Virus record (IMG/VR): IMGVR_UViG_3300008113_010842
DNA length: 60,918 bases
Direction: 5' to 3' (one strand)
Source: an uncultured virus (IMG/VR IMGVR_UViG_3300008113_010842)
Lineage: Duplodnaviria; Heunggongvirae; Uroviricota; Caudoviricetes
Part shown: in pieces, positions 1-60,918 of the stretch
How the letters are laid out: the number at the start of each line of letters is the position of its first letter
How positions within the stretch are numbered: the stretch's first letter is position 1
Notes under the pieces: generated by a model
The model's input: the letters and a program-made list of their open reading frames with translations, nothing else
Told to the model about the DNA's origin: nothing
Databases searched by the model: none
Translations under genes and position numbers: made by a program

Positions 1-552
1 ATTGGTATTCCGGTATTCAATGCTGATGTTGTAATTAAATTTATCTTAAATTATGATTATGAAATCATGAATGAGATAAAAGATAAAATAGGTTCAGATG
101 CTTTTATAGAAGGAAAATTAAATTCAAATTACGTTATAAACAATAAGTTTTTTGATAAAATCTTAAATATTATTGAACCAAAAATTTTTAATGCCTATGA
201 AAAATTTGAAAAACAAAATACCCAATCAATTTATACTATTTTTTTAAGTAGTATTTTATTTGAAAGAGATTGGAATAAGAAAATGAATTATACTATTTCT
301 GTCTTTGCTCCAAAAAATGAAAGAATAAAAAGAGCAAAATATCTTACTGATATAGATATATCAAGTTTACATAAACTAAGTAATTCTGAATTAGATGAAT
401 TAGTTAAAAATAAAATGGCTGATTTTGTAATTCATAATTATGACTCAAGTATTGACAGTTTAGATGATGTGTGTTTGATAGATAAAAAAATAATTGATAA
501 TTATTTAAATATTCTCAGAAATGAAAAAAATAAGATTCAAGTTACTTTCTAG
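1..552 (+). CDS. coaE: Dephospho-CoA kinase-like protein (5' truncated by window edge)
   Basis: Frame open from base 1 (IGIPVFNADVVIK...); motifs ILFE, VFAP..ERIKR and ADFVIHN resemble CoaE. Confidence 0.6.
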   Translation: MGIPVFNADVVIKFILNYDYEIMNEIKDKIGSDAFIEGKLNSNYVINNKFFDKILNIIEPKIFNAYEKFEKQNTQSIYTIFLSSILFERDWNKKMNYTISVFAPKNERIKRAKYLTDIDISSLHKLSNSELDELVKNKMADFVIHNYDSSIDSLDDVCLIDKKIIDNYLNILRNEKNKIQVTF

Positions 553-958
553 ATGTGATAACAAACTTCAAGTTGTCAAATTAATTAAAGATTGTACCGG
601 ATTAGGTCTTAAAGATTCTAAAGATATTGCTGACTTAATGTTCAATAATGTTGGATTAGTAAGAGAAATTGAATTAACAGAACCTTATATAAGAGATGGT
701 AAAGTCTTTAATCCTTATCAAGAATTTACAAATAAAATAAAAGATTTTGGTGACTTTTATGTCACTGGTGGTCTTTCTTGGGAAAGAGATTATAAAATGT
801 TAAGCATAGGTGTTGGTGAAACAGAAGATTATGCTAATTTTATATCTGAATATATGAAACTTAACAACACTGATGAAAATAAAATAATATTAAATAGTCT
901 TTTTAATAAACTTAAAAAAGAAGATTTAGTTGAATTAGTAAATCAAATAAAAATATAA
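521..958 (+). CDS. Ribosomal protein bL12 (L7/L12) C-terminal-domain-containing protein
   Basis: NKLQVVKLIKDCTGLGLKDSKDIAD matches the bL12 CTD signature K+.V+K.++..TGLGLKE+K.+V. Confidence 0.75.
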   Translation: MKKIRFKLLSRCDNKLQVVKLIKDCTGLGLKDSKDIADLMFNNVGLVREIELTEPYIRDGKVFNPYQEFTNKIKDFGDFYVTGGLSWERDYKMLSIGVGETEDYANFISEYMKLNNTDENKIILNSLFNKLKKEDLVELVNQIKI

Positions 959-961
959 CAT

Positions 962-1357
962 ATGGCAAATGCATGGATTCATTCAAAATCTTCGGCTAGA
1001 AAATTCGGAGGAGAACCGGAAGATTATTTAAACATTCACATAAAAATGGATTGTTCAAAGGCCTATGTTGCCGATAACAGACATAGAGCACTCACTCATA
1101 CGAATTTCTGGATACACGAAGTAATGATTCCAATTTTTGGATATACAATTAAAAATTCAATTGATAAGGTTGTTTCTGTCAAAGATATATGTGAGCAACA
1201 TATTTTAGAGGATTTCGGAATGAAGTTTATTCCGACAGCTCAAGACTACTTAGAAAATATGGAATTTAAAGATTGGATGCAAAACGGAATTAAAGGACAT
1301 CCGAGTTCATTCGAGAAAATATCACAAAAAGGCAATATAAAAGTAAATTTAGACTAA
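962..1357 (+). CDS. Conserved phage protein (DUF6915-like)
   Basis: HSKSSARKFGGEPEDY..IH...D.SK....D.RHRAL.H pattern recalled for this family. Confidence 0.55.
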   Translation: MANAWIHSKSSARKFGGEPEDYLNIHIKMDCSKAYVADNRHRALTHTNFWIHEVMIPIFGYTIKNSIDKVVSVKDICEQHILEDFGMKFIPTAQDYLENMEFKDWMQNGIKGHPSSFEKISQKGNIKVNLD

Positions 1358-1358
1358 T

Positions 1359-2084
1359 ATGATAGTAATTTCAAAAATAGCAAATAAGAAACTTCTAAAA
1401 GGTCACCGATATGAAGTCCAGAATCTATGGAATAATGGATCTAACCAAAGATGGGTCGAGGGTAAAGTTCAATTACTTGGATTTGGTAGATACTCTGTTG
1501 ATAGTTTTACAGATACTAATGGAAGTCCTCTTCCTAAAACAAATTATACTTCCACTCAAATACAAGTTGAAAGATTTATTAAATTTGAAGATTGTAAAGA
1601 AGGTGAAATTTTAGTTTGTAATTCAGATCATTACAAAACTTTGGCTAAAGGATCGATGTATAAAATCGAAAAATTAGAAAAAATAGAATCTGAGGTTACT
1701 GGATTTGGTGGTAGAAAATGGAATCGAGTTGATACTAGTATAAAGTTTGAGGGTATAAAAAGAAAACTTAAATTCAATGGTTGGGCTTTTAGAAAGCTAA
1801 CCTCTGAAGAAAGTAGAGAAATATCTCTCGGATCTATTTTAAATGGAGAAGAACCAGCTATTGTGAAAACAGCCGATATTAGAAAAATTGACCTATCTGC
1901 TAATAAAAATAAAACTCTTATGGAGTCAATTGCCAAAACTATTCTTGATACAAACCGACACCATCTTTCAATTATTGACTGGACTTGTCAAAAAACAGGA
2001 GAGAAATTGAGAATAAAACCAGAAGATTTTAAGGAACTACTTGACATGAAGCTATCTGATATAATTGCAAAAATTGAAAAATAA
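1359..2084 (+). CDS. Hypothetical protein
   Basis: 241-aa ORF in a tightly packed + strand run. Confidence 0.8.
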   Translation: MIVISKIANKKLLKGHRYEVQNLWNNGSNQRWVEGKVQLLGFGRYSVDSFTDTNGSPLPKTNYTSTQIQVERFIKFEDCKEGEILVCNSDHYKTLAKGSMYKIEKLEKIESEVTGFGGRKWNRVDTSIKFEGIKRKLKFNGWAFRKLTSEESREISLGSILNGEEPAIVKTADIRKIDLSANKNKTLMESIAKTILDTNRHHLSIIDWTCQKTGEKLRIKPEDFKELLDMKLSDIIAKIEK

Positions 2085-2089
2085 ATAAT

Positions 2090-2581
2090 ATGACATACGA
2101 GGAAAAATTAAAAAAATTAAAAACTAAAAATTCAGAAATCAGTAGAATTCAAAATGAAGTGGTAAAACTATCATCTTCTATTTTTGACGATTTTAGAAAC
2201 TATATTTTTGATAAATACAATAAATTAGAATCTTTTGGATGGACGCAGTATACTCCCTACTTTAATGACGGCGAAGCCTGTACGTTTTGTGCAAATACCG
2301 ATTATTTAATTATAAATGGTGATTATGTTGATGAATCAAATTGGATTAGTCCGGTAAATATAATTAGTTGGGGGAATTGGAATACAGAAACAAAATCATA
2401 TGTTGGTAGAGTAGAAGAAGAAAATAAAAACTTTGATAAAAATTTATCAGATGCTTCTAATGAAATTATTGATTTCTTATCTAACTTTGATAACGAATTT
2501 TATCTAAGAAAATTTGGAGACCATGCCGAAATTATAGTAACTCGAACTGGTGTTGATATTTCTGACTATGACCACGATTAA
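2090..2581 (+). CDS. Hypothetical phage protein
   Basis: 163-aa ORF with WTQYTPYFNDGEAC.F motif. Confidence 0.8.
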   Translation: MTYEEKLKKLKTKNSEISRIQNEVVKLSSSIFDDFRNYIFDKYNKLESFGWTQYTPYFNDGEACTFCANTDYLIINGDYVDESNWISPVNIISWGNWNTETKSYVGRVEEENKNFDKNLSDASNEIIDFLSNFDNEFYLRKFGDHAEIIVTRTGVDISDYDHD

Positions 2582-2855
2582 GATTTTTATTTTTTGTTTT
2601 CTTTTTAATTTTTTTACTTTTACTCAAAATACTATCAAATTGAAAAGAGAACATTTTTTAAGCGGTTGCGTAACAGCAACCGCTTCTATTTTACCTCATT
2701 ATATTGCTATCAATACATATACTAATAATAAAAATAATCCATATTCTTATCTTTATACTGGTGTTTGGTTTTCATTTGGTTTGACACTTGATATTAAAGC
2801 CACTAAACATTTTATAGAATATCATAAATTAAAAAAGAAATCCTTATCTTTGTAA
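2550..2855 (+). CDS. Hypothetical membrane protein (start uncertain)
   Basis: Hydrophobic segments; fills the gap between neighbours. Confidence 0.55.
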   Translation: MLIFLTMTTIKIFIFCFLFNFFTFTQNTIKLKREHFLSGCVTATASILPHYIAINTYTNNKNNPYSYLYTGVWFSFGLTLDIKATKHFIEYHKLKKKSLSL

Positions 2856-2856
2856 C

Positions 2857-3084
2857 ATGAAAAGAGGTGATATTGTTATTTGTGTTACCAATAAAATGTA
2901 TGGTCAAGAATATCCACTAAATATAGGAGAGAAATATATTATTGATGATATTATTGAAATGTCTGAAAAAAAAATAGTGCAGGTTTCTGATATTGAAAAA
3001 AAAGAAATTGGATTATATGATGATAGACATTTCATACCATTAGATATTTGGCGTGAATTTCAACTTAAAAAAGTTTTAGAATAA
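2857..3084 (+). CDS. Hypothetical protein
   Basis: 75-aa ORF just after a TATCTTTG element. Confidence 0.7.
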   Translation: MKRGDIVICVTNKMYGQEYPLNIGEKYIIDDIIEMSEKKIVQVSDIEKKEIGLYDDRHFIPLDIWREFQLKKVLE

Positions 3085-3824
3085 TGTATAATAAAATATA
3101 TGATTTTTGTAAAGTTAGAAATGAAGGAAATATCTTTCAAAATTCTGATGTACCAACACCGCGAGTTCAATTTCTAATCGATTTTATTAAATCAGAAGGA
3201 ATAAATTTTGAGTTAGATAAATTTGAGACTTCTGGAACTTATGGGTATAATATCATTATGAAAGGCACTTCTGATAGAATGGTTGTTGCTCATCACGATA
3301 TAGTAAATCCTCTAATTGACAATGCCAATGATAACTCAGCATCTTGTATCAACGCTATTATGGTAAAAAAATTGATGCCACATATAAATGTTGTTTTAGT
3401 TGATGGTGAAGAATGTGGTGGAATTGGAAGTCAAAGATTGTCTAATCAAATTTTAGATGATAATTTTGGATGTATCGACTGGGTTCTCAATTTAGAATTG
3501 ACGGGTAGAGGCGGAAAACATTTCTTTATTGGAAACTATTCAGGTAAATTACACGAACACATAAAATCACTATTTAAGTGTCCTGTAGTAAATACTCCTT
3601 ACAATGACTCTGTAACTTTAAGAAGAAATGGTATAGACTCTTGTGTCATTAATCCACTACCTCCTCTATTGGAAGGTACCTCATCTGTGAAATGGAATGA
3701 TACTACTTATTTAGATTATTCAATGCTTTTGAATTGTCATTCAAAACGCGATACTATTGACACTATTTGTCCAAATGATATGAAGGAATTTGTTGAAGAA
3801 GTGATTTTAAAAATATTAAATTAA
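3084..3824 (+). CDS. M28-family zinc peptidase
   Basis: AHHD, ANDNSAS, DGEE, NLE and late His metal-ligand motifs. Confidence 0.8.
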   Translation: MYNKIYDFCKVRNEGNIFQNSDVPTPRVQFLIDFIKSEGINFELDKFETSGTYGYNIIMKGTSDRMVVAHHDIVNPLIDNANDNSASCINAIMVKKLMPHINVVLVDGEECGGIGSQRLSNQILDDNFGCIDWVLNLELTGRGGKHFFIGNYSGKLHEHIKSLFKCPVVNTPYNDSVTLRRNGIDSCVINPLPPLLEGTSSVKWNDTTYLDYSMLLNCHSKRDTIDTICPNDMKEFVEEVILKILN

Positions 3825-4064
3825 ATCCCAGATTTCAGTTTCAACGTCTTTTTCTAATATAGAATGATCTTTATTAATCAACTCTATTAAGTTTGTCATT
3901 TTTGATTCTAAAACAATCCAATCTGTGTGATTTAAAAATTCAGAATAATCTATATCATGAATTAAATTATCCGTTGGAAAGACAAATTTGCCTTTTCCGT
4001 TGATGAATATCAATTTGCACATCTCAACAAATTTTTGCTTTATATCTAATTCTGAATTAATCAT
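3816..4064 (-). CDS. Hypothetical protein
   Basis: 82-aa ORF preceded by TATATTTG on the minus strand. Confidence 0.65.
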   Translation of the reverse strand: MINSELDIKQKFVEMCKLIFINGKGKFVFPTDNLIHDIDYSEFLNHTDWIVLESKMTNLIELINKDHSILEKDVETEIWDLI

Positions 4065-4084
4065 ATCACAAATATAAGAAAATT

Positions 4085-4576
4085 TTAGAAAATGTCAATA
4101 AATCTTATGACATCATTTCCTTTTTTACCAGGAAGTATTGTAATTATTTTTACCTCGTATATACCATCAATATATTCATCAATACTGAAGTCTAATATTA
4201 TAGTAAAATTATACTCAGTTGAGTATAGTGAGTATTTTCCAGAGGCATATAATTCTTTACCAACCATATCTGGAAATATTTTATTGAATTCCGTCTTGAA
4301 ATATTGATTGAAATCCTCAACGCTGTTAAAAGACGTTCTTTCTTTTATCCTTTTTATAAGATTGTGTGTTGCTGAATCATTCCATTCAATTTCAAATTGA
4401 ATTTTTTTATTATTGACTCTTTTTTTAAGTGTTATAAATCTAACTAATTTTTTACTTATATCAAATTCAGCATCTTTTATCTTTTGCATTTCTTTGGCCA
4501 ATTCTGAATCTCCTTTTATATTTAAAAGATCTGCTAATCGTGCCTCTAAAAATAATTTATAATTCTTAATAATCAT
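4085..4576 (-). CDS. Hypothetical protein, possible virion internal protein
   Basis: N-terminal MIIKNYKLFLEA motif; upstream TTTTATATATA. Confidence 0.7.
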   Translation of the reverse strand: MIIKNYKLFLEARLADLLNIKGDSELAKEMQKIKDAEFDISKKLVRFITLKKRVNNKKIQFEIEWNDSATHNLIKRIKERTSFNSVEDFNQYFKTEFNKIFPDMVGKELYASGKYSLYSTEYNFTIILDFSIDEYIDGIYEVKIITILPGKKGNDVIRFIDIF

Positions 4577-4587
4577 AAACTATATAT

Positions 4588-4617
4588 AAAAAAACCTCAG
4601 AATAATTCTGAGGTTTT
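4588..4617 (-). terminator. Intrinsic terminator after the bS1-like gene
   Basis: Perfect 12-bp inverted repeat AAAACCTCAGAA/TTCTGAGGTTTT with U-tract on the minus strand. Confidence 0.8.
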
Positions 4618-4626
4618 AGGAATCAA

Positions 4627-5724
4627 TTAAGCTACTGTTAGGAAAATTTTCCTACTTGTTCTATCAACTGATAGAACTTTTACTTTTAAATCTTGGCCCG
4701 GTGTAAACTTCTTTTTCAATTTTTCCATCTCGGAAGTATGAATGAGTCCAACGGTTTCTTCATCAAGATTTACTAATGTTCCGAAAGGTTTTACATCTTT
4801 TACAGAACCTTCAATTACCTGACCATTTTTGATAGTGTCCCACAATGTTTCTCTAAGAATTTGTGTAAGAATTAACTTAGGTAAATATTTATCTCGAATA
4901 ATTTCTTTAATGTAGAAAGTAATCTCGAAGCCTGGCTTAATTTCATTGATTCTTTCTTGCCATTCAGGATTAATGTTAGCTTTATGAATCATGCCTGTAA
5001 GACACTCGTTGAATTCAACAAATACTCCGAATGGAGTTGTGCCTGTCACATGTCCGTCATAGGTCACATTATATTCAAGATTTTTTACTGCTTCAGGAAT
5101 TAACGTTTGTAAATATTTTCTTCTACTTACAATGTAAGTTCCTTCCTGTTCAGCATAAGATTCGATCATTACCTCAAATGTTTGACCAACGATTGAGTTA
5201 GGATCGTGTAACTTATTGATTCCTGCTAATGTGTTAGGCATAAAACCAGGTAGTGTTACACCACCATGCATAAGTTCAACGTCATATCCAGCAGGATTTA
5301 GTGATTTAATGTGAGCTGTAACTGAAGCTCCTTCCTCAAGAGATTTCAGATTTTGATGAGCTCTAGATTCATAAAGTTCAGATATACTTCCTCTAATGTA
5401 AAAGTGGTTATTATCAACATTTACGATGAGCACATCAACAAAGTCACCTTCTGATACGTTTTTTAGATATTTGCTTTCTGAAGTTCTATTTTCAACTCGA
5501 ATATCATCTTTATATCCTGGAACATGAAATACATGTTGATTTGCATTCAGTCCTTGATATTCTGCTGAGATAATGTCACCTTTATTTGGAATTTTCAAAG
5601 CAGTTTTTTCATAAAGTTTTGCCAATTCTTTGTAAGAATCGCTTTTTTGTCTTGATTTAAATGAGCTATCGTCAAATAAGTAGTCAAGTTCTGGGTTTCC
5701 GATTATTGTTTCTGTCATATTCAT
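4627..5724 (-). CDS. rpsA: Ribosomal protein bS1-like multi-S1-domain RNA-binding protein
   Basis: About four S1 repeats (GHVTGTTPFGVFVEF..LTGMIH; GSVKDVKPFGTLVNL...GLIHTSE...KVKVLSVD...KIFL) plus IVSRR linker. Confidence 0.8.
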   Translation of the reverse strand: MNMTETIIGNPELDYLFDDSSFKSRQKSDSYKELAKLYEKTALKIPNKGDIISAEYQGLNANQHVFHVPGYKDDIRVENRTSESKYLKNVSEGDFVDVLIVNVDNNHFYIRGSISELYESRAHQNLKSLEEGASVTAHIKSLNPAGYDVELMHGGVTLPGFMPNTLAGINKLHDPNSIVGQTFEVMIESYAEQEGTYIVSRRKYLQTLIPEAVKNLEYNVTYDGHVTGTTPFGVFVEFNECLTGMIHKANINPEWQERINEIKPGFEITFYIKEIIRDKYLPKLILTQILRETLWDTIKNGQVIEGSVKDVKPFGTLVNLDEETVGLIHTSEMEKLKKKFTPGQDLKVKVLSVDRTSRKIFLTVA

Positions 5725-5769
5725 ATTATTTAAAAGTTAAAGTTTCTATTGATATTAGTAATAAAAGTT

Positions 5770-6165
5770 TTATTTATTTGAAATTCTTTTTATTTTTTTC
5801 ATTTTCATCCAATCTCTTATATGAGCGGCCTCCTCGAATCTTTCTTCAGATATTAAATTATCTAGCTTTTGATTTATTTCTTTCTGAATTTCTTCTTGTG
5901 ATTTTTTTACCATTTCTTTTTCATCGATTAATGAAGCATAAAAGTCTTCCATCTGTGATATGCTTATAAAATTAAGTGGTTTCGGATTATTTTGATTTAT
6001 ATTCTCATCGGAGGATAAATTATCAAGATTAGTATTATTCAAAACACTTTCTATAAATTTCTTATTTAATGCAGAATTATCAAGTAAATATTTTGCTAAA
6101 TGATAAGGCCTATTTTTGAATAACTTCAATAAGGTAATCAAATTTTTATAAGAATCACTTTCCAT
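5770..6165 (-). CDS. Protein with C-terminal UVR (UvrB/UvrC) coiled-coil motif
   Basis: LDNLISEERFEEAAHIRD. Confidence 0.7.
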   Translation of the reverse strand: MESDSYKNLITLLKLFKNRPYHLAKYLLDNSALNKKFIESVLNNTNLDNLSSDENINQNNPKPLNFISISQMEDFYASLIDEKEMVKKSQEEIQKEINQKLDNLISEERFEEAAHIRDWMKMKKIKRISNK

Positions 6166-6195
6166 AAATAATTTATGAATAAATCTTAATAAAGT

Positions 6196-6882
6196 TTATA
6201 TTTTCTCATACAAAAGATTGAAGAAATAATTAAAACAATATTCTTGACTTGATTTTTCTTGGCTAAAGATAACTTTAATCTCTGAATCATCAAAAGCAGT
6301 TTCTGTTTGAATTTTAGACAAAATGTTTTCCTGTTTTAAATCTGATTTCCAATAGTTTTTATACCTTAGAATATCTTGGTCTCTTAAATCTTTATATTCA
6401 ACAAATAACTCTATAGAACTAAATTTATATCTATTTAAAACATTATAGTCAATATACTTTCTTATAGACACATTTATATCTCCCTCGGAAACCATATTTG
6501 ATTTTAAACCTTCAAATGTTCTATATTTTTTTAAAGTAGCAAATAAATAACTATAAAATATTTCTTTTAGATTCACTTTTAAAATCCACCTTGTGTTTCC
6601 ATTTTTTTGAAAACTATTCTGAGACTCGTCTAAAATCAAAGTATGATTTTGTAATTTATTTGTAGATGATGAAAAAACATAAGGTTGTAAAGATGACTCG
6701 ATAGCATAGTCTAATTGTTCACCTGTCTGTTTTTGATAATAAATTAATTCTTGATTATCTATAGAAATAAAATCTTCAACTTCTAACATCTTTGCTGAAA
6801 AAAAATTACTTTCTTCATACATATTATATGAGCCATATATATTGTTATTTTTAAATTCAGGTGTAATGTATGTTCTTCTCAT
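6196..6882 (-). CDS. Hypothetical protein, probably virion-associated
   Basis: 228-aa ORF directly after two giant ORFs in the same operon. Confidence 0.75.
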   Translation of the reverse strand: MRRTYITPEFKNNNIYGSYNMYEESNFFSAKMLEVEDFISIDNQELIYYQKQTGEQLDYAIESSLQPYVFSSSTNKLQNHTLILDESQNSFQKNGNTRWILKVNLKEIFYSYLFATLKKYRTFEGLKSNMVSEGDINVSIRKYIDYNVLNRYKFSSIELFVEYKDLRDQDILRYKNYWKSDLKQENILSKIQTETAFDDSEIKVIFSQEKSSQEYCFNYFFNLLYEKI

Positions 6883-6883
6883 A

Positions 6884-9800
6884 TCATAGATTTAAATTTT
6901 GGTCTTGTGATGAAATTGGTTTACCTATGCTACTGACTACCTCGTTTGGAATGTTTAAAAGTGCATTACTTACATTTACAAAATACTTTATATCATTGAC
7001 TACGGTCTCGTTATGATATTGTGTGTCCCATGTACTTCTAAAAATAAAAAAGTCTTCATATGAATAACCAAATTCATCAATCATTGGATATATGGATTTA
7101 AATTCTTTTTTATCTCTGAGTTTCAATAGCGAACCTTTTCTATTAACTTTTCTAAATTTTCTTTCTTTTATCATTCCAAACTCAGTAAGTGAAGTATCAA
7201 ATTTATAATTTCCTACCTCTTTATATTCAAAGTCTTTCTCAAATAATTGTATGTCGTAAAATAATGGCATATAATAACCACTAAATCTATATAAATCATC
7301 TTTTACAAAATTTTGATTTCCATGAAAATTTTCAAAAACTTTTGGCTCAAATTTGTTTTCTATAATATTGTATGCTAGTGGTACATCATTATACCAATTC
7401 AAATTTAAAAGTGTCTTTATATTACCATCTTTTAATTTTTTAAATGGTTTCAAATCTGGTGGCGATTCTAAAGCTACAAAATCTAAAGACTTGATTTTGA
7501 CCTCAAGTAATTCAGGAACTTCAGCTGTAAGTAAATAAGGAAGACTATTAATATTATTATCAAAGCTATAATTATTTATAGTTCCATCTTTTTCTATTAT
7601 GACATATTTAATATAATCAGTAAAGTCATATTTATTTGATATATCATTTACACATCTTATGAAGTTATATGCTGTAAGCTTTTTGTATAAATCAGTGTAA
7701 ATTGTATCTCTATCACTATTATTGATATTTGGTAATGTATTATCATTTATATTAATATTTACAAATATATTTTTCCATTTTTTATTCACATAAACAACTA
7801 TACCATTTTCTAAAGTTGAATCTGTAGTATTTGAATTTATCAAATAATATTTGTTATTCATTTCAATAATTGAGTTAGCGTAAGAATTATAAACAAAGTT
7901 AGTGTCAGGCTCAAAGCTATATTTTCTAATCCACAAAGGTGATATACCTGGTTCTTTTTCAGCCATTATAGATGTTAAGGTTGGCGCTGAGGCATAAACA
8001 GTGTTTTCATGAACAACTAACTTTTCTCCAGTAAATACATAATTTTGACTTGGATTCCACATTTCTATTGGTTTCCAATTAGGGTTATTAGATTGAGTTG
8101 CTGTCCAGAATTTTCTTAGTTTAAATGAGAATCCTGTAAATGTACCATTGATACTTGTTTTAGGTTTCTTTTCAAACCAAGGTGTTGTATAATCGGGTGA
8201 AAAGTTATTACTTGCAGTTAATGACATATAATATTTTCCTTTAAAAAGGACAATATCACCATAATCATAACCAACAATTAAACTTGCTATACTTGGATTC
8301 CAAAAATCATCACCAGATGAGGTAGCATAATAATAATATTCACCATGATTATAAACAAAATCACCTAAATTATAAGTTGCCATCGGTGACCAGAATATAG
8401 TATTATCATCTGGATTGAAGTAGTCCCAATCATTTATATTATATGGTGCTGATTTAACTTGCTTTAAACTTATCAATTGAAAAGGTTTTTTTGCATTTTC
8501 GATATCAATATCTGAATTCGATTTATATAAAATATCCTCAAAAACAACTATTGAGTCTTTTTTATATTCTTTATCCATTTGCCATTCATCTACTATAGAC
8601 CAATTCATTTCATTGTTATAGGATTCCCAATAGTGGCACCAAGAACCACTACAACCAGTTGGAAATACCAATTTATCAATGTAAGAAGATATACTCCAAT
8701 AGGTTTGAATTACTCTTGTCCAATCTGAATCAATTGGATAATCTTGATTTTCATTTGAATATGCGTATATTAAAGTTGCATTTATACCATCAAATGATTC
8801 ATATATTTCCCATCTTTCTAAAGCTGATGACCAAATACAATATGCTTCAATATCATTATCTTCATCAGTCAATTTATAGTAATATTTACCATTGAATGGA
8901 ATTGTAGATTTGATACCTATTAATGTTTGAAATAATCCTACTGAAACCTGAAATTTAAAATATAAAGGTGAGTTACTCTCATCACCTATAAGACTTATCG
9001 TATCATTTAAGTCCCAATCTGTTAAATTATCTTCATAGATAGAAAAAGTTCCTGTGTTACAACTGGATTCCAATTTAATTTTTGAACCAGGTTTTAGTCT
9101 ATCAATGTAACCTGGGCCTACAAAAACTCTATTTTCTAATTTTACTAAAGAAAAGTTAGTTATATTATTACTCGATGTTCCATTTATTGTAACTGATATT
9201 TGTGTTGGAGTCGCTGTTGGTCCAATTATTTTTACTTCACTAATGTATAAATTAGTAAGTTGTCCATTGAGCTTCAAATACCAACCTAAGTAATTGTATA
9301 TCTCTAATTCAGTTGTTGTGTGTGTCAAAAGACCACCGTTCCACGTTAAAGTCGTTGTTGAATAATCAATTGTCTCTACTTGTTGAGAACTAATAGATAA
9401 GTCAAAACAAGTTGTTTCACTAAATGGTTTATTATTATCTGATAATAATATAGAAAATTTATAATCTTCAAAATTATTTGAATTTTTGAGACTTATAGTA
9501 TCTATTGAACCAGAATCATCTAAACTTATACCATCTACATCATACATTCTGAATTCGATACCTCTGAAAAGAGTCATATTTGGTATTGATGAATCACCAA
9601 TATTAAATTCTGAGTATTTTTTTACATTTTTTTGAATAAGTGATTTTAAAAAATGTTGCTTAGTTTCAAAAAATGATGTAAAATAATCAAAATCATATAC
9701 TTTACTTGAAGTACCAAAGGAATAGGTAGCTGTTCCTAAATATTTATCTATATCAAATCTATATGTGGTGTCAATTACACCTGATTCAACTTTTTCAACA

Positions 9801-11698
9801 TGTAATGAGTGATGTAGATATGATGAAGTTGAAGAGTTTATAGTATAAAAATAATCTAAATTTCTTTCTATTCTTTTAGGTTCTGGATCGAAAGGATTAG
9901 TTGTTCTATTATAGTCTTCAAAAATCTGAGAATTATTCAAAAGATATGGCCAGTCATTTGCTGATAATGAATTTTGATAAACCCATCTACAATGAACCGG
10001 ATTTTTTCTCCATAGATCGGTAAGTTCACCATCTTCAATTTTAAATGTTTCAAAATTTGCAGTATACTCTGATGACACAGGTATGTTTACAATCTCATTT
10101 TTAAATCTAAAATCATCTAAGTCTTTAGGATCCGAAAGACTATTTATGTTTTGAAAATACATTTTTGTTTCGTCCGTAAGAGTTAAATTATCTCTTTTTT
10201 CATATTCAAATTTTGAAAACTCTGTGTCAACTATTCTATCATCAAAATCTTTTATGTCTGTAAAATTAAGTTTATAAATATTGAATTTTTTTGGTTCATT
10301 ATTAAAGTCAGTAATGAAATCAATTGTTTTTGTAGTTCCACCTACTTTGTACTCATATTTATTTTCAAAAAAATTAAAGGAATAGTCAGTGTTTAATTTA
10401 ATTGAATTACCATCTTGTATCAAGTTGTGAAAATTGCCATTTATTTCAATCAACCACACATCTGCATCTGAGAAGCCATCAATTTGAATAAAACTTCCAT
10501 CCCAGTTTACAAGTTTATTTTCTGAATCTATATAACCAGTGTTTATATTTAATAAAGACTCTTTGCCTATTAAATCAATATCTGAAATAATTTTATATTT
10601 ATTGTAGAAAATTTCTACATACTCTTCAGATGTAAAACCATCATTATTTACTTGTTGAAGTTGCACACCATTACTTTGTTTTACTACCTCTACTTTGTAA
10701 TACTCACCTAAATATTCTACATACATCGGTGTGTTAAATTTATAACCATTTAAGAAAGGATCTTCATTAGTTGCCGACTTTAAAAAGTTTCCTGATATTA
10801 TTTCGACATCACTTCTTAAAACTGGTGGCTCATATGGTGATAATGTTGTAACCAGTTTCATTTCATCTAAATAGAAACCAAAATATCTATTTATAGACCA
10901 TTTTCTATAAACATCTGGATTTGATGGTGTATCATCAAATAGAAATGATAAATTAAGAATGTTAGGAAATACGACTTTATTATTTTTATAACTACTAAAT
11001 ATAAACTTTTCTAGTTCAAATATTTCTTTTTCTTCATCAAGTATGTCATCAATAAAAAATGATTTTGTTGTATATCCACCCGTATCATAGTCTATACCAT
11101 TCCATTTACAGAATTCTAAACTTCTAAAATCAATTTCGAGTGGTGTTTCTGGAAAATTTACATTATTTGTGAAGTTTTTTTCCATCCATTCACCAACATT
11201 AGTAGATTTAGAAAGATCAAAAACCTTTACCGTTTTAAATTTTTTTAGAATGTTTGACCTAAATACATTTTTATCTAATGCTTCTATACCTGGTCCATCA
11301 ACTCTAAATATTATGAATGATTTTGGTAATTTGTTTCTTTTTATGTAAAGAGGTGCAAAATATTCATATTCTTCAATATAATTTTTGTTATTTACTATAT
11401 TTCTTGCACCATATTGATAAAGTTCGTCATACTGATTTTGAAATGTATCGATCATAGTATCAACATCATTATCATATTTTATTTCAAATGCTAACTCTGC
11501 TGGAGTATCTTTAAAAAAATACGGTACCAATTCGTCATAAAAATTTCGATTAGTAAAAATCATTTTTTTGTATCTATCTTGTGATAGACTCTGATTGGAC
11601 TCTATACTTTCTAGACTCATTTTATAATTAGAATCTACCATAATCTTGACATTAGTTGTCAAGCCAACATTTGTTCTCAATATAGCAAAACTTCTCAT
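6884..11698 (-). CDS. Large putative virion structural protein
   Basis: 1604 aa; W..xxxY..G..V repeats resembling carbohydrate-binding modules in the C-terminal half; function not confirmed. Confidence 0.6.
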   Translation of the reverse strand: MRSFAILRTNVGLTTNVKIMVDSNYKMSLESIESNQSLSQDRYKKMIFTNRNFYDELVPYFFKDTPAELAFEIKYDNDVDTMIDTFQNQYDELYQYGARNIVNNKNYIEEYEYFAPLYIKRNKLPKSFIIFRVDGPGIEALDKNVFRSNILKKFKTVKVFDLSKSTNVGEWMEKNFTNNVNFPETPLEIDFRSLEFCKWNGIDYDTGGYTTKSFFIDDILDEEKEIFELEKFIFSSYKNNKVVFPNILNLSFLFDDTPSNPDVYRKWSINRYFGFYLDEMKLVTTLSPYEPPVLRSDVEIISGNFLKSATNEDPFLNGYKFNTPMYVEYLGEYYKVEVVKQSNGVQLQQVNNDGFTSEEYVEIFYNKYKIISDIDLIGKESLLNINTGYIDSENKLVNWDGSFIQIDGFSDADVWLIEINGNFHNLIQDGNSIKLNTDYSFNFFENKYEYKVGGTTKTIDFITDFNNEPKKFNIYKLNFTDIKDFDDRIVDTEFSKFEYEKRDNLTLTDETKMYFQNINSLSDPKDLDDFRFKNEIVNIPVSSEYTANFETFKIEDGELTDLWRKNPVHCRWVYQNSLSANDWPYLLNNSQIFEDYNRTTNPFDPEPKRIERNLDYFYTINSSTSSYLHHSLHVEKVESGVIDTTYRFDIDKYLGTATYSFGTSSKVYDFDYFTSFFETKQHFLKSLIQKNVKKYSEFNIGDSSIPNMTLFRGIEFRMYDVDGISLDDSGSIDTISLKNSNNFEDYKFSILLSDNNKPFSETTCFDLSISSQQVETIDYSTTTLTWNGGLLTHTTTELEIYNYLGWYLKLNGQLTNLYISEVKIIGPTATPTQISVTINGTSSNNITNFSLVKLENRVFVGPGYIDRLKPGSKIKLESSCNTGTFSIYEDNLTDWDLNDTISLIGDESNSPLYFKFQVSVGLFQTLIGIKSTIPFNGKYYYKLTDEDNDIEAYCIWSSALERWEIYESFDGINATLIYAYSNENQDYPIDSDWTRVIQTYWSISSYIDKLVFPTGCSGSWCHYWESYNNEMNWSIVDEWQMDKEYKKDSIVVFEDILYKSNSDIDIENAKKPFQLISLKQVKSAPYNINDWDYFNPDDNTIFWSPMATYNLGDFVYNHGEYYYYATSSGDDFWNPSIASLIVGYDYGDIVLFKGKYYMSLTASNNFSPDYTTPWFEKKPKTSINGTFTGFSFKLRKFWTATQSNNPNWKPIEMWNPSQNYVFTGEKLVVHENTVYASAPTLTSIMAEKEPGISPLWIRKYSFEPDTNFVYNSYANSIIEMNNKYYLINSNTTDSTLENGIVVYVNKKWKNIFVNININDNTLPNINNSDRDTIYTDLYKKLTAYNFIRCVNDISNKYDFTDYIKYVIIEKDGTINNYSFDNNINSLPYLLTAEVPELLEVKIKSLDFVALESPPDLKPFKKLKDGNIKTLLNLNWYNDVPLAYNIIENKFEPKVFENFHGNQNFVKDDLYRFSGYYMPLFYDIQLFEKDFEYKEVGNYKFDTSLTEFGMIKERKFRKVNRKGSLLKLRDKKEFKSIYPMIDEFGYSYEDFFIFRSTWDTQYHNETVVNDIKYFVNVSNALLNIPNEVVSSIGKPISSQDQNLNL

Positions 11699-14600
11699 TA
11701 TTTAATTGATGTATTTATTGCTTGTGCAGTTTTCTTAACGATAACCTTGCTTCTATTAATGTTGAACTTTATAGAAAAAGTAAATGGTCTATTATCAGCT
11801 TCATTTTCTAAGAAAAATTTGACTTTTTTAATATGTTTTACTGTTTTCAAAGCATTGTTAAAATTTATATAATTGTAATTATTACCAGTTTGGCTACCAT
11901 CTAAAGCATTTAATTTAAAATAAATATTTAAAGGTATAATTATAGAATTATCTTCACCAGAATTGATAGTCTTAACTTTTTCAGAATTAGATTCTACTAA
12001 ATTTTCTAAATCTTTTACAACTGGATGAATTGTAGTCAGTAATTTAGTAGTTGATGCAACACTCACCGTAGAATCTATCCATTTTGCTGGATCTAATAAA
12101 GATTTATTATTACCTACAAATGAAAGTATAGAAGTCTCGTTATATCCCAAGTTGTATTCAGTTGAAGATAAAACATTGGTCAAACAATTAGATATCAATG
12201 AAGTCGATATAAATGAATTGCCTATATTTTCCGAAAGTTTTGAAACTGTTTCTTGTGTTACAGAATCATAATTTACCATCCATATAAACTGATTATTTAA
12301 TTGAGTTCTTGATTGTCCAGAAACATCAGATGTTATCAATTCATCTTGGTCATTTACCCAAAAAGTTTGAGGAACACTTGTATTGTAAACAGCTGAATTT
12401 TGCAAGTATGTTCTATTTGACAAAATTCCAAGTGGTGATTCTTGTGATTTATTTCTAAGTTTGATAACAAAATCTTTTATCACATAAACATTGTTTTCAT
12501 AAACTCTACCTGTAGGTATTTTTGGACCAGAGGTTCTATCACAATAATCCTCACATTCTATATTGAATATTGTTTCTGAGCCATTTGCAACTTTAAATTC
12601 CTGATTATTTCTGAGGATAATAACTTCCAATTCACCTTTAGCTCTTCTAATTTTCTCTTCAAGTCCTCTTACTCTATCTTCCAACTTTTTCATATATTCA
12701 AACAAGTCAAGTGCTACACCATTTTCATCTTTAAAACCTGATAAAATTTTATTAGAATCATGATGATAAACTTTATTATTTACAACTATAGAGTCTGATA
12801 AATGTTCGTCAAGTCCTTTAGCCGATAATTCGTTGGCCATACTGACTTTTAAATCCTCTTTACTTGCTTCTTGAAGAATAAAATCATTTTCATTAAGTAC
12901 ATTATTCAAATCATCTGGGAAATCGACAGTCAATATTTCCGACCAATCAGATTCTACTGGTGATTCTGGCCAACCAACTTCAGAAATTGATTTAACTCTA
13001 AATTCTACTTTTTCATTTGATTGAATAGAAATATCCATTTGATTTATGTTTGGTGTATCTGCGCTTTCTAAATCTTCAATCTGCCAAAAATATTCACCGG
13101 TTGATGGGTCATAGCTTCTTTTTCTTGCGTCTGTTTTGAACTCTGTCCAGTTTGAAAAAGATGCTTTACTCTGTGGATTATCTACTTGAAATTGTTCTAC
13201 AGGTGTTTCTTTTCCATCTTTACTCACATATCTATATTGAACTCTAAATTGAACAATTTCTTGTGGTTTAGTTCCCCTAGTCACAACAGCCTCAGGCATA
13301 GCCCAGAAACCTCTTAGTCTATATTTAGGCTCAATTTTAGTTTTTGGGTCTTTTGCTAATGATATTATCTCTTGTGTTACAGAAGATAATAGTTTACTTC
13401 TACTTTCTTTCTTTTTAGTTAATTCATCTACTTCTAAAAGTGCTTGTTTTTTAGATGAGTCATTTTTAAATTTAGCTACTTTTATTTTCTTATTTCTATC
13501 TATAAGAGCTTGATCAATTTGTTGAATTTCTGATTTAAGAGTTTGTTGGTAGTTATGTTTTACTTTGATTAAATTAGCGTCTGGGGTATCAGTTAAATGT
13601 TTGTTAATTTGAACTACTTTAAAATTATCAATATTTAAAGTTGGGGAAACTGGTGTGCCAGCTAACGCATTAGGTGTTTTCTTTGCAACTAAATCTTGTA
13701 GAGCTATCCCATAATCATAAACATAGTCAATATAAAATTGTTCCATTGTAAGACCATTTGCATTTCCAGTAGAATCTAATCTTAAGTCATTAGTATAGAA
13801 ACCAGAGCCAGATGACCATTTTTTTGAAACTAAATTATTATCAGCATTAATCGCTTTTATGAAAACTACGTTTCTTTCATTATAACCAACACTCACTCTT
13901 ACTTTTTTTGTATATACTACTGGTGAGTAAATTTTCAAAGTTCCTATTCCTACCGGAATTGGTTCAATTCCCTCAACCCTTTCAAATCTTACTCTTGGAT
14001 TAGACTCTGCTAAAGAAATTTCTACAACTCTATATCTCGTTGATGTTTTTGTAGAGTTAATTATTACCTCATCAGCTACTGCTAATTGTCTAGCATCGCC
14101 TGTGTCTATTTTAACATAATCTAATGTGTTTAATACATACCACAATTTTCTATTTAATCTGTCTTCTTGAATTCTTAAAACAGTAAATTCACCATCAAAT
14201 GCTAATTCGTTAGGTTCTAAGTCAAAAACTTGTTCATCGAATTTAGGATTTAATGGTTCTATTAAACCAGGAGTAGTAGCATGCCAGTTTTCAAATTCTG
14301 AAAGTACAATATTAGAATTTCCTCTAAATTGGTCATTAAAACTATTTAATGCTGATTGTCCAAGTGGTGTTAAATTACCATCAGTATCCTTTGCAAATTC
14401 AACTATGTATCTTCTTGCTTGACACTTTCTAACATTGTCTTCTACCTTACCGGCTAAGTCTATTTCAATAGATAAAAGTGGATCTAATAACGAATCAAAA
14501 AACCAATTTGGACTAGATTTAAAACTTGTAACTGGTCCTATATTGTTAACAGGTAAAGGTTCTCGATTTAAATCAACTGTAATAATTTTTTTAAACTTAT

Positions 14601-14871
14601 TTTGATTACTTTGAGCTATCATAGCACCTGCGGCATCAATACTATAAAGTGAATTTATATTATTATTCAATCTATCTATTTCAGCTTTAAGTGAAGTAAA
14701 AGAAGGAACCGTGAATGTTCTAAGTACACCACGTTCATCCACTAATTCTATATTTACAGAAGACTCTGGTGTCGTAGTTAGAGTATTTATTTTTGCTAAA
14801 ATATCTATGATATTTTTATTGAATGTAATTACTTGATCAGCTACTTTAGGAAATGAACTTTGTATTGCCAT
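11698..14871 (-). CDS. Large putative virion structural protein
   Basis: 1057 aa; coiled-coil and FN3-like segment (FRVKSISEVGWP..SDWS). Confidence 0.6.
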   Translation of the reverse strand: MAIQSSFPKVADQVITFNKNIIDILAKINTLTTTPESSVNIELVDERGVLRTFTVPSFTSLKAEIDRLNNNINSLYSIDAAGAMIAQSNQNKFKKIITVDLNREPLPVNNIGPVTSFKSSPNWFFDSLLDPLLSIEIDLAGKVEDNVRKCQARRYIVEFAKDTDGNLTPLGQSALNSFNDQFRGNSNIVLSEFENWHATTPGLIEPLNPKFDEQVFDLEPNELAFDGEFTVLRIQEDRLNRKLWYVLNTLDYVKIDTGDARQLAVADEVIINSTKTSTRYRVVEISLAESNPRVRFERVEGIEPIPVGIGTLKIYSPVVYTKKVRVSVGYNERNVVFIKAINADNNLVSKKWSSGSGFYTNDLRLDSTGNANGLTMEQFYIDYVYDYGIALQDLVAKKTPNALAGTPVSPTLNIDNFKVVQINKHLTDTPDANLIKVKHNYQQTLKSEIQQIDQALIDRNKKIKVAKFKNDSSKKQALLEVDELTKKKESRSKLLSSVTQEIISLAKDPKTKIEPKYRLRGFWAMPEAVVTRGTKPQEIVQFRVQYRYVSKDGKETPVEQFQVDNPQSKASFSNWTEFKTDARKRSYDPSTGEYFWQIEDLESADTPNINQMDISIQSNEKVEFRVKSISEVGWPESPVESDWSEILTVDFPDDLNNVLNENDFILQEASKEDLKVSMANELSAKGLDEHLSDSIVVNNKVYHHDSNKILSGFKDENGVALDLFEYMKKLEDRVRGLEEKIRRAKGELEVIILRNNQEFKVANGSETIFNIECEDYCDRTSGPKIPTGRVYENNVYVIKDFVIKLRNKSQESPLGILSNRTYLQNSAVYNTSVPQTFWVNDQDELITSDVSGQSRTQLNNQFIWMVNYDSVTQETVSKLSENIGNSFISTSLISNCLTNVLSSTEYNLGYNETSILSFVGNNKSLLDPAKWIDSTVSVASTTKLLTTIHPVVKDLENLVESNSEKVKTINSGEDNSIIIPLNIYFKLNALDGSQTGNNYNYINFNNALKTVKHIKKVKFFLENEADNRPFTFSIKFNINRSKVIVKKTAQAINTSIK

Positions 14872-14950
14872 TTTATTAATGATTTTTTTGTATATATTAT
14901 TTTTTAGTTATTTCTTTGATGTTTGTTTTCTATTTTTTATATTTGTGATT

Positions 14951-15187
14951 ATGAAGATATTTACAGTCACATTTAATGACGGTGGTTGGCACACATCAAG
15001 ACCTGACTACCAAGTAGTCGCTGAGGATCCAAAATCAGCAATTAAAAAAGTTATAGATAAAAATCCTCAGTACAAAACAGGACACGATGCATGGGCTGTT
15101 GAGTTTAAAATTGAAGGTTATGTCATTGAGGTCTATGATGAAAAGACATATAATCGTGAAAAGAATTTAGAAAATCTTGATATTTAA
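14951..15187 (+). CDS. Hypothetical protein (start re-assigned to MKIFTV)
   Basis: ATG at 14951 follows a TATATTTG promoter element; the upstream extension is low-complexity. Confidence 0.7.
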   Translation: MKIFTVTFNDGGWHTSRPDYQVVAEDPKSAIKKVIDKNPQYKTGHDAWAVEFKIEGYVIEVYDEKTYNREKNLENLDI

Positions 15188-15211
15188 TAATAAATTGACT
15201 ATATTTGTATT

Positions 15212-17053
15212 ATGATTAATGAGTTAAAAGAAAAGATTGTAAAAGCTAACGAGGCTTATAGAATTGGTCAACCAATTATGTCTGATAAAGAATATGACCA
15301 ATTGGTTGAAGAATTAGAATTACTTTCTCCTAACGATGATTTACTTACTAAAGTGGGTCATCAAATCTCTGACGAATCTCGTAAAAGTCTTTTACCTATT
15401 GAAATGGCTAGTATGAACAAAATTAAATCTGTTGAAGATATTGATGACTGGTCAAGACTTAAAGAAATTCCTAAATCTACTGAGGTTGTTATCACTCCTA
15501 AATATGACGGTCTTTCTCTTTGTGTGAGTGAAATGACGGGTGAGGCATGGACTCGCGGAGATGGTACTTATGGTCAAAAATCAAATCAACATTATAAATT
15601 GATTGGAAATCATTTGTATTCTAATCTAAAATCTGGATCTCATCTACATAAATTTGATTTTACTTGGGGTGAGGTTATGATGTCTAAAAAAACCTTTTTA
15701 GAAAAATATTCCTCCGAATTTGCTAATCCAAGAAACTTAGTCGCCGGTCTTCTTAACTCAAAAGAACCTTCTGATTTTCTTAAAGATACCTCGTATATTA
15801 AATACGGTGCCAATTCTGTTTATTCTTTTTCAACAAAAGTTGAAATATTAAATGAATTAAATAATAATCAAATTATAAAAGTTCCATTTCACGTTTGTAA
15901 AATTTCAGACCTGTCTGAGCAATTACTAATTTCTTTATTCAAAGAGTATTCGGTTGATTACGAAATTGATGGTCTTATTATCGAAGTTAATGACCTAAAA
16001 CTTCAAAATCAATTAGGACGTGAGACTTCTTCTAATAATCCTTGTTACGCAAGAGCATTCAAACATCCTTCTTTTGAGCAATCCGCTGAAACTGAAATTA
16101 TCGGTATTTCTTGGAATATTTCAAAACAAGGTTATCTTAAACCTACACTTCATATCAATCCTGTTAAATTGGATGGAGTCACTGTATCCAATGTTACTGG
16201 TAACAATGCTCGTTTTGTAAAAGATATGGGTATCGGTGTTGGTGCAAAAGTTGTGGTAAAACGAAGTGGAATGGTCATTCCTATTATCGCTGATGTTATC
16301 GAGATGGTTGAATTCCAAATGCCTGATGTCCAAAACATTGATTGGAATGAAAATGGGGTCGAGTTAATGACCTTAACCGAAACTGATGAACAAAAATTAA
16401 AAAAGAACATTTCTTTCTTTGAAATCTTAGAATCTGATAATGTTTCTGAAGGTGTTATTACTCAATTGTGGGATGCTGGATATAAAACCATTAAAGATAT
16501 TCTTTCACTTACAACTTCTGACTTAGAGAAAATTGACCGATTTGGTAAAAGAAAAGCAAAAATTGTCTATGACTCTATTCAAAAGTCGGTTACTAATGTA
16601 AGTTTGTCTAAACTACAACATGCTACCGGTATCTTTAAAGGTTTAGGTAGTAAGAAATTATTGTTGTTAGAAGATTTTGTCACTAAACCAAGTGTTGAAC
16701 AGGTTATGGCAATCGAAGGATTTGCTGAGATTTCTGCTAAGTCTTATGTTGATAGTTACTATGAATTCTTTAACTTTGTAAAAGACTTACCAATTACAAT
16801 TGCTGAAAAAGTAGAAGTTGTTAAAACTGGAAATGACTTAGATGGAAAACAATTTGTTTTCACGGGTGTAAGACGAAAAGATTTAGAAGATGTAATTGAA
16901 TCTCGTGGTGGTAAAATTGGAGGATCTGTTTCTAAAAACACAACTCACCTTATTATGAAAGTTACCGGTTCTGGTTCTTCTAAAGAGAAGAAGGCTTTAG
17001 AGTTAGGTGTTGAAATTATGACGGTTGAACAATTAGAAGATTTACTTAAATGA
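15212..17053 (+). CDS. ligA: NAD-dependent DNA ligase
   Basis: KYDG adenylation motif, TRGDG, NPRN, EIDG, OB fold, HhH repeats, C-terminal BRCT (VFTG...GG...SVSKNT). Confidence 0.95.
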   Translation: MINELKEKIVKANEAYRIGQPIMSDKEYDQLVEELELLSPNDDLLTKVGHQISDESRKSLLPIEMASMNKIKSVEDIDDWSRLKEIPKSTEVVITPKYDGLSLCVSEMTGEAWTRGDGTYGQKSNQHYKLIGNHLYSNLKSGSHLHKFDFTWGEVMMSKKTFLEKYSSEFANPRNLVAGLLNSKEPSDFLKDTSYIKYGANSVYSFSTKVEILNELNNNQIIKVPFHVCKISDLSEQLLISLFKEYSVDYEIDGLIIEVNDLKLQNQLGRETSSNNPCYARAFKHPSFEQSAETEIIGISWNISKQGYLKPTLHINPVKLDGVTVSNVTGNNARFVKDMGIGVGAKVVVKRSGMVIPIIADVIEMVEFQMPDVQNIDWNENGVELMTLTETDEQKLKKNISFFEILESDNVSEGVITQLWDAGYKTIKDILSLTTSDLEKIDRFGKRKAKIVYDSIQKSVTNVSLSKLQHATGIFKGLGSKKLLLLEDFVTKPSVEQVMAIEGFAEISAKSYVDSYYEFFNFVKDLPITIAEKVEVVKTGNDLDGKQFVFTGVRRKDLEDVIESRGGKIGGSVSKNTTHLIMKVTGSGSSKEKKALELGVEIMTVEQLEDLLK

Positions 17054-17385
17054 AAACTCTCGCTGAAATAGAATTGGATTATGTCAGAAATATTATTGAA
17101 TTTTTCTGTAGAGAGTATCAGATTCAAACTAAATTTGATAAGTATTCTGGATATAAAAAGACTGAACTACAAGATATGATTTCTAGACAAATCAAAAATA
17201 GATTAGTCAATTCTAATTTATTAAAAGATTATAAAGTCCAGATAAATGTTCATCCAAAAGATGAAAAGAGGAATTGTCAAATTGACAATGTTTTGGAAAA
17301 TAAAAATATAGTTTTAGAAGATAATATAACCGTCTTTTATGAATATAGACGAGGTGAATTTTATGAATATAAATATAAATTATAA
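17050..17385 (+). CDS. Hypothetical protein
   Basis: 111-aa ORF overlapping the ligA stop. Confidence 0.75.
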   Translation: MKTLAEIELDYVRNIIEFFCREYQIQTKFDKYSGYKKTELQDMISRQIKNRLVNSNLLKDYKVQINVHPKDEKRNCQIDNVLENKNIVLEDNITVFYEYRRGEFYEYKYKL

Positions 17386-17387
17386 AT

Positions 17388-17891
17388 ATGGGATGTGATA
17401 TACATTTTTATGTAGAAAGATGGACTTCATCAAATAACTATGATGGACCAAGAGACCTATCTGAAGATAGAGAACAAAAATTAAGTGAGGTATTAGAAGA
17501 TGTTCCAACTAAATTTAGATGGGTATCTGCTGATAAATGGGTATGTGATGATGGAAGTTGGGAAGTATCTTATAACTCTTTGTATTATAATGATAGAAAT
17601 TACTATCTTTTTAGTATCTTAGCTGATGTGAGAAATGGTGGAAGTGTTGAACCAATAGATTATGATAGAGGTATTCCTGATGATGCTTCAGCTGGATATC
17701 TTTATATATGTAACTTATGGGATAGTGATGCTCACTCACATTCTTACTTTACGCTAGAAGAGTTATTAAATGTGGATTGGTCTCAATATGATTCAGAATA
17801 TATTGATGATTTTATGGATACTTTAGAAAAAATGAAGGAGATTGATGAAAATCCTTCAAATGTAAGATGTTGCTTCTTTTTTGATAATTAA
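17388..17891 (+). CDS. Conserved phage protein (MGCDIH family)
   Basis: MGCDIH...RNYYLFSILADVRN...RGIPDD...HSHSY..L.EL...FFDN. Confidence 0.75.
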   Translation: MGCDIHFYVERWTSSNNYDGPRDLSEDREQKLSEVLEDVPTKFRWVSADKWVCDDGSWEVSYNSLYYNDRNYYLFSILADVRNGGSVEPIDYDRGIPDDASAGYLYICNLWDSDAHSHSYFTLEELLNVDWSQYDSEYIDDFMDTLEKMKEIDENPSNVRCCFFFDN

Positions 17892-17994
17892 TTTAAAAAG
17901 AAACTAAACTTTTAGGATATATACAATATAATTATAATATTAACGGCAATTAAAAGGCGATGACGGTCAATGGTCAAAAAAAATAACGGCAATT

Positions 17995-18597
17995 ATGGAA
18001 TCAAAAGCAATTTTGTTCTCTGAAAAAGAGAAATTATTTAAAGAAAGAACTGGTAAAGACTTCACAACACTTTATCAAAAGTATTACCCAAAATTAATCT
18101 ATTTTACTTCAAGAATTTGTAATGATGCTCAAAAAGCAGAAGACTTATCTACAGACTCATTTATGATAGCATTAGATAAGATTGAAAAGTATGATAGAGA
18201 AAAGTCACAATTTTCAACATGGTTATTCACTATAGCCAAAAACCTCACACTTCAAGATATCAAATTAGATAAAAAGAAAATATCATTGGATATTGAGTTT
18301 GATGAAGAAGGTACAACAATGAAAGATTTCATAACAATTGAAGATGAAACAGACAATCATATTCATGATGTAGTTTCTAAAAAATCTGAGATTATGAAAA
18401 AGTACATGCATACATTAAAAGAGCCATACAAAACGGTCATTCAGATGAGAGAAGTAGATGGTATGGCATACAAAGACATTGCCGATAAGCTTGGTAAAAA
18501 TCTCTCTACAATTAAATCACAAATCAGAAATGGAAGACATATCTTAATTTCACAAACTAAGAAGGAGTTTGATGATATTGATGAAATGTATATGTAA
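17995..18597 (+). CDS. ECF-type sigma-70 factor
   Basis: Region 2 (AEDL..DSF.....I..YD...SQFSTWLFTIAKN) and region 4 HTH (YKDIADKLG..LSTIKSQIRNGR). Confidence 0.9.
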   Translation: MESKAILFSEKEKLFKERTGKDFTTLYQKYYPKLIYFTSRICNDAQKAEDLSTDSFMIALDKIEKYDREKSQFSTWLFTIAKNLTLQDIKLDKKKISLDIEFDEEGTTMKDFITIEDETDNHIHDVVSKKSEIMKKYMHTLKEPYKTVIQMREVDGMAYKDIADKLGKNLSTIKSQIRNGRHILISQTKKEFDDIDEMYM

Positions 18598-18624
18598 TAT
18601 TTATAAACTAAAATTAAAAATAAA

Positions 18625-19191
18625 ATGGCAGAAAATTTACCGTTACCAAAAAAACGAGACTTATTTTTTAATAAACAAGTCGACCAAACATCTATTGGTG
18701 AATTGACACAAAAAATTATCGAAATCAATGGAGATGATGAACATTTGAGAAAAGTTTACTCTATATATGATATAGAATATAAACCAGAGCCTATAAAAAT
18801 TTATATAGATTCTTATGGTGGTGCTGTTTATCAATGTTTTGGATTACTTTCAGTTATAGAAAGAAGTAATACCCCAGTGCACACTATAGTTACAGGATGT
18901 GCTATGAGTTGTGGATTTTTACTTCTTATTTCTGGACATAAACGATTTGCTCATAAAATGTCTACTCCGCTTTATCACCAAGTTTCAACTGGATTTTATG
19001 GTAAAGTACAGGATATGGAAGAAAAGTTAGAAGAAACAAAAAGACTTCAAAAACAAATTGAAGACTATACTACCGATAAAACAAAAATCGGAAAAAAGAA
19101 ACTAAAAGAGATTTTAGAGAATAAAAAAGACTGGTACATGACTTCTAATGAAGCTTTAGAACTTGGAGTTGTAGATGAAATTTTAAAATAA
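18625..19191 (+). CDS. clpP: ClpP-like serine protease
   Basis: IYIDSYGGAVY, GCAMSCG (catalytic Ser), LYHQ, DWYMTSNEALELGVVDEI. Confidence 0.9.
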   Translation: MAENLPLPKKRDLFFNKQVDQTSIGELTQKIIEINGDDEHLRKVYSIYDIEYKPEPIKIYIDSYGGAVYQCFGLLSVIERSNTPVHTIVTGCAMSCGFLLLISGHKRFAHKMSTPLYHQVSTGFYGKVQDMEEKLEETKRLQKQIEDYTTDKTKIGKKKLKEILENKKDWYMTSNEALELGVVDEILK

Positions 19192-19197
19192 GATAAT

Positions 19198-20493
19198 ATG
19201 AACATCGATAGTCTTGTAAGAACTGCTGTAGAAAGAATCAAATCAAATTGGGGCTTACCAGAACATGGCTTCATTGCTGGTGGTTCAATAGCTAACATAG
19301 TTTGGGAATTAGTATCGGAAAACAAAGCGGTCGTTAATGATGTAGATGTATTCATTTTTGATGGTCTTATCTCAGAAATTGATGATAGTGATAAATCTTT
19401 ACTTTATAAGTATCAAGAAAGAGAAACAAAATTTTGGGAAGATTATACCGGAATGAGATATGGCTCAGTCAAAAAAGATTTCTATACTATTATTAGTTCT
19501 GAACACGATGGTATGTTTAATAAAGTAAAATATAAGTCTAATAAGATTGATACTGATTTGATATTAAGGTCTTTTGATATCAATGCTACAAAAGTAGGTT
19601 ATTCTGTTGAAGAAGATAAAGTTTATTGGACACCAGAATTTGAAGAATTCTTAAATACTGGTGAATTAAAAGTTTGTAATTTAATGACACCGGCTCATAC
19701 AGTAATTAGAGTTACAAAAAAGAGAGATGAACTTAATTGTAAATTAGACTACTTTGAAATAAAACTTATTAAACATGCAATTGGTGTAAGATTCAATGAT
19801 GTTTTTAAATTAAGATTCAAATCAAGATATTTTGAAATGTTTGAGAAATATTCAGACTCTCTTAGTAAAGATTTTGACATTAAAAGAGATACCGGTATAG
19901 AAGATTATGTCAGATTGAACTTTAACGAAGATACTCAAATTTATTATTTAGAGCCAAAGTATGAAGAAAAAATGAAAGATGATGATGTATCTAAATTTAT
20001 CTATGGTGAAGAGGTTTTTGTAGATGATAACATAAGAAAAATTCACAATTCTTTTGAGTTCTTATTCTATATGAGAAATATTTGGAATAAGGATAATCTA
20101 CCTCAATTGTGGGAAAAGCTTCATTTCTTTTTTAATGATGATATTAGTTATATTGATTGTCAACCAACACCTGAAGATTTAGAACTAATGAGTCGTATTG
20201 GTAAATATGCTCCAAATTCAATTGATAATCTAAAAGGTTTAAAACTTTCTCAGCAAATATCATTAGTCAAAAATGTCTTACAAAAATTTGAAGATGATCC
20301 AATTGTTGGTATTTCAATTTTAGAAAAACATAAATTAGAAGGCGTTGAGTTAAATACTGAAAATTTACTACTACTTGAGCTTTCTGTTAGAAAACAAATT
20401 GTAAATGATACAAAAGGAAAAGTAAATAAAGTTTTAGGAAAAAAAGAAATAAAAGAAGATTCACCTCTAAACAATCCAGATTGGTGGAACTAA
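19198..20493 (+). CDS. Nucleotidyltransferase with CCA-adding/poly(A) polymerase-like head domain
   Basis: FIAGGSIAN...NDVDVF (GG...DxD) and RSFDINA, similar to the RRDFTIN motif. Confidence 0.55.
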   Translation: MNIDSLVRTAVERIKSNWGLPEHGFIAGGSIANIVWELVSENKAVVNDVDVFIFDGLISEIDDSDKSLLYKYQERETKFWEDYTGMRYGSVKKDFYTIISSEHDGMFNKVKYKSNKIDTDLILRSFDINATKVGYSVEEDKVYWTPEFEEFLNTGELKVCNLMTPAHTVIRVTKKRDELNCKLDYFEIKLIKHAIGVRFNDVFKLRFKSRYFEMFEKYSDSLSKDFDIKRDTGIEDYVRLNFNEDTQIYYLEPKYEEKMKDDDVSKFIYGEEVFVDDNIRKIHNSFEFLFYMRNIWNKDNLPQLWEKLHFFFNDDISYIDCQPTPEDLELMSRIGKYAPNSIDNLKGLKLSQQISLVKNVLQKFEDDPIVGISILEKHKLEGVELNTENLLLLELSVRKQIVNDTKGKVNKVLGKKEIKEDSPLNNPDWWN

Positions 20494-20529
20494 AATTTAA
20501 TAAATAATAAACAAAAAATAAATTAAATT

Positions 20530-20874
20530 ATGGTAGCATACATAACAGAACTCAATAGTAAAACCTTTGAAGAATTCATCAATAATGAGTATTCATTAAT
20601 TGACGTATGGGCTCCCTGGTGTGGACCTTGTAAATTAATTTCTCCACTTATTGATGAGGTTTCTTCTGAATATGTTGGTAAATTATCAGTTGGTAAATTG
20701 AATGCTGATGATAATATGGAATTAGTAAAAGAATTGGCTGTAAGAAATATTCCTACTCTTCTTTTTTACAAAAATGGACAAAAACTTTTAGATAATGAAG
20801 GCAATCCTATTAAATTAGTAGGAAATGTTGATAGAGAAAAGCTTAAATCAGTGATTAACGAACACCTTTCATAA
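20530..20874 (+). CDS. trxA: Thioredoxin
   Basis: WAPWCGPCK active site. Confidence 0.95.
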   Translation: MVAYITELNSKTFEEFINNEYSLIDVWAPWCGPCKLISPLIDEVSSEYVGKLSVGKLNADDNMELVKELAVRNIPTLLFYKNGQKLLDNEGNPIKLVGNVDREKLKSVINEHLS

Positions 20875-21429
20875 ATGAATTCAAAAGAAGATTTGTGTAA
20901 ATTGATTGAAGAATCACCACTTACACTTATTGGTTACACCTTCCAGGATGAAAAGAAAAAAGACGAATTAATTTCTAATTTCAATTATGTTGAGATTAAA
21001 GAAATTGATTCGTCTTTTTCTTTTAAATCATTTTTAAGAAATGAGAAGTTAAATCATATTTTATATGATGGTAAAAAGTTTGATTATATTCTTTTAGACT
21101 TAAATGATATTCTTCCAACATCATATGATCCTTCTAAAGTTTTTAGTAGAGTTGGTTTTATTAGAAATGTCCTCGAAAGATTAAGAGAACGTATATGGAC
21201 AGAAGGAAAACCTCAATATAAAATTATTATAACTTCACCACTTAACAAAACTTTTGATAAAGCCGTGGTAACACCTCCACTGGGTAGTTTTGTTGGAGGA
21301 AATCAACCGATTTACATGTCTGATTTGGTAATAGTATTAAAAGAAAATTTAGCTAAAGTAATTAAGAATAGAAATGGTAGTGACGGTGATTATATTCTTT
21401 ATAATACTAAACAAAGTGTAGAAATTTAA
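20875..21429 (+). CDS. Hypothetical protein
   Basis: 184-aa ORF abutting thioredoxin. Confidence 0.75.
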   Translation: MNSKEDLCKLIEESPLTLIGYTFQDEKKKDELISNFNYVEIKEIDSSFSFKSFLRNEKLNHILYDGKKFDYILLDLNDILPTSYDPSKVFSRVGFIRNVLERLRERIWTEGKPQYKIIITSPLNKTFDKAVVTPPLGSFVGGNQPIYMSDLVIVLKENLAKVIKNRNGSDGDYILYNTKQSVEI

Positions 21430-21442
21430 TTATATTTGTATT

Positions 21443-21877
21443 ATGAGTATAGTAACAAATAGAAAGGCCCTTTACGAATATCACGTTTTAGAAGAATTTG
21501 AAGCCGGAATTGTGCTATTGGGTTCCGAAGTAAAGTCAATTAGAATGGGTAATGTCACCTTAACTGATTCTTTTATTTACTTGAAATCTGGTGAAGTTTG
21601 GATTAAGAATTTTAAAGTAAGTAGATATAAACAAACACATCTTTCTGAAAAGCATGATGAAGGTAGAGAAAAGAAATTACTACTTACAAAAATTCAAATT
21701 GTTAAAATATCTCGAATGATGGAAGACAAAGGAACAACTTGTGTTCCACTTTCAGTATTTTCTAAGAACAATAAACTTAAAGTTAAAATCGGAGTTGTAA
21801 AAGGTAAAAAACTTTACGATAAAAGACAATCTATTAAAGAAAGAGACATAAAAAGAGAATTACAAAGAGGGTTGTAG
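21443..21877 (+). CDS. smpB: SsrA-binding protein SmpB
   Basis: NRKA..EY...EEFEAGIVLLGSEVKSIR, REKKLLL, KGKKLYDKR. Confidence 0.95.
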   Translation: MSIVTNRKALYEYHVLEEFEAGIVLLGSEVKSIRMGNVTLTDSFIYLKSGEVWIKNFKVSRYKQTHLSEKHDEGREKKLLLTKIQIVKISRMMEDKGTTCVPLSVFSKNNKLKVKIGVVKGKKLYDKRQSIKERDIKRELQRGL

Positions 21878-21904
21878 TGTGTGTTGTTAGATTCTTCCTA
21901 CTAA

Positions 21905-23563
21905 TTAAGGAAAAATTGATTTTATATATTTTTCAATTCTATCTAACAATTTTAAATCATTATTCATTTCATCTTCTCTGTAAACAGAACCACCTTGTTC
22001 GGAGTAATCTCTAATGTAATATTTGAAATTTTCTTCACTATAAAACTCACCAATTATATTTCTCATAGAATAGGAAAGTCTGTTGAAATCATTTTGCATA
22101 AATTGTCTAATAGAACTCAATTTATTTTGAATTATCATTACATCATCTAAGTTTTGAGCATTTTCTTTTCTAACTCTATCTGTAACATAATTTCCTAATT
22201 CAAATATTTTATTAAAAGTTTTTTCAAATGCAGAACCTTTAAGTAGTGGTTTGTTAGTTAATAACTGTGTCTGATCTTTATAGTAGTTTTGATTTATACT
22301 TTTATAAAGATTTTTTATTTGTTCAATGTAGTATTCTTTTGAGTCTTCTGATATTATGTAATATAATTGTCTGCATAATGATTGTAATACACCAAGAACA
22401 TCTCTTCTATTTAATGATAAATTTATGTAAGCTGAGTCTCCAGCTAAACATTTATTTACAATTCTACCTAAATTACTTAAATCTTCTACTGATATTTCTA
22501 AATTACTTGATAATTTAGAAATGTATCTTTCTATATTTTCTTTTTTAATTTTTTCATCACTCATAAAAGATAAGGCTCCTTCTTTTTCTTCTGATCTTTT
22601 TCTTTTTATATCAGAAGGTTTTTCATAAAAAATTGCATCTTTATCTGGATTAATCATATCATCAAAGTAAAGAACAAGTGCAAAATCAGCCTCTTTTATT
22701 TTATCCTGACTAGTAATTGAAAATTGAGAACGACCCCATTGGCTAAATGCAATCCTATTAGTTAGTGGTAAGTTCCAAGATAATGGATTTTCTTCAGTTT
22801 CTTTTTCTTCTTTTTCTTCTTTTTCTTCAGGTGGTTGTATATAATGTAGTTCATCTGATGATGGTCTAAAATAGTGAAGTTTTCTATGGTCATTTCCCAT
22901 TTCGTCTTTATCGTACAACCACCAAGATAGATCACCAAATTGAGTCCATTGTCTCCATTCTTGATTATTTTCCGGATATGATCCAGAACAAACACCCTGT
23001 ATCGCATAAGTCCTATTTCTATCACCCCTATCTACAAAGATTTTAGCAAATGTAATATTATCTTCACGATATGATGAGTCAAATTGACCAATTACGGTTT
23101 GTCCAGTTTGTAATTTTTTATAGTCAGTTACTGGCCAAATTTCACCAGTTCTTGTTATATTTTGTTTTATAAATCTTAAATCCGACTCGGAAAAAGGCTC
23201 AGCTGATCTTAATCCATCATTGTATTCACCACTTGAACCGCTACTATGTTCTTTTTCATCATTTCCCGTTCCAGTAAAACCTAAATACCCTTTATCTAAT
23301 GAAAACCAAAACTTTATTAACCAAATTCCTCTTGAGTTTGTTACTTTTTCTTCAGCTCTTAGTTTTAAAGCTTTTTTTGCACTCATATACTTTAAATCAT
23401 CATCTGAAATTTTATCAATTGGGAAATCAACAATTTGCATAAATTGTCTCAAGTATTCTAAAAAATTCTCTTGAGATGAACTACCAACTTTGTTTCTTAA
23501 AAAATTTAAGGTATTAGAAATTCCTTTAGATTTAAAAGCTTCGTAAAATTTCAAATATTTCAT
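21905..23563 (-). CDS. Hypothetical protein, possible virion internal protein (start re-assigned to MKYLKFYEAF)
   Basis: ATG at 23563 follows TTTAATATATA and begins the shared N-terminal motif; 552 aa. Confidence 0.75.
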   Translation of the reverse strand: MKYLKFYEAFKSKGISNTLNFLRNKVGSSSQENFLEYLRQFMQIVDFPIDKISDDDLKYMSAKKALKLRAEEKVTNSRGIWLIKFWFSLDKGYLGFTGTGNDEKEHSSGSSGEYNDGLRSAEPFSESDLRFIKQNITRTGEIWPVTDYKKLQTGQTVIGQFDSSYREDNITFAKIFVDRGDRNRTYAIQGVCSGSYPENNQEWRQWTQFGDLSWWLYDKDEMGNDHRKLHYFRPSSDELHYIQPPEEKEEKEEKETEENPLSWNLPLTNRIAFSQWGRSQFSITSQDKIKEADFALVLYFDDMINPDKDAIFYEKPSDIKRKRSEEKEGALSFMSDEKIKKENIERYISKLSSNLEISVEDLSNLGRIVNKCLAGDSAYINLSLNRRDVLGVLQSLCRQLYYIISEDSKEYYIEQIKNLYKSINQNYYKDQTQLLTNKPLLKGSAFEKTFNKIFELGNYVTDRVRKENAQNLDDVMIIQNKLSSIRQFMQNDFNRLSYSMRNIIGEFYSEENFKYYIRDYSEQGGSVYREDEMNNDLKLLDRIEKYIKSIFP

Positions 23564-23580
23564 ATTTGTATATATTAAAG

Positions 23581-23612
23581 TTTGTGACTCAAAAACTTTT
23601 TTTATATCTTTG
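23581..23612 (+). promoter_or_regulatory. Bacteroidota housekeeping-sigma promoter
   Basis: TTTG-N20-TATCTTTG. Confidence 0.7.
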
Positions 23613-23616
23613 TATA

Positions 23617-24050
23617 CAATTAAAAAGACATTAAGACAATAGTTTCTATACAGATATGGAACAAGTGAAAACTTCAATAATCTCTGAATATGTAAATTTA
23701 TTTTGTGAGTCTTAGTGTAATTATGGTGGTAAGTAGCTGACAAATAAATTAACACTCTTACTAAAAATCAGTGAACCACCTTGTATTTATATTATATGAT
23801 AGTATACAAGAGTGTAGATATGAAAATTTGTGTTGGTGGAAGTATCTGTAGTTATATTAAGAAAAAATAACAACACTAAAGAGATTTTAAACGAGCAGAA
23901 TGGTAACACTGCTCAACCGAGGCGATGAGCATATTAAAAGGCAATCCTAAGTGATGAGGTCACTAAAAGTTAAGTTGAAGCGAGTAATACATAGCGGAGA
24001 GGTTCTAGGGTTTCGACCATACTTAACAGACGTTCCAAAACTCTCTTTAA
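23617..24050 (+). ncRNA. Candidate large structured non-coding RNA, family unassigned
   Basis: Promoter-led, ORF-poor interval with at least nine complementary pairings, including long-range and pseudoknot pairings. Confidence 0.55.
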
Positions 24051-24065
24051 AAAATAAATTTTAAA

Positions 24066-25925
24066 ATGAATAGTATCAGTGATACAAATGATTACAAAGA
24101 ATTTTGTACTATAGCTACTCAAAATGATGAAGTTTTTAAAAGTTTCAAAATTAATCCAACTTATAATGGTATACTTGAACATGTTTCATATGAACAAGGA
24201 CTTCTTTATCTACAATACCTAAATAATAATTTTCCAGAATTTATTGAAAAAATAGAACTTTTTAAAAAAAATGATTTATTAGGTTCGCCTAAAACTTATA
24301 TCTATGAAAATATAGGTCGAATATCACCAACCACACTCAGGTATATAAAAGTATTGAGTGATTTGAAAAATTTATTTGGTGATCTTAGTGGAAAAAAAAT
24401 TATTGAAATTGGTGTTGGTTATGGTGGTCAATGTTTTATATTAAATCAATTATTTAATATAAAAGAATATGTGTTAGTTGATTTAGACGAAGCACTTTTA
24501 CTTAGTAAAAAATACCTTTCGAATTTAGGAGTCGAACATAGAGTTTTAAAAATAGATGAAATAGATAATTTAGATGAAGATTTTGATTTAGTCATAAGTA
24601 ATTATGCGTACTCCGAATTAAGTAGAGAATTACAAGAAATATATTATGATAAAATAATCAAAAAGTCAAAAAATGGATATTTTACATTTAACTTTATAAG
24701 TGATATCTTTGGAATCAATTCATTTAGTTATGAAGAAGTAGTTGAAAAGTTTAGTGAAAAAAATCTACAAATTTTAACAGAATATCCGGAAACTTTTGAA
24801 AATAATAAAATAATTTATTTTAATTCTGAATCTCACTCTCAAGTCAAACAAGATCTTTGGGTTTTAGAAATGACAAAATATAAAAAAGGTGGTTTTTTTT
24901 TAGATGTCGGTGCCTATGATGGTGTAAGTTTTTCTAATTCCTATTTATTAGAAAAAAATTATGATTGGAAAGGTTTATTAATTGAAGCTCACCCGGACAC
25001 TTTCAAAAGATTATGTGAGTATAGAAATAACATTTGTTTAAATTATGCCGTTACTAGTCAATCCGGTAAAGTAAAATTTGAAAATTTTAGTTATACTGGT
25101 AGTAAAATTTCAGAAAACGGTGAGTTGATTGTAGATTCAATAAACTTTATAGACATTTTCAAAAACAACTTTGTTCCCAAAACTATTGATTATATGAGTT
25201 TAGATATAGAAGGAGGAGAATATGATGCTTTACTATCTTTTCCATTTGAAGAATATATCTGTAATCTAATGACCATTGAGCATAATTTATATATCGATGG
25301 TCCTGAAAAGAAACAAATGATTATTGAACTACTTTTATCAAAAGGTTATGTTTTGTATAGAGAAAACGTGGAATGTGATGGTAATCCATTTGAAGATTGG
25401 TATGTTCATAATACCTTCTTTGTTCAAAAGAAGTTCAGTCAGATATTTAGTAAGCTAAAAATAGATGGTGTAATTAATATTGGTCAGTATACTATAGAAA
25501 AAAAAGAAATGTTTTTAACTTCGACTGATAAAATTATTTGTATAGAACCTTCGGATAGAAAAACAGATATCTCTATTGAAGAGTATTATAATTTTTTTGT
25601 TTCCGATAAAGAAGATATGTACTATCTTTTAGAAGAAAATCAAGTTTTAAAATCTAAAAGAATGGATTCAATAATCGAAGAATATAACATTAGTATAGGT
25701 TTGTATAATTTTTTAATAATAAATATGGAAGAACCAATTTCAGTCATCAAAAGCTTTGATAATTTTATAAATAATATGGAATTTATTTACATAGAATTAA
25801 AAGAAAATAATAACTCTGAAAATAAAATTGAAGAAATTACTAAATATCTTCAAAATTATAATTTTAAAAATTTAGAATTGTTTTTAGTTAATAATAAAAT
25901 TGATTCTATATTATTACAAAAATAA
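24066..25925 (+). CDS. Multi-domain SAM methyltransferase (sugar O-methyltransferase-like + FkbM-like)
   Basis: EIGVGYGG and LVISNYAYSEL; second domain FLDVGAYDG..SNS...IDYMSLDIEGGE. Confidence 0.8.
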   Translation: MNSISDTNDYKEFCTIATQNDEVFKSFKINPTYNGILEHVSYEQGLLYLQYLNNNFPEFIEKIELFKKNDLLGSPKTYIYENIGRISPTTLRYIKVLSDLKNLFGDLSGKKIIEIGVGYGGQCFILNQLFNIKEYVLVDLDEALLLSKKYLSNLGVEHRVLKIDEIDNLDEDFDLVISNYAYSELSRELQEIYYDKIIKKSKNGYFTFNFISDIFGINSFSYEEVVEKFSEKNLQILTEYPETFENNKIIYFNSESHSQVKQDLWVLEMTKYKKGGFFLDVGAYDGVSFSNSYLLEKNYDWKGLLIEAHPDTFKRLCEYRNNICLNYAVTSQSGKVKFENFSYTGSKISENGELIVDSINFIDIFKNNFVPKTIDYMSLDIEGGEYDALLSFPFEEYICNLMTIEHNLYIDGPEKKQMIIELLLSKGYVLYRENVECDGNPFEDWYVHNTFFVQKKFSQIFSKLKIDGVINIGQYTIEKKEMFLTSTDKIICIEPSDRKTDISIEEYYNFFVSDKEDMYYLLEENQVLKSKRMDSIIEEYNISIGLYNFLIINMEEPISVIKSFDNFINNMEFIYIELKENNNSENKIEEITKYLQNYNFKNLELFLVNNKIDSILLQK

Positions 25926-25934
25926 ATTAATAAA

Positions 25935-26489
25935 ATGAACATAAGCACTTTGTCGGAAAAATTTGGTAGACCTAAAGGTATAATTCATGTTAGTCCACAA
26001 TTTTTTTTTATGAGGAATGCCTATCTTAACCTGAGTATATCTAATATAGTTTGGATAGAATCTAATCCCTTCTTTTATGAATTAGGTCTAAAAATTATTG
26101 AAACTGATTTTGAATTTTTATATAATAATAATATAGGTAGTATGAATGTAGGAATGAATCTTTCTGTTGATGGTGGTGAAAATACATTTCATCTTATAGA
26201 ATCTCTCAGTCTTTCAACACTTATAAACAATAATAAATTAGATATTAACAATTATGATTATTTATACATAGGTAGACAAGTGTCAAACTTAGAACTCGAT
26301 TTATTTGATTTAGATAGCTTCAAGTATATAACTATAGAAACTACAACTCTTAAAAAAGATTCTACATATTACTCAAAGTCTGTAAAAAATTACATGAAAG
26401 AAAAAAGATTTAAGTTGGTCAATCAAGATTTAAATTCTAATTTTCTTTTACTTACATTTTTAAAGAAAAGAAAATATAATAAAAAATGA
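25935..26489 (+). CDS. Degenerate FkbM-like protein
   Basis: KGIIHV...IVWIESNP...FKYITIE resembles the FkbM fold without an intact SAM motif. Confidence 0.45.
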   Translation: MNISTLSEKFGRPKGIIHVSPQFFFMRNAYLNLSISNIVWIESNPFFYELGLKIIETDFEFLYNNNIGSMNVGMNLSVDGGENTFHLIESLSLSTLINNNKLDINNYDYLYIGRQVSNLELDLFDLDSFKYITIETTTLKKDSTYYSKSVKNYMKEKRFKLVNQDLNSNFLLLTFLKKRKYNKK

Positions 26490-26515
26490 TTATATTTGTA
26501 GAAATATAAACTATT

Positions 26516-26944
26516 ATGATAAAAGAACAAATTAACAAAGACTACCTGACAGCATTCAAAGCAAAGAATACTGTTGCTAAAAACTTACTTTCTGTTGTGA
26601 AAGGAGAAATTCAAACTATTGAAAAAAATACAGGAGTTGAAAACCTCTCTGATGAAGAAGTTATAAAAATTTTAACAAAGACATCAAAGTCTTTAAAAGA
26701 AACAATTAAATCTCTATCACCGATTGATGGTAAAGGTGAAGATATAGTTCAAGCTTGTTCAGAGTTAGCAATAATCGAATGTTATTTGCCAAAACAAATG
26801 AGTAAAGAAGAAATTACTCAAAAAGTAACAGAAATTGTGAATTCCGGAGTAACTAATATTGGAGCAATAATGAAAGAATTTGCTCAATTACCAGCTGATA
26901 AAAAAATAGTTTCTGAGGTAGTAAAACAAATTGTAAATAGTTAA
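26516..26944 (+). CDS. GatB/YqeY domain protein
   Basis: I..D...AFKAK....LL..VKGEI...LSDEEVIKIL...E..IIE.YLPKQMS.EEI...IGAIMK. Confidence 0.85.
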   Translation: MIKEQINKDYLTAFKAKNTVAKNLLSVVKGEIQTIEKNTGVENLSDEEVIKILTKTSKSLKETIKSLSPIDGKGEDIVQACSELAIIECYLPKQMSKEEITQKVTEIVNSGVTNIGAIMKEFAQLPADKKIVSEVVKQIVNS

Positions 26945-27186
26945 AATTCTGAAAATCTTAAAATATGATTTTCGGATACCTTATCTGGTAGATTTTGATG
27001 TTTTGTACTTGCAAAGTCTTTTAGTTTTTTTAGGTTTGACTTATATAATTTAGTTCCTTTTTTCTCACCTTTGATAAAAGATTTTGCAATTTTTTTTACT
27101 GAATCAGAAGCTTTAGGCATGTCACCTTTTGCATAAGAATATGCCATACCCATTAATTTCTGTTGTTTTTTTGACACTGAAGGCAT
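26941..27186 (-). CDS. DUF3008-like small protein
   Basis: MPSVSKKQQKLMGMA...FASTKHQNLP pattern; C-terminal HILRFSEF motif. Confidence 0.6.
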   Translation of the reverse strand: MPSVSKKQQKLMGMAYSYAKGDMPKASDSVKKIAKSFIKGEKKGTKLYKSNLKKLKDFASTKHQNLPDKVSENHILRFSEF

Positions 27187-27221
27187 GAAATTTAATATTT
27201 AATTATATATTAAATTAAAAA

Positions 27222-28043
27222 TCATATTCTTATCCAATTATCTGGTATTAAATCATTAGTATTAATATCTTCTCTATTAAACCATCTTTTTGGTGAGATA
27301 ACAATTTTATCTGTGTTTGTATTTAACCAAGCGGACCACCAAGCAAAAGTGCTATTAGGAATAATAAAATGTTTACAATTAGACATTAGTTGTAAATAAT
27401 AACTAAATTTATATCCTTTATATTTATGGTCAACTATTGTCATGTTTTTCAAATTAATATTTTGACTACACCATTCAATATCATCAGAGAATATAAAAAA
27501 CTCTGGCTGATTTACTTTAGAACTTATAATTTCAACAGATTTATTTATATAATCTAAACCAATTACCCCATGAAAATCATTATTTAGATAATCAGTCCTT
27601 CTTATATTGAGCATAACTGAATTAGAATTTCTAATTTTAGCAAGTAAATGTTTTGTGTAGATATCGGAATTTTCTATATTATCCTTAAAGTTGAAATGTC
27701 TTCTTAATTCTACTTCATCAAAATACAAATAACTTTGCCATTGTCCTAACAATAGGACATTTTTATCTATATTTTTTTCAACAATTTTATCTATTTCTAA
27801 GTTGTGATGAAAGAATTTTTCCTCGATTATGAAATTATTATCTGGTACTACAAAATTCGGCGAAATATTAAATATATCTAAATCATAATCTCGATAAGTA
27901 AACAAATTTCCAAAATCTCTACGTTTTAGATATGATAAATCTAAAGAAAAATCTAAATTATATTTTTTTGATAAATTTAAAGCGATGGCATACTGAAACA
28001 TTTGATTTCCTAAACCACCCATTAATTGAGTCGAAATCATCAA
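27222..28043 (-). CDS. GT11 alpha-1,2-fucosyltransferase-like protein
   Basis: GGLGNQMFQYA, IRRTDY, FIFSDDIEW, NSTFAWW.AWL. Confidence 0.9.
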   Translation of the reverse strand: MMISTQLMGGLGNQMFQYAIALNLSKKYNLDFSLDLSYLKRRDFGNLFTYRDYDLDIFNISPNFVVPDNNFIIEEKFFHHNLEIDKIVEKNIDKNVLLLGQWQSYLYFDEVELRRHFNFKDNIENSDIYTKHLLAKIRNSNSVMLNIRRTDYLNNDFHGVIGLDYINKSVEIISSKVNQPEFFIFSDDIEWCSQNINLKNMTIVDHKYKGYKFSYYLQLMSNCKHFIIPNSTFAWWSAWLNTNTDKIVISPKRWFNREDINTNDLIPDNWIRI

Positions 28044-29107
28044 TTTTTTTTATTTTTTTCAAATTGAACCATTTGATTTATAGTGTCTTCTAAACTGATA
28101 GTTATATTCCAGTCAGGATAATTTTTTTTGAATTTTGATAAATCGGAAATATACCAAATATGGTCACCAATTCTATTTTCCTCAGAGATAGTATAGTTGG
28201 ACCAGTTAGTTTCAGCAATTTTATTGATAGTATCAATTGCTTCTAATATAGAAGTTGAGTTTTCTCTACCACCACCCGCATTATAAACTTCACCCTGTTT
28301 AGGATTTTGATGAAAATGCCAAAACATATTAACTAAGTCCCAAGAATGTATATTATCTCTTACTTGTTTTCCTTTGTAACCAAATATTGTATATGGTTTA
28401 TCATTTACTACACATTTAACTAAATACGAAAGAAATCCGTGTAGTTCAGCACCAGCATGATTAGGTCCTGTCAAACAACCACCCCTGAATACACCAACAT
28501 TCATACCAAAGTATTTACCATATTCTTGACACATAATATCAGCTGCGACTTTAGAGGCACCAAACACAGAATGTTTAGTATGGTCAATTGACATTGTTTC
28601 ATCTATTGACATTGGATTTCCTAAATCATCAACACATTCCCATCTTGATTCTCTTTCTTGTAAATATGGGGATTTATTAGGAGTGTCACCATAAACCTTA
28701 TTAGTAGAGGTAAAAATGAATGTAGCATCAGGACAATTTAATCTTGTCAACTCTAGCATATTCATAGTTCCTAAAGCGTTAACACCAAAGTCGGTAATTG
28801 GTTCTTTGACTGCCCAATCATGAGATGGTTGAGCGGCTGTGTGAATCACAATTTCAATTTCATATTTATACTTACCAAATATTTCATTTAATTTATCATA
28901 GTCTCTTATATCAACATTATAGTGTTCATAATCAGATATATTTGATTTTATTGATTCTAATGAATCTTTAGTAGAAGAACCTTCTCCAAAGAAATAAGCT
29001 CTCATATCGTTGTCTATGCCAATAATTTTATAGCCTCTTTCACTGAAGAAACTACAAGCTTGAGAACCGATAAGTCCGGCTGAGCCTGTTATTAAAGCTA
29101 TTTTCAT
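28040..29107 (-). CDS. NAD-dependent nucleotide-sugar epimerase/dehydratase (CDP-paratose 2-epimerase-like)
   Basis: ITGSAGLIGS, HTAAQPSHD, STNKVYGD, GKQVRDNIH. Confidence 0.9.
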   Translation of the reverse strand: MKIALITGSAGLIGSQACSFFSERGYKIIGIDNDMRAYFFGEGSSTKDSLESIKSNISDYEHYNVDIRDYDKLNEIFGKYKYEIEIVIHTAAQPSHDWAVKEPITDFGVNALGTMNMLELTRLNCPDATFIFTSTNKVYGDTPNKSPYLQERESRWECVDDLGNPMSIDETMSIDHTKHSVFGASKVAADIMCQEYGKYFGMNVGVFRGGCLTGPNHAGAELHGFLSYLVKCVVNDKPYTIFGYKGKQVRDNIHSWDLVNMFWHFHQNPKQGEVYNAGGGRENSTSILEAIDTINKIAETNWSNYTISEENRIGDHIWYISDLSKFKKNYPDWNITISLEDTINQMVQFEKNKKN

Positions 29108-29138
29108 ATAAATTATATTCTAATAATTTATTAATGTT

Positions 29139-29238
29139 TTTGGACATTTAAAATATATCCGTATATTTGTAATCATATTAATAAATGATAAAAAATAGAT
29201 ATAAAATTTGGTAGATTTAAAACTTTTTACTAATTTTG
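29139..29238 (+). promoter_or_regulatory. Two tandem Bacteroidota-type promoters upstream of leader 1
   Basis: TTTG(29139)-N19-TATATTTG and TTTG(29207)-N20-TAATTTTG. Confidence 0.75.
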
Positions 29239-29294
29239 TATAAAATAAGAACAAAATAACAAAAGAGAATTAAACAATTTAATATATAATAAAA

Positions 29295-29393
29295 ATGAGA
29301 GCAATTCGTAAACATAGCACATTTAGTAAATCGTCTTGGTTTAGTCACCAAGGTTCGGTACTAAAAGAGTATTGCTCAAATTTAAAGGTATAA
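29295..29393 (+). CDS. Attenuator leader peptide 1, MRAIRKHSTFSKSSWFSHQGSVLKEYCSNLKV
   Basis: R/K/H/S/F/W codon patch matches array 1; contains AGGTTCGG, complementary to the terminator arm. Confidence 0.8.
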   Translation: MRAIRKHSTFSKSSWFSHQGSVLKEYCSNLKV

Positions 29394-29417
29394 AAACTTA
29401 TAAAGACAATATAATTT

Positions 29418-29449
29418 AACCCGAACCTCGAAAGAAGTTCGGGTTTTTT
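29418..29449 (+). terminator. Attenuator terminator 1
   Basis: AACCCGAAC-CTCGAAAGAA-GTTCGGGTT followed by a T-tract. Confidence 0.85.
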
Positions 29450-29473
29450 ATTTATAAAAAATAATTTTTAGAT

Positions 29474-29878
29474 TTGAAACAGATAAGAGATTATAATTAT
29501 AAAATTTCCGAAAGTGGAGAAATAATAAATTTAAGTAATGGTAAAGTTAAAGGTCAATGGATAAACTCAAGTGGTTATTATTGTGTTGAATTAACTATTG
29601 ATAAGTGTAAAAAGAAAAAGTTTTTAACACATAGATTAGTCGCTGAAACATATTTGGAATTACCAATTATTGAAAAAAAAGTACAAATTGATCACATAAA
29701 TAGAAATAGAATAGATAATCACTTTTCAAATTTAAGATGGGTTACATCATCTGAGAATTGTAAAAATAAAAATAGAGTTAAAGTAAAAATGGATGATATT
29801 AATAGCATAATTGAAATGTTCAAAAATGGAGAAACTATTGATAATATTTATAAAATTATAAATTGTTTTTGTCTGTAA
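29474..29878 (+). CDS. NUMOD4/HNH homing endonuclease
   Basis: YKISESGEI, GYYCVEL, HRLVAETY, IDHINRNRIDNHFSNLRWVT..EN; TTG start. Confidence 0.85.
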   Translation: MKQIRDYNYKISESGEIINLSNGKVKGQWINSSGYYCVELTIDKCKKKKFLTHRLVAETYLELPIIEKKVQIDHINRNRIDNHFSNLRWVTSSENCKNKNRVKVKMDDINSIIEMFKNGETIDNIYKIINCFCL

Positions 29879-29921
29879 GAGTGAAGATAGTAGTATAGTT
29901 ACTCGTCATACACCTAAAATT

Positions 29922-29994
29922 GGAACGGTGGCAGATCAGGTGATTGCGCTGGACTGAAAATCCAGAGGAGTGGGTTCGATACCCACCCGTTCCA
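29922..29994 (+). tRNA. tRNA-Phe(GAA)
   Basis: Cloverleaf; anticodon arm CTGGA-CTGAAAA-TCCAG. Confidence 0.9.
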
Positions 29995-30002
29995 CAAATT
30001 TT

Positions 30003-30075
30003 GGACTCGTAGCTTAATCGGGAAAGCACTCCGCTTTTAACGGAGGGAGAGTGGGATCGTAACCCACCGGGTCCA
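30003..30075 (+). tRNA. tRNA-Lys(TTT)
   Basis: CTCCG-CTTTTAA-CGGAG. Confidence 0.9.
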
Positions 30076-30082
30076 CTAATAT

Positions 30083-30155
30083 GATTTCGTAGCTCAGTTG
30101 GTAGAGCACCTCACTTTTAATGAGGGGGTCGTGGGTTCGAACCCCACCGGGATCA
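30083..30155 (+). tRNA. tRNA-Lys(TTT)
   Basis: CCTCA-CTTTTAA-TGAGG. Confidence 0.92.
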
Positions 30156-30157
30156 CT

Positions 30158-30230
30158 GTGAATGTAGCTCAGTTGGTAGAGCGCTTGATTGTGATTCAAG
30201 AGGTAGCGGGATCGTAACCCGTCATTCACC
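30158..30230 (+). tRNA. tRNA-His(GTG)
   Basis: CTTGA-TTGTGAT-TCAAG; C73 discriminator. Confidence 0.92.
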
Positions 30231-30235
30231 AAATT

Positions 30236-30306
30236 ACGTCATACAGACAAGGTGTCGGTCAGGCCTCCAAAACCTCGACGGGTGGGTTCAATTCCTACAT
30301 GGCGTG
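30236..30306 (+). tRNA. tRNA-Trp(CCA), atypical D and anticodon arms
   Basis: Acceptor ACGTCAT/ATGGCGT; loop CTCCAAA; G73. Confidence 0.7.
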
Positions 30307-30314
30307 CTAATAAT

Positions 30315-30442
30315 GGGGATGTAGCTCAGTGGTAGAGAAAACTATCTCTTTTGAAATTTTACCTCGTAAGAGTGTTGATTAAAAGAGTTACTTCGTATAT
30401 TTTGAAATTATAAGGTCGTTGGTTCGAATCCAACCATCCCCA
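30315..30442 (+). tRNA. tRNA-like RNA with ~56-nt insertion (apparent anticodon TGA)
   Basis: Perfect acceptor GGGGATG/CATCCCC, D arm and T arm GTTGG-TTCGAAT-CCAAC; hairpin insert between D and anticodon arms. Confidence 0.6.
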
Positions 30443-30450
30443 CAAAAAAT

Positions 30451-30523
30451 AGTTCCATCGTCTAATGGATGAGGACAGGTCGCTACGAACGATCAAGTGA
30501 AGGTTCGACTCCTTCTGGAACTA
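30451..30523 (+). tRNA. tRNA-Arg(ACG)
   Basis: GGTCG-CTACGAA-CGATC. Confidence 0.88.
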
Positions 30524-30529
30524 CAAATT

Positions 30530-30614
30530 GGAAGAGTAATTAAGCTGGCGCTTGACCTAGTCTTGAAAACTAGTGGTACTTTCGTGGTATGGGGATCGAT
30601 ACCTCACTCTTCCG
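30530..30614 (+). tRNA. tRNA-Ser(TGA)
   Basis: CTAGT-CTTGAAA-ACTAG; long variable arm; G73. Confidence 0.88.
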
Positions 30615-30619
30615 CAAAA

Positions 30620-30705
30620 GGAGAATAAACTAATCTGGTGATTAGGACCGCCTGCTAAGCGAGTTGCACGTGCAATTGTGTGGGGTTCAATTCCTCTGTT
30701 CTCCG
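30620..30705 (+). tRNA. tRNA-Ser(GCT)
   Basis: Loop CTGCTAA; long variable arm; G73. Confidence 0.85.
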
Positions 30706-30711
30706 CTCTGA

Positions 30712-33060
30712 TTAGTAAACTCTTACTCTGACTGTCATAACATGATTGACAGATGTTGGTGGTGTTCCCCAGGCTGGTGTTATCCATCTAATTTGTAAAT
30801 CATCATTCTCAGAAATAGATAATGGTGAACTTAATGTGAATGTATTGTGTGAGTCTGTTAATAGTTGAGCAGTTGATGTTATGACTACTGACGTTGCCTG
30901 TGTAAGGTTGTGCAATTGGTATATTACATTTTCTGAACTTCCGCCACCTGACATTGACCACATAATTGAAACTGATGTTATTTCACCTCTATAGGGACTT
31001 CTAACTCTTCTTGAGACTTGATTTGTGGTTGAAGGTTGTAAAGAAGGAATAAATCCAATATGATAAGTTGTTGAAATTACAGGTGATATACCTGAATGAG
31101 CAAATGATAAATCTCTAATGGATGATGTCCAAGAACCAACTCCATCTGCATTTGATACCATAATGTATCCATTAGATGCACCATTTGTCATTCTAAATCC
31201 AGTAGTTGAAACCGTACCAGAGACTTGTAATTTATATAAAGGGTTAGATGTTCCTATACCAATATAATCAGATGATGCATCTGCAAAAAATAAATTAGCA
31301 TCATTATCACCTTTTATAGTCAAATCTGAATTACCTTGTAACGAGTTGAAAATAACATTTCCTTGTTTTGTAAAAATAGCTGTTCCATTTGCAGGTACAT
31401 CTATGCTTATACCAGTATTTGAGTAAGTTGAACCATAAACATTGACATCTAATCCAATATTTGATAGTGATGTAGTATTGATATTTGCATAAAATCCTCT
31501 ATTTACAGAACCAGTCCCACCATTTTGGTAAAGAGTGTAAAATCCATAATTATTACTAATTGTAGAGTTACTAAGATCAGAAATTGCTGTATATGAATAG
31601 TTTTCTAAAATAGAACCTGTTGGTTGTAAATAAGAGTAGTAGCCTACATTTGCTCCTGTACCATTATCAACCTCAACAAAATGACCTACCGTAGTTGAAC
31701 CAACTCTTTTATTGATTACAACATTTGAAACATTTGCACCCGGTGGTAATATAGAAGAAGATGTAGAACCAATATAAACCGTATCAGATGATGAATCTAC
31801 ATAGAATAAATGAGATGCTGTATTTCCTTGAATTGTAAAATCAAATAATCCTCCATTACCATTGAATAATGCATTTCCTCTTACGTCTAAACTAGCAACA
31901 GGTGAATTTATACCTATACCGACTTTTCCTGCAAAATAGTTATTTCCACCATCTTCTACATAAATACCCCATCTACTTGATGTTGATGTAATATTTCCTA
32001 ATTTACCAGATTGGTCAGACATATAAAACCCATACATCTTATTAGTAGTTCCGTTATGAGTAAAATTACCATCAAAACCATTCATCCAGAATCCTACATA
32101 TTTATCAATAACACCACCTGATGTAATGTTTCTTAAAACAGAAGAAGAACTTTTGACGAATCCATTATAAGTTCCTGTAGAACTTTGAATCTGTATCACA
32201 TTTATATTAGTAGTCAATGATTCATTAGAAGTCAATAATGACAAGTCACCTGTGTATAATACAACACCTGCATTGGCGTTAAATAAAGCGTTTGATGATG
32301 ATGATAAATTCGGATATAATAAAGTTCCATCACCAACTACGACAGTAGATGAAGTTGTTGTAGGTCTATATTCTTTATATATGGACTTTATTGTCGATGT
32401 ATCTGTAGGTGTACTTACACCATCTAAGTAAACAAACTGAGGTGTAGTTGTTGTAGTAAGCGTTGATGTTTTGAAGTTAGTATTACCGAATACTTCTAAT
32501 TTGTAGCTAAGATTTGATGAAGTTCCAATTCCTAAAGACTTGCTTGTATTGTTCCAGAAAATATTAGAATCTTGACCTAATTTATTACCTGTACTTTGAA
32601 AAAATATTTGTCCATCAGAGCCACCAGCAATTGAAGTAGTTCCGATAAGTAATGGTGACCATTGTGTATTTCCGTTATTATCACTTGACGTTAATAAATA
32701 ACCTGTATTTGGACTCGATGATATTGTTAAATTAGATGTTGTAAGACCACCTACTCTTAATTTAGAGTAAGAATTTATATTTATATCACCGATGACAGTG
32801 TGGTCATCATTAGTTTCCACAAGAGCAAAAGTATCGTCTGATTCATCCCAAATGAAAGCTTGTGTAAGACCAGTACCTCTACCAAACATTATACCCTCAT
32901 CTAAAATAGGGGTTCCAGATTGGCTATGTCCTAAAGTTATTATAGTGTCCGATACAACTAAATTTGTTGTGCTGATTGTGGAAGCAGATCCTAATATTGA
33001 AAAAGAACCCGTTACTAATAAATCACCCCATATTTCTGAACTTCCGTATATTATTGGCAT
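30712..33060 (-). CDS. Putative tail fibre/receptor-binding protein
   Basis: S/T/G/N-rich; repeated VGIGT..P...L.V.G fibre motifs. Confidence 0.7.
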   Translation of the reverse strand: MPIIYGSSEIWGDLLVTGSFSILGSASTISTTNLVVSDTIITLGHSQSGTPILDEGIMFGRGTGLTQAFIWDESDDTFALVETNDDHTVIGDININSYSKLRVGGLTTSNLTISSSPNTGYLLTSSDNNGNTQWSPLLIGTTSIAGGSDGQIFFQSTGNKLGQDSNIFWNNTSKSLGIGTSSNLSYKLEVFGNTNFKTSTLTTTTTPQFVYLDGVSTPTDTSTIKSIYKEYRPTTTSSTVVVGDGTLLYPNLSSSSNALFNANAGVVLYTGDLSLLTSNESLTTNINVIQIQSSTGTYNGFVKSSSSVLRNITSGGVIDKYVGFWMNGFDGNFTHNGTTNKMYGFYMSDQSGKLGNITSTSSRWGIYVEDGGNNYFAGKVGIGINSPVASLDVRGNALFNGNGGLFDFTIQGNTASHLFYVDSSSDTVYIGSTSSSILPPGANVSNVVINKRVGSTTVGHFVEVDNGTGANVGYYSYLQPTGSILENYSYTAISDLSNSTISNNYGFYTLYQNGGTGSVNRGFYANINTTSLSNIGLDVNVYGSTYSNTGISIDVPANGTAIFTKQGNVIFNSLQGNSDLTIKGDNDANLFFADASSDYIGIGTSNPLYKLQVSGTVSTTGFRMTNGASNGYIMVSNADGVGSWTSSIRDLSFAHSGISPVISTTYHIGFIPSLQPSTTNQVSRRVRSPYRGEITSVSIMWSMSGGGSSENVIYQLHNLTQATSVVITSTAQLLTDSHNTFTLSSPLSISENDDLQIRWITPAWGTPPTSVNHVMTVRVRVY

Positions 33061-33075
33061 ATTTTATCTTTTATT

Positions 33076-36000
33076 TTATCCTATAACTATTATTTTTATA
33101 CTTGATAGTGTGTGACTAAACATAATATTTACTGAATTTGTTGTCATGATTTGTATCAAACCAGGTATTACTTGAATACCAGTTGAATCATAAGCTTGAA
33201 CTATCACTTCATCTGTTCCTAAATTATGGGTTATTGTTTCTGTAATTGAAGCGGTAAAGCCTCTTGTGACTGAATATTTAAAAGTAGCTGTAGACACTTT
33301 TGAATCAACATAACCTTTATGAACTAATGAGTAAGTTGAATAATTTGATGTATAATCATCGATATAAACTAAACCTTTTGATGAAATACTATCATTTATA
33401 ACTAATATGTTATCTGTGGAAAAGTCATTTACCGAAACAGGTGACGAATTCAAACATAATGAAGATGTGTTTGAACCATCCGTTGAGCTTGATTCTAGTA
33501 AAATATTATTATGAGAAATAATTTGTCTATTACTATAAGTTCCTAAGCCAATTTTAGTTATAATTTCACCTTGACCATTATTTTCATTCCCAACTCTTAT
33601 ATAAGATTCATATGATGAACTTTTTGATCTTATTTCTGAATATTTATTTTCAACTCTTAGTGTGTTTATAATTCCAGGGTAAATAGTTGATTGTCTATTT
33701 AAGTTAATTTCACTATTTGATGTATTTAGAGTAAAGTCATAATTAGAGAGATCAATAGTTGTTGGCTGAGAAAGAGTTCCGCCTAATCCAATAACCCCCG
33801 ATGAAATTTCTGATAAACCGTTAGTTGCTCCAATTGCATCTATAGCAGACCAAATGGAAGCAGTTGCTACGTTGACATAAGATCTAGAAGCTACTACTGA
33901 ATAGTCTATAGCTAAAGAAACAGACCCTGATGTTCCTCCTCCCGTCAGACCACTACCGGGTGTTATATCTAATATTGGTATGTTCCAAGTTGCATTACCA
34001 CCAGAATCAGAAGTGAGCACATATCCTTTTCGAGCACCGTCTGTAATTCTTATCGAGTTAGTAGTTATCTTTCCATCAACGTCTAAGTAAGATTTAGGAG
34101 AAAGACTATTTATACCAACAAATCCAAAATTTCGAGTAATAGTCTCAATTGATTGTAATGCATTTAATCCAGTATTTGAGACATAAATTTTACCCTTTTT
34201 ATAATCATAGTTTAATCCTCTTGGATTCCCTGTAGTTGATATTGTGGAAATGACTGAAGTTCCATTTATAACTGAAATGTTTGACGAGTTAAAATTTGAA
34301 ACATAAATATAACCAGTATTTTCATCTAAAATCACGCTATCTGGATTAGTGCCTACTGAAATTGTAGAAACTACCGATAATGTATTAGTGTTGATAACAC
34401 TTACACTATTTGCAGAATAATTAGTTACATATAAATATTGATTATTTGGACTATATACAATATCATAAGGATTAGTACCAACAGAAATTGTAGCTGTAAT
34501 TGTATTTGTACTTAAATTTATTCTTCCAACAAAGTCTGGACCAATACCTGTCACCCACAAATTATTTTTATCAAAGTCATATGCGAATGTTCTTGGTGTT
34601 GTTACTGAGAAAGTTGTTGATACTAAATTAGTAGATGTATTTATAACACTAATATTATTTGTTCCTTGATTGGCTACATAAATAAGATTACCTACTTTTT
34701 CAATACCAAATGGTAATGAACCAACTGAGATAGTACCAACTACAGTATCAGTTGCTGAGTTTATATAAGTAACATTGTTGGAACCTCTATTTGTAACCCA
34801 TACTAAGTTTGTACTTTCATCTATTAGAATTTCTGAAGGATTAGTTCCTACAGATATAGTTGCAGTAACTAAACCAGTTACTGAGTTTATTACTGTTAGA
34901 TTACTACTGCCATAATTAGCAACATATATTTTATTATTTAAGCTATTTATTTTTAAATTATAAGGAGTAGTACCAACATTTATAGTAGATTGTATGGTAT
35001 TTATTGTAGTTTCAGGTGACAAATATAAAGAAGAAGTTGTTGAAATTTCATCTGTATTTGACCAATAAGGAACATAATTTGATGAACCGGTACCACTTAC
35101 AATAGAAGAAATCGCTGTCCATATTGATGATGTTCCAAAATCAACATAACTTTTGTCTACTAAAGACCTATTTACATATCCAGATGAATAATCAGTTGCG
35201 TATTTTAAACCCTGATTATTTGATGTTGATATACTATTATCCGATAAGTTAATCGATAAGTTATTAGATTGTAATTCTATATCAGAACCATTTAGTTCTA
35301 TGTATGAAGTCGTTTGAGCTCCATCATCTGTTGATATCAAAACTCTATCAGCATTACCACCATAATCTAAATCAACTCTTCCTCCACCATTTACTGATTT
35401 TATAAAAGTAGAAGTACCCATAATCAAACTTAGTGTTTCGGTATTATTACCGGAGGTTAATACTTGAGAGATATTAGGACTCAAAACTGATGCTACTTTG
35501 TTATCAACATATTTTTTTGATACTAATGAGTTTGTTGCAAATGTAGAGTAATAGTCTGATGTGTATACTAAACCTAATCCATCGGATGTTGTAATAGATG
35601 ATGAATAAGTATCTAAAACAATTTGATTCTGTCCAATCAACAAATACGAATCGGTTAGTACACCGTTATCTGTTGATAAAAGAATTGAATTAGTAGAACC
35701 CCAATCTAAAGAAATTTTAGTATTAGAACTATTTGACAATAAAGAAGTAGATGTTCCAAGTATTATATTATTTGTTCCTGTTTCATTACCTGATTGTAAT
35801 ACATCAGATAGTTTTTGAATTTCATTTGACCAAATAACATTACCAGAACCATCGGTCTTTAAAAATTGACCATTTGTTCCATCTGTACTTGGTAATGTAT
35901 AAGCGTTGTTTATGTTTACATTATTTCCTAGATATACTGTATTGCTCTCAGTGGCTGTCAAATTGATACCTCCAATTACAACTGTATTAAGTAGATTTGC

Positions 36001-36570
36001 ATCTATTGATGAATTTTTTGAATTTATTATAACACCAGCATTAGAATCGACATTCGAAGATGTCATCGAAAATCCTAAATTTGATTTAATTAAAATGTTG
36101 TCAGAATTATTTAATACTCTAAACTTAATTTCATTTAATGAGCTAAAAAACATATCAGAGTTAATTCTAAACGTATTTGAATCGTTAGTAATACTAAATG
36201 TAGATGCTAAAATAAAATCTAAATAACTATCACCAACATCAGATAACAATAAAGAATTATAACCATTTGTTAATTGAACTACCGGATTTCCTGCAGAATC
36301 TAAACTTAATTGTGAGCCATTTGTTGATTGTATTACACTATTTTCACTTAAAGTTATACTATACGAACCTGTTTCGTTATTTACCGACAAAACATCTTCA
36401 AATGAAGGTGTAAGACCGGTACCACTAAAAGTATTTGTAATTGGTGTTATTGTACCAAACTCATCCTTTTGTTTAAAAATACCATCAGAATCAAATGCAA
36501 CAATAAAACCACTTGAAGGTGTTGCCGCGTCGATTAAAGACATTGTGCTACCAAATAGAATAGAACTCAT
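33076..36570 (-). CDS. Putative tail fibre with YVTN-type beta-propeller
   Basis: About seven repeats of TISVGTNP...IYV.N..SNN.SVIN; fibre motifs GQFLKTDGSGNVIW and SLV.K.YVD. Confidence 0.75.
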   Translation of the reverse strand: MSSILFGSTMSLIDAATPSSGFIVAFDSDGIFKQKDEFGTITPITNTFSGTGLTPSFEDVLSVNNETGSYSITLSENSVIQSTNGSQLSLDSAGNPVVQLTNGYNSLLLSDVGDSYLDFILASTFSITNDSNTFRINSDMFFSSLNEIKFRVLNNSDNILIKSNLGFSMTSSNVDSNAGVIINSKNSSIDANLLNTVVIGGINLTATESNTVYLGNNVNINNAYTLPSTDGTNGQFLKTDGSGNVIWSNEIQKLSDVLQSGNETGTNNIILGTSTSLLSNSSNTKISLDWGSTNSILLSTDNGVLTDSYLLIGQNQIVLDTYSSSITTSDGLGLVYTSDYYSTFATNSLVSKKYVDNKVASVLSPNISQVLTSGNNTETLSLIMGTSTFIKSVNGGGRVDLDYGGNADRVLISTDDGAQTTSYIELNGSDIELQSNNLSINLSDNSISTSNNQGLKYATDYSSGYVNRSLVDKSYVDFGTSSIWTAISSIVSGTGSSNYVPYWSNTDEISTTSSLYLSPETTINTIQSTINVGTTPYNLKINSLNNKIYVANYGSSNLTVINSVTGLVTATISVGTNPSEILIDESTNLVWVTNRGSNNVTYINSATDTVVGTISVGSLPFGIEKVGNLIYVANQGTNNISVINTSTNLVSTTFSVTTPRTFAYDFDKNNLWVTGIGPDFVGRINLSTNTITATISVGTNPYDIVYSPNNQYLYVTNYSANSVSVINTNTLSVVSTISVGTNPDSVILDENTGYIYVSNFNSSNISVINGTSVISTISTTGNPRGLNYDYKKGKIYVSNTGLNALQSIETITRNFGFVGINSLSPKSYLDVDGKITTNSIRITDGARKGYVLTSDSGGNATWNIPILDITPGSGLTGGGTSGSVSLAIDYSVVASRSYVNVATASIWSAIDAIGATNGLSEISSGVIGLGGTLSQPTTIDLSNYDFTLNTSNSEINLNRQSTIYPGIINTLRVENKYSEIRSKSSSYESYIRVGNENNGQGEIITKIGLGTYSNRQIISHNNILLESSSTDGSNTSSLCLNSSPVSVNDFSTDNILVINDSISSKGLVYIDDYTSNYSTYSLVHKGYVDSKVSTATFKYSVTRGFTASITETITHNLGTDEVIVQAYDSTGIQVIPGLIQIMTTNSVNIMFSHTLSSIKIIVIG

Positions 36571-36653
36571 TAAATAATTTATTTTATTATTCTATATATT
36601 ATTTTCAGAATCGCTTTTTATTTTTTATCTTTGAAAATATAACTCATATTACA

Positions 36654-36878
36654 ATGAAATTCAAATTAGGAGATATAGTAAATTCATCTTGGAATACTTA
36701 TGATAAAAATGCGGCTTGTGAGATTGATAGAATCTATACAAGGAAAGATAATATTGAAATGCTTAGATTAAAGTTTTATCATAAAGGAGTTGAAAAAAGA
36801 ATAAATGTGACAGCTTATACTTGTAAAATTGATATCTCTTATAGTAGAAACAACACTCTAGATCAGTTAGGCATTTAA
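36654..36878 (+). CDS. Hypothetical protein
   Basis: 74-aa ORF after TATCTTTG. Confidence 0.7.
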   Translation: MKFKLGDIVNSSWNTYDKNAACEIDRIYTRKDNIEMLRLKFYHKGVEKRINVTAYTCKIDISYSRNNTLDQLGI

Positions 36879-37243
36879 TATTTTGGTAATTTCATATCAG
36901 TTGATATTTCAACTTTGAAGCCAAAACCACTATCATCATCAGAACTATATTTGATTTCAGATTCATATCCATTTCTACCATCAAATGTGATTGGTTTAGG
37001 TCCATTTAATTTTGCATTTTTCAGATTATTTTGCCTCTTTTGATTTAATTCCTCTTGTGCCAACATTTCTTCAAATGTTAAACCAGGTTCAGAGGGTTGT
37101 TTCTCATCATTTTGCCTTGTAGAGTATTGTTGTGGTTCTGTGTAGCCGTATTTTCTTAATAGTTGTTCTGCCTCCCAACCTGTCACTTCTCTTTCTGATT
37201 CAACGTGTTGATGATCTATAATTCTTGCTTGTGGTCTTTCCAT
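36875..37243 (-). CDS. Hypothetical protein
   Basis: 122-aa ORF. Confidence 0.75.
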   Translation of the reverse strand: MERPQARIIDHQHVESEREVTGWEAEQLLRKYGYTEPQQYSTRQNDEKQPSEPGLTFEEMLAQEELNQKRQNNLKNAKLNGPKPITFDGRNGYESEIKYSSDDDSGFGFKVEISTDMKLPKY

Positions 37244-37248
37244 AACAT

Positions 37249-37647
37249 TTAATTATTTATTGATACTAATATATTAATTTCTTCTCTTCTATTTGTTTCT
37301 ACCTTTATTTCAGCATTTTGAAATCTATCCTTTATTCTATCTATAGCAACTTCAATGTCATCGAGTAAATCTAACATTGCTTTGTTTTTATTTCTCAAAA
37401 ATTCTAAATCAACTTCAACCATTCCTACATAAAGATTAGAATTTACTGGTTGTGGTATGCTTAAACTTTTACCCAATTCTATGTGTAATTTTAAATCAGC
37501 TTTAGGATTTATTCCAAACATTACCAGTCCTTCGGATTCAATTAACTCAACCTTAAAATTTGAATTCTCTGAGATATCCAAGAAACATTCTTCAATATAC
37601 TTCTTATCATCTTCATTATTTTCAAATATCTTTCTTAAATGTTTCAT
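37249..37647 (-). CDS. Hypothetical protein, possible virion internal protein
   Basis: N-terminal MKHLRKIFEN motif; upstream TAATATATA. Confidence 0.75.
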   Translation of the reverse strand: MKHLRKIFENNEDDKKYIEECFLDISENSNFKVELIESEGLVMFGINPKADLKLHIELGKSLSIPQPVNSNLYVGMVEVDLEFLRNKNKAMLDLLDDIEVAIDRIKDRFQNAEIKVETNRREEINILVSINN

Positions 37648-37650
37648 AAT

Positions 37651-39621
37651 TTATATATTAATTAAAATATTTTTAATATCAGTAGATAGTCTTTCAACAT
37701 TATAGTTTTTTTCTATAAATTCTTTATTTTCTTTTACTAATTTTTGATAATGATTATAATTCTGATAAACTTCAATTAACTTTTTTGAAGCATCTTCAAT
37801 TTTTGGATCAGCCCATTTTACAGACCATTTTACCGGTGAATCAAACATTTTATAATATATTGATTCTTTTGAGATATCAATTTTCTCATAATCTACTAAT
37901 TGACACTTATCACTTAAACAAAAATCCAAGTTTCCAGACCAACCAGTGCAGACTACTGGATTTTCTAACATTATAGATTCCATCATCGTTAAGCCAGAAC
38001 CTTCACTTCTGTGTAGTGATATATAAACATCCATTGCATTAAATAGTATTTCCATTTTTTCAGATGACCAATCTTCATTTATTAAAAGTATATTTTTGTT
38101 TAATTTAGAATTTAAAAGTGATTTTTGTTGAAAGTTCAAATTATGGGATTTTATTACTAATAAACATTCTTGATATTTTAGTAAAGAATTATTAAATGTA
38201 TCTATGACTGCTAATGGATTTTTTCTTTCTATGTCACTATGTGCATCAAATGTAAAACAAACAATAAATTTATCAGACAATTTCAAAATTTCTTTACACT
38301 CTTTTTTATTTCTTTTCTTTTTATATTCACCAGGTATATTTAACTGATGAATTTTTTTACCAGGTAGGCAATTTTCAAAAGATTTTTTACAAAATTCAGA
38401 TATAGTCCAAATTTCGTCAAACTTTTCCGAAACCTGAATCCATTTCATTGGTAGTTCTTCTAATTCCCAAGCCCAAAGAGTTATATTATACTTGTCTTTG
38501 ATATAGTTATTTCCAACAAAATTTTCAAAATCAAAGTCTGGATTACACAAAATTAAATTAGTATTAAAATAATTGAAATTTTCATCTTGATAAAAATTTT
38601 CATATTTATTGTGTGGATTCTGTATATTTAAATTGTACGGTATTTTTGCTTTCTCTAGTGCTTGTATAATTATTCTCATATTATGACCTAATCCGCATAT
38701 AGTATTTGCAAAACCATAAATATTTACACCACCTATTCCATTCAAAAATTTATTAAAATTATCATCATCAGAGAAACTATCAATAAATGGTTGATGACAA
38801 CCAAATGTATCTTCTTTATAAATATGTTCAAATGAAAAAAGTGATGCAACTTCTAAAGGACTTACTTTCCATTTATCAGATAATTCTATATGGTAAGAAA
38901 AGAAAAGATCTTCCCAAATGAACTCACATTCGGACTCATTATGTTTGACATAATAGTTTATTAGCTTATTGTTATTTTCTATAACGTCTTTTATTGCAGC
39001 AACCGTTCTTAAACTAAGACCACCATTTCCTATATTTATTTCTTTTGCAAAATTATAATCATTTTGTATCCTCTTACTATGGTCAGATGGTCCCCAAGGT
39101 GCTCCGATATAATCCCATTCTAAAAAAGAGTCATCAAAATCCTTAAATATAAATGTATCTGATTGATATATCAAAACCTTTTCACAATTGATTTTGTTCC
39201 AAAAGTCTAAACTCAAACACAAATTATTGTATGAATTTCTATTAATTTGATATTCTCCTAAATTTATTATTTGTATTTGTTCATTTATTTTTTTTGCAAA
39301 TTCATTAATTTTTTCAAAATTATCATTGTTACAAACAATTATATGACCCCAACCATCACCCAACTTTTGAATAGTATTTTTTATACAAAATTCAATTGTC
39401 TTATTCCATCTTGTTTCAACAATCAATGATTTTTTATAAGAGTCTTTATCTATTATGGGAAAATCATCTGATAGATATTTAAGTAATTTTGAACATAAAT
39501 CATTGAAAATTTCAAACTTGTTGTTGTTAAATTCTTTTATAATTTTTTTTGGATTTTCTATAAAGTTTTGTTTTTTAACTTTCCAATTATAAAGTGGATT
39601 TTCTCTAACATTTTTTTTCAT
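37651..39621 (-). CDS. DUF5672-like + GT4 glycosyltransferase fusion
   Basis: LIYQSD...WDYIGAPW...GNGGLSLR...EDLFF; C-terminal ERKNP...DVYISLHRSEG.GL..MESI. Confidence 0.8.
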   Translation of the reverse strand: MKKNVRENPLYNWKVKKQNFIENPKKIIKEFNNNKFEIFNDLCSKLLKYLSDDFPIIDKDSYKKSLIVETRWNKTIEFCIKNTIQKLGDGWGHIIVCNNDNFEKINEFAKKINEQIQIINLGEYQINRNSYNNLCLSLDFWNKINCEKVLIYQSDTFIFKDFDDSFLEWDYIGAPWGPSDHSKRIQNDYNFAKEINIGNGGLSLRTVAAIKDVIENNNKLINYYVKHNESECEFIWEDLFFSYHIELSDKWKVSPLEVASLFSFEHIYKEDTFGCHQPFIDSFSDDDNFNKFLNGIGGVNIYGFANTICGLGHNMRIIIQALEKAKIPYNLNIQNPHNKYENFYQDENFNYFNTNLILCNPDFDFENFVGNNYIKDKYNITLWAWELEELPMKWIQVSEKFDEIWTISEFCKKSFENCLPGKKIHQLNIPGEYKKKRNKKECKEILKLSDKFIVCFTFDAHSDIERKNPLAVIDTFNNSLLKYQECLLVIKSHNLNFQQKSLLNSKLNKNILLINEDWSSEKMEILFNAMDVYISLHRSEGSGLTMMESIMLENPVVCTGWSGNLDFCLSDKCQLVDYEKIDISKESIYYKMFDSPVKWSVKWADPKIEDASKKLIEVYQNYNHYQKLVKENKEFIEKNYNVERLSTDIKNILINI

Positions 39622-40085
39622 AGTCTTCTTAATAATATTGCGTTTCCACTTTGTCTTACATTAAAGCCATTTGGTGGATTCATATCTAAGTACCTCTTAT
39701 ATATTCTGGTTCTTGAAGTCACATATTCTTTTTCTTTTTCTTTTGCTAAACCTACAAAGTATATTTCTTTTACCCAATAGCATCTTTTAGTAAAATCATT
39801 TAATATATCTCCAAATACTGTTTGCAAAACCCTATATGGGTTTACATTAACAATTTTACTTACTGAATAGGAATCATTATCTTTAACAAAATAAAGTAAT
39901 TCATAAACATTACTAAGCTCCTTCTCTTTTATAACTGGAATATTTTTAAATTCTACCAAGTATTTGTTTCCAATAACATCTTCAAAATTATATGTGAAAA
40001 GCATAGGATTATTTGAATCAATCTCAAAATTATAAGACTGAATTTCTTCACATAAGAATTGATAAAAATGTTGTAAAATTCTCAT
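39618..40085 (-). CDS. Hypothetical protein
   Basis: 155-aa ORF; N-terminal MRILQHFYQFLCEE. Confidence 0.75.
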   Translation of the reverse strand: MRILQHFYQFLCEEIQSYNFEIDSNNPMLFTYNFEDVIGNKYLVEFKNIPVIKEKELSNVYELLYFVKDNDSYSVSKIVNVNPYRVLQTVFGDILNDFTKRCYWVKEIYFVGLAKEKEKEYVTSRTRIYKRYLDMNPPNGFNVRQSGNAILLRRL

Positions 40086-40198
40086 AAACTATATATAAAA
40101 AAATAGATAATATTTATATGATATCTGTTTTAGTAGTTAATCTTAATAATTTTTTAAAGAGGAAAAACTTTTTATTATATATACATACAATAAGAAAT

Positions 40199-40270
40199 TG
40201 CGGGGTGGAGTAGTGGAAGCTCGCTAGGCTCATAACCTAGAGGTCGCAGGTTCGAGTCCTGCCCCCGCTA
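40199..40270 (+). tRNA. Initiator-type tRNA-Met(CAT)
   Basis: 1:72 mismatch, fMet-like GCGGGGTGGAG 5' end, CTAGG-CTCATAA-CCTAG. Confidence 0.88.
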
Positions 40271-40289
40271 CAAAAAAATAGATAAAATA

Positions 40290-40321
40290 TTTGGTAGATT
40301 TAAAAAGTCTATTTATATTTG
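40290..40321 (+). promoter_or_regulatory. Bacteroidota-type promoter for leader 2
   Basis: TTTG-GTAGA..(N20)-TATATTTG. Confidence 0.8.
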
Positions 40322-40341
40322 TAAAATAAAAAATAAAAATA

Positions 40342-40410
40342 ATGAATACAATTTCAACATATTATTATAAGGAGAGCAAAGTCTCTGTCAGACGAGTAAG
40401 TATGTCGTAA
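40342..40410 (+). CDS. Attenuator leader peptide 2, MNTISTYYYKESKVSVRRVSMS
   Basis: TAT-TAT-TAT-AAG-GAG patch matches the Tyr/Glu array; TGTCAGAC complements the terminator arm. Confidence 0.8.
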   Translation: MNTISTYYYKESKVSVRRVSMS

Positions 40411-40433
40411 TTGAAATATATTATACAAACTTT

Positions 40434-40467
40434 AAACCCAGTCTGACAATTCAGACTGGGTTTTTTT
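40434..40467 (+). terminator. Attenuator terminator 2
   Basis: AAACCCAGTCTGA-CAAT-TCAGACTGGGTTT plus T-tract. Confidence 0.9.
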
Positions 40468-40470
40468 ATT

Positions 40471-40538
40471 GGGTTGAGTTATGGTGACGGCCGGATCTGT
40501 AAAATCCTAGCAGTTGAGTTCGAGTCTCAGGCAACCCA
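40471..40538 (+). tRNA. Atypical short tRNA-Tyr(GTA)-like
   Basis: Acceptor GGGTTG/CAACCC, GGAT-CTGTAAA-ATCC, T arm; reduced D arm, no long variable arm. Confidence 0.6.
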
Positions 40539-40543
40539 CAAAT

Positions 40544-40615
40544 GTTCCGTTCGTCTAGCGGTAGGACATCTCCCTTTCAAGGAGAAGGTCACGGGTTCGA
40601 ATCCCGTACGGAATA
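40544..40615 (+). tRNA. tRNA-Glu(TTC)
   Basis: TCTCC-CTTTCAA-GGAGA. Confidence 0.9.
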
Positions 40616-40631
40616 CAAGAATTAAAAAAGA

Positions 40632-40663
40632 TTTGGTAGATTAAAAATATTTACTTATCTTTG
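40632..40663 (+). promoter_or_regulatory. Internal Bacteroidota-type promoter within array 2
   Basis: TTTG-GTAGA..(N20)-TATCTTTG. Confidence 0.8.
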
Positions 40664-40680
40664 TAAAACAAAAAACAAAT

Positions 40681-40752
40681 GGTCCCATCGTCTAATGGTT
40701 AGGACGTTAGGTTTTCATCCTAGAAATCGGAGTTCGATCCTCCGTGGGACTA
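40681..40752 (+). tRNA. tRNA-Glu(TTC)
   Basis: TTAGG-TTTTCAT-CCTAG. Confidence 0.9.
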
Positions 40753-40847
40753 CAAAAGTCGGAGTAATTAACCGACTCTAACAAGAAGATGGTTCATATA
40801 GCTTAAAGAGATTTGCTAGCACTAATTTCTGGAAGTCTTCTTGATTA

Positions 40848-40923
40848 ACTACTTATGGTGTAAATTGGATTGCACGCGGGTCATTCGGCCCGAGGGTTGT
40901 AGGTTCGAGTCCTATGGGTAGTT
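40848..40923 (+). tRNA. tRNA-like RNA of undetermined identity (6-nt anticodon loop CATTCG)
   Basis: Acceptor ACTACTT/GGGTAGT, D arm, CGGGT-CATTCG-GCCCG, T arm GTAGG-TTCGAGT-CCTAT. Confidence 0.6.
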
Positions 40924-40930
40924 CAAATAT

Positions 40931-41012
40931 TGGAAGGTGGGTGAGTGGCTAAAACCGGCAGACTGTAAATCTGCTCTCTTTGAGTACGGGGGTTCGAATC
41001 CCTCCCTTCCAA
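40931..41012 (+). tRNA. tRNA-Tyr(GTA)
   Basis: GCAGA-CTGTAAA-TCTGC; class II variable arm. Confidence 0.92.
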
Positions 41013-41040
41013 CTTTTTTTATTTTCTTCATAAAACAAAG

Positions 41041-42078
41041 ATGGAGAATGAAGTTGTAATAATAACATCACATGCTAATACAGATTTTAAGTTAGACATT
41101 TTAAATGAATGTATCCAATATATTAAGTCATTTGGGTATCAAATCATTTTATCATCACATATTTCTGTTCCGGATTCTATACTGGATGATGTAGATTTTT
41201 TTGTCTATGATAAAGAAAATAGAATTATTAATTATTGGGAATATCAAGAAATTCCATCAGGCTATTATAAATACATAAATTTTGATGAATATCAGCATAC
41301 TATATCATCTGAGTTTGACCATGGTTATTCTGTATTGAGACTTATAAGAAATGGACTGAGCTTAGCGAGTATCAATGGATTTACAAAATCACATATTGTA
41401 GATTACGATTATATAATAAAAGATTCAAATTTTTTTAGAGAAAACACAAAATATTTAGGTAATCTTTATGATATCATAGGTTATCGATGTCATGATTATT
41501 ACTTTACTACAGGTATTTTTTCAGTTGTTTGTGATAAAATACTACCAGTATTACAAAGTATAAATTCAGTTGAGGCTTATAGCCAAATTCATTTAGAAAC
41601 AATAGATGATAATAAACTGACAAATAGTGGTGTTTTAGAAAACATATTTTTTTATTTAATTAAAAAAAATAATCTGAGTTTTTTTAATATCGAAGAAAAA
41701 GATTTAGACTTAGAATTGAATGAATTTGATAAAATAAATGTTTTTAATAATTTTTATTTGATTCAAGGAACTTCTATTGAGATTTTCAAATCAACCGATG
41801 GCTTTTTTGACTACCTAACTTTGCTTAATTATGGAACAATCTTAGAATATATAGAGATTCATTATAAAGAAAATTGTTCTATAAAAATAAATTACAATAA
41901 TATCTATGAAAAATCACAATCCGAAAATTCACATATTTCTATTTTAAAATTACCAGATTGGTTAAAAGATATTGAATTTACAATTGAGGCCATAGGTTAT
42001 GGGAAAAAGACTATAAGAAAAAACGAGAATAAAGCACAATGTCAAATAAAAAATCAAAATATTATTTTTGAAATTTAA
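41041..42078 (+). CDS. Hypothetical protein, possibly glycosyltransferase-related
   Basis: 345 aa; IILSSH...DFFVYDKEN...HGYSV...DYD pattern. Confidence 0.7.
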   Translation: MENEVVIITSHANTDFKLDILNECIQYIKSFGYQIILSSHISVPDSILDDVDFFVYDKENRIINYWEYQEIPSGYYKYINFDEYQHTISSEFDHGYSVLRLIRNGLSLASINGFTKSHIVDYDYIIKDSNFFRENTKYLGNLYDIIGYRCHDYYFTTGIFSVVCDKILPVLQSINSVEAYSQIHLETIDDNKLTNSGVLENIFFYLIKKNNLSFFNIEEKDLDLELNEFDKINVFNNFYLIQGTSIEIFKSTDGFFDYLTLLNYGTILEYIEIHYKENCSIKINYNNIYEKSQSENSHISILKLPDWLKDIEFTIEAIGYGKKTIRKNENKAQCQIKNQNIIFEI

Positions 42079-42145
42079 AAAAAATAACTAATTTTGTAAA
42101 AAGAAAGATAAAACTTTTTATATATAACAACATATAATAGAAACA

Positions 42146-42229
42146 ATGAAAAATTTAACTAACATATCACAAGCAGTTATAGCGACAGGCGCGGGGCGTT
42201 TGGTCGAGAGACTGAGTTATGTTATGTAA
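42146..42229 (+). CDS. Attenuator leader peptide 3, MKNLTNISQAVIATGAGRLVERLSYVM
   Basis: GCA-GTT-ATA-GCG-ACA-GGC-GCG-GGG patch matches the Ile(TAT)/Gly/Ala array; GAGACTGAGTTA complements the terminator arm. Confidence 0.8.
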   Translation: MKNLTNISQAVIATGAGRLVERLSYVM

Positions 42230-42253
42230 GATTTTGACTTTACATATTTATTT

Positions 42254-42283
42254 AACCCAGTCTCAAAAAGATTGGGTTTTTTT
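42254..42283 (+). terminator. Attenuator terminator 3
   Basis: AACCCAGTCT-CAAAA-AGATTGGGTT plus T-tract. Confidence 0.88.
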
Positions 42284-42287
42284 ATTT

Positions 42288-42361
42288 TGGTGAGTAGCTT
42301 AGACGGTAGAAGCACGTGTCTTATACACACGAGATAGTGGGTTCGATACCCACCTCACCAA
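42288..42361 (+). tRNA. tRNA-Ile(TAT)
   Basis: CGTGT-CTTATAC-ACACG. Confidence 0.85.
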
Positions 42362-42366
42362 CAAAA

Positions 42367-42438
42367 GCGGGTATCGTATAATGGTTATTACACCGGCCTT
42401 CCAAGTCGGTGATGTCAGTTCGATTCTGGTTACCCGCA
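42367..42438 (+). tRNA. tRNA-Gly(TCC)
   Basis: CCGGC-CTTCCAA-GTCGG. Confidence 0.88.
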
Positions 42439-42442
42439 CTAC

Positions 42443-42518
42443 GGGCTAGCATGTTCCAAGGCTTCGGCGACTTACCCTTGCAAGGTAGGTGTGGTGGGTT
42501 CGATTCCCATCTGGTCCA
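42443..42518 (+). tRNA. tRNA-Ala(TGC)
   Basis: TTACC-CTTGCAA-GGTAG; G3:U70 pair. Confidence 0.8.
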
Positions 42519-42528
42519 CAAAAAATAA

Positions 42529-42603
42529 GCGAGAGTAGCTCAGTGGTAGAATGTCTGCTTGCCAAGCAGAAGGTCGCGGGTTCGAATCCCGTCTCTCGCT
42601 CCA
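42529..42603 (+). tRNA. tRNA-Gly(GCC)
   Basis: TCTGC-TTGCCAA-GCAGA; U73; encoded CCA. Confidence 0.93.
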
Positions 42604-42607
42604 ATAT

Positions 42608-42644
42608 GCCGGTTGACCCACGTTGAATCGCGGTGCCGGCTCCA
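42608..42644 (+). ncRNA. tRNA minihelix-like RNA ending UCCA
   Basis: GCCGGT/GCCGGC stem, inner T-arm-like hairpin, 3' TCCA. Confidence 0.45.
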
Positions 42645-42717
42645 GGGGGATTAGCTCATTTGGCGGAGCGTTTGAATGGCATTCAAAAGGTGACGAGTTC
42701 GATCCTCGTATCCTCCA
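42645..42717 (+). tRNA. tRNA-Ala(GGC)
   Basis: TTTGA-ATGGCAT-TCAAA; G3:U70 pair. Confidence 0.9.
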
Positions 42718-42737
42718 CAAAAATTAATATATACTAA

Positions 42738-42920
42738 ATGACAATATTTAAAAACATATTAGATGGTAAGCTCTACACTATTTACAAAAATAGTGATGGA
42801 ACACTTACTGCATTTCCATCTGGTAAAGTTTTCGATAGAAACTCAATTTTAAAAGATTGTAAAATTGAAGACTTTGTTGTTTTTAAAATTGAAACTAATA
42901 AAATTAAAGGTTTTATATAA
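42738..42920 (+). CDS. Hypothetical protein
   Basis: 60-aa ORF after TTAATATATAC. Confidence 0.6.
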   Translation: MTIFKNILDGKLYTIYKNSDGTLTAFPSGKVFDRNSILKDCKIEDFVVFKIETNKIKGFI

Positions 42921-43064
42921 AAAATAATTAAAAGATATGGAGGATAAAGTAGTAATCAAAGGTGAATTTAGAGGAAGCAAATCTTATTTTAGATCAGTTG
43001 AAAAGAATGAAAAATCAAAAATTAATTGTGTTGGTTTAATAATCAAAACTTTTAAAAGAAAAAG

Positions 43065-43093
43065 AAAGTCCAGAAAATAACTGGACTTTTTTT
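43065..43093 (+). terminator. Intrinsic terminator
   Basis: AAAGTCCAG-AAAATAA-CTGGACTTT plus T-tract. Confidence 0.75.
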
Positions 43094-43116
43094 ATAAATA
43101 GAAATAAAAAATTTAA

Positions 43117-43851
43117 ATGAAAAATATTTTATTTCTCTTATTCACTCTGATTTCTCTCATTACTAATTCACAAACAATACTTTCGTGGAATATACAAAAT
43201 TTAGGAGAAACTAAATATAAAAAGGATTCAGTAATTTCTCAGCTTTCTAGTGTTATAAAGTCTTCAAAAGCAGACATTATTGCTATTCAAGAAGTTGTTA
43301 CTGGATCATATGGTGATTCTTGTATAATAAAAATATCTAAAAATATAGATTACAATTATGTAATTTCGACTAGAACAACAGGTGATGGTTCAGAAAGATA
43401 TGCTTTTCTTTATAAAAAGAATATCAAACTTAATTGGTCTAAATTAGATACCACTCTACAGGATTCTATTGATAGAGAACCATTTATGGCATCATTCAAA
43501 ATAAATAAAAAAGATATAACAATAAGACAAGTTCATCTTGTTCCAACAAATAAAAATCCTCAAAGAGAAGTAGAAGATTTATATTGTTATAAAGATGGTA
43601 TCATTTGTGGCGATTTTAATTTGACTTGTAATCATCTTATTTATATTCCCCTAAAGACTTATTTTAATATGCCACTTTGTGGTAAAGGAACCTCTTTAAA
43701 AAGAGATGGAACAATTAGTGAAAATAATTATGACCATTTTTTAGTAGAAAAATCTTATAAAATTTTAGAGAGTAAAGTTTATGTTTATCCATATAAAGGA
43801 AATAAAAACATTCTTTCAGATCATTTACCAATACTTATAAAACTAAAATAA
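43117..43851 (+). CDS. Exported EEP-family (DNase I-like) nuclease/phosphatase
   Basis: Signal-peptide-like N-terminus; SWNIQN, DIIAIQEV, ERYAFLY, REPF, GDFN, YDHF, SDHLPI. Confidence 0.88.
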   Translation: MKNILFLLFTLISLITNSQTILSWNIQNLGETKYKKDSVISQLSSVIKSSKADIIAIQEVVTGSYGDSCIIKISKNIDYNYVISTRTTGDGSERYAFLYKKNIKLNWSKLDTTLQDSIDREPFMASFKINKKDITIRQVHLVPTNKNPQREVEDLYCYKDGIICGDFNLTCNHLIYIPLKTYFNMPLCGKGTSLKRDGTISENNYDHFLVEKSYKILESKVYVYPYKGNKNILSDHLPILIKLK

Positions 43852-43882
43852 AACAATCTATTTTATAATTAGTATAATAATT

Positions 43883-44542
43883 ATGGAATTATTTCATTTT
43901 GATATAGAAACGGCTGGTCAATATAAAGACTATGATAATTTTTTGATTAATGATTCAAGAGGAGCCAAATTATTTGAGTCTAAATATGAAAAAATGAAGT
44001 GGTCTGAAAAATATTCTGATATAAATGAAGCTTATTTAGATAACTCAGGTATAATATCTACATATGGTCGTATTGTTTGTATTTCATTTGGTTTTATAGA
44101 CAACGATGGTAATAAAAAAATTACTTCTTTTTGTGGTGATGATGAACAAGATATAGTAACTTCATTCAATAATCTTCTCAACAAGATTGAAAAAAAATCT
44201 TTTAGTTTATGTGGTTTTAGAATTAATCACTTTGATATACCTTGGCTTTTGCACAAGTGTCATAAATATCAAATTATTCCTTCTAATATGATTTATGTAT
44301 ATGATAAAAAACCTTGGGAAATGAGAATTGTTGATATGTCTGATGATTGGCGTCAAAAATTTGCTTGGGCCTTTTCATTTGATGAGATGTGTTATGAATT
44401 AGGAGTAAAATCTCCTAAACAAAATATGAATGGTTCTTTAGTCCACTCAAAATTCTGGTCTGGTGATTATCTAAGTATAAAAAGTTATTGTGAAGAAGAT
44501 GTTTCATCATCTATTGATGCCTCTCTTTATCTTTACAAATAA
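43883..44542 (+). CDS. DEDD 3'-5' exonuclease (PolB-exonuclease-like)
   Basis: FDIET, GRIVCISFG, FDIPWL, YCEEDV. Confidence 0.85.
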   Translation: MELFHFDIETAGQYKDYDNFLINDSRGAKLFESKYEKMKWSEKYSDINEAYLDNSGIISTYGRIVCISFGFIDNDGNKKITSFCGDDEQDIVTSFNNLLNKIEKKSFSLCGFRINHFDIPWLLHKCHKYQIIPSNMIYVYDKKPWEMRIVDMSDDWRQKFAWAFSFDEMCYELGVKSPKQNMNGSLVHSKFWSGDYLSIKSYCEEDVSSSIDASLYLYK

Positions 44543-44544
44543 TT

Positions 44545-45018
44545 TCATTTAATAGTAGATTCATATGGAATTTCTATTTCATCTACACTAACCATGTTTA
44601 ATTCTAAATCAGGTATATTGCTACCACCTGTTTTTACATTTATTTTAGTCTTTGGTTTAAATGTATAATTTTTATAAGTAACTAAATTATTATATTTTTT
44701 TAAAGGCTCTTTAATTAAATTAAATTCATCATATTGTTCGATTATATTTATCGTATTATTTAATTCAGAAATATTTCTTATTTCAGTATAACCATCCATT
44801 CCAATATAATCTTCGACTATGAGATGTTCAAATTCTTTCAGTCTACATTCAATTTTTGAAATTAAATCTTTATGACCACGATAAATAAAACTTTTATCTA
44901 TGTCTATTGTGTAAATCTTGTTTATATTTTTCACTCGTTTTAAGTCTTGAACTCTTGTTATGCCAAACTTGAAATGTTTTTCATTTTTAAATGGTAAAAT
45001 ATATAATAAATAATTCAT
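44545..45018 (-). CDS. GIY-YIG/T5orf172-like protein
   Basis: YLLYI...FKFGITR....RVKNI...IE...DGYTE. Confidence 0.55.
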   Translation of the reverse strand: MNYLLYILPFKNEKHFKFGITRVQDLKRVKNINKIYTIDIDKSFIYRGHKDLISKIECRLKEFEHLIVEDYIGMDGYTEIRNISELNNTINIIEQYDEFNLIKEPLKKYNNLVTYKNYTFKPKTKINVKTGGSNIPDLELNMVSVDEIEIPYESTIK

Positions 45019-45074
45019 AATTTTTAAAACGTATATACAATTTTTAATATATAATTAAAAAAAGTTTAATTTTT

Positions 45075-45254
45075 ATGCCTTCTAAAGACAAAATGTTCTC
45101 ACTACGAATACCTGGAAGTTTATTAGATGAATATAGAATATTCTGCGAGGAAAATTCTATTAATATTTCAAAAAGACTTAGAAAGTTTATTGAAAGAGAT
45201 TTAGAAAATTGGAGGTCAAAAAAACTTCAACAAAAAAATAATTCTGGAAATTAA
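45075..45254 (+). CDS. Ribbon-helix-helix DNA-binding protein (59 aa, absent from ORF track)
   Basis: MPSKDKMFSLRIPGSLLDEYRIFCEENSINISKRLRKFIERDL has the Arc/CopG-type strand-helix-helix pattern. Confidence 0.7.
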   Translation: MPSKDKMFSLRIPGSLLDEYRIFCEENSINISKRLRKFIERDLENWRSKKLQQKNNSGN

Positions 45255-45286
45255 TATATAATATCAATAAAAAAAATATTTTATTT

Positions 45287-46693
45287 ATGAAGTATATGAG
45301 AAATTATCACTCTTTTATAAAAGAGTCGAAAAAACAAATAGGTAAAAACGCATTAATTGTTGAAAAGCAAGTATTAAAAGAATTTTCATCTGATTTTTGG
45401 GGTCTTTGTTTAAGATCTTCAATTTTTACAAATGAAGAAAAAACATACATTGAAAATAATCTTACTAATAAAAAAGTTTCACTTTTAAATGAAGAATGGG
45501 ATTGGTTAGATAAAGCGGTTGATTGGGCTAAAGATAAAGGTGAAAAAATGTTAAACTTTGTATCTGATAAAATTAAAGCTGTAAAAAACGGACTTAAAGA
45601 CTTTGTTAGTTCTATGGTGGGACTTGCTAAGAAGTTATTTTTAGCTGGATTAAACGGTGCATTATTACAAGCTGCTAAGTTTAAACAGAAAGTTTCAGGA
45701 GATGGTAAAGTTAAAAAACAAATTCAAGATTTAGATCCTGAAAAATCCAAAAACGAAATTGAAGATTTAAAAAAGACTTTTCAATTCTGGGCACCTGGTA
45801 AAACAGCAGCTGAAGCTAAACCAGCGGTCGATAAAGCAGGTGGTCAAATTGAGGCTAAGATTAAATCTGCAGAAGGAGAAGCTGTTTCATCAACTGAGAA
45901 AAATTTAACAGAAGCTGAACAAGAAGCAAAAAATGAATCAGTATCAAATATTATTTATTCAACTGGTGATGATGTTTTAGAAAGTTTCTATAATCTTTCT
46001 TTAATAAAAGAAGCTGAAGAAGTACCAGAAGGTGGTGAAGAAAAAAAGACAACTGGTCAAAAATGTATTGACTGGCTTTTAGGATTTTTAGGTCAAGAAA
46101 AAATGGATCCTGAAGCTAAAGCTGGTAAAAAATTATTTTGGTGGGGTAAGTTGTTCTTAAAGATTTTAGCTACTTGTTTAAGTCCTGTATTAAAAATAGT
46201 TGAGGCATTGGTAAAAACAGGAGCAAATTTAGCTCTTAAGGGAGTTTCGATGATTACTGGAGCATTAGGTGGTCCAGGTGCTTTTGAATTCGCTTTACTT
46301 GGAGGACTTTGTGGCGGTATTGTTGGTATTATATATGATACAATAATGTTATTTGGAGGCGAAGCAGGAGGAGCTGACACAATGGCTGCTGTTAAAAAAT
46401 GGTTAGCACATGCTGTAAATGAATCATTAGAATTATTTCCGTCTTATAAAACATTAAAATATATTATGGCTGGTTTCTGTGCTGGCATGACACTTTGGCA
46501 TGTTATTGAAGAAATTAAACACTTAGCGCACGGAGGACATGGAGAACACAAAGAAGGAGAGGAACACGGTGAAGAGGCAAAACCAGGAGATCCTGTAAAA
46601 CCAGGTGAAAAGCCAGCTCCTATAAAACCAGGTGAAAAGCCAGTAGAAGGTGAAAAACCAGCAGCCCCTGGAACTAAACCAGCTGTAGCTTAA
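45287..46693 (+). CDS. Hypothetical protein with Gly-rich hydrophobic helices and C-terminal KPGEKP repeats
   Basis: 468 aa; N-terminal MKYMRNYHSFIKES motif. Confidence 0.8.
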   Translation: MKYMRNYHSFIKESKKQIGKNALIVEKQVLKEFSSDFWGLCLRSSIFTNEEKTYIENNLTNKKVSLLNEEWDWLDKAVDWAKDKGEKMLNFVSDKIKAVKNGLKDFVSSMVGLAKKLFLAGLNGALLQAAKFKQKVSGDGKVKKQIQDLDPEKSKNEIEDLKKTFQFWAPGKTAAEAKPAVDKAGGQIEAKIKSAEGEAVSSTEKNLTEAEQEAKNESVSNIIYSTGDDVLESFYNLSLIKEAEEVPEGGEEKKTTGQKCIDWLLGFLGQEKMDPEAKAGKKLFWWGKLFLKILATCLSPVLKIVEALVKTGANLALKGVSMITGALGGPGAFEFALLGGLCGGIVGIIYDTIMLFGGEAGGADTMAAVKKWLAHAVNESLELFPSYKTLKYIMAGFCAGMTLWHVIEEIKHLAHGGHGEHKEGEEHGEEAKPGDPVKPGEKPAPIKPGEKPVEGEKPAAPGTKPAVA

Positions 46694-46710
46694 AAATATT
46701 TTAAATAAAA

Positions 46711-46742
46711 TTTGGTAGAATTAAAACTTTTATCTAAATTTG
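46711..46742 (+). promoter_or_regulatory. Bacteroidota-type promoter for leader 4
   Basis: TTTG-GTAGA..(N20)-TAAATTTG. Confidence 0.8.
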
Positions 46743-46799
46743 TATAAAATAATGACAAAAAAGTCAAAAGAGACAATTAATTTATAATATATAACAACA

Positions 46800-46913
46800 A
46801 TGAGAACAAATACGACAAATATGATGAACCTGACACTCAATGTGGTGAATATTACGTTATGTAATATTAGACCTTCTGAGGGTTCCTTCCTATTTAGAAA
46901 ATTTGTCTCGTGA
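46800..46913 (+). CDS. Attenuator leader peptide 4, MRTNTTNMMNLTLNVVNITLCNIRPSEGSFLFRKFVS
   Basis: Codons 2-24 encode only R/T/N/M/L/V/I/C, the amino acids of array 4; TCTGAGGGTTC is the exact complement of the terminator arm. Confidence 0.88.
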   Translation: MRTNTTNMMNLTLNVVNITLCNIRPSEGSFLFRKFVS

Positions 46914-46944
46914 ATGTGACGTATTTATAACTAAATATAAAAAG

Positions 46945-46974
46945 AACCCTCAGATAAAAATCTGAGGGTTTTTT
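46945..46974 (+). terminator. Attenuator terminator 4
   Basis: AACCCTCAGAT-AAAA-ATCTGAGGGTT plus T-tract. Confidence 0.9.
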
Positions 46975-46989
46975 GTTTTAATAAAATTT

Positions 46990-47062
46990 GGCTCCTTCGT
47001 TCAACGGGACAGGACATCGCTCTTCTAAAGCGAGGATACAGGTTCGAATCCTGTAGGAGCTA
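46990..47062 (+). tRNA. tRNA-Arg(TCT)
   Basis: TCGCT-CTTCTAA-AGCGA. Confidence 0.9.
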
Positions 47063-47069
47063 CTAAAAT

Positions 47070-47158
47070 GGGCTTGTAGCTGATTTGGTTTTAGCTGGTG
47101 ACTGTTAATCACTGTATGAAAAATTGAAATAAAGTAGGTTCGAATCCTGCCTGGCCCG
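47070..47158 (+). tRNA. tRNA-Asn(GTT) with ~20-nt variable region
   Basis: GGTGA-CTGTTAA-TCACT; G73. Confidence 0.75.
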
Positions 47159-47169
47159 CAAAAATAAAT

Positions 47170-47240
47170 GTCCTGATGGCGTAATGGGAGCGTGTTAGTG
47201 TTACATACTAACGGTACTGGTTCGAGTCCAGTTCAGGATA
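47170..47240 (+). tRNA. tRNA-Val(TAC)
   Basis: TTAGT-GTTACAT-ACTAA. Confidence 0.82.
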
Positions 47241-47247
47241 CTAAAAT

Positions 47248-47320
47248 TGTCAGTTAGCTCATTTGGTAGAGCACTTGTCTGATACACAAGAGGTGGTGGG
47301 ATCGTAACCCGCACTGACAA
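47248..47320 (+). tRNA. tRNA-Ile(GAT)
   Basis: CTTGT-CTGATAC-ACAAG. Confidence 0.9.
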
Positions 47321-47326
47321 CAAATT

Positions 47327-47399
47327 GACACCGTGTCTGAATGGCTTAGGTCCCAGTCTGCAAAACTGTGGTATGTCGGTTCGAACCCGACCGGTGTCT
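47327..47399 (+). tRNA. tRNA-Cys(GCA)
   Basis: CAGT-CTGCAAA-ACTG; U73. Confidence 0.88.
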
Positions 47400-47405
47400 C
47401 AATAA

Positions 47406-47477
47406 GCTTCTTAAGCATTAATGGTGATGCGCTAGTCTTGTAAACTAGAGAAATCGGATCGTTACCGGTAAGAAGCT
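47406..47477 (+). tRNA. tRNA-Thr(TGT)
   Basis: CTAGT-CTTGTAA-ACTAG. Confidence 0.88.
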
Positions 47478-47480
47478 CAA

Positions 47481-47597
47481 TAACAGATGGTGATTGAAAG
47501 TGTTACTTCGTTTAATGGATAAACAATTGACTTCTAATCAATACTTCGGTGGTTCGATTCCACCAGTAAAAACCTCTTTCAGGACTTTCCTCTGTTA
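47481..47597 (+). tRNA. tRNA-Arg(TCT)-like core (47501-47572) inside an extended hairpin
   Basis: ATTGA-CTTCTAA-TCAAT, T arm GGTGG-TTCGATT-CCACC; flanks TAACAGA/TCTGTTA and TGAAAG/CTTTCA pair. Confidence 0.55.
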
Positions 47598-47602
47598 TAT
47601 CT

Positions 47603-47693
47603 GCCTCAGTGGCGAAATTTGGTTGAAACGCGCTAGACTTAGGATCTAGTACCCAAGTGGCAAACGTTGTCGGTTCGAGTCCGACCTGAGGTA
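47603..47693 (+). tRNA. tRNA-Leu(TAG)
   Basis: CTAGA-CTTAGGA-TCTAG; long variable arm. Confidence 0.9.
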
Positions 47694-47700
47694 CAAAATT

Positions 47701-47791
47701 GCTCCAGTGGCGAAACTGGTTGAAACGCATGGGACTTAAAATCCCATACCCTATGAGGTGAACGTTGTCGGTTCGAATCCGACCTGGAGTA
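47701..47791 (+). tRNA. tRNA-Leu(TAA)
   Basis: TGGGA-CTTAAAA-TCCCA; long variable arm. Confidence 0.9.
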
Positions 47792-47797
47792 CAAAAT

Positions 47798-47867
47798 GCC
47801 GCGGCTTAGTGGAAAAGGACATTGGCTCATATCCTGTGTTAAGTGAGTTCGAACCTCATACGCGGTA
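47798..47867 (+). tRNA. Atypical tRNA with CAT anticodon (Met or Ile2)
   Basis: Acceptor GCCGCG/CGCGGT, loop CTCATAT, reduced D arm, elongated anticodon stem. Confidence 0.6.
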
Positions 47868-47875
47868 CAATATAA

Positions 47876-47948
47876 GCCCCTGTGACGTAATTGGTAGTCG
47901 TATTCGTTTCAAATGCGGAGTGTCCGAGTTCGAATCTCGGTAGGGGTA
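47876..47948 (+). tRNA. tRNA with CAA (Leu) anticodon but short variable loop
   Basis: TTCGT-TTCAAAT-GCGGA; 4-nt variable loop. Confidence 0.65.
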
Positions 47949-47981
47949 CAAACCAGATATATAAATAAAAAAAAATATATT

Positions 47982-48308
47982 ATGGTAGCAAGTATAACTG
48001 ATGAGAACTTTCAAGAAATAATTATAAGTTCTGACAAACTAATTTTAGTTGATTTTTGGGCTGAGTGGTGTAACCCGTGTAAAGCTTTGGCTCCTGCTTT
48101 AGAAGAGGCATCAAATGATTTAGGTGAAAAAATAATTGTATATAAAGTTAATATTGATGAAAATCCAGTCACTCCTCAAAAATATGGTGTCAGAGGAATT
48201 CCAACAATTATATTTTTTAAAGGTGGTGAAGTAGTGGATAGACAAGTAGGTGTATTACCAAAATCAAAACTTTATGAAAAAATAGAAGATGTTTTGTCTA
48301 ATAATTAA
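47982..48308 (+). CDS. trxA: Thioredoxin (start re-assigned to MVASIT)
   Basis: VDFWAEWCNPCK; the upstream in-frame extension overlaps a tRNA. Confidence 0.92.
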   Translation: MVASITDENFQEIIISSDKLILVDFWAEWCNPCKALAPALEEASNDLGEKIIVYKVNIDENPVTPQKYGVRGIPTIIFFKGGEVVDRQVGVLPKSKLYEKIEDVLSNN

Positions 48309-48902
48309 TTAACTTGGCCAGTTATCGTGTTTGTCCAAAAACCTTAAATCGTGAGTTGTAAGTTTAAAATCATCAAATCTATTTAGAAATTTTACAAATT
48401 CTTCCAAAGACTCATCTTCTAATGCAAAAACAGTATTGCTTCTATCAAACTTAGAATTATAGGTTGTATGTTGTATAACTTTGACCTTATTTGGTGATTC
48501 AATAGAAAACTCACATGCCATCAAATCACCATAAGTTATATCAATATTAATTCTGATTTTATTTGAATTATTATCCTTTGTAAAATATAAATCAAATTCT
48601 AAACAATCGGGCTCACCCCAATGATTTTCTGGTACACTCTCATAACTAATTTCTACCATGTCGGCAATAAGCATAATATTACCTTTTTTAAATTTTGACT
48701 TATTGCCTTTGTAAATAATTGTGATGTATTTAGGTAGAAATTTTTTCCAATCTTCATTATAAATCAATATTTGATTTTTATTTTTGACCGAAATATTAGG
48801 ATCATAAACATTACCATCTGGTAAGTCTTTTTCACCAGAACTTTTGACCTTTAGTGTATAATTATCACCTGGAAAACTCTCAAATTTCTTTAAATATTTC
48901 AT
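48309..48902 (-). CDS. Hypothetical protein, paralog of 54136..54885
   Basis: MKYLKKFESF N-terminus; GEPD.LEFD..F.K...IDITYGD.MA.EFS.E.PNK. Confidence 0.8.
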   Translation of the reverse strand: MKYLKKFESFPGDNYTLKVKSSGEKDLPDGNVYDPNISVKNKNQILIYNEDWKKFLPKYITIIYKGNKSKFKKGNIMLIADMVEISYESVPENHWGEPDCLEFDLYFTKDNNSNKIRINIDITYGDLMACEFSIESPNKVKVIQHTTYNSKFDRSNTVFALEDESLEEFVKFLNRFDDFKLTTHDLRFLDKHDNWPS

Positions 48903-48904
48903 AA

Positions 48905-51139
48905 TTACTCAAATAATGGAAATCTTGGAAGATATAATCTAGTAGTTGCATTATCTGCAAAAATCAAGTATTTAGAATCTTCTCCGATTATATATTGATT
49001 CAACATTTTAGTATGTACATTCTCTGGTAATACTTCAGAGAATAGTCTTATATTAGTAACTTTCATATCTGAACCTTTTATTACAGGATTCACTCTTATA
49101 GAGTATTCTATTGGTTCTATACTCTGTGAATTAAAATATACTTTTTGTAATATTGTGTTTGTCAAATCAGCTGCATCTTCTTCATCTTCAACATTTCTTT
49201 TATAAATGTATTGTTGTAAATTTCTTTGTTTTTGGTCTAAATTTATTAAGTAACAATACCAAGTCTCTTCGTTTAAGGCTGATGAATCAAAAGTAGAATT
49301 CAGATTAAATTCATAATTAGTTGTATTTAAAGTCACTGTTATTTTGTCATTTGAAAGTGAAGTTCTAAATCCTTGTTGAAGTTCTTCATCATAGAAATCA
49401 AAGAAAGAATAAACTTCATCAGGTATGTAATTGTGTAAGTTAAACCAAATTTGATAAGATAAATTATTAGAAACTTTTAATCTCGGATCGAAATTATAAT
49501 AAACAACACCTGGTGTTCCAAAATTTACGGATGCCAAGTCATAATTAGTTTTTGCAATAATTGTAGATGAGTTTTCAATTAGTTCTTTGTCAATTTCTGC
49601 AAAAATTTCTAATCTCATTTTTTCTCTTGTTAATGGAGCAAATTGTGGTTTATTTGCAATTGATGCTTTTTCTTGATCTTGTTCAAAACCCATCAATTCA
49701 TCAATTGTAGTATTCTTAGTGAGTTTATCAATAGTATTCTTAACCTCATCACTAGCTGGTTGAACATTTGATTTTTGAGTATATTTTTTCAAAATAAGTT
49801 TATAGTAAACCGCATTATTATTAAATCCTCTAAATTGTTGTGCGTGGTCAACTTGATACATTCTATTCAAATTACAGAAATAAAGAAAATCTTCTTTAGA
49901 CGGTCTTCTCTGTACACCAAATACTTGTTTGAATTGTTGTTTTGTTATATGAGCTTCCATCGTCTCAAATAAATTTAAATCAAATTGATTCATAACAATT
50001 TGCGAATCTGGAAAATTATTACCTTCAATAGATACTTTTAAATCACCTTGACAAACAATATTATATAATTGATATTCATTTAGTATATGGTCTTGTCCTT
50101 TTTTATCAGGGTCAGTTGCGAAATAAATTACTTGATGACCAAACATTTGTTGAGAATCATTACTTAATTTTTCAAGTAACTTAACTGCTGTATTCTGGGC
50201 GTATGGATTATAGAGATTTGCTTTTTCATCATCAGACATTGGTTTGAAGACATTAACATCACATGCAGGACCACCACCACTTGAGTTCAAGTTTGTGTTT
50301 GGTATAAAGTTTCCATTCTTATCATAAGAGCCGTACAAGTTAGATTGACAACATTCTCTTACACCAAACAAATTAGACTTTTGATAATCATTAGATACAT
50401 TTTGAAAATCACCTATTAAGTTAATATCTTGAATAGACATAGAGGTGTTTGAATTATTTTCAATCATATATTCTATTTGAAAAAATCTTATTGGATTTAT
50501 CCTTACACTAGTGATATTCTCTTTTGACAGAGGTTCCCATTTAGACCAAGTTCTTGTTGAATCTTGAGAGTATCTATATTTTATAGAAACACCACTTGGT
50601 AATACATCGGGATGTGAAGTCGAAATAATTTCAATATCTGAAATTGAAAAAACTTTAAAAATGAAAGGTGATTGTATAATCTTCATTTGACCAACAGAAA
50701 GGTTGATGGTTGAACCTAAATTTTCTACAAACCTATCAATTTCTCCCTCAATTTTATATTCAATTATTTTGATAGAGCCTACTGTTGATGTACCCTTTCT
50801 TTGCCACTTTATTTCTAAATGCAATTTTTCTTTAGGATCTAATTGTGGAAATCCATCAACTGACCTATTTAAGGGTAACCATTCGGACCAATTGACCATA
50901 TTATTTGAAATCCTAAAAAATTGTGTCAGATATCTTGTGTCATTTAATCCCAACGTATCATATGAAAACTTTGTAATTTTAGTGACGTTTTCTAAATCTG
51001 GAAATGTCAAAATATATTCGTCATTTGGTGCTAAAAAAACAGGACAAGCATCAGGTGCAGTTGAATTAGTTCCATAAACATCAAATTTATCACTGATAGT
51101 GATTTTACCAAAAGAACTATTTGAGACAATACTATACAT
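48905..51139 (-). CDS. Putative virion neck/head-closure-like structural protein (start re-assigned to MYSIVS)
   Basis: Central segment FG..V.Y...D.ILNEY...F.QVFG..RRP...DFLYF...NRMYQV.H recalls myovirus neck proteins; upstream TTTAATATATA. Confidence 0.5.
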   Translation of the reverse strand: MYSIVSNSSFGKITISDKFDVYGTNSTAPDACPVFLAPNDEYILTFPDLENVTKITKFSYDTLGLNDTRYLTQFFRISNNMVNWSEWLPLNRSVDGFPQLDPKEKLHLEIKWQRKGTSTVGSIKIIEYKIEGEIDRFVENLGSTINLSVGQMKIIQSPFIFKVFSISDIEIISTSHPDVLPSGVSIKYRYSQDSTRTWSKWEPLSKENITSVRINPIRFFQIEYMIENNSNTSMSIQDINLIGDFQNVSNDYQKSNLFGVRECCQSNLYGSYDKNGNFIPNTNLNSSGGGPACDVNVFKPMSDDEKANLYNPYAQNTAVKLLEKLSNDSQQMFGHQVIYFATDPDKKGQDHILNEYQLYNIVCQGDLKVSIEGNNFPDSQIVMNQFDLNLFETMEAHITKQQFKQVFGVQRRPSKEDFLYFCNLNRMYQVDHAQQFRGFNNNAVYYKLILKKYTQKSNVQPASDEVKNTIDKLTKNTTIDELMGFEQDQEKASIANKPQFAPLTREKMRLEIFAEIDKELIENSSTIIAKTNYDLASVNFGTPGVVYYNFDPRLKVSNNLSYQIWFNLHNYIPDEVYSFFDFYDEELQQGFRTSLSNDKITVTLNTTNYEFNLNSTFDSSALNEETWYCYLINLDQKQRNLQQYIYKRNVEDEEDAADLTNTILQKVYFNSQSIEPIEYSIRVNPVIKGSDMKVTNIRLFSEVLPENVHTKMLNQYIIGEDSKYLIFADNATTRLYLPRFPLFE

Positions 51140-51173
51140 AAGGTATATATTAAAAAAATAATATACCAAATAT

Positions 51174-51204
51174 TTTGCCAATTAGATAATTTGTATTATC
51201 TTTG
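51174..51204 (+). promoter_or_regulatory. Bacteroidota-type promoter
   Basis: TTTG-N19-TATCTTTG. Confidence 0.7.
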
Positions 51205-51234
51205 TATAGTAAAAGAATATCTAAACTTAAACAA

Positions 51235-52458
51235 ATGAATATTAAAGAAACATTCTTACAATTAACAAGCAAAACTTATCCACACGGAACAGAAGAACAA
51301 CTCTTTCCAATTCTTTACAATATTGTAGATAATCTTCAAAAAGATGAATTTGGTAATCTATTTATAAAAATTGGTGATAGTGATGTTATGTTTACCTCTC
51401 ACTTAGATACTGCAACTTCTGCTAATACTCCGGTTAACCATGTTTTTGATGGTAAAATTATAAAAACCGATGGTAAATCAATTTTAGGAGCTGATGATAA
51501 AGCTGGTGTGACTATTATGCTTTATATGATTAAAAATCAAATTCCAGGTCTTTATTACTTCTTTTTAGGTGAAGAAGTTGGATGTATTGGTTCTAAAAAA
51601 GTTGCGAATGTTCAAAAGGAAAATAAAATCGAAGGTATAAATAAAGTCATTTCTTTTGACCGAAGAGGAACTAATTCAGTAATTACTTTTCAAAGTGGTA
51701 AAAGATGTTGTTCAGATAACTTTGGTAAAAGTTTGTCTGCTCAACTTAATCAAGCTGAGTCAAGTTTTATTTATCAAAATGATCCTACTGGAATTTTAAC
51801 AGACTCTGTTCAATTTATAAGTATTTATCCAGAGTGTACAAACATTTCGGTTGGTTATCAATCAGAACACACGTTTTCTGAAACACAAAATATTGAACAC
51901 TTAGAAAAGTTAGCAGAAGCTTGTTTAAAAGTAGATTGGAAGTCTTTACCTGTTGAGAGAGATCCTTCTAAAGTTGAGTATAAATCTTATTATGGGTATC
52001 CTGGTTGGGATGATTGGGATGATGATTACTCTTATGGTTCTTATGGATACGGTTCGAGTCGTTGGTCTGGTTGGAGAAATAATAAGACTTTTGAAAAGCC
52101 TAAACCTAAAACAGAAAATGTTTGGTTTCATGACCGTGAATTCAACTATGTTTCTAAGGTAGAAGTAGAACAATATTCTAATAAAGTAATTTCTGTTGAT
52201 TTATGTAAAGAAAGAATTCTTAAAGAGAAACTTATAATTGATACTTTGTTGAAATCATTAGATTTAGATTTTGATTCTTCTTCATGGGATGGAATGAAGT
52301 ATGTAATAAATTTTTCAGACAACACAACAAATAATTGTGATAGAAATGAATTAGTAACATACCTACCTGAGTTGGACTACAGAACAATAGAAGAATTAGG
52401 AACTCCTGATAATTTTTTAGACGCATCTTTAGACATGTGTGATAGTTTTTATGATTAG
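51235..52458 (+). CDS. M28/M20-family zinc peptidase (start re-assigned to MNIKET)
   Basis: SHLDT, LGADDKAG, GEEVGCIGS, SFDRRG, NISVGY..EHT..E. Confidence 0.85.
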   Translation: MNIKETFLQLTSKTYPHGTEEQLFPILYNIVDNLQKDEFGNLFIKIGDSDVMFTSHLDTATSANTPVNHVFDGKIIKTDGKSILGADDKAGVTIMLYMIKNQIPGLYYFFLGEEVGCIGSKKVANVQKENKIEGINKVISFDRRGTNSVITFQSGKRCCSDNFGKSLSAQLNQAESSFIYQNDPTGILTDSVQFISIYPECTNISVGYQSEHTFSETQNIEHLEKLAEACLKVDWKSLPVERDPSKVEYKSYYGYPGWDDWDDDYSYGSYGYGSSRWSGWRNNKTFEKPKPKTENVWFHDREFNYVSKVEVEQYSNKVISVDLCKERILKEKLIIDTLLKSLDLDFDSSSWDGMKYVINFSDNTTNNCDRNELVTYLPELDYRTIEELGTPDNFLDASLDMCDSFYD

Positions 52459-52467
52459 TAATTTGAT

Positions 52468-52668
52468 ATGAAGCCTGTAAAAGACAGATGGATAACACAA
52501 AGTGTTAGATATACTAAGGTAGAGTTTCATAATAAGATATTTCGGAGATATCACTACTGTTATAAAGGAAGAACTACTGATATACTTTGGCTATCATCTG
52601 ATAGGTCATTCCTTCCAGAGTCATTAGAAAATAAATTAGAAAATGAATTCCAAAAAGAAGTCGATTAA
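52468..52668 (+). CDS. Hypothetical protein
   Basis: 66-aa ORF in operon. Confidence 0.6.
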   Translation: MKPVKDRWITQSVRYTKVEFHNKIFRRYHYCYKGRTTDILWLSSDRSFLPESLENKLENEFQKEVD

Positions 52669-52693
52669 AACCGACTTTTAAAATTTTTAACAT

Positions 52694-52831
52694 ATGAACA
52701 TTATAAAAAAATATAGAAGAAAAAGAAAACTCACTGATATAATATACAAGGAATTTGAAAAATCATTGAAAGATGGTGATTATCAAAGGGCATGTATTTT
52801 GTCTCATAGACTTTTAAAACTTAAAATATGA
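52694..52831 (+). CDS. Small hypothetical protein (45 aa, absent from ORF track)
   Basis: Fills a gap; stop overlaps the next start (ATGA). Confidence 0.5.
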   Translation: MNIIKKYRRKRKLTDIIYKEFEKSLKDGDYQRACILSHRLLKLKI

Positions 52832-53313
52832 CAATTAGTGAATTAAAATTGATAATTGATGAAAAAACTAATTCATCAAAAAAACTACATAAGCAACTAA
52901 CTGAACTACATCAAGAACTGAATTCTTTAAGAAACCAGTTTAATCAACTCGAAATGGAAGAGTTTGTAAATTACTTACAGATTGGAGAAGTTATTGAATT
53001 TGATAATTATTACTCATTAAAGGGTTACTGTAGAGATCCTAAATCTACAAATTCATTTCAATCTGGTGAAAAGATTAAGATTCTTAAAAAAAATAAAAAA
53101 TCTATTGTCATTGAAGTGATTAAAAAGTTTCAGAGAAGATGGGATGATGTTCAAAAAAAATCAGTTATTGTTGGTGAGACAAATCCTGGTTGGAACATAA
53201 GAGTTGATTTAGATTCATTTTTTCATTTTTATTTAAAAAGAAAAACTATGAAAGATGCTTTTGATTCATATGTAAAAAGAAAACACGCACTAGATAGTCT
53301 ATTTGATGAATAA
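52828..53313 (+). CDS. Hypothetical protein
   Basis: 161-aa ORF. Confidence 0.75.
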   Translation: MTISELKLIIDEKTNSSKKLHKQLTELHQELNSLRNQFNQLEMEEFVNYLQIGEVIEFDNYYSLKGYCRDPKSTNSFQSGEKIKILKKNKKSIVIEVIKKFQRRWDDVQKKSVIVGETNPGWNIRVDLDSFFHFYLKRKTMKDAFDSYVKRKHALDSLFDE

Positions 53314-53755
53314 AGAAGTTGAAATATTAAAGATAGGTAATATTATGCCAGTTCTTCCAATAAAAGGAACTAGAGTTTATGATACTTCTCAGTTTAGAGA
53401 CAAACAAACTATTATGGTGGTTTCTGATGGAGGGTATCTTTTTGATTACTACATCAACATACTAAGAAGTAATTGTGATGATTACAACTACTTAAAAACA
53501 GCAAAGTCAATTGTTGGAAAGCCTCAAACCTTTAGGAGCTCTTTGGTTGGAAATCAACCTGTAGATACACTAAAAGGTCTTTCAGATGGTGATCCACAAA
53601 TAGGTCAATCATATACCATAAATAATTCAAGTTGGTATACATCTAAAGTTGAAAAAATAATAGATGGTTGTGTTATCATCACAAAAAATTCTGTTTATGC
53701 AATACATAATGTTTCTGATGTCAGAGATAGCAAATTGAGAAATATAGGAATTTAG
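53303..53755 (+). CDS. Hypothetical protein
   Basis: 150-aa ORF with TSKV..I......TKNSVY motif. Confidence 0.75.
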   Translation: MMNKEVEILKIGNIMPVLPIKGTRVYDTSQFRDKQTIMVVSDGGYLFDYYINILRSNCDDYNYLKTAKSIVGKPQTFRSSLVGNQPVDTLKGLSDGDPQIGQSYTINNSSWYTSKVEKIIDGCVIITKNSVYAIHNVSDVRDSKLRNIGI

Positions 53756-53779
53756 TATTTCTATTTTAATATATACTCT

Positions 53780-54139
53780 ATGAAGTATATTAAACCCATA
53801 AATGAGTTTAACCGAACTATTGGATTCAGATATTCTAAACCGACAAATAAATTTAGAACTATTTTTTATTGTTTTGGTGAATTAATCCAAGAAGATTTAT
53901 CTAATTTATTAGAACATCTAGATATACCCTATGAAAATATCTCAATAGTTAATGATGATGGTACTATTTCTTTTGAAGATGGTGAATCAGAATATAATTT
54001 ACAATTGTCATTTGATTTTGCAGTTTATAGTGAGCAAGAAATAGAAAAGATAATACAAGATGTTAGATTTGGCTTAAGTAGAGAATTTGATGTGGAAACA
54101 ATTCATTTTCTCATAAAAGAATTGCCAAGATTAAAATGA
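53780..54139 (+). CDS. Hypothetical protein
   Basis: MKYIKPINEF N-terminus; upstream TTTAATATATA. Confidence 0.75.
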   Translation: MKYIKPINEFNRTIGFRYSKPTNKFRTIFYCFGELIQEDLSNLLEHLDIPYENISIVNDDGTISFEDGESEYNLQLSFDFAVYSEQEIEKIIQDVRFGLSREFDVETIHFLIKELPRLK

Positions 54140-54885
54140 AACATTTAAAAAGATTTAATGAAGGCGTTGGTATTGTCAATATAAATTCTAATCCAGAAAT
54201 GGATAGAATGCCAAATTTACAACACAGAGGTAATAATTTAGAAAATGGTAAAAATATTTCTATGTTTGAACAAGATTGGTTTGAAAAGTTATTACCAGAT
54301 ACTTTAGAGGTTCAATCTTGTCCGATGATAAAAAAACTTAACTTTGATCAAAGTTTATCAGATTTGAATACTGAAAATAGAATCTACACTCTTGTTAAAA
54401 ATGATTGCACTATCGACAGTGATTTGATACAATTTAATTATTATCAAAATACATTTGACAAACCAGAAGATGTTATAAATGATGGTGAACCAGATTTATT
54501 GGAATTTGATATTCATTTTGTAAAAAATGAATCTGGTATAAAGTTATTAGTAGATATAACCTATGGTGATAATATGGCATATGAATTTTCATTAGAAACT
54601 CCTAATAAAATTAATGTAATTCACTACACTGGTAAAGGCTCTTTACATGATTCTGAAACTCACTGGGGTTTTACTGAAAAATCAATAGGTGATATAGTTA
54701 AGTTTTTTAATGCTTTTAATCACGGTATAAAAGTTGATAATGATGATTTTAATTTTTTAGACTCAAGTGAAGATAGTTATAAATATGATAATAAAAATAA
54801 ACAACAACTATACTCTGATGATTCTAATCTTTTGAATTTTGGAAATTCAACTAAGGAGTCGATAAAAAAATTTAAAAATTTTTAA
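54136..54885 (+). CDS. Hypothetical protein, paralog of 48309..48902
   Basis: MKHLKRFNEG N-terminus; shared core motif. Confidence 0.8.
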   Translation: MKHLKRFNEGVGIVNINSNPEMDRMPNLQHRGNNLENGKNISMFEQDWFEKLLPDTLEVQSCPMIKKLNFDQSLSDLNTENRIYTLVKNDCTIDSDLIQFNYYQNTFDKPEDVINDGEPDLLEFDIHFVKNESGIKLLVDITYGDNMAYEFSLETPNKINVIHYTGKGSLHDSETHWGFTEKSIGDIVKFFNAFNHGIKVDNDDFNFLDSSEDSYKYDNKNKQQLYSDDSNLLNFGNSTKESIKKFKNF

Positions 54886-54978
54886 TTATATTTTTTTTAA
54901 TTAAAACTTATTTCTATATTTGTAGTATAATTTTGACAAATAATTAAAAGAGGTAAAAATAATTTAATATATACTAAA

Positions 54979-55074
54979 ATGAACAACGTAATTGTAAATA
55001 TCGCAGTAGTTAACCCACAACCGCAGGATCAGGATCGTGTGAGAGTGGCTAACTATGTATTTACAATAAGTTAA
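54979..55074 (+). CDS. Attenuator leader peptide 5, MNNVIVNIAVVNPQPQDQDRVRVANYVFTIS
   Basis: CCA-CAA-CCG-CAG-GAT-CAG-GAT patch matches the Gln/Asp/Pro array; TGGCTAACT pairs with the terminator arm. Confidence 0.85.
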   Translation: MNNVIVNIAVVNPQPQDQDRVRVANYVFTIS

Positions 55075-55097
55075 TGTTTAATTAAAAACGAATTTGT

Positions 55098-55132
55098 AAA
55101 ACCCGGTTAGTCAAAATCTAATCGGGTTTTTT
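55098..55132 (+). terminator. Attenuator terminator 5
   Basis: AAAACCCGGTTAG-TCAAAAT-CTAATCGGGTTTT plus T-tract. Confidence 0.88.
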
Positions 55133-55142
55133 GTTATTATAT

Positions 55143-55215
55143 TGTCGGGTCGTCTAGTTTGGCAGGACGCAAGATTTTGGCTCTTGAAACACAGGTTCGA
55201 TGCCTGTCTCGACAT
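55143..55215 (+). tRNA. tRNA-Gln(TTG)
   Basis: CAAGA-TTTTGGC-TCTTG; U1:A72. Confidence 0.88.
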
Positions 55216-55222
55216 CAAATAC

Positions 55223-55295
55223 GGATGTGAGGTCAAACGGTTAAGATGTCTGCCTGTCACGCAGTTCGGAGCGGGTTCAACTCCCGTCACGTCCG
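55223..55295 (+). tRNA. tRNA-Asp(GTC)
   Basis: CTGC-CTGTCAC-GCAG; G73. Confidence 0.88.
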
Positions 55296-55304
55296 CTAAA
55301 ATTT

Positions 55305-55387
55305 CGGGATGTAGCCTAGAGGTTACGCAAGTTAGAGGCACTTGGTTTGGGACCAAGACGACGCAGGTTCGATTCCTGTCATCCCGA
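55305..55387 (+). tRNA. tRNA-Pro(TGG) with enlarged D loop
   Basis: CTTGG-TTTGGGA-CCAAG; C1:G72. Confidence 0.85.
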
Positions 55388-55401
55388 CAAAAATAAACGA
55401 T

Positions 55402-55926
55402 ATGATAGACGGAACATTATACATTGACAATTTTATAGATAACGATAGTTTTCTATTTGATACACTAAGAGATAATTCTGATTGGGATAGAAGAATGGCT
55501 TCTAGATTAACAACATCATTTGGTGTTTCTTATAACTATTCTGATATATCTTATCCAGATGTTATCATACCAAATTATTTAGATGATTTGATAGTTAGAA
55601 TAAATGATGTTGTTGGTTTCACACCAAATAACTGCTTAGTGAATTACTATTTAGATGGTAGATCTAAGATGGGTTATCACTCAGATAGAACTGATATACT
55701 TTTACCAGGAACTGGAGTTGTTATTATATCTTTAGGTTCAACTAGAACATTGAGATTTAGAAATATAAATGATAGAAGTATAGTTGATTTTAGTTTAAGA
55801 AGTGGTTCACTTTTTTATATGACATCTGATGTTCAGGATTTATGGGTTCATTCTATTCCTGTTTCTGATGTTGATGGTAGTAGAATGAGTTTAACTTTCA
55901 GAAATCTCAATCCATCTACCATCTGA
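55402..55926 (+). CDS. AlkB-family 2OG-Fe(II) dioxygenase (start re-assigned to MIDGTL)
   Basis: NNCLVNYY.DG...MGYHSD, ISLGSTR.L.FR, L.SGSLFYM, WVHSIP, RMSLTFR. Confidence 0.92.
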   Translation: MIDGTLYIDNFIDNDSFLFDTLRDNSDWDRRMASRLTTSFGVSYNYSDISYPDVIIPNYLDDLIVRINDVVGFTPNNCLVNYYLDGRSKMGYHSDRTDILLPGTGVVIISLGSTRTLRFRNINDRSIVDFSLRSGSLFYMTSDVQDLWVHSIPVSDVDGSRMSLTFRNLNPSTI

Positions 55927-56283
55927 TAGGAATTGAAATTTACCAACGTAGATGTATCTATTTCTCCATTCTTCTGGTGATATCATTGAAAGAAATTCTT
56001 CATTTTCTTTTTGATAAAGATAGTAAGAGTGACCAGGAATTGGTTCAAAGTTATGTTTAGCTAAATACAATCTTTCATTTATAGAAATTTCTTGCATCAA
56101 TTTTTGATACTCTTTTTGAATTTCTTCAAATTTAGATGTGTAGTGATGTTTGAGTTTATTAGTTTTCTCTATTTTAAATAGAGTTATGTCATCAGGTGAG
56201 AATTTCTGTGAACCTAATTCAGTCGGATAAGATTTTAATCTCCTATCAGTAACGTAAGAATCGGGTAATTTATTTTCTTTCAT
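55891..56283 (-). CDS. DUF2452-like protein
   Basis: YPTELGSQKF.P...A..NFEP..G..YYLY...FLSMISPEEW...G.F....DGRW. Confidence 0.6.
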   Translation of the reverse strand: MKENKLPDSYVTDRRLKSYPTELGSQKFSPDDITLFKIEKTNKLKHHYTSKFEEIQKEYQKLMQEISINERLYLAKHNFEPIPGHSYYLYQKENEEFLSMISPEEWRNRYIYVGKFQFLSDGRWIEISES

Positions 56284-56359
56284 TGGATTTATATAAAAAT
56301 TTTCAAATATGTTTTTTTTTGTTATAATTATTAGTATATTTGTAATTAATATATAATTT

Positions 56360-56818
56360 ATGAAGACATGTGTTTATAGAGTAGAATTTTCAAAGTCATC
56401 AGTTGATTTGATTGATGAATATGAAAGACTTTCCGAACATGAAAAAGAATGGATTTCTCAACTAGATGCTGAGTCATTTTTTGACTACGATACTCAAAAT
56501 GACAATTATATATGTTTTGTTATAACAACACCTATAGAAATAAAAAAATATTTAGAAATTCTAACAAATAATTTAATAGAGAATAAATGTGAAGATTTAT
56601 CTAAACAAATCCTAAGCTCTAAAATAAACTTATACGAAGATTTGAAATCTATAATAACTCCTTTGAATTCCATAAAATGGAGCTTCTTTATAGAAGACTT
56701 AGATGAGTGGATTTTATCAAATCTTGATATAGATATCGTATTAGATAGAATTTCAGAAGTAGGAATGGCATCATTAAACAAAACAGAAAAACAATTTTTA
56801 AAAAACTATCATTTATGA
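56360..56818 (+). CDS. Hypothetical protein
   Basis: C-terminal LDIDIVLDRISEVGMASL...EK.FL. Confidence 0.75.
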   Translation: MKTCVYRVEFSKSSVDLIDEYERLSEHEKEWISQLDAESFFDYDTQNDNYICFVITTPIEIKKYLEILTNNLIENKCEDLSKQILSSKINLYEDLKSIITPLNSIKWSFFIEDLDEWILSNLDIDIVLDRISEVGMASLNKTEKQFLKNYHL

Positions 56819-56994
56819 AAAATTTAAAAAAAAGAATTATTAGATATTTTACTCAAATCTATGCTGACACGTTAGTAAGAAGAATGCAAACAGAATTAGA
56901 CTTAGAGAATGACACTCAATTTTGGATTCTCTATGAACAAGCAGCTAAACTTAATGCTTATTGTATAGTATTTCATGACATTTATTTAGATTAA
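56815..56994 (+). CDS. Small hypothetical protein (59 aa, absent from ORF track)
   Basis: ATGA-coupled to the upstream gene; ends 1 nt before the next ATG. Confidence 0.65.
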   Translation: MKNLKKRIIRYFTQIYADTLVRRMQTELDLENDTQFWILYEQAAKLNAYCIVFHDIYLD

Positions 56995-56995
56995 T

Positions 56996-57415
56996 ATGAC
57001 AAAACTTTTTTTAGATGATATCAGAATTCCAAAAGATGCAATTGGATTGATACCATCAACATTAAATCAATTTTATTGGGATGATAATTGGATTATAGTA
57101 AGAAACTACTATGAGTTCTGTAACTATATACAAAAATTTGGACTACCTGATTTTATATCTTTCGATCATGATTTAGCGGATGACCACTATAACGATTTAT
57201 TTTCAGATGAAAACTGGTCAAAAGACAATGCTGATATTGTTTTAAAATATGATGAATATAAAGAAAAAACAGGATATGAGTGTGCAAAATGGTTGGTAGA
57301 TTGGTGTTTAGAGACAAAATCTAAGTTACCTGATTATATTGTTCATTCTGCTAATCCAGTTGGTAAAAGAAATATCGAGTCTTATTTTAATAATGCAAAA
57401 AAACATTTATTGTAA
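56996..57415 (+). CDS. Cyclic-phosphate-processing receiver-like domain protein
   Basis: LFLDDIRIP, ISFDHDL, TGYECAKWL, VHSANPVG..NI. Confidence 0.75.
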   Translation: MTKLFLDDIRIPKDAIGLIPSTLNQFYWDDNWIIVRNYYEFCNYIQKFGLPDFISFDHDLADDHYNDLFSDENWSKDNADIVLKYDEYKEKTGYECAKWLVDWCLETKSKLPDYIVHSANPVGKRNIESYFNNAKKHLL

Positions 57416-57717
57416 TGGATTTTATAAAAACACATCTTATAACAAAAATTAAAGACCAAGTTAAAGAAAAACAAAATATTCTTAAATTTGAAGGTTTTCT
57501 TTTTTTAGATAATTATATTACTGATGGTGATAAAAAGATAAATCGTGTTAATAAATGGAATGTTTATCCTAAAGAAGAATTAATACCACTTAATTGGTAT
57601 CAAATAAAAGGTGGTTCTCTTTTAGAAGTTTATTCTCAGTTAAAAGATAACAACTTTTACATCTATAAAATATTAGATGGTAAATCTCACAAAATGAGAA
57701 TTAAGAAAAAGAAATGA
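57415..57717 (+). CDS. Hypothetical protein
   Basis: 100-aa ORF in operon. Confidence 0.7.
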   Translation: MDFIKTHLITKIKDQVKEKQNILKFEGFLFLDNYITDGDKKINRVNKWNVYPKEELIPLNWYQIKGGSLLEVYSQLKDNNFYIYKILDGKSHKMRIKKKK

Positions 57718-58427
57718 TAGAAGCACTTCGTAACGATTTTAAATATTCAGTATCGTATGATTATGATACTGAATATTCATGCGAAGAATCTGGTTGTGTT
57801 GAAGAGGGAATTTGTAGATGTGGTTATATCACAAATACCTATTTATACAATGTTGATATCAGTGATATAACTTCTAATATTTATTCGGATATTTTTGATA
57901 ATTCAATTTCTACAAAAAGACACAATGCCATTAATTCTCTTTGGGGAATAACTACTGAAATTGATAAATACACAATTGATAGAATATTAAGAATAAATAA
58001 AGTTTGGAAACCAGAATTCTGGGAAATAAATGTCGGTGGTGGTTATTATGGTCAAGAAATTGATGAAGTTGTGATTATTGAAGATATGATTCAAAAATTA
58101 AATATTCAATTAGAAAGTGCTTTTGAAATTGATAATCTAACACAAAGAATAGAGTATCTTTTAGAGTTAGAAAATGGATTCATTTTAGATGAATTAAAAG
58201 ATAAAAGATATAGTGTTTCTGTAATTGATATAGATGATATCACTTTCTCAAATCCGGAACATAGGAAAAGAGTTTTAATTGAAGAGTTAGAGCATTATTC
58301 AGACAAAAACTACAAAGGTATTAGAGGTATTGTCAAAAAGGATGGTAACAAATTCAAACTAATTGATGGTTACCATAGACTTTCTAAAACAGAAAATAAA
58401 TTAGTCAAAGTCTTAGTTGTTGAATAA
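57714..58427 (+). CDS. Hypothetical protein with C-terminal ParB/Srx-like motif
   Basis: KLIDGYHRL; N-terminal C...C....CRC. Confidence 0.65.
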   Translation: MIEALRNDFKYSVSYDYDTEYSCEESGCVEEGICRCGYITNTYLYNVDISDITSNIYSDIFDNSISTKRHNAINSLWGITTEIDKYTIDRILRINKVWKPEFWEINVGGGYYGQEIDEVVIIEDMIQKLNIQLESAFEIDNLTQRIEYLLELENGFILDELKDKRYSVSVIDIDDITFSNPEHRKRVLIEELEHYSDKNYKGIRGIVKKDGNKFKLIDGYHRLSKTENKLVKVLVVE

Positions 58428-58456
58428 ACTTTTTACCTTATAATCATAACATAATT

Positions 58457-59179
58457 ATGGAATTAAATAAAATCTACCACGGTGATTGTGTTGAAGGACT
58501 TAAATCAATGCCAGATGCAATTGTTGATTTAGTCGTAACATCACCTCCCTATAATCTAAATATAGATTATGCTCATCATAAAGATGATATGAAATTAGAA
58601 GCTTATTACTCCTGGTGTAAAGAGTGGATTTCAGAATGTTATAGGGTTTTGAAACCAGGTGGTAGATTTTGTCTTCAAATAGGTTGCTTTCAGTCTCAGT
58701 TAAATGAGCCTTCTTATGCAACCTTCACAAATATATTTCAAGAGGTAGGATTTACTTTTAGAGAGTTTATTATTTGGAATAAAAATCAGATTCCTAAAAG
58801 AACAGCTTGGGGTAGTTGGAAAAGTCCATCTAATCCAAGAATCCTACCTCCATTTGAAATGATTATAAATTTTCATAAAGAGTCTCCTAAGATTTTAGAA
58901 AAAGGTGAAACTGATTTAACTAAAGAAGAGTTTGTTCAATGGACAAATGGTCTTTGGGTTATTGCTCCTGAAAGTGCTAAAAAAAGAAATCACCCAGCTC
59001 CTTTTCCTGAAGAATTAGCTATTCGTTGTATTAAAATGCACTCTTATATCGGAGGAGTTGTTTTAGATCCTTTTAACGGTAGTGGAACAACTACATCAGT
59101 TGCAAACAAATTAGGTAGAAAATATATTGGGTTTGATATTACTGCAGATTATTGTCAGTTGGCTGAAGATAGAATTTAA
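58457..59179 (+). CDS. Beta-class DNA amino-methyltransferase (probably N4-cytosine), no adjacent restriction enzyme
   Basis: VTSPPYN, RVLKPGG, HPAPFP, VLDPFNGSGTT. Confidence 0.92.
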   Translation: MELNKIYHGDCVEGLKSMPDAIVDLVVTSPPYNLNIDYAHHKDDMKLEAYYSWCKEWISECYRVLKPGGRFCLQIGCFQSQLNEPSYATFTNIFQEVGFTFREFIIWNKNQIPKRTAWGSWKSPSNPRILPPFEMIINFHKESPKILEKGETDLTKEEFVQWTNGLWVIAPESAKKRNHPAPFPEELAIRCIKMHSYIGGVVLDPFNGSGTTTSVANKLGRKYIGFDITADYCQLAEDRI

Positions 59180-60918
59180 TTATTTTCCAATAAATTCATT
59201 TGTATCTATTTCTTCTAATCTAGTTTGAAATCTTTCTAATCTCTTTCTAAGTTGTTGTCTGTAGTTATCTTTATCTTTATCACTGAATTTGATTTGTAAT
59301 TGTCCTTTTTCTTCAATTATATCTTCAATTCTCCTAATTTCTGAGTTAAGTTTAGATTTAATCATATCTCTTATAGGTAATATACTATCTTCATAGGCAA
59401 ATTTATCAGTAAATCTTTCTTTATCATTATCCACTTTAACTCCTAAAAGAAGGGCATCTACTTCTGATAAATAATCAATATCTTCCAATTCTTCTGGTTT
59501 TTCACCTTCAATCTTATAAGTATTTAATTGGAATTGAATTGGAATAGGTTCATCTTTATAATCTAAATCAAATAGTTCTCTTAGAGCCCAGTCATAATCA
59601 ACCCAGTTAGACCACTCTTGTGAAAGAACTTTATACCAAGTTTGACCTCTATATTCACTCGCTCTAATTATATCATCATCATCTTTATGATACCAGTTAG
59701 AATCGGCTCCTAATGCTTCACCATCAGTATCTATACGCTTAATAACTTCAACAGCATTTGCATCATAAAGATAATATCCATATGCTTCTGAATATACCGC
59801 ATCATCNNNNNNNNNNNNNNGACCAAACACCAGATGCTATCTGGTCATATCCACCCTGTGTATCATTTAATATATATTGACCTTCATAGCTTTCATCTTC
59901 ATCATCATCGTTGTAAAGAATTCCTTCATCTGAATCATATCTTCTAAAAGTATCCATATAAGGGTATCTTCTATAATTTTTAGCTTCTACTTTTACTGAT
60001 AAATTTGCATTTTTTTCTTCACCTTCTATTGTTACATTACTAAACGAATGATGATTATTAGAAGATTTGTAAATCCAACCTTTTTCTTTAGCATAGTTTC
60101 TAAATTTTTCAACATCAGAATCTTTGATTGTATATTGTCTATCCATAAACCAGCTATCTTGTTTTGGATCTTTTCCGTAAATTTTAATTGAATTTAGTTT
60201 CCATACAAGAGCTCTTCCTATGAGTTCATCATCTTCTACAAGAATAAGCATTTTACAAACATCTGGATTCTCTGTATAAATTGTGAATAATCCTGATTTT
60301 TTTGCCATACAAGAGTTTCCTAATGTTCCAGACATTTCTTTATAATTGTCTGCATTATACCAATGGTTAATATCCTCTCCAGAAACTTCTTCAAATCTTT
60401 CACCTTGTTTTGATAAGGCAGCTTTAAATTTATTTGTAAATTCTTCAATATCTTTTGATGTGTATTTTCCAGGTAAAAGTGCATTTACTAATCTACCTAA
60501 TTTGACATCGTTTCTTGATTTCGTTCCTAATTCATATTGATTAAACATATGATTGACATCTGATTGAGAGGTTTCACCTTTTTCAATCTTATCAATCATT
60601 ATGTCTAAAATTTGTTTAGTTCTTTCATCACCTAAATTATGGTCTTTAGCCCAATCTTTGAAAGATTTTTCAACATTATTTTTTAAGTTTCTTAAAGTAG
60701 AACCTGAAATATACCCTTCTCTATCGGAAAGAGATATAAAAGTCATATCATTTTTAACATCTTTATATTCTAAATCAATAAGGTCTTTTGCTATCTGAGA
60801 TTGTGTTGATAATTTATAAAGAGCATCTTTAAAATCTTTTACATAATAAACATAAGTTTCATTGATTAAACTTTCAAAAAGTAAATCTTCATTAATAAAG
60901 GAATTATATCTTAAAATC
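59180..60918 (-). CDS. Large hypothetical protein spanning an N-gap; starts at or just beyond the window edge
   Basis: Frame open from the window end (ILRYNSFINEDLLFES...); NSCM and GRALVW...FMDRQY...YPYMDTF motifs; probably continues across Ns at 59807-59820. Confidence 0.65.

What the first reader, a model, noticed from the sequence alone, without database searches (positions are those of the whole stretch)
54979..55387. Attenuator 5: PQPQDQD leader ahead of Gln, Asp, Pro tRNAs
Codons 13-19 (CCA CAA CCG CAG GAT CAG GAT) use only the three amino acids of the array and sample both A- and G-ending Pro and Gln codons. TGGCTAACT (55046-55054) pairs with GGTTAGTCA (55105-55113) using two G:U pairs, and TTTACAA/TTGTAAA extends it. 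The upstream N/V/I-rich stretch matches array 4 instead, so it may be filler or cross-talk.
Basis: partly seen in the sequence, partly recalled or inferred. Interest (0 to 1): 0.85.

Follow-up and report, generated by a model that had tools for sequence, protein, structure and literature searches.

The report
Leader-peptide attenuator controlling phage tRNA genes
A huge phage places a tiny gene rich in proline, glutamine and aspartate codons, plus a switchable stop signal, in front of its proline, glutamine and aspartate tRNA genes, so it probably makes these tRNAs only when ribosomes run short of them.

Summary
A 31-codon ORF (54979-55074) carries PQPQDQD at codons 13-19. A strong intrinsic terminator follows (55099-55132), with tRNA-Gln 11 nt after it, then tRNA-Asp and a tRNA-Pro(UGG) that ARAGORN miscalls as Leu.

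In folds of the nascent transcript, a ribosome stalled at codons 2-18 leaves this antiterminator intact. A ribosome further on blocks it.

The unit recurs in 23 loci (19 distinct sequences) and in a divergent 642-kb phage. The Pro and Gln codons change synonymously, and compensatory changes keep the helices paired.

The window holds five such units and relatives hold up to seven. Each leader is rich in the codons read by its own downstream tRNAs, down to isoacceptor level. The true leader-to-array pairing beats all others (1 of 5040, 1 of 720, 1 of 24, 1 of 24).

Best reading: a trp-type ribosome-mediated attenuator that regulates tRNA genes, working as a homeostat of decoding capacity. I found no report of this in six full-text searches. 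No expression data exist, so function is inferred.

The parts
54915..54922 (+). Promoter -7 box TATATTTG (Bacteroidetes sigma-A type, TAnnTTTG). The -33 TTTG is degenerate here (TTTT) but intact in relatives.
   Evidence: Sequence and alignment with relatives. The full TTTG-N17-21-TAnnTTTG motif occurs 11 times in the window against 4.4 expected, and 5 of these precede leaders or tRNAs. Consensus as quoted in PMC7366714 (passages). Promoter function is inferred.
54964..54973 (+). TTAATATATA gene-start motif, 15 nt upstream of the leader ATG
   Evidence: 12 copies in the window against 1.8 expected. The same motif sits 14-17 nt upstream of the ATG of ordinary protein genes (42724, 53766, 56346) and of leader 1 (29279). 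Whether it acts in transcription or in translation initiation is unknown.
54979..55074 (+). Leader ORF, 31 codons plus stop: MNNVIVNIAVVNPQPQDQDRVRVANYVFTIS
   Evidence: Conserved in 23 loci.
55015..55035 (+). Control codons 13-19, PQPQDQD (CCA CAA CCG CAG GAT CAG GAT). All are readable by the downstream Pro(tgg), Gln(ttg) and Asp(gtc) tRNAs.
   Evidence: The third position of both Pro codons varies A/G/T among relatives with no change of residue set.
54991..55018 (+). Region 1: 5' strand of the 1:2 hairpin (the N/V/I-rich codons 5-14)
   Evidence: MFE structure. Helix 13-23/79-89 is paired in 84.7% of cells, with a C-G/U-A swap (7 and 7 sequences).
55045..55067 (+). Region 2: pairs either with region 1 or with region 3 (antiterminator). 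It lies inside codons 23-30.
55094..55113 (+). Region 3: TTGTAAA..GGTTAGTCA, partner of region 2. It overlaps the 5' arm and loop of the terminator.
   Evidence: antiterminator appears when codons 2-18 are occupied. (93.8% of cells paired; 24-54% when the partner is slid).
55099..55132 (+). Intrinsic terminator: 12-bp stem AAACCCGGTTAG / CTAATCGGGTTT, 7-nt loop, T6 tract
   Evidence: 97.1% of cells paired across 19 sequences, with an A-U/G-C swap (10 and 8 sequences).
55143..55216 (+). tRNA-Gln(UUG), 11 nt after the T tract
55223..55296 (+). tRNA-Asp(GUC)
55305..55388 (+). tRNA-Pro(UGG) with a 10-nt D-loop insert (ARAGORN: Leu gag)
   Evidence: Rfam tRNA, 59.2 bits; alignment with the Pro tRNAs of relatives.
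55402..55926 (+). AlkB-like 2OG-Fe(II) oxygenase gene, 13 nt after tRNA-Pro with no terminator between. It probably lies in the same attenuated transcript.
   Evidence: PF13532, E = 1.2e-22. The scan found no + strand terminator between. Co-transcription is inferred.

Best explanation
This is a ribosome-mediated (leader-peptide) transcription attenuator that controls a phage tRNA array.

Transcription starts at a Bacteroidetes-type promoter about 55 nt upstream of the leader ORF. A ribosome translates the 31-codon leader while RNA polymerase continues.

If tRNA-Pro(UGG), tRNA-Gln(UUG) and tRNA-Asp(GUC) are plentiful and charged, the ribosome runs through PQPQDQD onto region 2 (55045-55067). 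Region 2 then cannot pair with region 3. The terminator hairpin (55099-55129) forms and transcription stops 11 nt before tRNA-Gln.

If any of these tRNAs is scarce, the ribosome stalls at codons 13-19 and region 2 stays free. It pairs with region 3 to form the antiterminator. Polymerase then reads through into Gln-Asp-Pro, and probably into the AlkB-like gene.

The product of the regulated genes is the molecule being sensed. The unit is therefore a negative-feedback homeostat of decoding capacity for CCN, CAR and GAY codons. It belongs to a set of five units in this window, and up to seven in relatives, each tuned to its own array.

Shown: the anatomy, the alternative pairings, the conservation and covariation, and the leader-to-array correspondence. 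Inferred: translation of the ORF, coupling of ribosome and polymerase, terminator efficiency, and the response to tRNA supply.
For: (1) Anatomy.

(2) Fold: the whole leader gives a 1:2 hairpin plus the terminator at -47.2 kcal/mol, z = -5.8.

(3) Nascent-transcript folds with a 30-nt ribosome mask. With no ribosome the 1:2 hairpin forms (-29.5) and the terminator arm is free. With the A site at codons 2-18 the region 2:3 antiterminator forms (P about 0.56-0.76). From codon 19-20 on it is lost.

(4) The same boundary, at or within three codons of the end of the cognate cluster, appears in 17 of 17 units of three genomes. It also appears in 18 of 19 distinct A5 leaders and in both LR756502.1 leaders.

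(5) Conservation. 23 loci carry the leader and terminator (5 from BLAST, neighbour-gene or pattern scans, 18 from a metagenome pattern scan; 19 distinct). Of these, 21 show downstream tRNAs, which are only Gln, Asp, Pro or uncalled ones; the other 2 contigs end first. Both Pro codons vary A/G/T at the third position and one P is replaced by Q, which stays within the set.

(6) Covariation. Antiterminator pair 86-118 is C-G in 11 sequences and U-A in 7. The same region-2 bases covary with region 1 (pair 15-87: C-G 7, U-A 7). Terminator pair 128-149 is A-U 10, G-C 8.

(7) A divergent homologue found by BLAST, not by the pattern (LR756502.1), has the leader ..QVQRQVVVDQDQPD.. before Pro Pro Asp Asp Asp. 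A second leader, MTTSFQQQQQQQINRTD, precedes four tRNA-Gln genes. LR745206.1 has MTTTQQIQQQQINQTD before three tRNA-Gln genes and a gene whose start reads like a class-I glutaminyl-tRNA synthetase, named by eye and not by a family search.

(8) Family-wide match of leader codons to the unit's own array. The true assignment is the single best of 24, 720, 24 and 5040 permutations, at both amino-acid and codon level.

(9) Isoacceptor specificity. Leaders before Ile(tat) use ATA. Leaders before Ile(gat) use ATT. Leaders before Arg(tct) use AGA. Those before Arg(acg) use CGC.

(10) The leader carries the same TTAATATATA start motif as ordinary protein genes.

(11) The T tract ends 11 nt before tRNA-Gln and the spacers inside the array are 6-8 nt, which leaves no room for another promoter.

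(12) Host context: the over-634-kb relatives were predicted to infect Bacteroidetes (PMC7162821, passages). Leader-peptide attenuation signatures are reported in Flavobacterium amino-acid operons (PMC9723704, passage).
Against: There is no experimental or expression evidence. Three RNA-labelled runs held only tRNA-Asp-like and AlkB-like pieces from relatives and nothing on the leader.

At equilibrium the terminator always wins, with P about 0.97-0.99 at every ribosome position. The model therefore depends on co-transcriptional kinetics and on ribosome-polymerase coupling, which are unknown for this host and for whichever polymerase transcribes these genes.

The 1:2 'anti-antiterminator' hairpin is predicted in only 5 of 19 distinct A5 leaders and 5 of 17 units. 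It is not a conserved part of the device.

Covariation rests on few evolutionary events; the 7 sequences with the swap form one clade. Measures that count pairs or pair types do not exceed shuffles. 22 nt of the leader were fixed by my search pattern, so their conservation in the 18 metagenome loci is by construction.

The duplex test of leader against terminator arm is only moderately specific: 13 of 5040, 1 of 720 and 2 of 24 (tied). For window A5 the matched arm is not the best in its row.

There is no Shine-Dalgarno sequence near the ATG. This is expected for Bacteroidetes, but the host is inferred.

In array 2, internal promoters bypass the attenuator for some tRNAs. A 735-kb relative shows no leader in the 8 kb examined.
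Confidence: 0.8

Rival explanations
1. The device is the same, but the physiological signal is amino-acid supply (tRNA charging), as in classical biosynthetic attenuators. Starvation for Gln, Asp or Pro, rather than a shortage of tRNA molecules, opens the array.
For: A stalled ribosome cannot tell an absent tRNA from an uncharged one (established for trp/his-type attenuators; recalled). In LR745206.1 the Gln leader and array are followed directly by a gene whose start reads like a glutaminyl-tRNA synthetase, named by eye only. That would tie the unit to charging.
Against: Leader codons follow the isoacceptor carried by the array, not only the amino acid: ATA against ATT for Ile, AGA against CGC for Arg. 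That is expected if the tRNA species is what matters. Making more tRNA does not relieve amino-acid starvation, so regulation on that signal would be futile.
Confidence: 0.1
2. The hairpin is a plain, constitutive (leaky) terminator or a processing and stability element. It ends the transcript of a small protein gene or insulates the array. The match between peptide and tRNAs has no regulatory role.
For: At equilibrium the terminator is predicted at every ribosome position. There are no expression data. The C-terminal half of the peptide (VANYVFTIS) is conserved.
Against: The conserved C-terminal codons are region 2. Where they change (ACA to ATG), both RNA partners change in compensation. This points to selection on the RNA and not on the peptide.

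The leader-to-array correspondence is the unique optimum in four genomes, and the only P/Q/D run in the window sits here. Region 2 complements the terminator arm in 93.8% of cells.
Confidence: 0.06
3. The nascent peptide itself (for example PQPQDQD in the exit tunnel) arrests the ribosome regardless of tRNA supply, or in response to a small molecule. This would resemble arrest-peptide leaders such as TnaC, which I recall and did not test.
For: Pro- and Asp-rich stretches can slow peptide-bond formation (PMC8129111, abstract only).
Against: The sister leaders have quite different peptides (YYYKE, IATGAG, NLTLNVVNITLCNIR, QQIQQQQ), each matching its own array. A peptide-specific arrest does not explain this pattern.
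Confidence: 0.02
4. The leader RNA binds tRNAs directly in the manner of a T-box, with the codons acting as specifiers and without translation.
For: The leader holds codons complementary to the anticodons of the downstream tRNAs.
Against: There is no T-box or other Rfam match, at gathering thresholds or up to E = 10. Seven tandem in-frame codons, an ATG with the phage's gene-start motif, an in-frame stop and synonymous third-position drift all fit translation.
Confidence: 0.02

Closest known systems
Leader-peptide attenuators of amino-acid operons (trpL, hisL, leuL, thrL, ilvL, pheL of Proteobacteria). Recalled textbook knowledge; pheL is also described in PMC3082878 (abstract).
   Same: A short ORF with a run of regulatory codons, an intrinsic terminator, an antiterminator that uses the terminator's 5' arm, and control codons placed just upstream of region 2. 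All were tested here.
   Different: The regulated genes are tRNA genes, not biosynthetic enzymes, so the sensed molecule is the product itself. The element is in a phage. The leader mixes three amino acids that share no pathway. There is no sequence or covariance-model similarity to any Rfam leader family. The 1:2 hairpin is not conserved.
pheST attenuator (pheM leader before phenylalanyl-tRNA synthetase, E. coli). Recalled.
   Same: A leader-peptide attenuator that regulates a component of the translation apparatus according to how well its own codons are decoded. In LR745206.1 the Gln leader, three tRNA-Gln genes and a gene that reads like a glutaminyl-tRNA synthetase lie in a row.
   Different: pheM controls a synthetase. 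Here the first and main regulated genes are the tRNAs themselves.
Multivalent attenuators (thr operon: Thr plus Ile codons; ilvGMEDA: Ile, Val, Leu). Recalled.
   Same: One leader samples several amino acids. Here these are P, Q and D, and possibly N, V and I upstream.
   Different: In thr and ilv the mixture reflects a shared pathway. Here it reflects which tRNA genes happen to lie downstream.
T-box riboswitches (Rfam RF00230)
   Same: They adjust the expression of translation-related genes to the state of a specific tRNA through a terminator/antiterminator switch.
   Different: A T-box binds the tRNA directly and needs no translation. None of its conserved features is found here.

Membership tests
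Ribosome-mediated (leader-peptide) transcription attenuator | Short ORF with a credible start upstream of the regulated genes | tested here: met
   A 31-codon ATG ORF. It has the same TTAATATATA motif 14-17 nt upstream as ordinary protein genes. The ORF is kept open in 23 of 23 loci. Translation itself was not observed.
Ribosome-mediated (leader-peptide) transcription attenuator | Cluster of regulatory codons specific to what is regulated | tested here: met
   PQPQDQD stands before the Gln, Asp and Pro tRNAs. It is the only such run in the window. The true leader-to-array assignment is the unique best of all permutations in four genomes. Isoacceptor-level match.
Ribosome-mediated (leader-peptide) transcription attenuator | Intrinsic terminator between the leader ORF and the regulated genes | tested here: met
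   A 12-bp stem plus T6 at 55099-55132, 11 nt before tRNA-Gln. 97.1% of cells paired in 19 sequences.
Ribosome-mediated (leader-peptide) transcription attenuator | Antiterminator that is mutually exclusive with the terminator | tested here: met
   Region 2 (55045-55067) pairs with region 3 (55094-55113). 93.8% of cells paired, against 24-54% in slid controls. One C-G/U-A swap in 7 sequences.
Ribosome-mediated (leader-peptide) transcription attenuator | Control codons placed so that a stalled ribosome frees region 2 and a ribosome further on covers it | tested here: met
   The antiterminator is predicted for the A site at codons 2-18 and lost from codon 19-20. The same boundary holds in 17 of 17 units and in 18 of 19 A5 leaders plus LR756502.1. 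This rests on a folding model with an assumed 30-nt footprint.
Ribosome-mediated (leader-peptide) transcription attenuator | 1:2 hairpin (anti-antiterminator or pause hairpin) that gives termination without translation | tested here: inconclusive
   Strong in the window (-29.5 kcal/mol). Predicted in only 5 of 19 distinct A5 leaders and 5 of 17 units.
Ribosome-mediated (leader-peptide) transcription attenuator | Read-through rises when the cognate charged tRNA is limiting | not testable with these tools
   This needs a reporter or a coupled in vitro system. The RNA runs were uninformative.
Known leader families (Rfam Trp, His, Leu, Thr and Phe leaders) | Match to the family covariance model, with amino-acid biosynthesis genes as the regulated target | tested here: not met
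   No hit at gathering thresholds in the whole window other than tRNA. The best sub-threshold hits on the leader are unrelated and lie far below their cut-offs. The downstream genes are tRNAs.
T-box riboswitch | Stem I with a specifier loop and the conserved T-box sequence | tested here: not met
   No RF00230 match at gathering thresholds or at E up to 10.

The most novel reading that the evidence does not exclude
The five to seven attenuators form a two-tier network that senses decoding capacity.

Every leader begins with a shared module of codons read by the array-4 tRNAs (Thr, Asn, Ile, Val; the commonest AT-rich decoders). A private module for its own array follows. A general loss of tRNAs would then open all arrays, and a specific loss would open only one.

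Most units are predicted to read through when no ribosome translates the leader. The arrays would therefore also switch on when translation collapses. This would let a huge phage rebuild the cell's tRNA pool on demand, for example after its own shut-off of the host or after cleavage by a host anticodon nuclease. It would be the first case of tRNA genes regulated by direct readout of their own decoding activity.
Probability: 0.3. Interest if true: 0.92.

Novelty: new variant of a known kind. Interest (0 to 1): 0.88.

Why it matters
Leader-peptide attenuation has been the textbook way bacteria match amino-acid synthesis to demand. Here the same logic is wired to tRNA genes, in a virus. The regulated product is the very molecule the sensor reads.

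If confirmed, phage tRNA genes would not simply be expressed to fit codon usage. They would be supplied on demand, codon family by codon family. That would make the long-standing question of why large phages carry tRNAs directly testable: the leaders name the codons whose decoding the phage monitors.

It would also give a compact natural part for tRNA homeostasis circuits. And it offers a sequence signature (leader composition equals downstream anticodons) for finding such units in other genomes.

Tried and rejected
- **Whole-genome search:** none is held for this window.
- **Equilibrium folding with a masked ribosome:** the terminator is predicted at every ribosome position (P 0.97-0.99), so it cannot discriminate. 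I replaced it with folds of the nascent transcript cut before the terminator's 3' arm.
- **RNA evidence:** of 24 runs listed, three RNA-labelled runs held about 5% of the words. When laid, they cover only tRNA-Asp-like pieces and the AlkB-like gene, at 90-99% likeness, so from relatives. There is no cover of the leader and no ends. This says nothing either way.
- **Rfam:** no leader, T-box or other family.
- **Duplex energy of each leader against each terminator 5' arm:** only moderately specific, and not best-in-row for window A5. The arm alone omits the loop bases and the upstream TTGTAAA that take part in the A5 antiterminator.
- **LR756501.1 (735 kb):** in the 8 kb around its tRNA-Asp genes I saw no terminator or leader unit. 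The system is therefore not universal in this phage group, or it lies elsewhere in that genome.
- **sigma-70 promoter scan:** 21 sites against 15.8 expected, so not informative for this host type.
- **Literature:** searches found no paper on leader-peptide or attenuator control of tRNA genes. The one 'tRNA operon' hit (PMC3082878) concerns supercoiling of a Salmonella tRNA promoter.
- **Not used:** protein structure, complex and atlas tools. The ORF is a 31-residue leader.
Full report
**1. Observation**

- An ATG at 54979 opens a 31-codon ORF, MNNVIVNIAVVNPQPQDQDRVRVANYVFTIS, that ends at 55074.
- Codons 13-19 (55015-55035) read CCA CAA CCG CAG GAT CAG GAT.
- TGGCTAACT (55046-55054) and GGTTAGTCA (55105-55113) are complementary over 9 pairs, two of them G:U. 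TTTACAA and TTGTAAA extend the helix.
- A terminator-like hairpin lies at 55098-55130. Its T tract ends 11 nt before tRNA-Gln(ttg) at 55143. tRNA-Asp(gtc) and a third tRNA follow.
- ARAGORN calls the third tRNA Leu(gag). It aligns with the tRNA-Pro(tgg) genes of relatives, has the anticodon loop TTTGGGA, and differs by a 10-nt insert in the D-loop. The array is therefore Gln, Asp, Pro.
- The P/Q/D run is the only run of five or more such residues in all six frames of the window (121,832 residues; 0.003 seven-residue runs expected).

**2. Setting**

The window is AT-rich phage DNA.
- Its closest records are uncultured huge phages LR745206.1 (634,780 bp) and LR756502.1 (642,428 bp).
[quoted passage not shown] It contains neither 'attenuat' nor 'leader' (PMC7162821, passages). 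I did not map the accession numbers to that paper.
- The leader is preceded by TATATTTG (54915-54922). This fits the -7 box TAnnTTTG of the Bacteroidetes primary sigma factor (consensus as quoted in PMC7366714, passages).
- Relatives also have the -33 TTTG. The full motif is enriched in the window (11 against 4.4 expected), and 5 of its 11 copies precede leaders or tRNAs.
- No Shine-Dalgarno sequence stands near the ATG. That is normal for this phylum (PMC9723704, passages).
- Instead, TTAATATATA lies 15 nt upstream. This motif occurs 12 times in the window against 1.8 expected, at 14-17 nt before the ATG of ordinary protein genes as well. The leader therefore looks like a normal gene start of this phage.

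**3. Alternative structures**

- The whole leader folds into a long 1:2 hairpin plus the terminator (-47.2 kcal/mol, z = -5.8).
- At equilibrium the terminator wins wherever a ribosome is placed. This is also true of classical attenuators, so I modelled the nascent transcript cut before the 3' arm of the terminator.
- With no ribosome, the 1:2 hairpin forms (-29.5) and the terminator's 5' arm is free.
- With a 30-nt ribosome mask and the A site at codons 2-18, region 2 (55045-55067) pairs with region 3 (55094-55113).
- From codon 19-20 onward the ribosome covers region 2 and the antiterminator is lost.
- The P/Q/D codons are thus the last positions at which a stall still gives antitermination. 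That is where control codons sit in trp-type leaders (recalled).

**4. Relatives of this unit**

How the loci were found:
- The neighbouring gene, a BLAST hit and two pattern scans gave 23 loci with this leader. 19 are distinct and one is identical to the window.
- The metagenome pattern fixed 22 nt (CAGGATCARGAY, N11, GGCTAACTATGT). Conservation of those bases in the 18 metagenome loci is by construction.

What the loci show:
- All 23 keep the ORF and a terminator.
- 21 show tRNAs downstream. These are only Gln, Asp, Pro or uncalled ones. The other two contigs end first.
- Outside the fixed bases, the two Pro codons vary A/G/T at the third position. One P is replaced by Q, which stays within the set.

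Pair counts on the 19 sequences:
- Antiterminator: 93.8% of cells paired (24-54% when slid). Pair 86-118 is C-G in 11 and U-A in 7.
- The same region-2 bases covary with region 1 (pair 15-87: C-G 7, U-A 7; helix 84.7% paired).
- Terminator: 97.1% paired, with pair 128-149 A-U in 10 and G-C in 8.
- The swaps sit in one clade, so they stand for few events. The measures that count pairs or pair types do not exceed the shuffles.

LR756502.1 was found by BLAST of the promoter region and not by the pattern. It has a reshaped leader, MKNLILNIAIQVQRQVVVDQDQPDTTEANCDFIRE, before Pro Pro Asp Asp Asp. There the predicted boundary moves with the cluster, to codon 24.

**5. The family**

Units in the window:

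| Unit | Leader | Downstream tRNAs |
|---|---|---|
| A1 | MRAIRKHSTFSKSSWFSHQ.. (29296) | Phe Lys Lys His |
| A2 | ..YYYKE.. | Glu, Tyr |
| A3 | ..VIATGAG.. | Ile(tat) Gly Gly Ala |
| A4 | ..NLTLNVVNITLCNIR.. | Arg(tct) Asn Val Ile(gat) Cys Thr Leu |
| A5 | this one | Gln Asp Pro |

- In A1, an HNH endonuclease gene lies between the terminator and the array.
- Relatives add SKSSSRSS before Arg(acg) Ser, and QQIQQQQ or QQQQQQQ before three or four tRNA-Gln genes.
- In LR745206.1 the Gln array is followed by a gene whose N-terminus reads like a class-I glutaminyl-tRNA synthetase. I named it by eye and not by a family search.
- Counting leader codons that the downstream tRNAs can read, the true assignment is the single best permutation in every genome: 1 of 24 (window), 1 of 720, 1 of 24 and 1 of 5040.
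- The match holds at isoacceptor level: ATA with Ile(tat), ATT with Ile(gat), AGA with Arg(tct), CGC with Arg(acg).
- In 17 of 17 units of three genomes, the predicted loss of the antiterminator falls at or within three codons of the end of the cognate cluster. In the A4 units the last two or three cognate codons lie past the drop, and the pairing returns for a ribosome at the last codons.

**6. Mechanism**

The best reading is a ribosome-mediated attenuator.
- Smooth translation of the leader lets the terminator form.
- Stalling for want of tRNA-Pro, tRNA-Gln or tRNA-Asp leaves region 2 free and the antiterminator forms. Polymerase then enters the array, and probably the AlkB-like oxygenase gene 13 nt after it (PF13532).
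- Because the genes under control encode the tRNAs being sensed, this is negative feedback on decoding capacity.
- The isoacceptor-level match favours sensing of tRNA species over sensing of amino acids.
- In most units, though not in this window's A5, the fold without any ribosome already shows the antiterminator: P is 0.5 or more in 12 of 17 units and 14 of 19 A5 leaders. The conserved core is therefore 'translation through region 2 causes termination'. The 1:2 hairpin of the window is an extra, not a constant.

All of this is inference from sequence. Translation, coupling, terminator strength and the response itself were not observed.

**7. The N/V/I stretch**

- Codons 5-14 are the 5' strand of the 1:2 hairpin in the window. 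Part of the stretch (NVNI, VN) is conserved, and the rest varies, for example FKMNITQVN in L015. A structural role is therefore real.
- Yet 9 of codons 2-12 are readable by array-4 tRNAs. The figure is 29-31% in 51 long ORFs, and only 8 of 16,116 eleven-codon windows reach 9.
- Codons 2-7 of all leaders other than A4 share this bias (25 of 36 in LR745206.1, 13 of 18 in the window). The leaders may be paralogues, so these are not independent counts.
- A stall anywhere in codons 2-18 gives the same predicted outcome.
- Both 'filler' and 'cross-talk' remain possible. I put cross-talk at about one in three.

**8. Comparison with known systems**

- It works like the trp, his, leu, thr, ilv and phe leaders and like the pheST leader (recalled). 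It meets the structural criteria I could test.
- It is not a member of any curated leader family or of the T-box family.
- It differs from all of them in what it regulates.
- A signature of leader-peptide attenuation before amino-acid operons has been noted in a Flavobacterium transcriptome (PMC9723704, passage). The host phylum therefore seems able to use the mechanism.

**9. Novelty**

- Six full-text searches combined leader peptide, attenuation or attenuator, tRNA genes, operon or array, phage, huge phages, viral tRNA, and ribosome stalling. None returned a paper describing attenuator or leader-peptide control of tRNA genes.
- The library lacks most subscription journals, so this is no proof of absence.
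- I rate it a new variant of a known kind: classical mechanism, new target class, new logic (the product senses itself), in a virus.

**10. Limits**

- RNA runs gave nothing on the leader.
- The 735-kb relative showed no such unit in the 8 kb I read.
- Array 2 has internal promoters that bypass its attenuator for some tRNAs.
- The ribosome footprint (A site -15 to +14) and the truncation point of the nascent transcript are modelling choices.

Noticed in passing
window 55305-55388: This tRNA-Pro(UGG) carries a 10-nt insert in its D-loop relative to the Pro tRNAs of related phages, and ARAGORN misreads it as Leu(gag). Several other tRNAs here and in relatives are 84-92 nt long (Asn at 47070-47159; Gln and Pro in L002). 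Whether the inserts are tolerated, removed or inactivating is unknown.
   Followed up: partly
window 29296-29450 and 29474-29878: Attenuator 1 (leader MRAIRKHSTFSKSSWFSHQ.., terminator about 29419-29450) is separated from its Phe-Lys-Lys-His array (from 29922) by an HNH_3 plus NUMOD4 homing-endonuclease ORF. Relatives have no such insert. The endonuclease gene would then be under attenuator control.
   Followed up: partly
window, 12 sites (e.g. 29279, 42724, 53766, 54964, 56346): TTAATATATA occurs 12 times against 1.8 expected, at 14-17 nt upstream of the ATG of both leaders and protein genes. It could be a phage-specific promoter (recalled: resembles the T4 late TATAAATA) or a translation-start element in a host without Shine-Dalgarno sequences.
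   Followed up: partly
all leaders; window 40342, 42146, 46800, 54979; L008-L011: Codons 2-7 of every leader are enriched in codons read by array-4 tRNAs (Thr ACA, Asn, Ile ATT). The counts are 25 of 36 in LR745206.1 and 13 of 18 in the window, against about 31% in long ORFs. Possible causes are common ancestry of the leaders, a preference for A-rich codons at initiation, or a shared 'global' sensing module.
   Followed up: partly
window 40632-40663; L006 8010-8045: A full TTTG..TAnnTTTG promoter motif lies inside array 2, directly before a tRNA-Glu and without a leader. Some tRNAs therefore escape attenuation.
   Followed up: no
window 40470-40543, 30231-30450, 42440-42520, 47797-47870: These stretches between called tRNAs look like further tRNA genes that ARAGORN and Rfam did not call. 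One has a CAT anticodon loop at about 47830, and one seems interrupted by an insert of about 60 nt at 30325-30445. I read them by eye only.
   Followed up: no
window 55402-55926 and 47913-48308; L001 4786 onward: Each array is followed closely, on the same strand, by a protein gene. An AlkB-like 2OG-Fe(II) oxygenase follows array 5 and a thioredoxin follows array 4. In LR745206.1 a gene that reads like a glutaminyl-tRNA synthetase follows the Gln array. These genes may share the attenuated transcripts.
   Followed up: partly
L024 (metagenome contig), terminator after the A5 leader: Here the terminator stem is replaced by a different sequence (CCCTCATAAG / CTTATGAGGG). The AGTTAG element that pairs with region 2 now sits in the loop. 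The predicted antiterminator is weaker (P about 0.4). It is a natural variant worth testing.
   Followed up: no
window 4627-5724 (- strand): A 365-aa protein with S1 RNA-binding domains. This is the kind of translation-related gene reported for huge phages (PMC7162821, passages).
   Followed up: no

What the first reader, a model, noticed from the sequence alone, without database searches (positions are those of the whole stretch)
55402..55926. AlkB-family gene behind array 5 has no Glu codons, one Lys (AAG) and one Gln (CAG)
Seen: the 174-aa protein has 0 Glu, 1 Lys and 1 Gln, with about 22 Asp and many Arg instead, whereas most neighbouring proteins are rich in Lys and Glu. It has no AAA, GAA, GAG or CAA codon. 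It begins 14 nt after tRNA-Pro, so it is probably under attenuator 5. Established: tRNA-Lys(UUU), Glu(UUC) and Gln(UUG) are the set carrying xm5s2U34 and include known anticodon-nuclease targets; AlkB enzymes remove alkyl marks from DNA or RNA. Inference: the gene is built to be translated when those three tRNAs are disabled, and may repair or de-modify tRNA as a counter-defence.
Basis: partly seen in the sequence, partly recalled or inferred. Interest (0 to 1): 0.85.

Follow-up and report, generated by a model that had tools for sequence, protein, structure and literature searches.

The report
Phage AlkB gene purged of Glu/Gln/Lys
A phage repair-type enzyme gene that sits directly behind a cluster of phage tRNA genes has had nearly every glutamate, glutamine and lysine codon removed by evolution, most likely so that it can still be translated when the three tRNAs that read those codons are out of action.

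Summary
ORF 55402-55926 (174 aa) is a confident AlkB-family Fe(II)/2-oxoglutarate dioxygenase, closest to ALKBH2/3. It has 0 Glu, 1 Lys (AAG), 1 Gln (CAG), 22 Asp and 14 Arg (all AGA). It has the lowest K+E+Q of the 66 ATG-ORFs in the window (1.1% against a mean of 19%).

The comparative evidence decides it. All 50 full-length homologs at 69% identity or more share the purge. E=0 in 46 of 50, Q=1 in 48 of 50, K is 0 or 1 in 37 of 50. All 59 more distant homologs carry 11.6-22.9% K+E+Q. All 80 copies in species genomes, mostly Bacteroidota, carry 8.1% or more. Five other annotated AlkB copies (four phages, one Acinetobacter record with bacterial neighbours) are also normal.

Near-invariant Lys and Gln positions of the family were replaced. 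The one Gln kept is invariant and is CAG in all 11 distinct gene sequences, in genomes where CAA outnumbers CAG 369:55.

In 10 of 10 relatives with upstream DNA the gene follows a Gln/Asp/Pro tRNA array. In 6 of 6 relatives checked, a conserved leader peptide (NPQPQDQD) and terminator precede that array.

Selected avoidance of NAR codons is well supported, with Glu and Gln avoided more strictly than Lys. A tRNA-repair or counter-defence role for the enzyme is untested.

The parts
54979..55074 (+). Leader ORF MNNVIVNIAVVNPQPQDQDRVRVANYVFTIS*. It carries a run of Pro/Gln/Asp codons that match the three tRNAs downstream.
   Evidence: The same peptide core NPQPQDQD...NYVFT(I/M)S is conserved upstream of the array in L001, L002, L004, L007, L010 and L012 (6 of 6 examined with this array type).
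55098..55136 (+). Intrinsic-terminator-like hairpin plus T-run, lying between the leader ORF and the tRNA array.
   Evidence: 13-pair stem, 5 G-C pairs, then a T-run. It is conserved in 6 loci, and one stem pair changes on both sides (A-U to G-C).
55143..55216 (+). tRNA-Gln(UUG)
   Evidence: ARAGORN. The anticodon loop reads TTTTGGC.
55223..55296 (+). tRNA-Asp(GUC)
   Evidence: ARAGORN.
55305..55388 (+). tRNA-Pro(UGG) with a 10-nt insertion in the D-arm region. ARAGORN mislabels it Leu-gag.
   Evidence: alignment with the tRNA-Pro(tgg) genes of L002, L005, L007, L008 and L010.
55402..55926 (+). AlkB-family Fe(II)/2OG dioxygenase, 174 aa, with 0 Glu, 1 Lys and 1 Gln.
55666..55668 (+). The only Lys codon (AAG, K89).
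   Evidence: and read. This column is K in 55 of 60 normal homologs. In the depleted clade it is K in 23 of 50 and R in 26 of 50.
55834..55836 (+). The only Gln codon (CAG, Q145).
   Evidence: This column is Q in 60 of 60 normal and 50 of 50 depleted homologs. The codon is CAG in 11 of 11 distinct depleted genes. It is the only one of 37 invariant two-fold-degenerate columns fixed on a G/C-ending codon.
55678..55686 (+). H93-S-D95 of the iron-binding HxD motif.
   Evidence: Invariant in the 65-sequence alignment. It aligns with the HSD of ALKBH3.
55849..55902 (+). H150 (third iron ligand) through R161 and R167 (the RxSxTFR 2OG-binding motif).
   Evidence: Invariant columns. They align with the ALKBH3 stretch QHRVP...RVNLTFR.

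Best explanation
The gene encodes a functional ALKBH2/3-like AlkB demethylase. A lineage of AT-rich, tRNA-rich phages took it from a Bacteroidota-type cellular AlkB and placed it as the last cistron of a tRNA-Gln/Asp/Pro operon.

In that lineage, selection removed the codons of the three split NAR boxes and still keeps them out. Glu (GAR) and Gln (CAR) are excluded almost absolutely. Lys (AAR) is excluded less strictly. The replacements are mostly Asp, Arg, Asn and small or hydrophobic residues.

These are exactly the codons read by the tRNAs whose wobble base is a 2-thiolated xm5s2U34. The most likely purpose is that the enzyme can be translated while tRNA-Glu(UUC), tRNA-Gln(UUG) and tRNA-Lys(UUU) are cleaved, hypomodified, uncharged or otherwise unavailable in the infected cell. 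Such a state would also stall ribosomes on the Gln codons of the upstream leader, which may switch the operon on.

Shown: the purge, its clade-wide conservation, the codon-level signal, the tRNA-operon position and the intact catalytic core. Inferred: that translation is the selective reason, that the operon is attenuated, and what the enzyme demethylates (RNA or tRNA, or single-stranded DNA).
For: 1. The depletion is specific to one clade. 50 of 50 full-length homologs at 69% identity or more have K+E+Q of 6.4% or less. E=0 in 46 of 50, Q=1 in 48 of 50 and K is 0 or 1 in 37 of 50. 59 of 59 other full-length homologs have 11.6-22.9%. All 147 further homologous loci are normal. These are 80 from species genomes (minimum 8.1%) and 67 from metagenomes (minimum 7.1%, in 66-68% GC DNA); the median is 16.1%. 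Five other annotated AlkB copies have 12.5-19.7%.

2. The depleted set is one side of a well-supported branch (SH-aLRT 98). No copy above 58% identity occurs among the 80 best of 126 matches in 185,579 species genomes.

3. Family-conserved residues were replaced. K36 (58 of 60 K) became L/M. Q48 (59 of 60) became G/D. Q96 (58 of 60) became R. Q149 (52 of 60) became V/M. Only the invariant Q145 and, in about half the clade, K89 survive.

4. Exclusion is ongoing. Among variable cells of the depleted clade, E is 0.6% and Q is 0.1%, against 8.6% and 5.7% in normal homologs. In Asp-majority columns E makes up 6 of 130 minority cells, against 14 of 58 in normal homologs. Codons differ at up to 29% of amino-acid-identical sites, so there was ample mutational input.

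5. There is a codon-level signal. Q145 is CAG in 13 of 13 loci, which are 11 of 11 distinct genes. The window's long ORFs use CAA 369 times and CAG 55 times. It is the only one of 37 invariant two-fold columns fixed on a G/C-ending codon.

6. The avoided set is specific. AGA (14), TTA (10) and GGA (3) are used freely. Their tRNAs carry xm5U34 without the 2-thio group (this is recalled). Gene GC (0.30) equals locus GC.

7. The context is conserved. A Gln/Asp/Pro tRNA array lies directly upstream in 10 of 10 depleted loci with at least 100 nt of upstream DNA. Of 147 normal loci, none lies behind an array, and 2 have a single tRNA within 1.5 kb, downstream on the opposite strand. A leader peptide and terminator are conserved. 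L003 has a Gln-Gln array behind a leader that contains QFQQQQ.

8. The enzyme is intact. H93, D95, H150, R161 and R167 are invariant. Model pLDDT is 93.8 and TM is 0.86 to ALKBH2.

9. It is the only real K/E/Q-free gene in the window and in the 11 related loci scanned. The other low scorers lie antisense within longer genes or tRNA arrays.
Against: - All depleted genes form one clade, so the purge and the tRNA-operon position are each a single evolutionary event. Their association is n=1.
- The gene is rich in Asp (22) and has 6 Pro. These codons are also in the leader, so it is not built to be independent of every tRNA that its own attenuator would sense.
- Phage tRNA-Gln is made from the same transcript. 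That weakens a simple 'no tRNA-Gln available' reading, unless phage tRNAs are also hit.
- Lys reappears as a variant at nearly the normal rate (5.0% against 6.4% of minority cells). The kept Lys is AAA in 5 of 8 loci that have one. The 'xm5s2U set' is therefore not avoided uniformly.
- The host is unknown, and so is its tRNA set, including whether a tRNA-Gln(CUG) exists to read CAG.
- No anticodon nuclease, tRNA-modification defect or aaRS-inhibiting toxin has been tied to these phages.
- No expression or translation data exist.
Confidence: 0.6

Rival explanations
1. Selection acts on the protein, not on decoding. Lys, Glu and Gln side chains are avoided because something in the infected cell modifies, cross-links or cleaves at them. 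Candidates include Lys acylation or tagging, Glu/Gln ADP-ribosylation or deamidation, transglutaminase-type Gln-Lys links, and residue-specific proteases.
For: The replacements partly keep charge (Asp rises from 6.3% to 11.6% and Arg from 4.7% to 7.6%), as expected if the side chains are the problem. The loosest exclusion is for Lys, whose nearest substitute Arg is chemically very close.
Against: The kept Gln is CAG in 11 of 11 distinct genes against a 13% genomic CAG share, which is a codon-level signal. The three residues have no shared chemistry, but they share one tRNA class. Neighbouring phage proteins in the same cytoplasm are rich in K/E/Q (mean 19%). No such enzyme is known to me. My searches returned lysine-less proteins only in ubiquitin contexts (search listing only).
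Confidence: 0.12
2. Amino-acid economy (low cognate bias). The enzyme is made when Glu, Gln and Lys pools, or their charging, are exhausted. Nitrogen or 2-oxoglutarate limitation would do this, as would a toxin that blocks GluRS or LysRS. Under this reading the tRNAs themselves are intact.
For: Glu and Gln are the most strictly excluded. They are metabolically one step apart and derive from 2-oxoglutarate, the enzyme's own co-substrate. Where Gln-tRNA is made through Glu-tRNAGln, a block of GluRS would hit both. The window encodes a YqeY/GatB-like protein (26516-26941). Depletion of a scarce amino acid from proteins needed during its scarcity is a described phenomenon (abstract starts of PMC4209129 and PMC3937554 in the listing).
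Against: Arg and Pro derive from Glu and are not depleted; Arg is enriched. Replacing Lys by Arg raises nitrogen cost. The CAG preference is not explained by amino-acid supply. Only one gene of the 66 ATG-ORFs of 80 aa or more shows the bias.
Confidence: 0.13
3. The avoidance tunes speed or fidelity rather than rescue. NAR codons are slow or frameshift-prone in this host. They are avoided in a gene that must be made quickly from a short-lived mRNA released by tRNA processing.
For: The gene starts 14 nt after a tRNA and ends inside a convergent gene. Its mRNA is therefore probably a processing product.
Against: The other phage genes use AAA (1011 times) and GAA (818 times) heavily. These include the gene 28 nt behind tRNA array 2 (41041-42078: 24 K, 26 E, 11 Q). 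Replacing near-invariant family residues is a high price for speed.
Confidence: 0.08
4. The composition is a neutral by-product or an artefact, such as a wrong frame, an antisense ORF, compositional drift or recent transfer from an odd genome.
For: None found.
Against: The frame carries a complete AlkB domain with the catalytic residues. AT-rich drift would raise Lys (AAA), not remove it. Gene GC equals locus GC. The state is conserved across 50 sequences down to 69% identity.
Confidence: 0.02

Closest known systems
Human ALKBH3 and ALKBH2; E. coli AlkB (Fe(II)/2OG demethylases of 1-methyladenine and 3-methylcytosine in DNA and RNA)
   Same: It has the same Pfam family, the same HxD...H iron triad and the same RxxxxxR 2OG motif. 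It shares the 'TQxxW.H' stretch that holds the retained Gln. The profile E-value is 2e-17 to ALKBH3 and 5e-17 to ALKBH2. Foldseek gives TM 0.86 to ALKBH2 and 0.75-0.77 to E. coli AlkB.
   Different: It is a minimal 174-aa form with no extra domains. It is phage-borne and sits in a tRNA operon. It has no Glu and only one Gln and one Lys. Its substrate is unknown.
Bacteroidota 170-aa AlkB proteins (for example those named from Fulvivirga ligni, Aureibacter tunicatorum, Tenacibaculum aiptasiae and Chitinophaga sedimenti)
   Same: They are the closest cellular relatives (55-59% identity over 97% of the length). They have the same length and the same invariant columns.
   Different: They carry 12-19% K+E+Q. 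They do not lie next to tRNA genes. They have no conserved neighbourhood in the 12 genomes I looked at.
AlkB-like genes of jumbo phages (CcrPW gp237, CcrColossus, Xoo-sp13, SCTP-2, LR756511). Iyer et al. 2021 (PMC7824862; I read passages) suggest these reset methyl marks.
   Same: They are phage-encoded AlkB-family proteins in very large, tRNA-bearing genomes.
   Different: They are only 27-31% identical. Their K/E/Q content is normal (12.5-17.9% in the four phage genes). Their annotated neighbours are protein-coding genes, not tRNA genes.
Proteins depleted of an amino acid that is scarce when they are needed. Examples are 'low cognate bias' in biosynthetic enzymes and low-Trp proteins of Chlamydia (abstract starts of PMC4209129 and PMC3937554). 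The sulfur-free phycobiliproteins of Mazel and Marliere 1989 are recalled and were not seen here.
   Same: The logic is the same. A protein that must be made during a specific shortage has lost the residues that need the scarce component.
   Different: Here three amino acids are removed almost completely, from a single viral gene. The set is defined by a tRNA wobble-modification class rather than by a metabolic pathway. There is a codon-level (CAA against CAG) signal.
Phage answers to tRNA-targeting defences: phage tRNA arrays that replace cleaved host tRNAs (PMC10264068, PMC11555353 and the AriB/PARIS preprint 10.1101/2025.02.04.636281, abstract starts). T4 Pnk/Rnl1 repair of PrrC-cut tRNA-Lys is recalled.
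   Same: The phage carries its own tRNA-Lys (two copies), tRNA-Glu (two copies) and tRNA-Gln. The gene is part of a tRNA-supply operon.
   Different: No described counter-measure works by purging the codons of the targeted tRNAs from a gene. No RNA ligase or polynucleotide kinase was found among the 49 window ORFs scanned. Only a cREC_REC domain protein was found, at 56996-57412.

Membership tests
AlkB family (Pfam PF13532, 2OG-FeII_Oxy_2) | Sequence match above the curated threshold | tested here: met
   81.5 bits against a cut-off of 31.2, E 1.2e-22, residues 41-167. PHROG 21963 'alkylated DNA repair', E 3e-24.
AlkB family (Pfam PF13532, 2OG-FeII_Oxy_2) | Fe(II) facial triad HxD...H | tested here: met
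   H93, D95 and H150 are invariant in 65 aligned homologs. They align with the ALKBH3 residues.
AlkB family (Pfam PF13532, 2OG-FeII_Oxy_2) | 2-oxoglutarate-binding arginines (RxxxxxR near the C-terminus) | tested here: met
   R161 and R167 (RMSLTFR) are invariant.
AlkB family (Pfam PF13532, 2OG-FeII_Oxy_2) | Double-stranded beta-helix fold with the AlkB-type N-terminal extension | tested here: met
   The AlphaFold2 model has pLDDT 93.8 and pTM 0.89. The best PDB matches are ALKBH2 (TMq 0.86, E 6e-15), ALKBH3 (0.83-0.84) and E. coli AlkB (0.75-0.77).
AlkB family (Pfam PF13532, 2OG-FeII_Oxy_2) | Oxidative demethylation of N-methylated bases in DNA or RNA | not testable with these tools
   This needs an enzyme assay.
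   There is only context: the gene is the last cistron of a tRNA operon in 10 of 10 relatives.
   The host is unknown. No genome is held for the window.
Shortage-adapted ('adaptively purged') proteins | Depletion relative to orthologs that are not expressed under the shortage | tested here: met
   K+E+Q is 6.4% or less in 50 of 50 clade members. It is 7.1% or more in all 206 other homologs counted: 59 proteins and 147 loci.
Shortage-adapted ('adaptively purged') proteins | Expression under the matching shortage | tested here: inconclusive
   A conserved leader with Gln codons and a terminator lie upstream. I did not resolve an antiterminator. RNA-library contigs of relatives cover parts of the gene but do not show transcription.

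The most novel reading that the evidence does not exclude
This is a bootstrap repair enzyme. The AlkB acts on the wobble base or anticodon loop of the xm5s2U34 tRNAs (Glu, Gln, Lys). It might oxidatively remove an alkyl group placed on the nucleophilic 2-thio sulfur or on the (c)mnm5 side chain, either by a host defence or by chemical stress. Alternatively it might strip the determinant that an anticodon nuclease recognises. Because it restores the very tRNAs that are disabled, it had to be rewritten to be translatable without them. It is wired behind a leader peptide that senses Gln-codon stalling, so it is made exactly when needed.
Probability: 0.15. Interest if true: 0.95.

Novelty: new variant of a known kind. 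Interest (0 to 1): 0.82.

Why it matters
If the reading is right, this is a natural, clade-wide example of a gene recoded to be independent of one class of tRNAs. Evolution has in effect written which tRNAs fail during infection of these (probably Bacteroidota) hosts.

It gives a simple sequence signature for finding counter-defence or emergency genes in uncultured phages: ORFs free of the codons of a tRNA class, placed in tRNA operons.

It points to the 2-thiolated wobble-uridine tRNAs as a contested target outside the E. coli/T4 model.

It nominates a phage AlkB as a candidate RNA or tRNA demethylase.

It also supplies a ready-made pair for experiments. The purged enzyme and its 57%-identical normal orthologs can be compared for how far a protein tolerates loss of three of the twenty amino acids.

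Tried and rejected
- Two scans of viral contigs, one with the protein and one with the clade alignment, found no relative.
- No whole genome is held for the window. The records behind L001 and L002 are not held. I could therefore not scan the rest of the phage for other purged genes.
- Gene neighbourhoods of 12 cellular Bacteroidota homologs showed nothing conserved and no RNA- or DNA-repair partner (26 flanking ORFs scanned against Pfam).
- I tried to learn whether candidate host genomes have a tRNA-Gln(CUG). An Rfam tRNA search of five genomes gave coordinates only. A BLAST with the phage tRNA-Gln gave only short chance-level matches (best E 0.12). I dropped the question.
- The profile search of 1.84 billion representatives returned no representative scoring like a clade member; the best was 218.7 bits. 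At 50% clustering the clade may be merged with normal homologs. It did reveal further Glu-free, N-rich relatives: P0125 (K5 E0 Q3) and P0148 (K6 E0 Q3).
- Sequencing runs: the five holders have word shares of 0.08 or less. When laid, contigs from two metatranscriptomic libraries of two studies cover parts of relatives' genes. These are X3 at 55471-55706 and X5 at 55567-55905. One 91-nt X5 contig bridges the tRNA-Pro 3' half and the AlkB start (55343-55433). Contigs cannot show transcription or a single transcript, and DNA carry-over is possible.
- Other candidate K/E/Q-poor ORFs lie antisense inside longer genes and were rejected (window 16150-16410 and 51946-52131; L012 12957-13187).
- The consensus fold of the leader region gave the terminator and a small hairpin, but no convincing antiterminator.
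- Literature: six searches found no report of a phage or other protein purged of Lys, Glu and Gln. They also found no report of leader-peptide attenuators in front of phage tRNA arrays. Subscription journals are not covered.
Full report
**The observation**

The ORF at 55402-55926 translates to 174 residues with no Glu, one Lys (AAG, 55666-55668) and one Gln (CAG, 55834-55836). It has 22 Asp and 14 Arg, and all 14 Arg are AGA. There is no AAA, GAA, GAG or CAA codon.

Among the 66 ATG-ORFs of at least 80 aa in the window it has the lowest K+E+Q, 1.1% against a mean of 19.0% (sd 6.1%). The next lowest ORFs of 60 aa or more lie antisense within longer ORFs. The binomial chance of two or fewer such residues is about 1e-13 at the window's frequency.

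The window is about 28% G+C and carries 27 tRNA genes. Mutation pressure should therefore raise Lys (AAA), not remove it. The gene's own G+C (0.30) equals that of its surroundings.

**What the protein is**

It matches Pfam PF13532 well above threshold and PHROG 21963, 'alkylated DNA repair'. A profile of the family finds ALKBH3 and ALKBH2 as the nearest solved proteins (E 2e-17 and 5e-17).

An AlphaFold2 model built on 65 homologs is confident (pLDDT 93.8). It superposes on ALKBH2 (TM 0.86), ALKBH3 (0.83-0.84) and E. coli AlkB (0.75-0.77).

The iron ligands H93, D95 and H150 and the 2-oxoglutarate arginines R161 and R167 are invariant. It is a bona fide, apparently functional AlkB-family dioxygenase.

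**The comparative test**

A search of 5.8 billion proteins gave a graded series of homologs. The result is a step, not a gradient.

| Set | n | K+E+Q |
|---|---|---|
| Full-length homologs at 69% identity or more, plus the divergent P0088 | 50 | 6.4% or less |
| Other full-length homologs (62% identity or less) | 59 | 11.6-22.9% |
| P0118, the odd one out | 1 | K5, E12, Q1 |

- Within the depleted set, E=0 in 46 of 50, Q=1 in 48 of 50, and K is 0 or 1 in 37 of 50.
- The normal set includes proteins named from Fulvivirga, Aureibacter, Tenacibaculum and Chitinophaga genomes.
- I restricted these counts to the 110 of 121 sequences that are 160-185 aa long.
- Independent DNA-level sets agree. 147 further homologous loci all have at least 7.1% (median 16.1%). 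These are 80 from 185,579 species genomes and 67 from metagenomes. The lowest values occur in 64-70% G+C genomes.
- No species genome holds a copy more than 58% identical to the phage gene (best 80 of 126 matches listed).
- Five other annotated AlkB copies are normal, at 12.5-19.7%. Four are from phages. The fifth, filed as an Acinetobacter phage record, has bacterial neighbours (uvrC, ada, pgsA).

It is not met.

**Evidence for selection**

- **One clade.** In a maximum-likelihood tree the depleted sequences form one side of a branch with SH-aLRT 98. This was a quick search with the LG+G4 model, and compositional attraction cannot be excluded. At its unresolved base sit P0118 (K5 E12 Q1) and P0088 (K8 E0 Q1) on long branches, with P0050 (K6 E0 Q1) and P0040/P0043 on ordinary ones. 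The profile search added P0125 and P0148 (both E0, Q3, K5-6). These hint that Gln and Glu went first and Lys last, but the order is not resolved.
- **Conserved positions were overwritten.** There are 29 columns where at least half of the normal homologs carry K, E or Q. In those columns K36 (K in 58 of 60) became L/M. Q48 (59 of 60) became G/D. Q96 (58 of 60) became R. Q149 (52 of 60) became V/M. Only Q145 (60 of 60 and 50 of 50) is kept. K89 (55 of 60) is kept in 23 of 50. The two NAR codons of the window's gene are exactly these two positions.
- **Exclusion continues within the clade.** Among cells that differ from the column majority, E is 0.6% and Q is 0.1% in the clade. In normal homologs they are 8.6% and 5.7%. 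Lys is 5.0% against 6.4%, so Lys is tolerated as a variant. In Asp-majority columns Glu supplies 6 of 130 minority cells, against 14 of 58 in normal homologs. Codons differ at up to 29% of amino-acid-identical sites between clade members, so mutation has had ample opportunity.

**A codon-level signal**

DNA is available for 13 clade loci, which give 11 distinct gene sequences. In all of them the retained Gln is CAG. The window's long ORFs use CAA 369 times and CAG 55 times.

Of the 37 invariant columns with two-fold degenerate codons, Q145 is the only one fixed on a G/C-ending codon. That argues that the codon or its tRNA matters, not only the side chain.

The signal is a single site in related sequences. 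Lys does not follow it: the kept Lys is AAG in three loci and AAA in five.

Codons whose tRNAs carry xm5U34 without the 2-thio group are used freely (AGA 14, TTA 10, GGA 3). That assignment is recalled. The abstract starts of PMC5400242 and PMC4830565, seen in the listing, state that tRNA-Gln, tRNA-Lys and tRNA-Glu carry xm5s2U34. The avoided set is therefore the NAR split boxes, that is the 2-thiolated wobble-uridine tRNAs. It is not A-rich codons in general and not all modified-U tRNAs.

**Context**

The gene starts 14 nt after a tRNA. Alignment shows this tRNA to be tRNA-Pro(UGG) with a 10-nt D-arm insertion. ARAGORN mislabels it. It is preceded by tRNA-Gln(UUG) and tRNA-Asp(GUC).

In 10 of 10 clade loci with at least 100 nt of upstream DNA, the gene follows a Gln/Asp/Pro tRNA array on the same strand. 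L006, L009 and L041 are cut too close to judge. Among the 147 normal loci none follows an array. Two have a single tRNA within 1.5 kb, downstream on the opposite strand.

Upstream of the array lies a 31-codon ORF with the run N-P-Q-P-Q-D-Q-D, followed by a terminator-like hairpin and a T-run. The peptide and the hairpin are conserved in L001, L002, L004, L007, L010 and L012, and one stem pair changes on both sides. In L003 the array is Gln-Gln and its leader reads MRTIVQFQQQQINRTD.

No terminator-like site lies between the tRNAs and the AlkB start. Co-transcription under a Gln/Asp/Pro-sensing attenuator is a reasonable inference. I did not resolve an antiterminator, and I have no transcript evidence beyond contigs in RNA libraries that cannot show it.

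**Interpretation**

The best-supported reading is as follows. A phage lineage captured a Bacteroidota-type AlkB and put it at the end of a tRNA-supply operon. Under continuing selection the lineage removed the codons that need tRNA-Glu(UUC), tRNA-Gln(UUG) and, less strictly, tRNA-Lys(UUU). The enzyme can then be made when these tRNAs do not work.

The phage also carries two tRNA-Lys(UUU), two tRNA-Glu(UUC) and one tRNA-Gln(UUG). It carries SmpB, a YqeY/GatB-like protein, an S1-domain protein and an L7/L12-like protein. It is thus heavily invested in keeping translation going.

tRNA-targeting defences, and phage tRNAs as the answer to them, are documented. I saw the abstract starts of PMC10264068, PMC11555353, PMC3025547 and 10.1101/2025.02.04.636281 in the listings.

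**What argues against a simple story**

- The gene is very rich in Asp and has Pro. Both codons are in its own leader.
- Phage tRNA-Gln comes from the same transcript.
- Lys is only partly avoided.
- The whole pattern is one evolutionary event.
- The host and its tRNA set are unknown.

Rival readings remain open at lower odds. They are protein-level avoidance of the three side chains, shortage of the amino acids or of charging, and tuning for speed.

**The enzyme's role**

It fits the bootstrap logic: an enzyme that rescues certain tRNAs should not need them. It also fits the operon position. Nothing in the sequence or fold distinguishes the protein from ordinary ALKBH2/3-like demethylases. 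The cellular orthologs have no informative neighbours.

Iyer et al. 2021 (PMC7824862; I read passages) treat jumbo-phage AlkB-like genes as resetting methyl marks and do not mention composition.

**Novelty**

Six literature searches found no description of a protein purged of Lys, Glu and Gln. They found no report of codon-class avoidance as a phage strategy. They found no report of leader-peptide attenuators before phage tRNA arrays.

The nearest concepts are low cognate bias in biosynthetic enzymes and low-Trp proteins of Chlamydia (abstract starts of PMC4209129 and PMC3937554).

The enzyme family is known. The recoding and its wiring into a tRNA operon are new as far as I could search.

Noticed in passing
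window 40342-40410, 42146-42229, 46800-46913, 54979-55074 (each followed by a hairpin and T-run, then a tRNA array): Four of the five tRNA arrays are preceded by a short ORF whose codons match the tRNAs behind it, followed by an intrinsic-terminator-like hairpin. MNTISTYYYKESKVSVRRVSMS* stands before Glu, Glu, an unassigned tRNA and Tyr. ...AVIATGAG... stands before Ile, Gly, Gly and Ala. MRTNTTNMMNLTLNVVNITLCNIR... stands before Arg, Asn, Val, Ile, Cys, Thr, Arg and three Leu. ...NPQPQDQD... stands before Gln, Asp and Pro. This looks like trp/his-type attenuation applied to phage tRNA genes. One literature search found no report of it.
   Followed up: partly
L003 161-211 and 278-428; L004 5562-5712: A relative has a Gln-Gln tRNA pair directly in front of the AlkB gene, behind a leader MRTIVQFQQQQINRTD* and a terminator. 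The leader's codons track the tRNA content of the array.
   Followed up: partly
window 55305-55388, 47070-47159, 40848-40924, 30231-30450, 40470-40543, 42440-42528: Several tRNAs are odd. tRNA-Pro has a 10-nt D-arm insertion. tRNA-Asn is 90 nt long. One 'tRNA-???' has a two-base anticodon call. Some inter-tRNA gaps contain tRNA-like stretches that ARAGORN did not call, one apparently interrupted by an insert.
   Followed up: no
window 21443-21874, 26516-26941, 4630-5724, 521-955: The phage encodes several translation-related proteins. They are SmpB (E 4.5e-51), a YqeY/GatB-like protein (E 2.6e-20), an S1-domain protein and a weak L7/L12 C-terminal match.
   Followed up: no
window 56996-57412 and 55891-56283 (-): A cREC_REC 'cyclic-phosphate processing receiver' domain protein lies two genes downstream of AlkB (E 9e-22). 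Iyer et al. 2021 link this domain to RNA-end repair. A convergent DUF2452 gene overlaps the last 36 nt of the AlkB ORF.
   Followed up: no
window 55143-55216: The phage tRNA-Gln(UUG) has G at position 37 (loop TTTTGGC). From memory, E. coli tRNA-Gln has A there. Together with tRNA-Pro (G36-G37), this would make two of the three array tRNAs possible m1G37 carriers, and m1G is a known AlkB substrate. I did not pursue this.
   Followed up: no
P0122, P0124, P0138, P0157: Some normal-composition relatives are fused to N-terminal extensions of 150-300 residues. P0122, for example, is 341 aa with the AlkB domain at 170-336. These extensions were not examined.
   Followed up: no
window about 59800-59830: There is a run of 14 N in the window. 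It falls inside two overlapping minus-strand ORFs.
   Followed up: no
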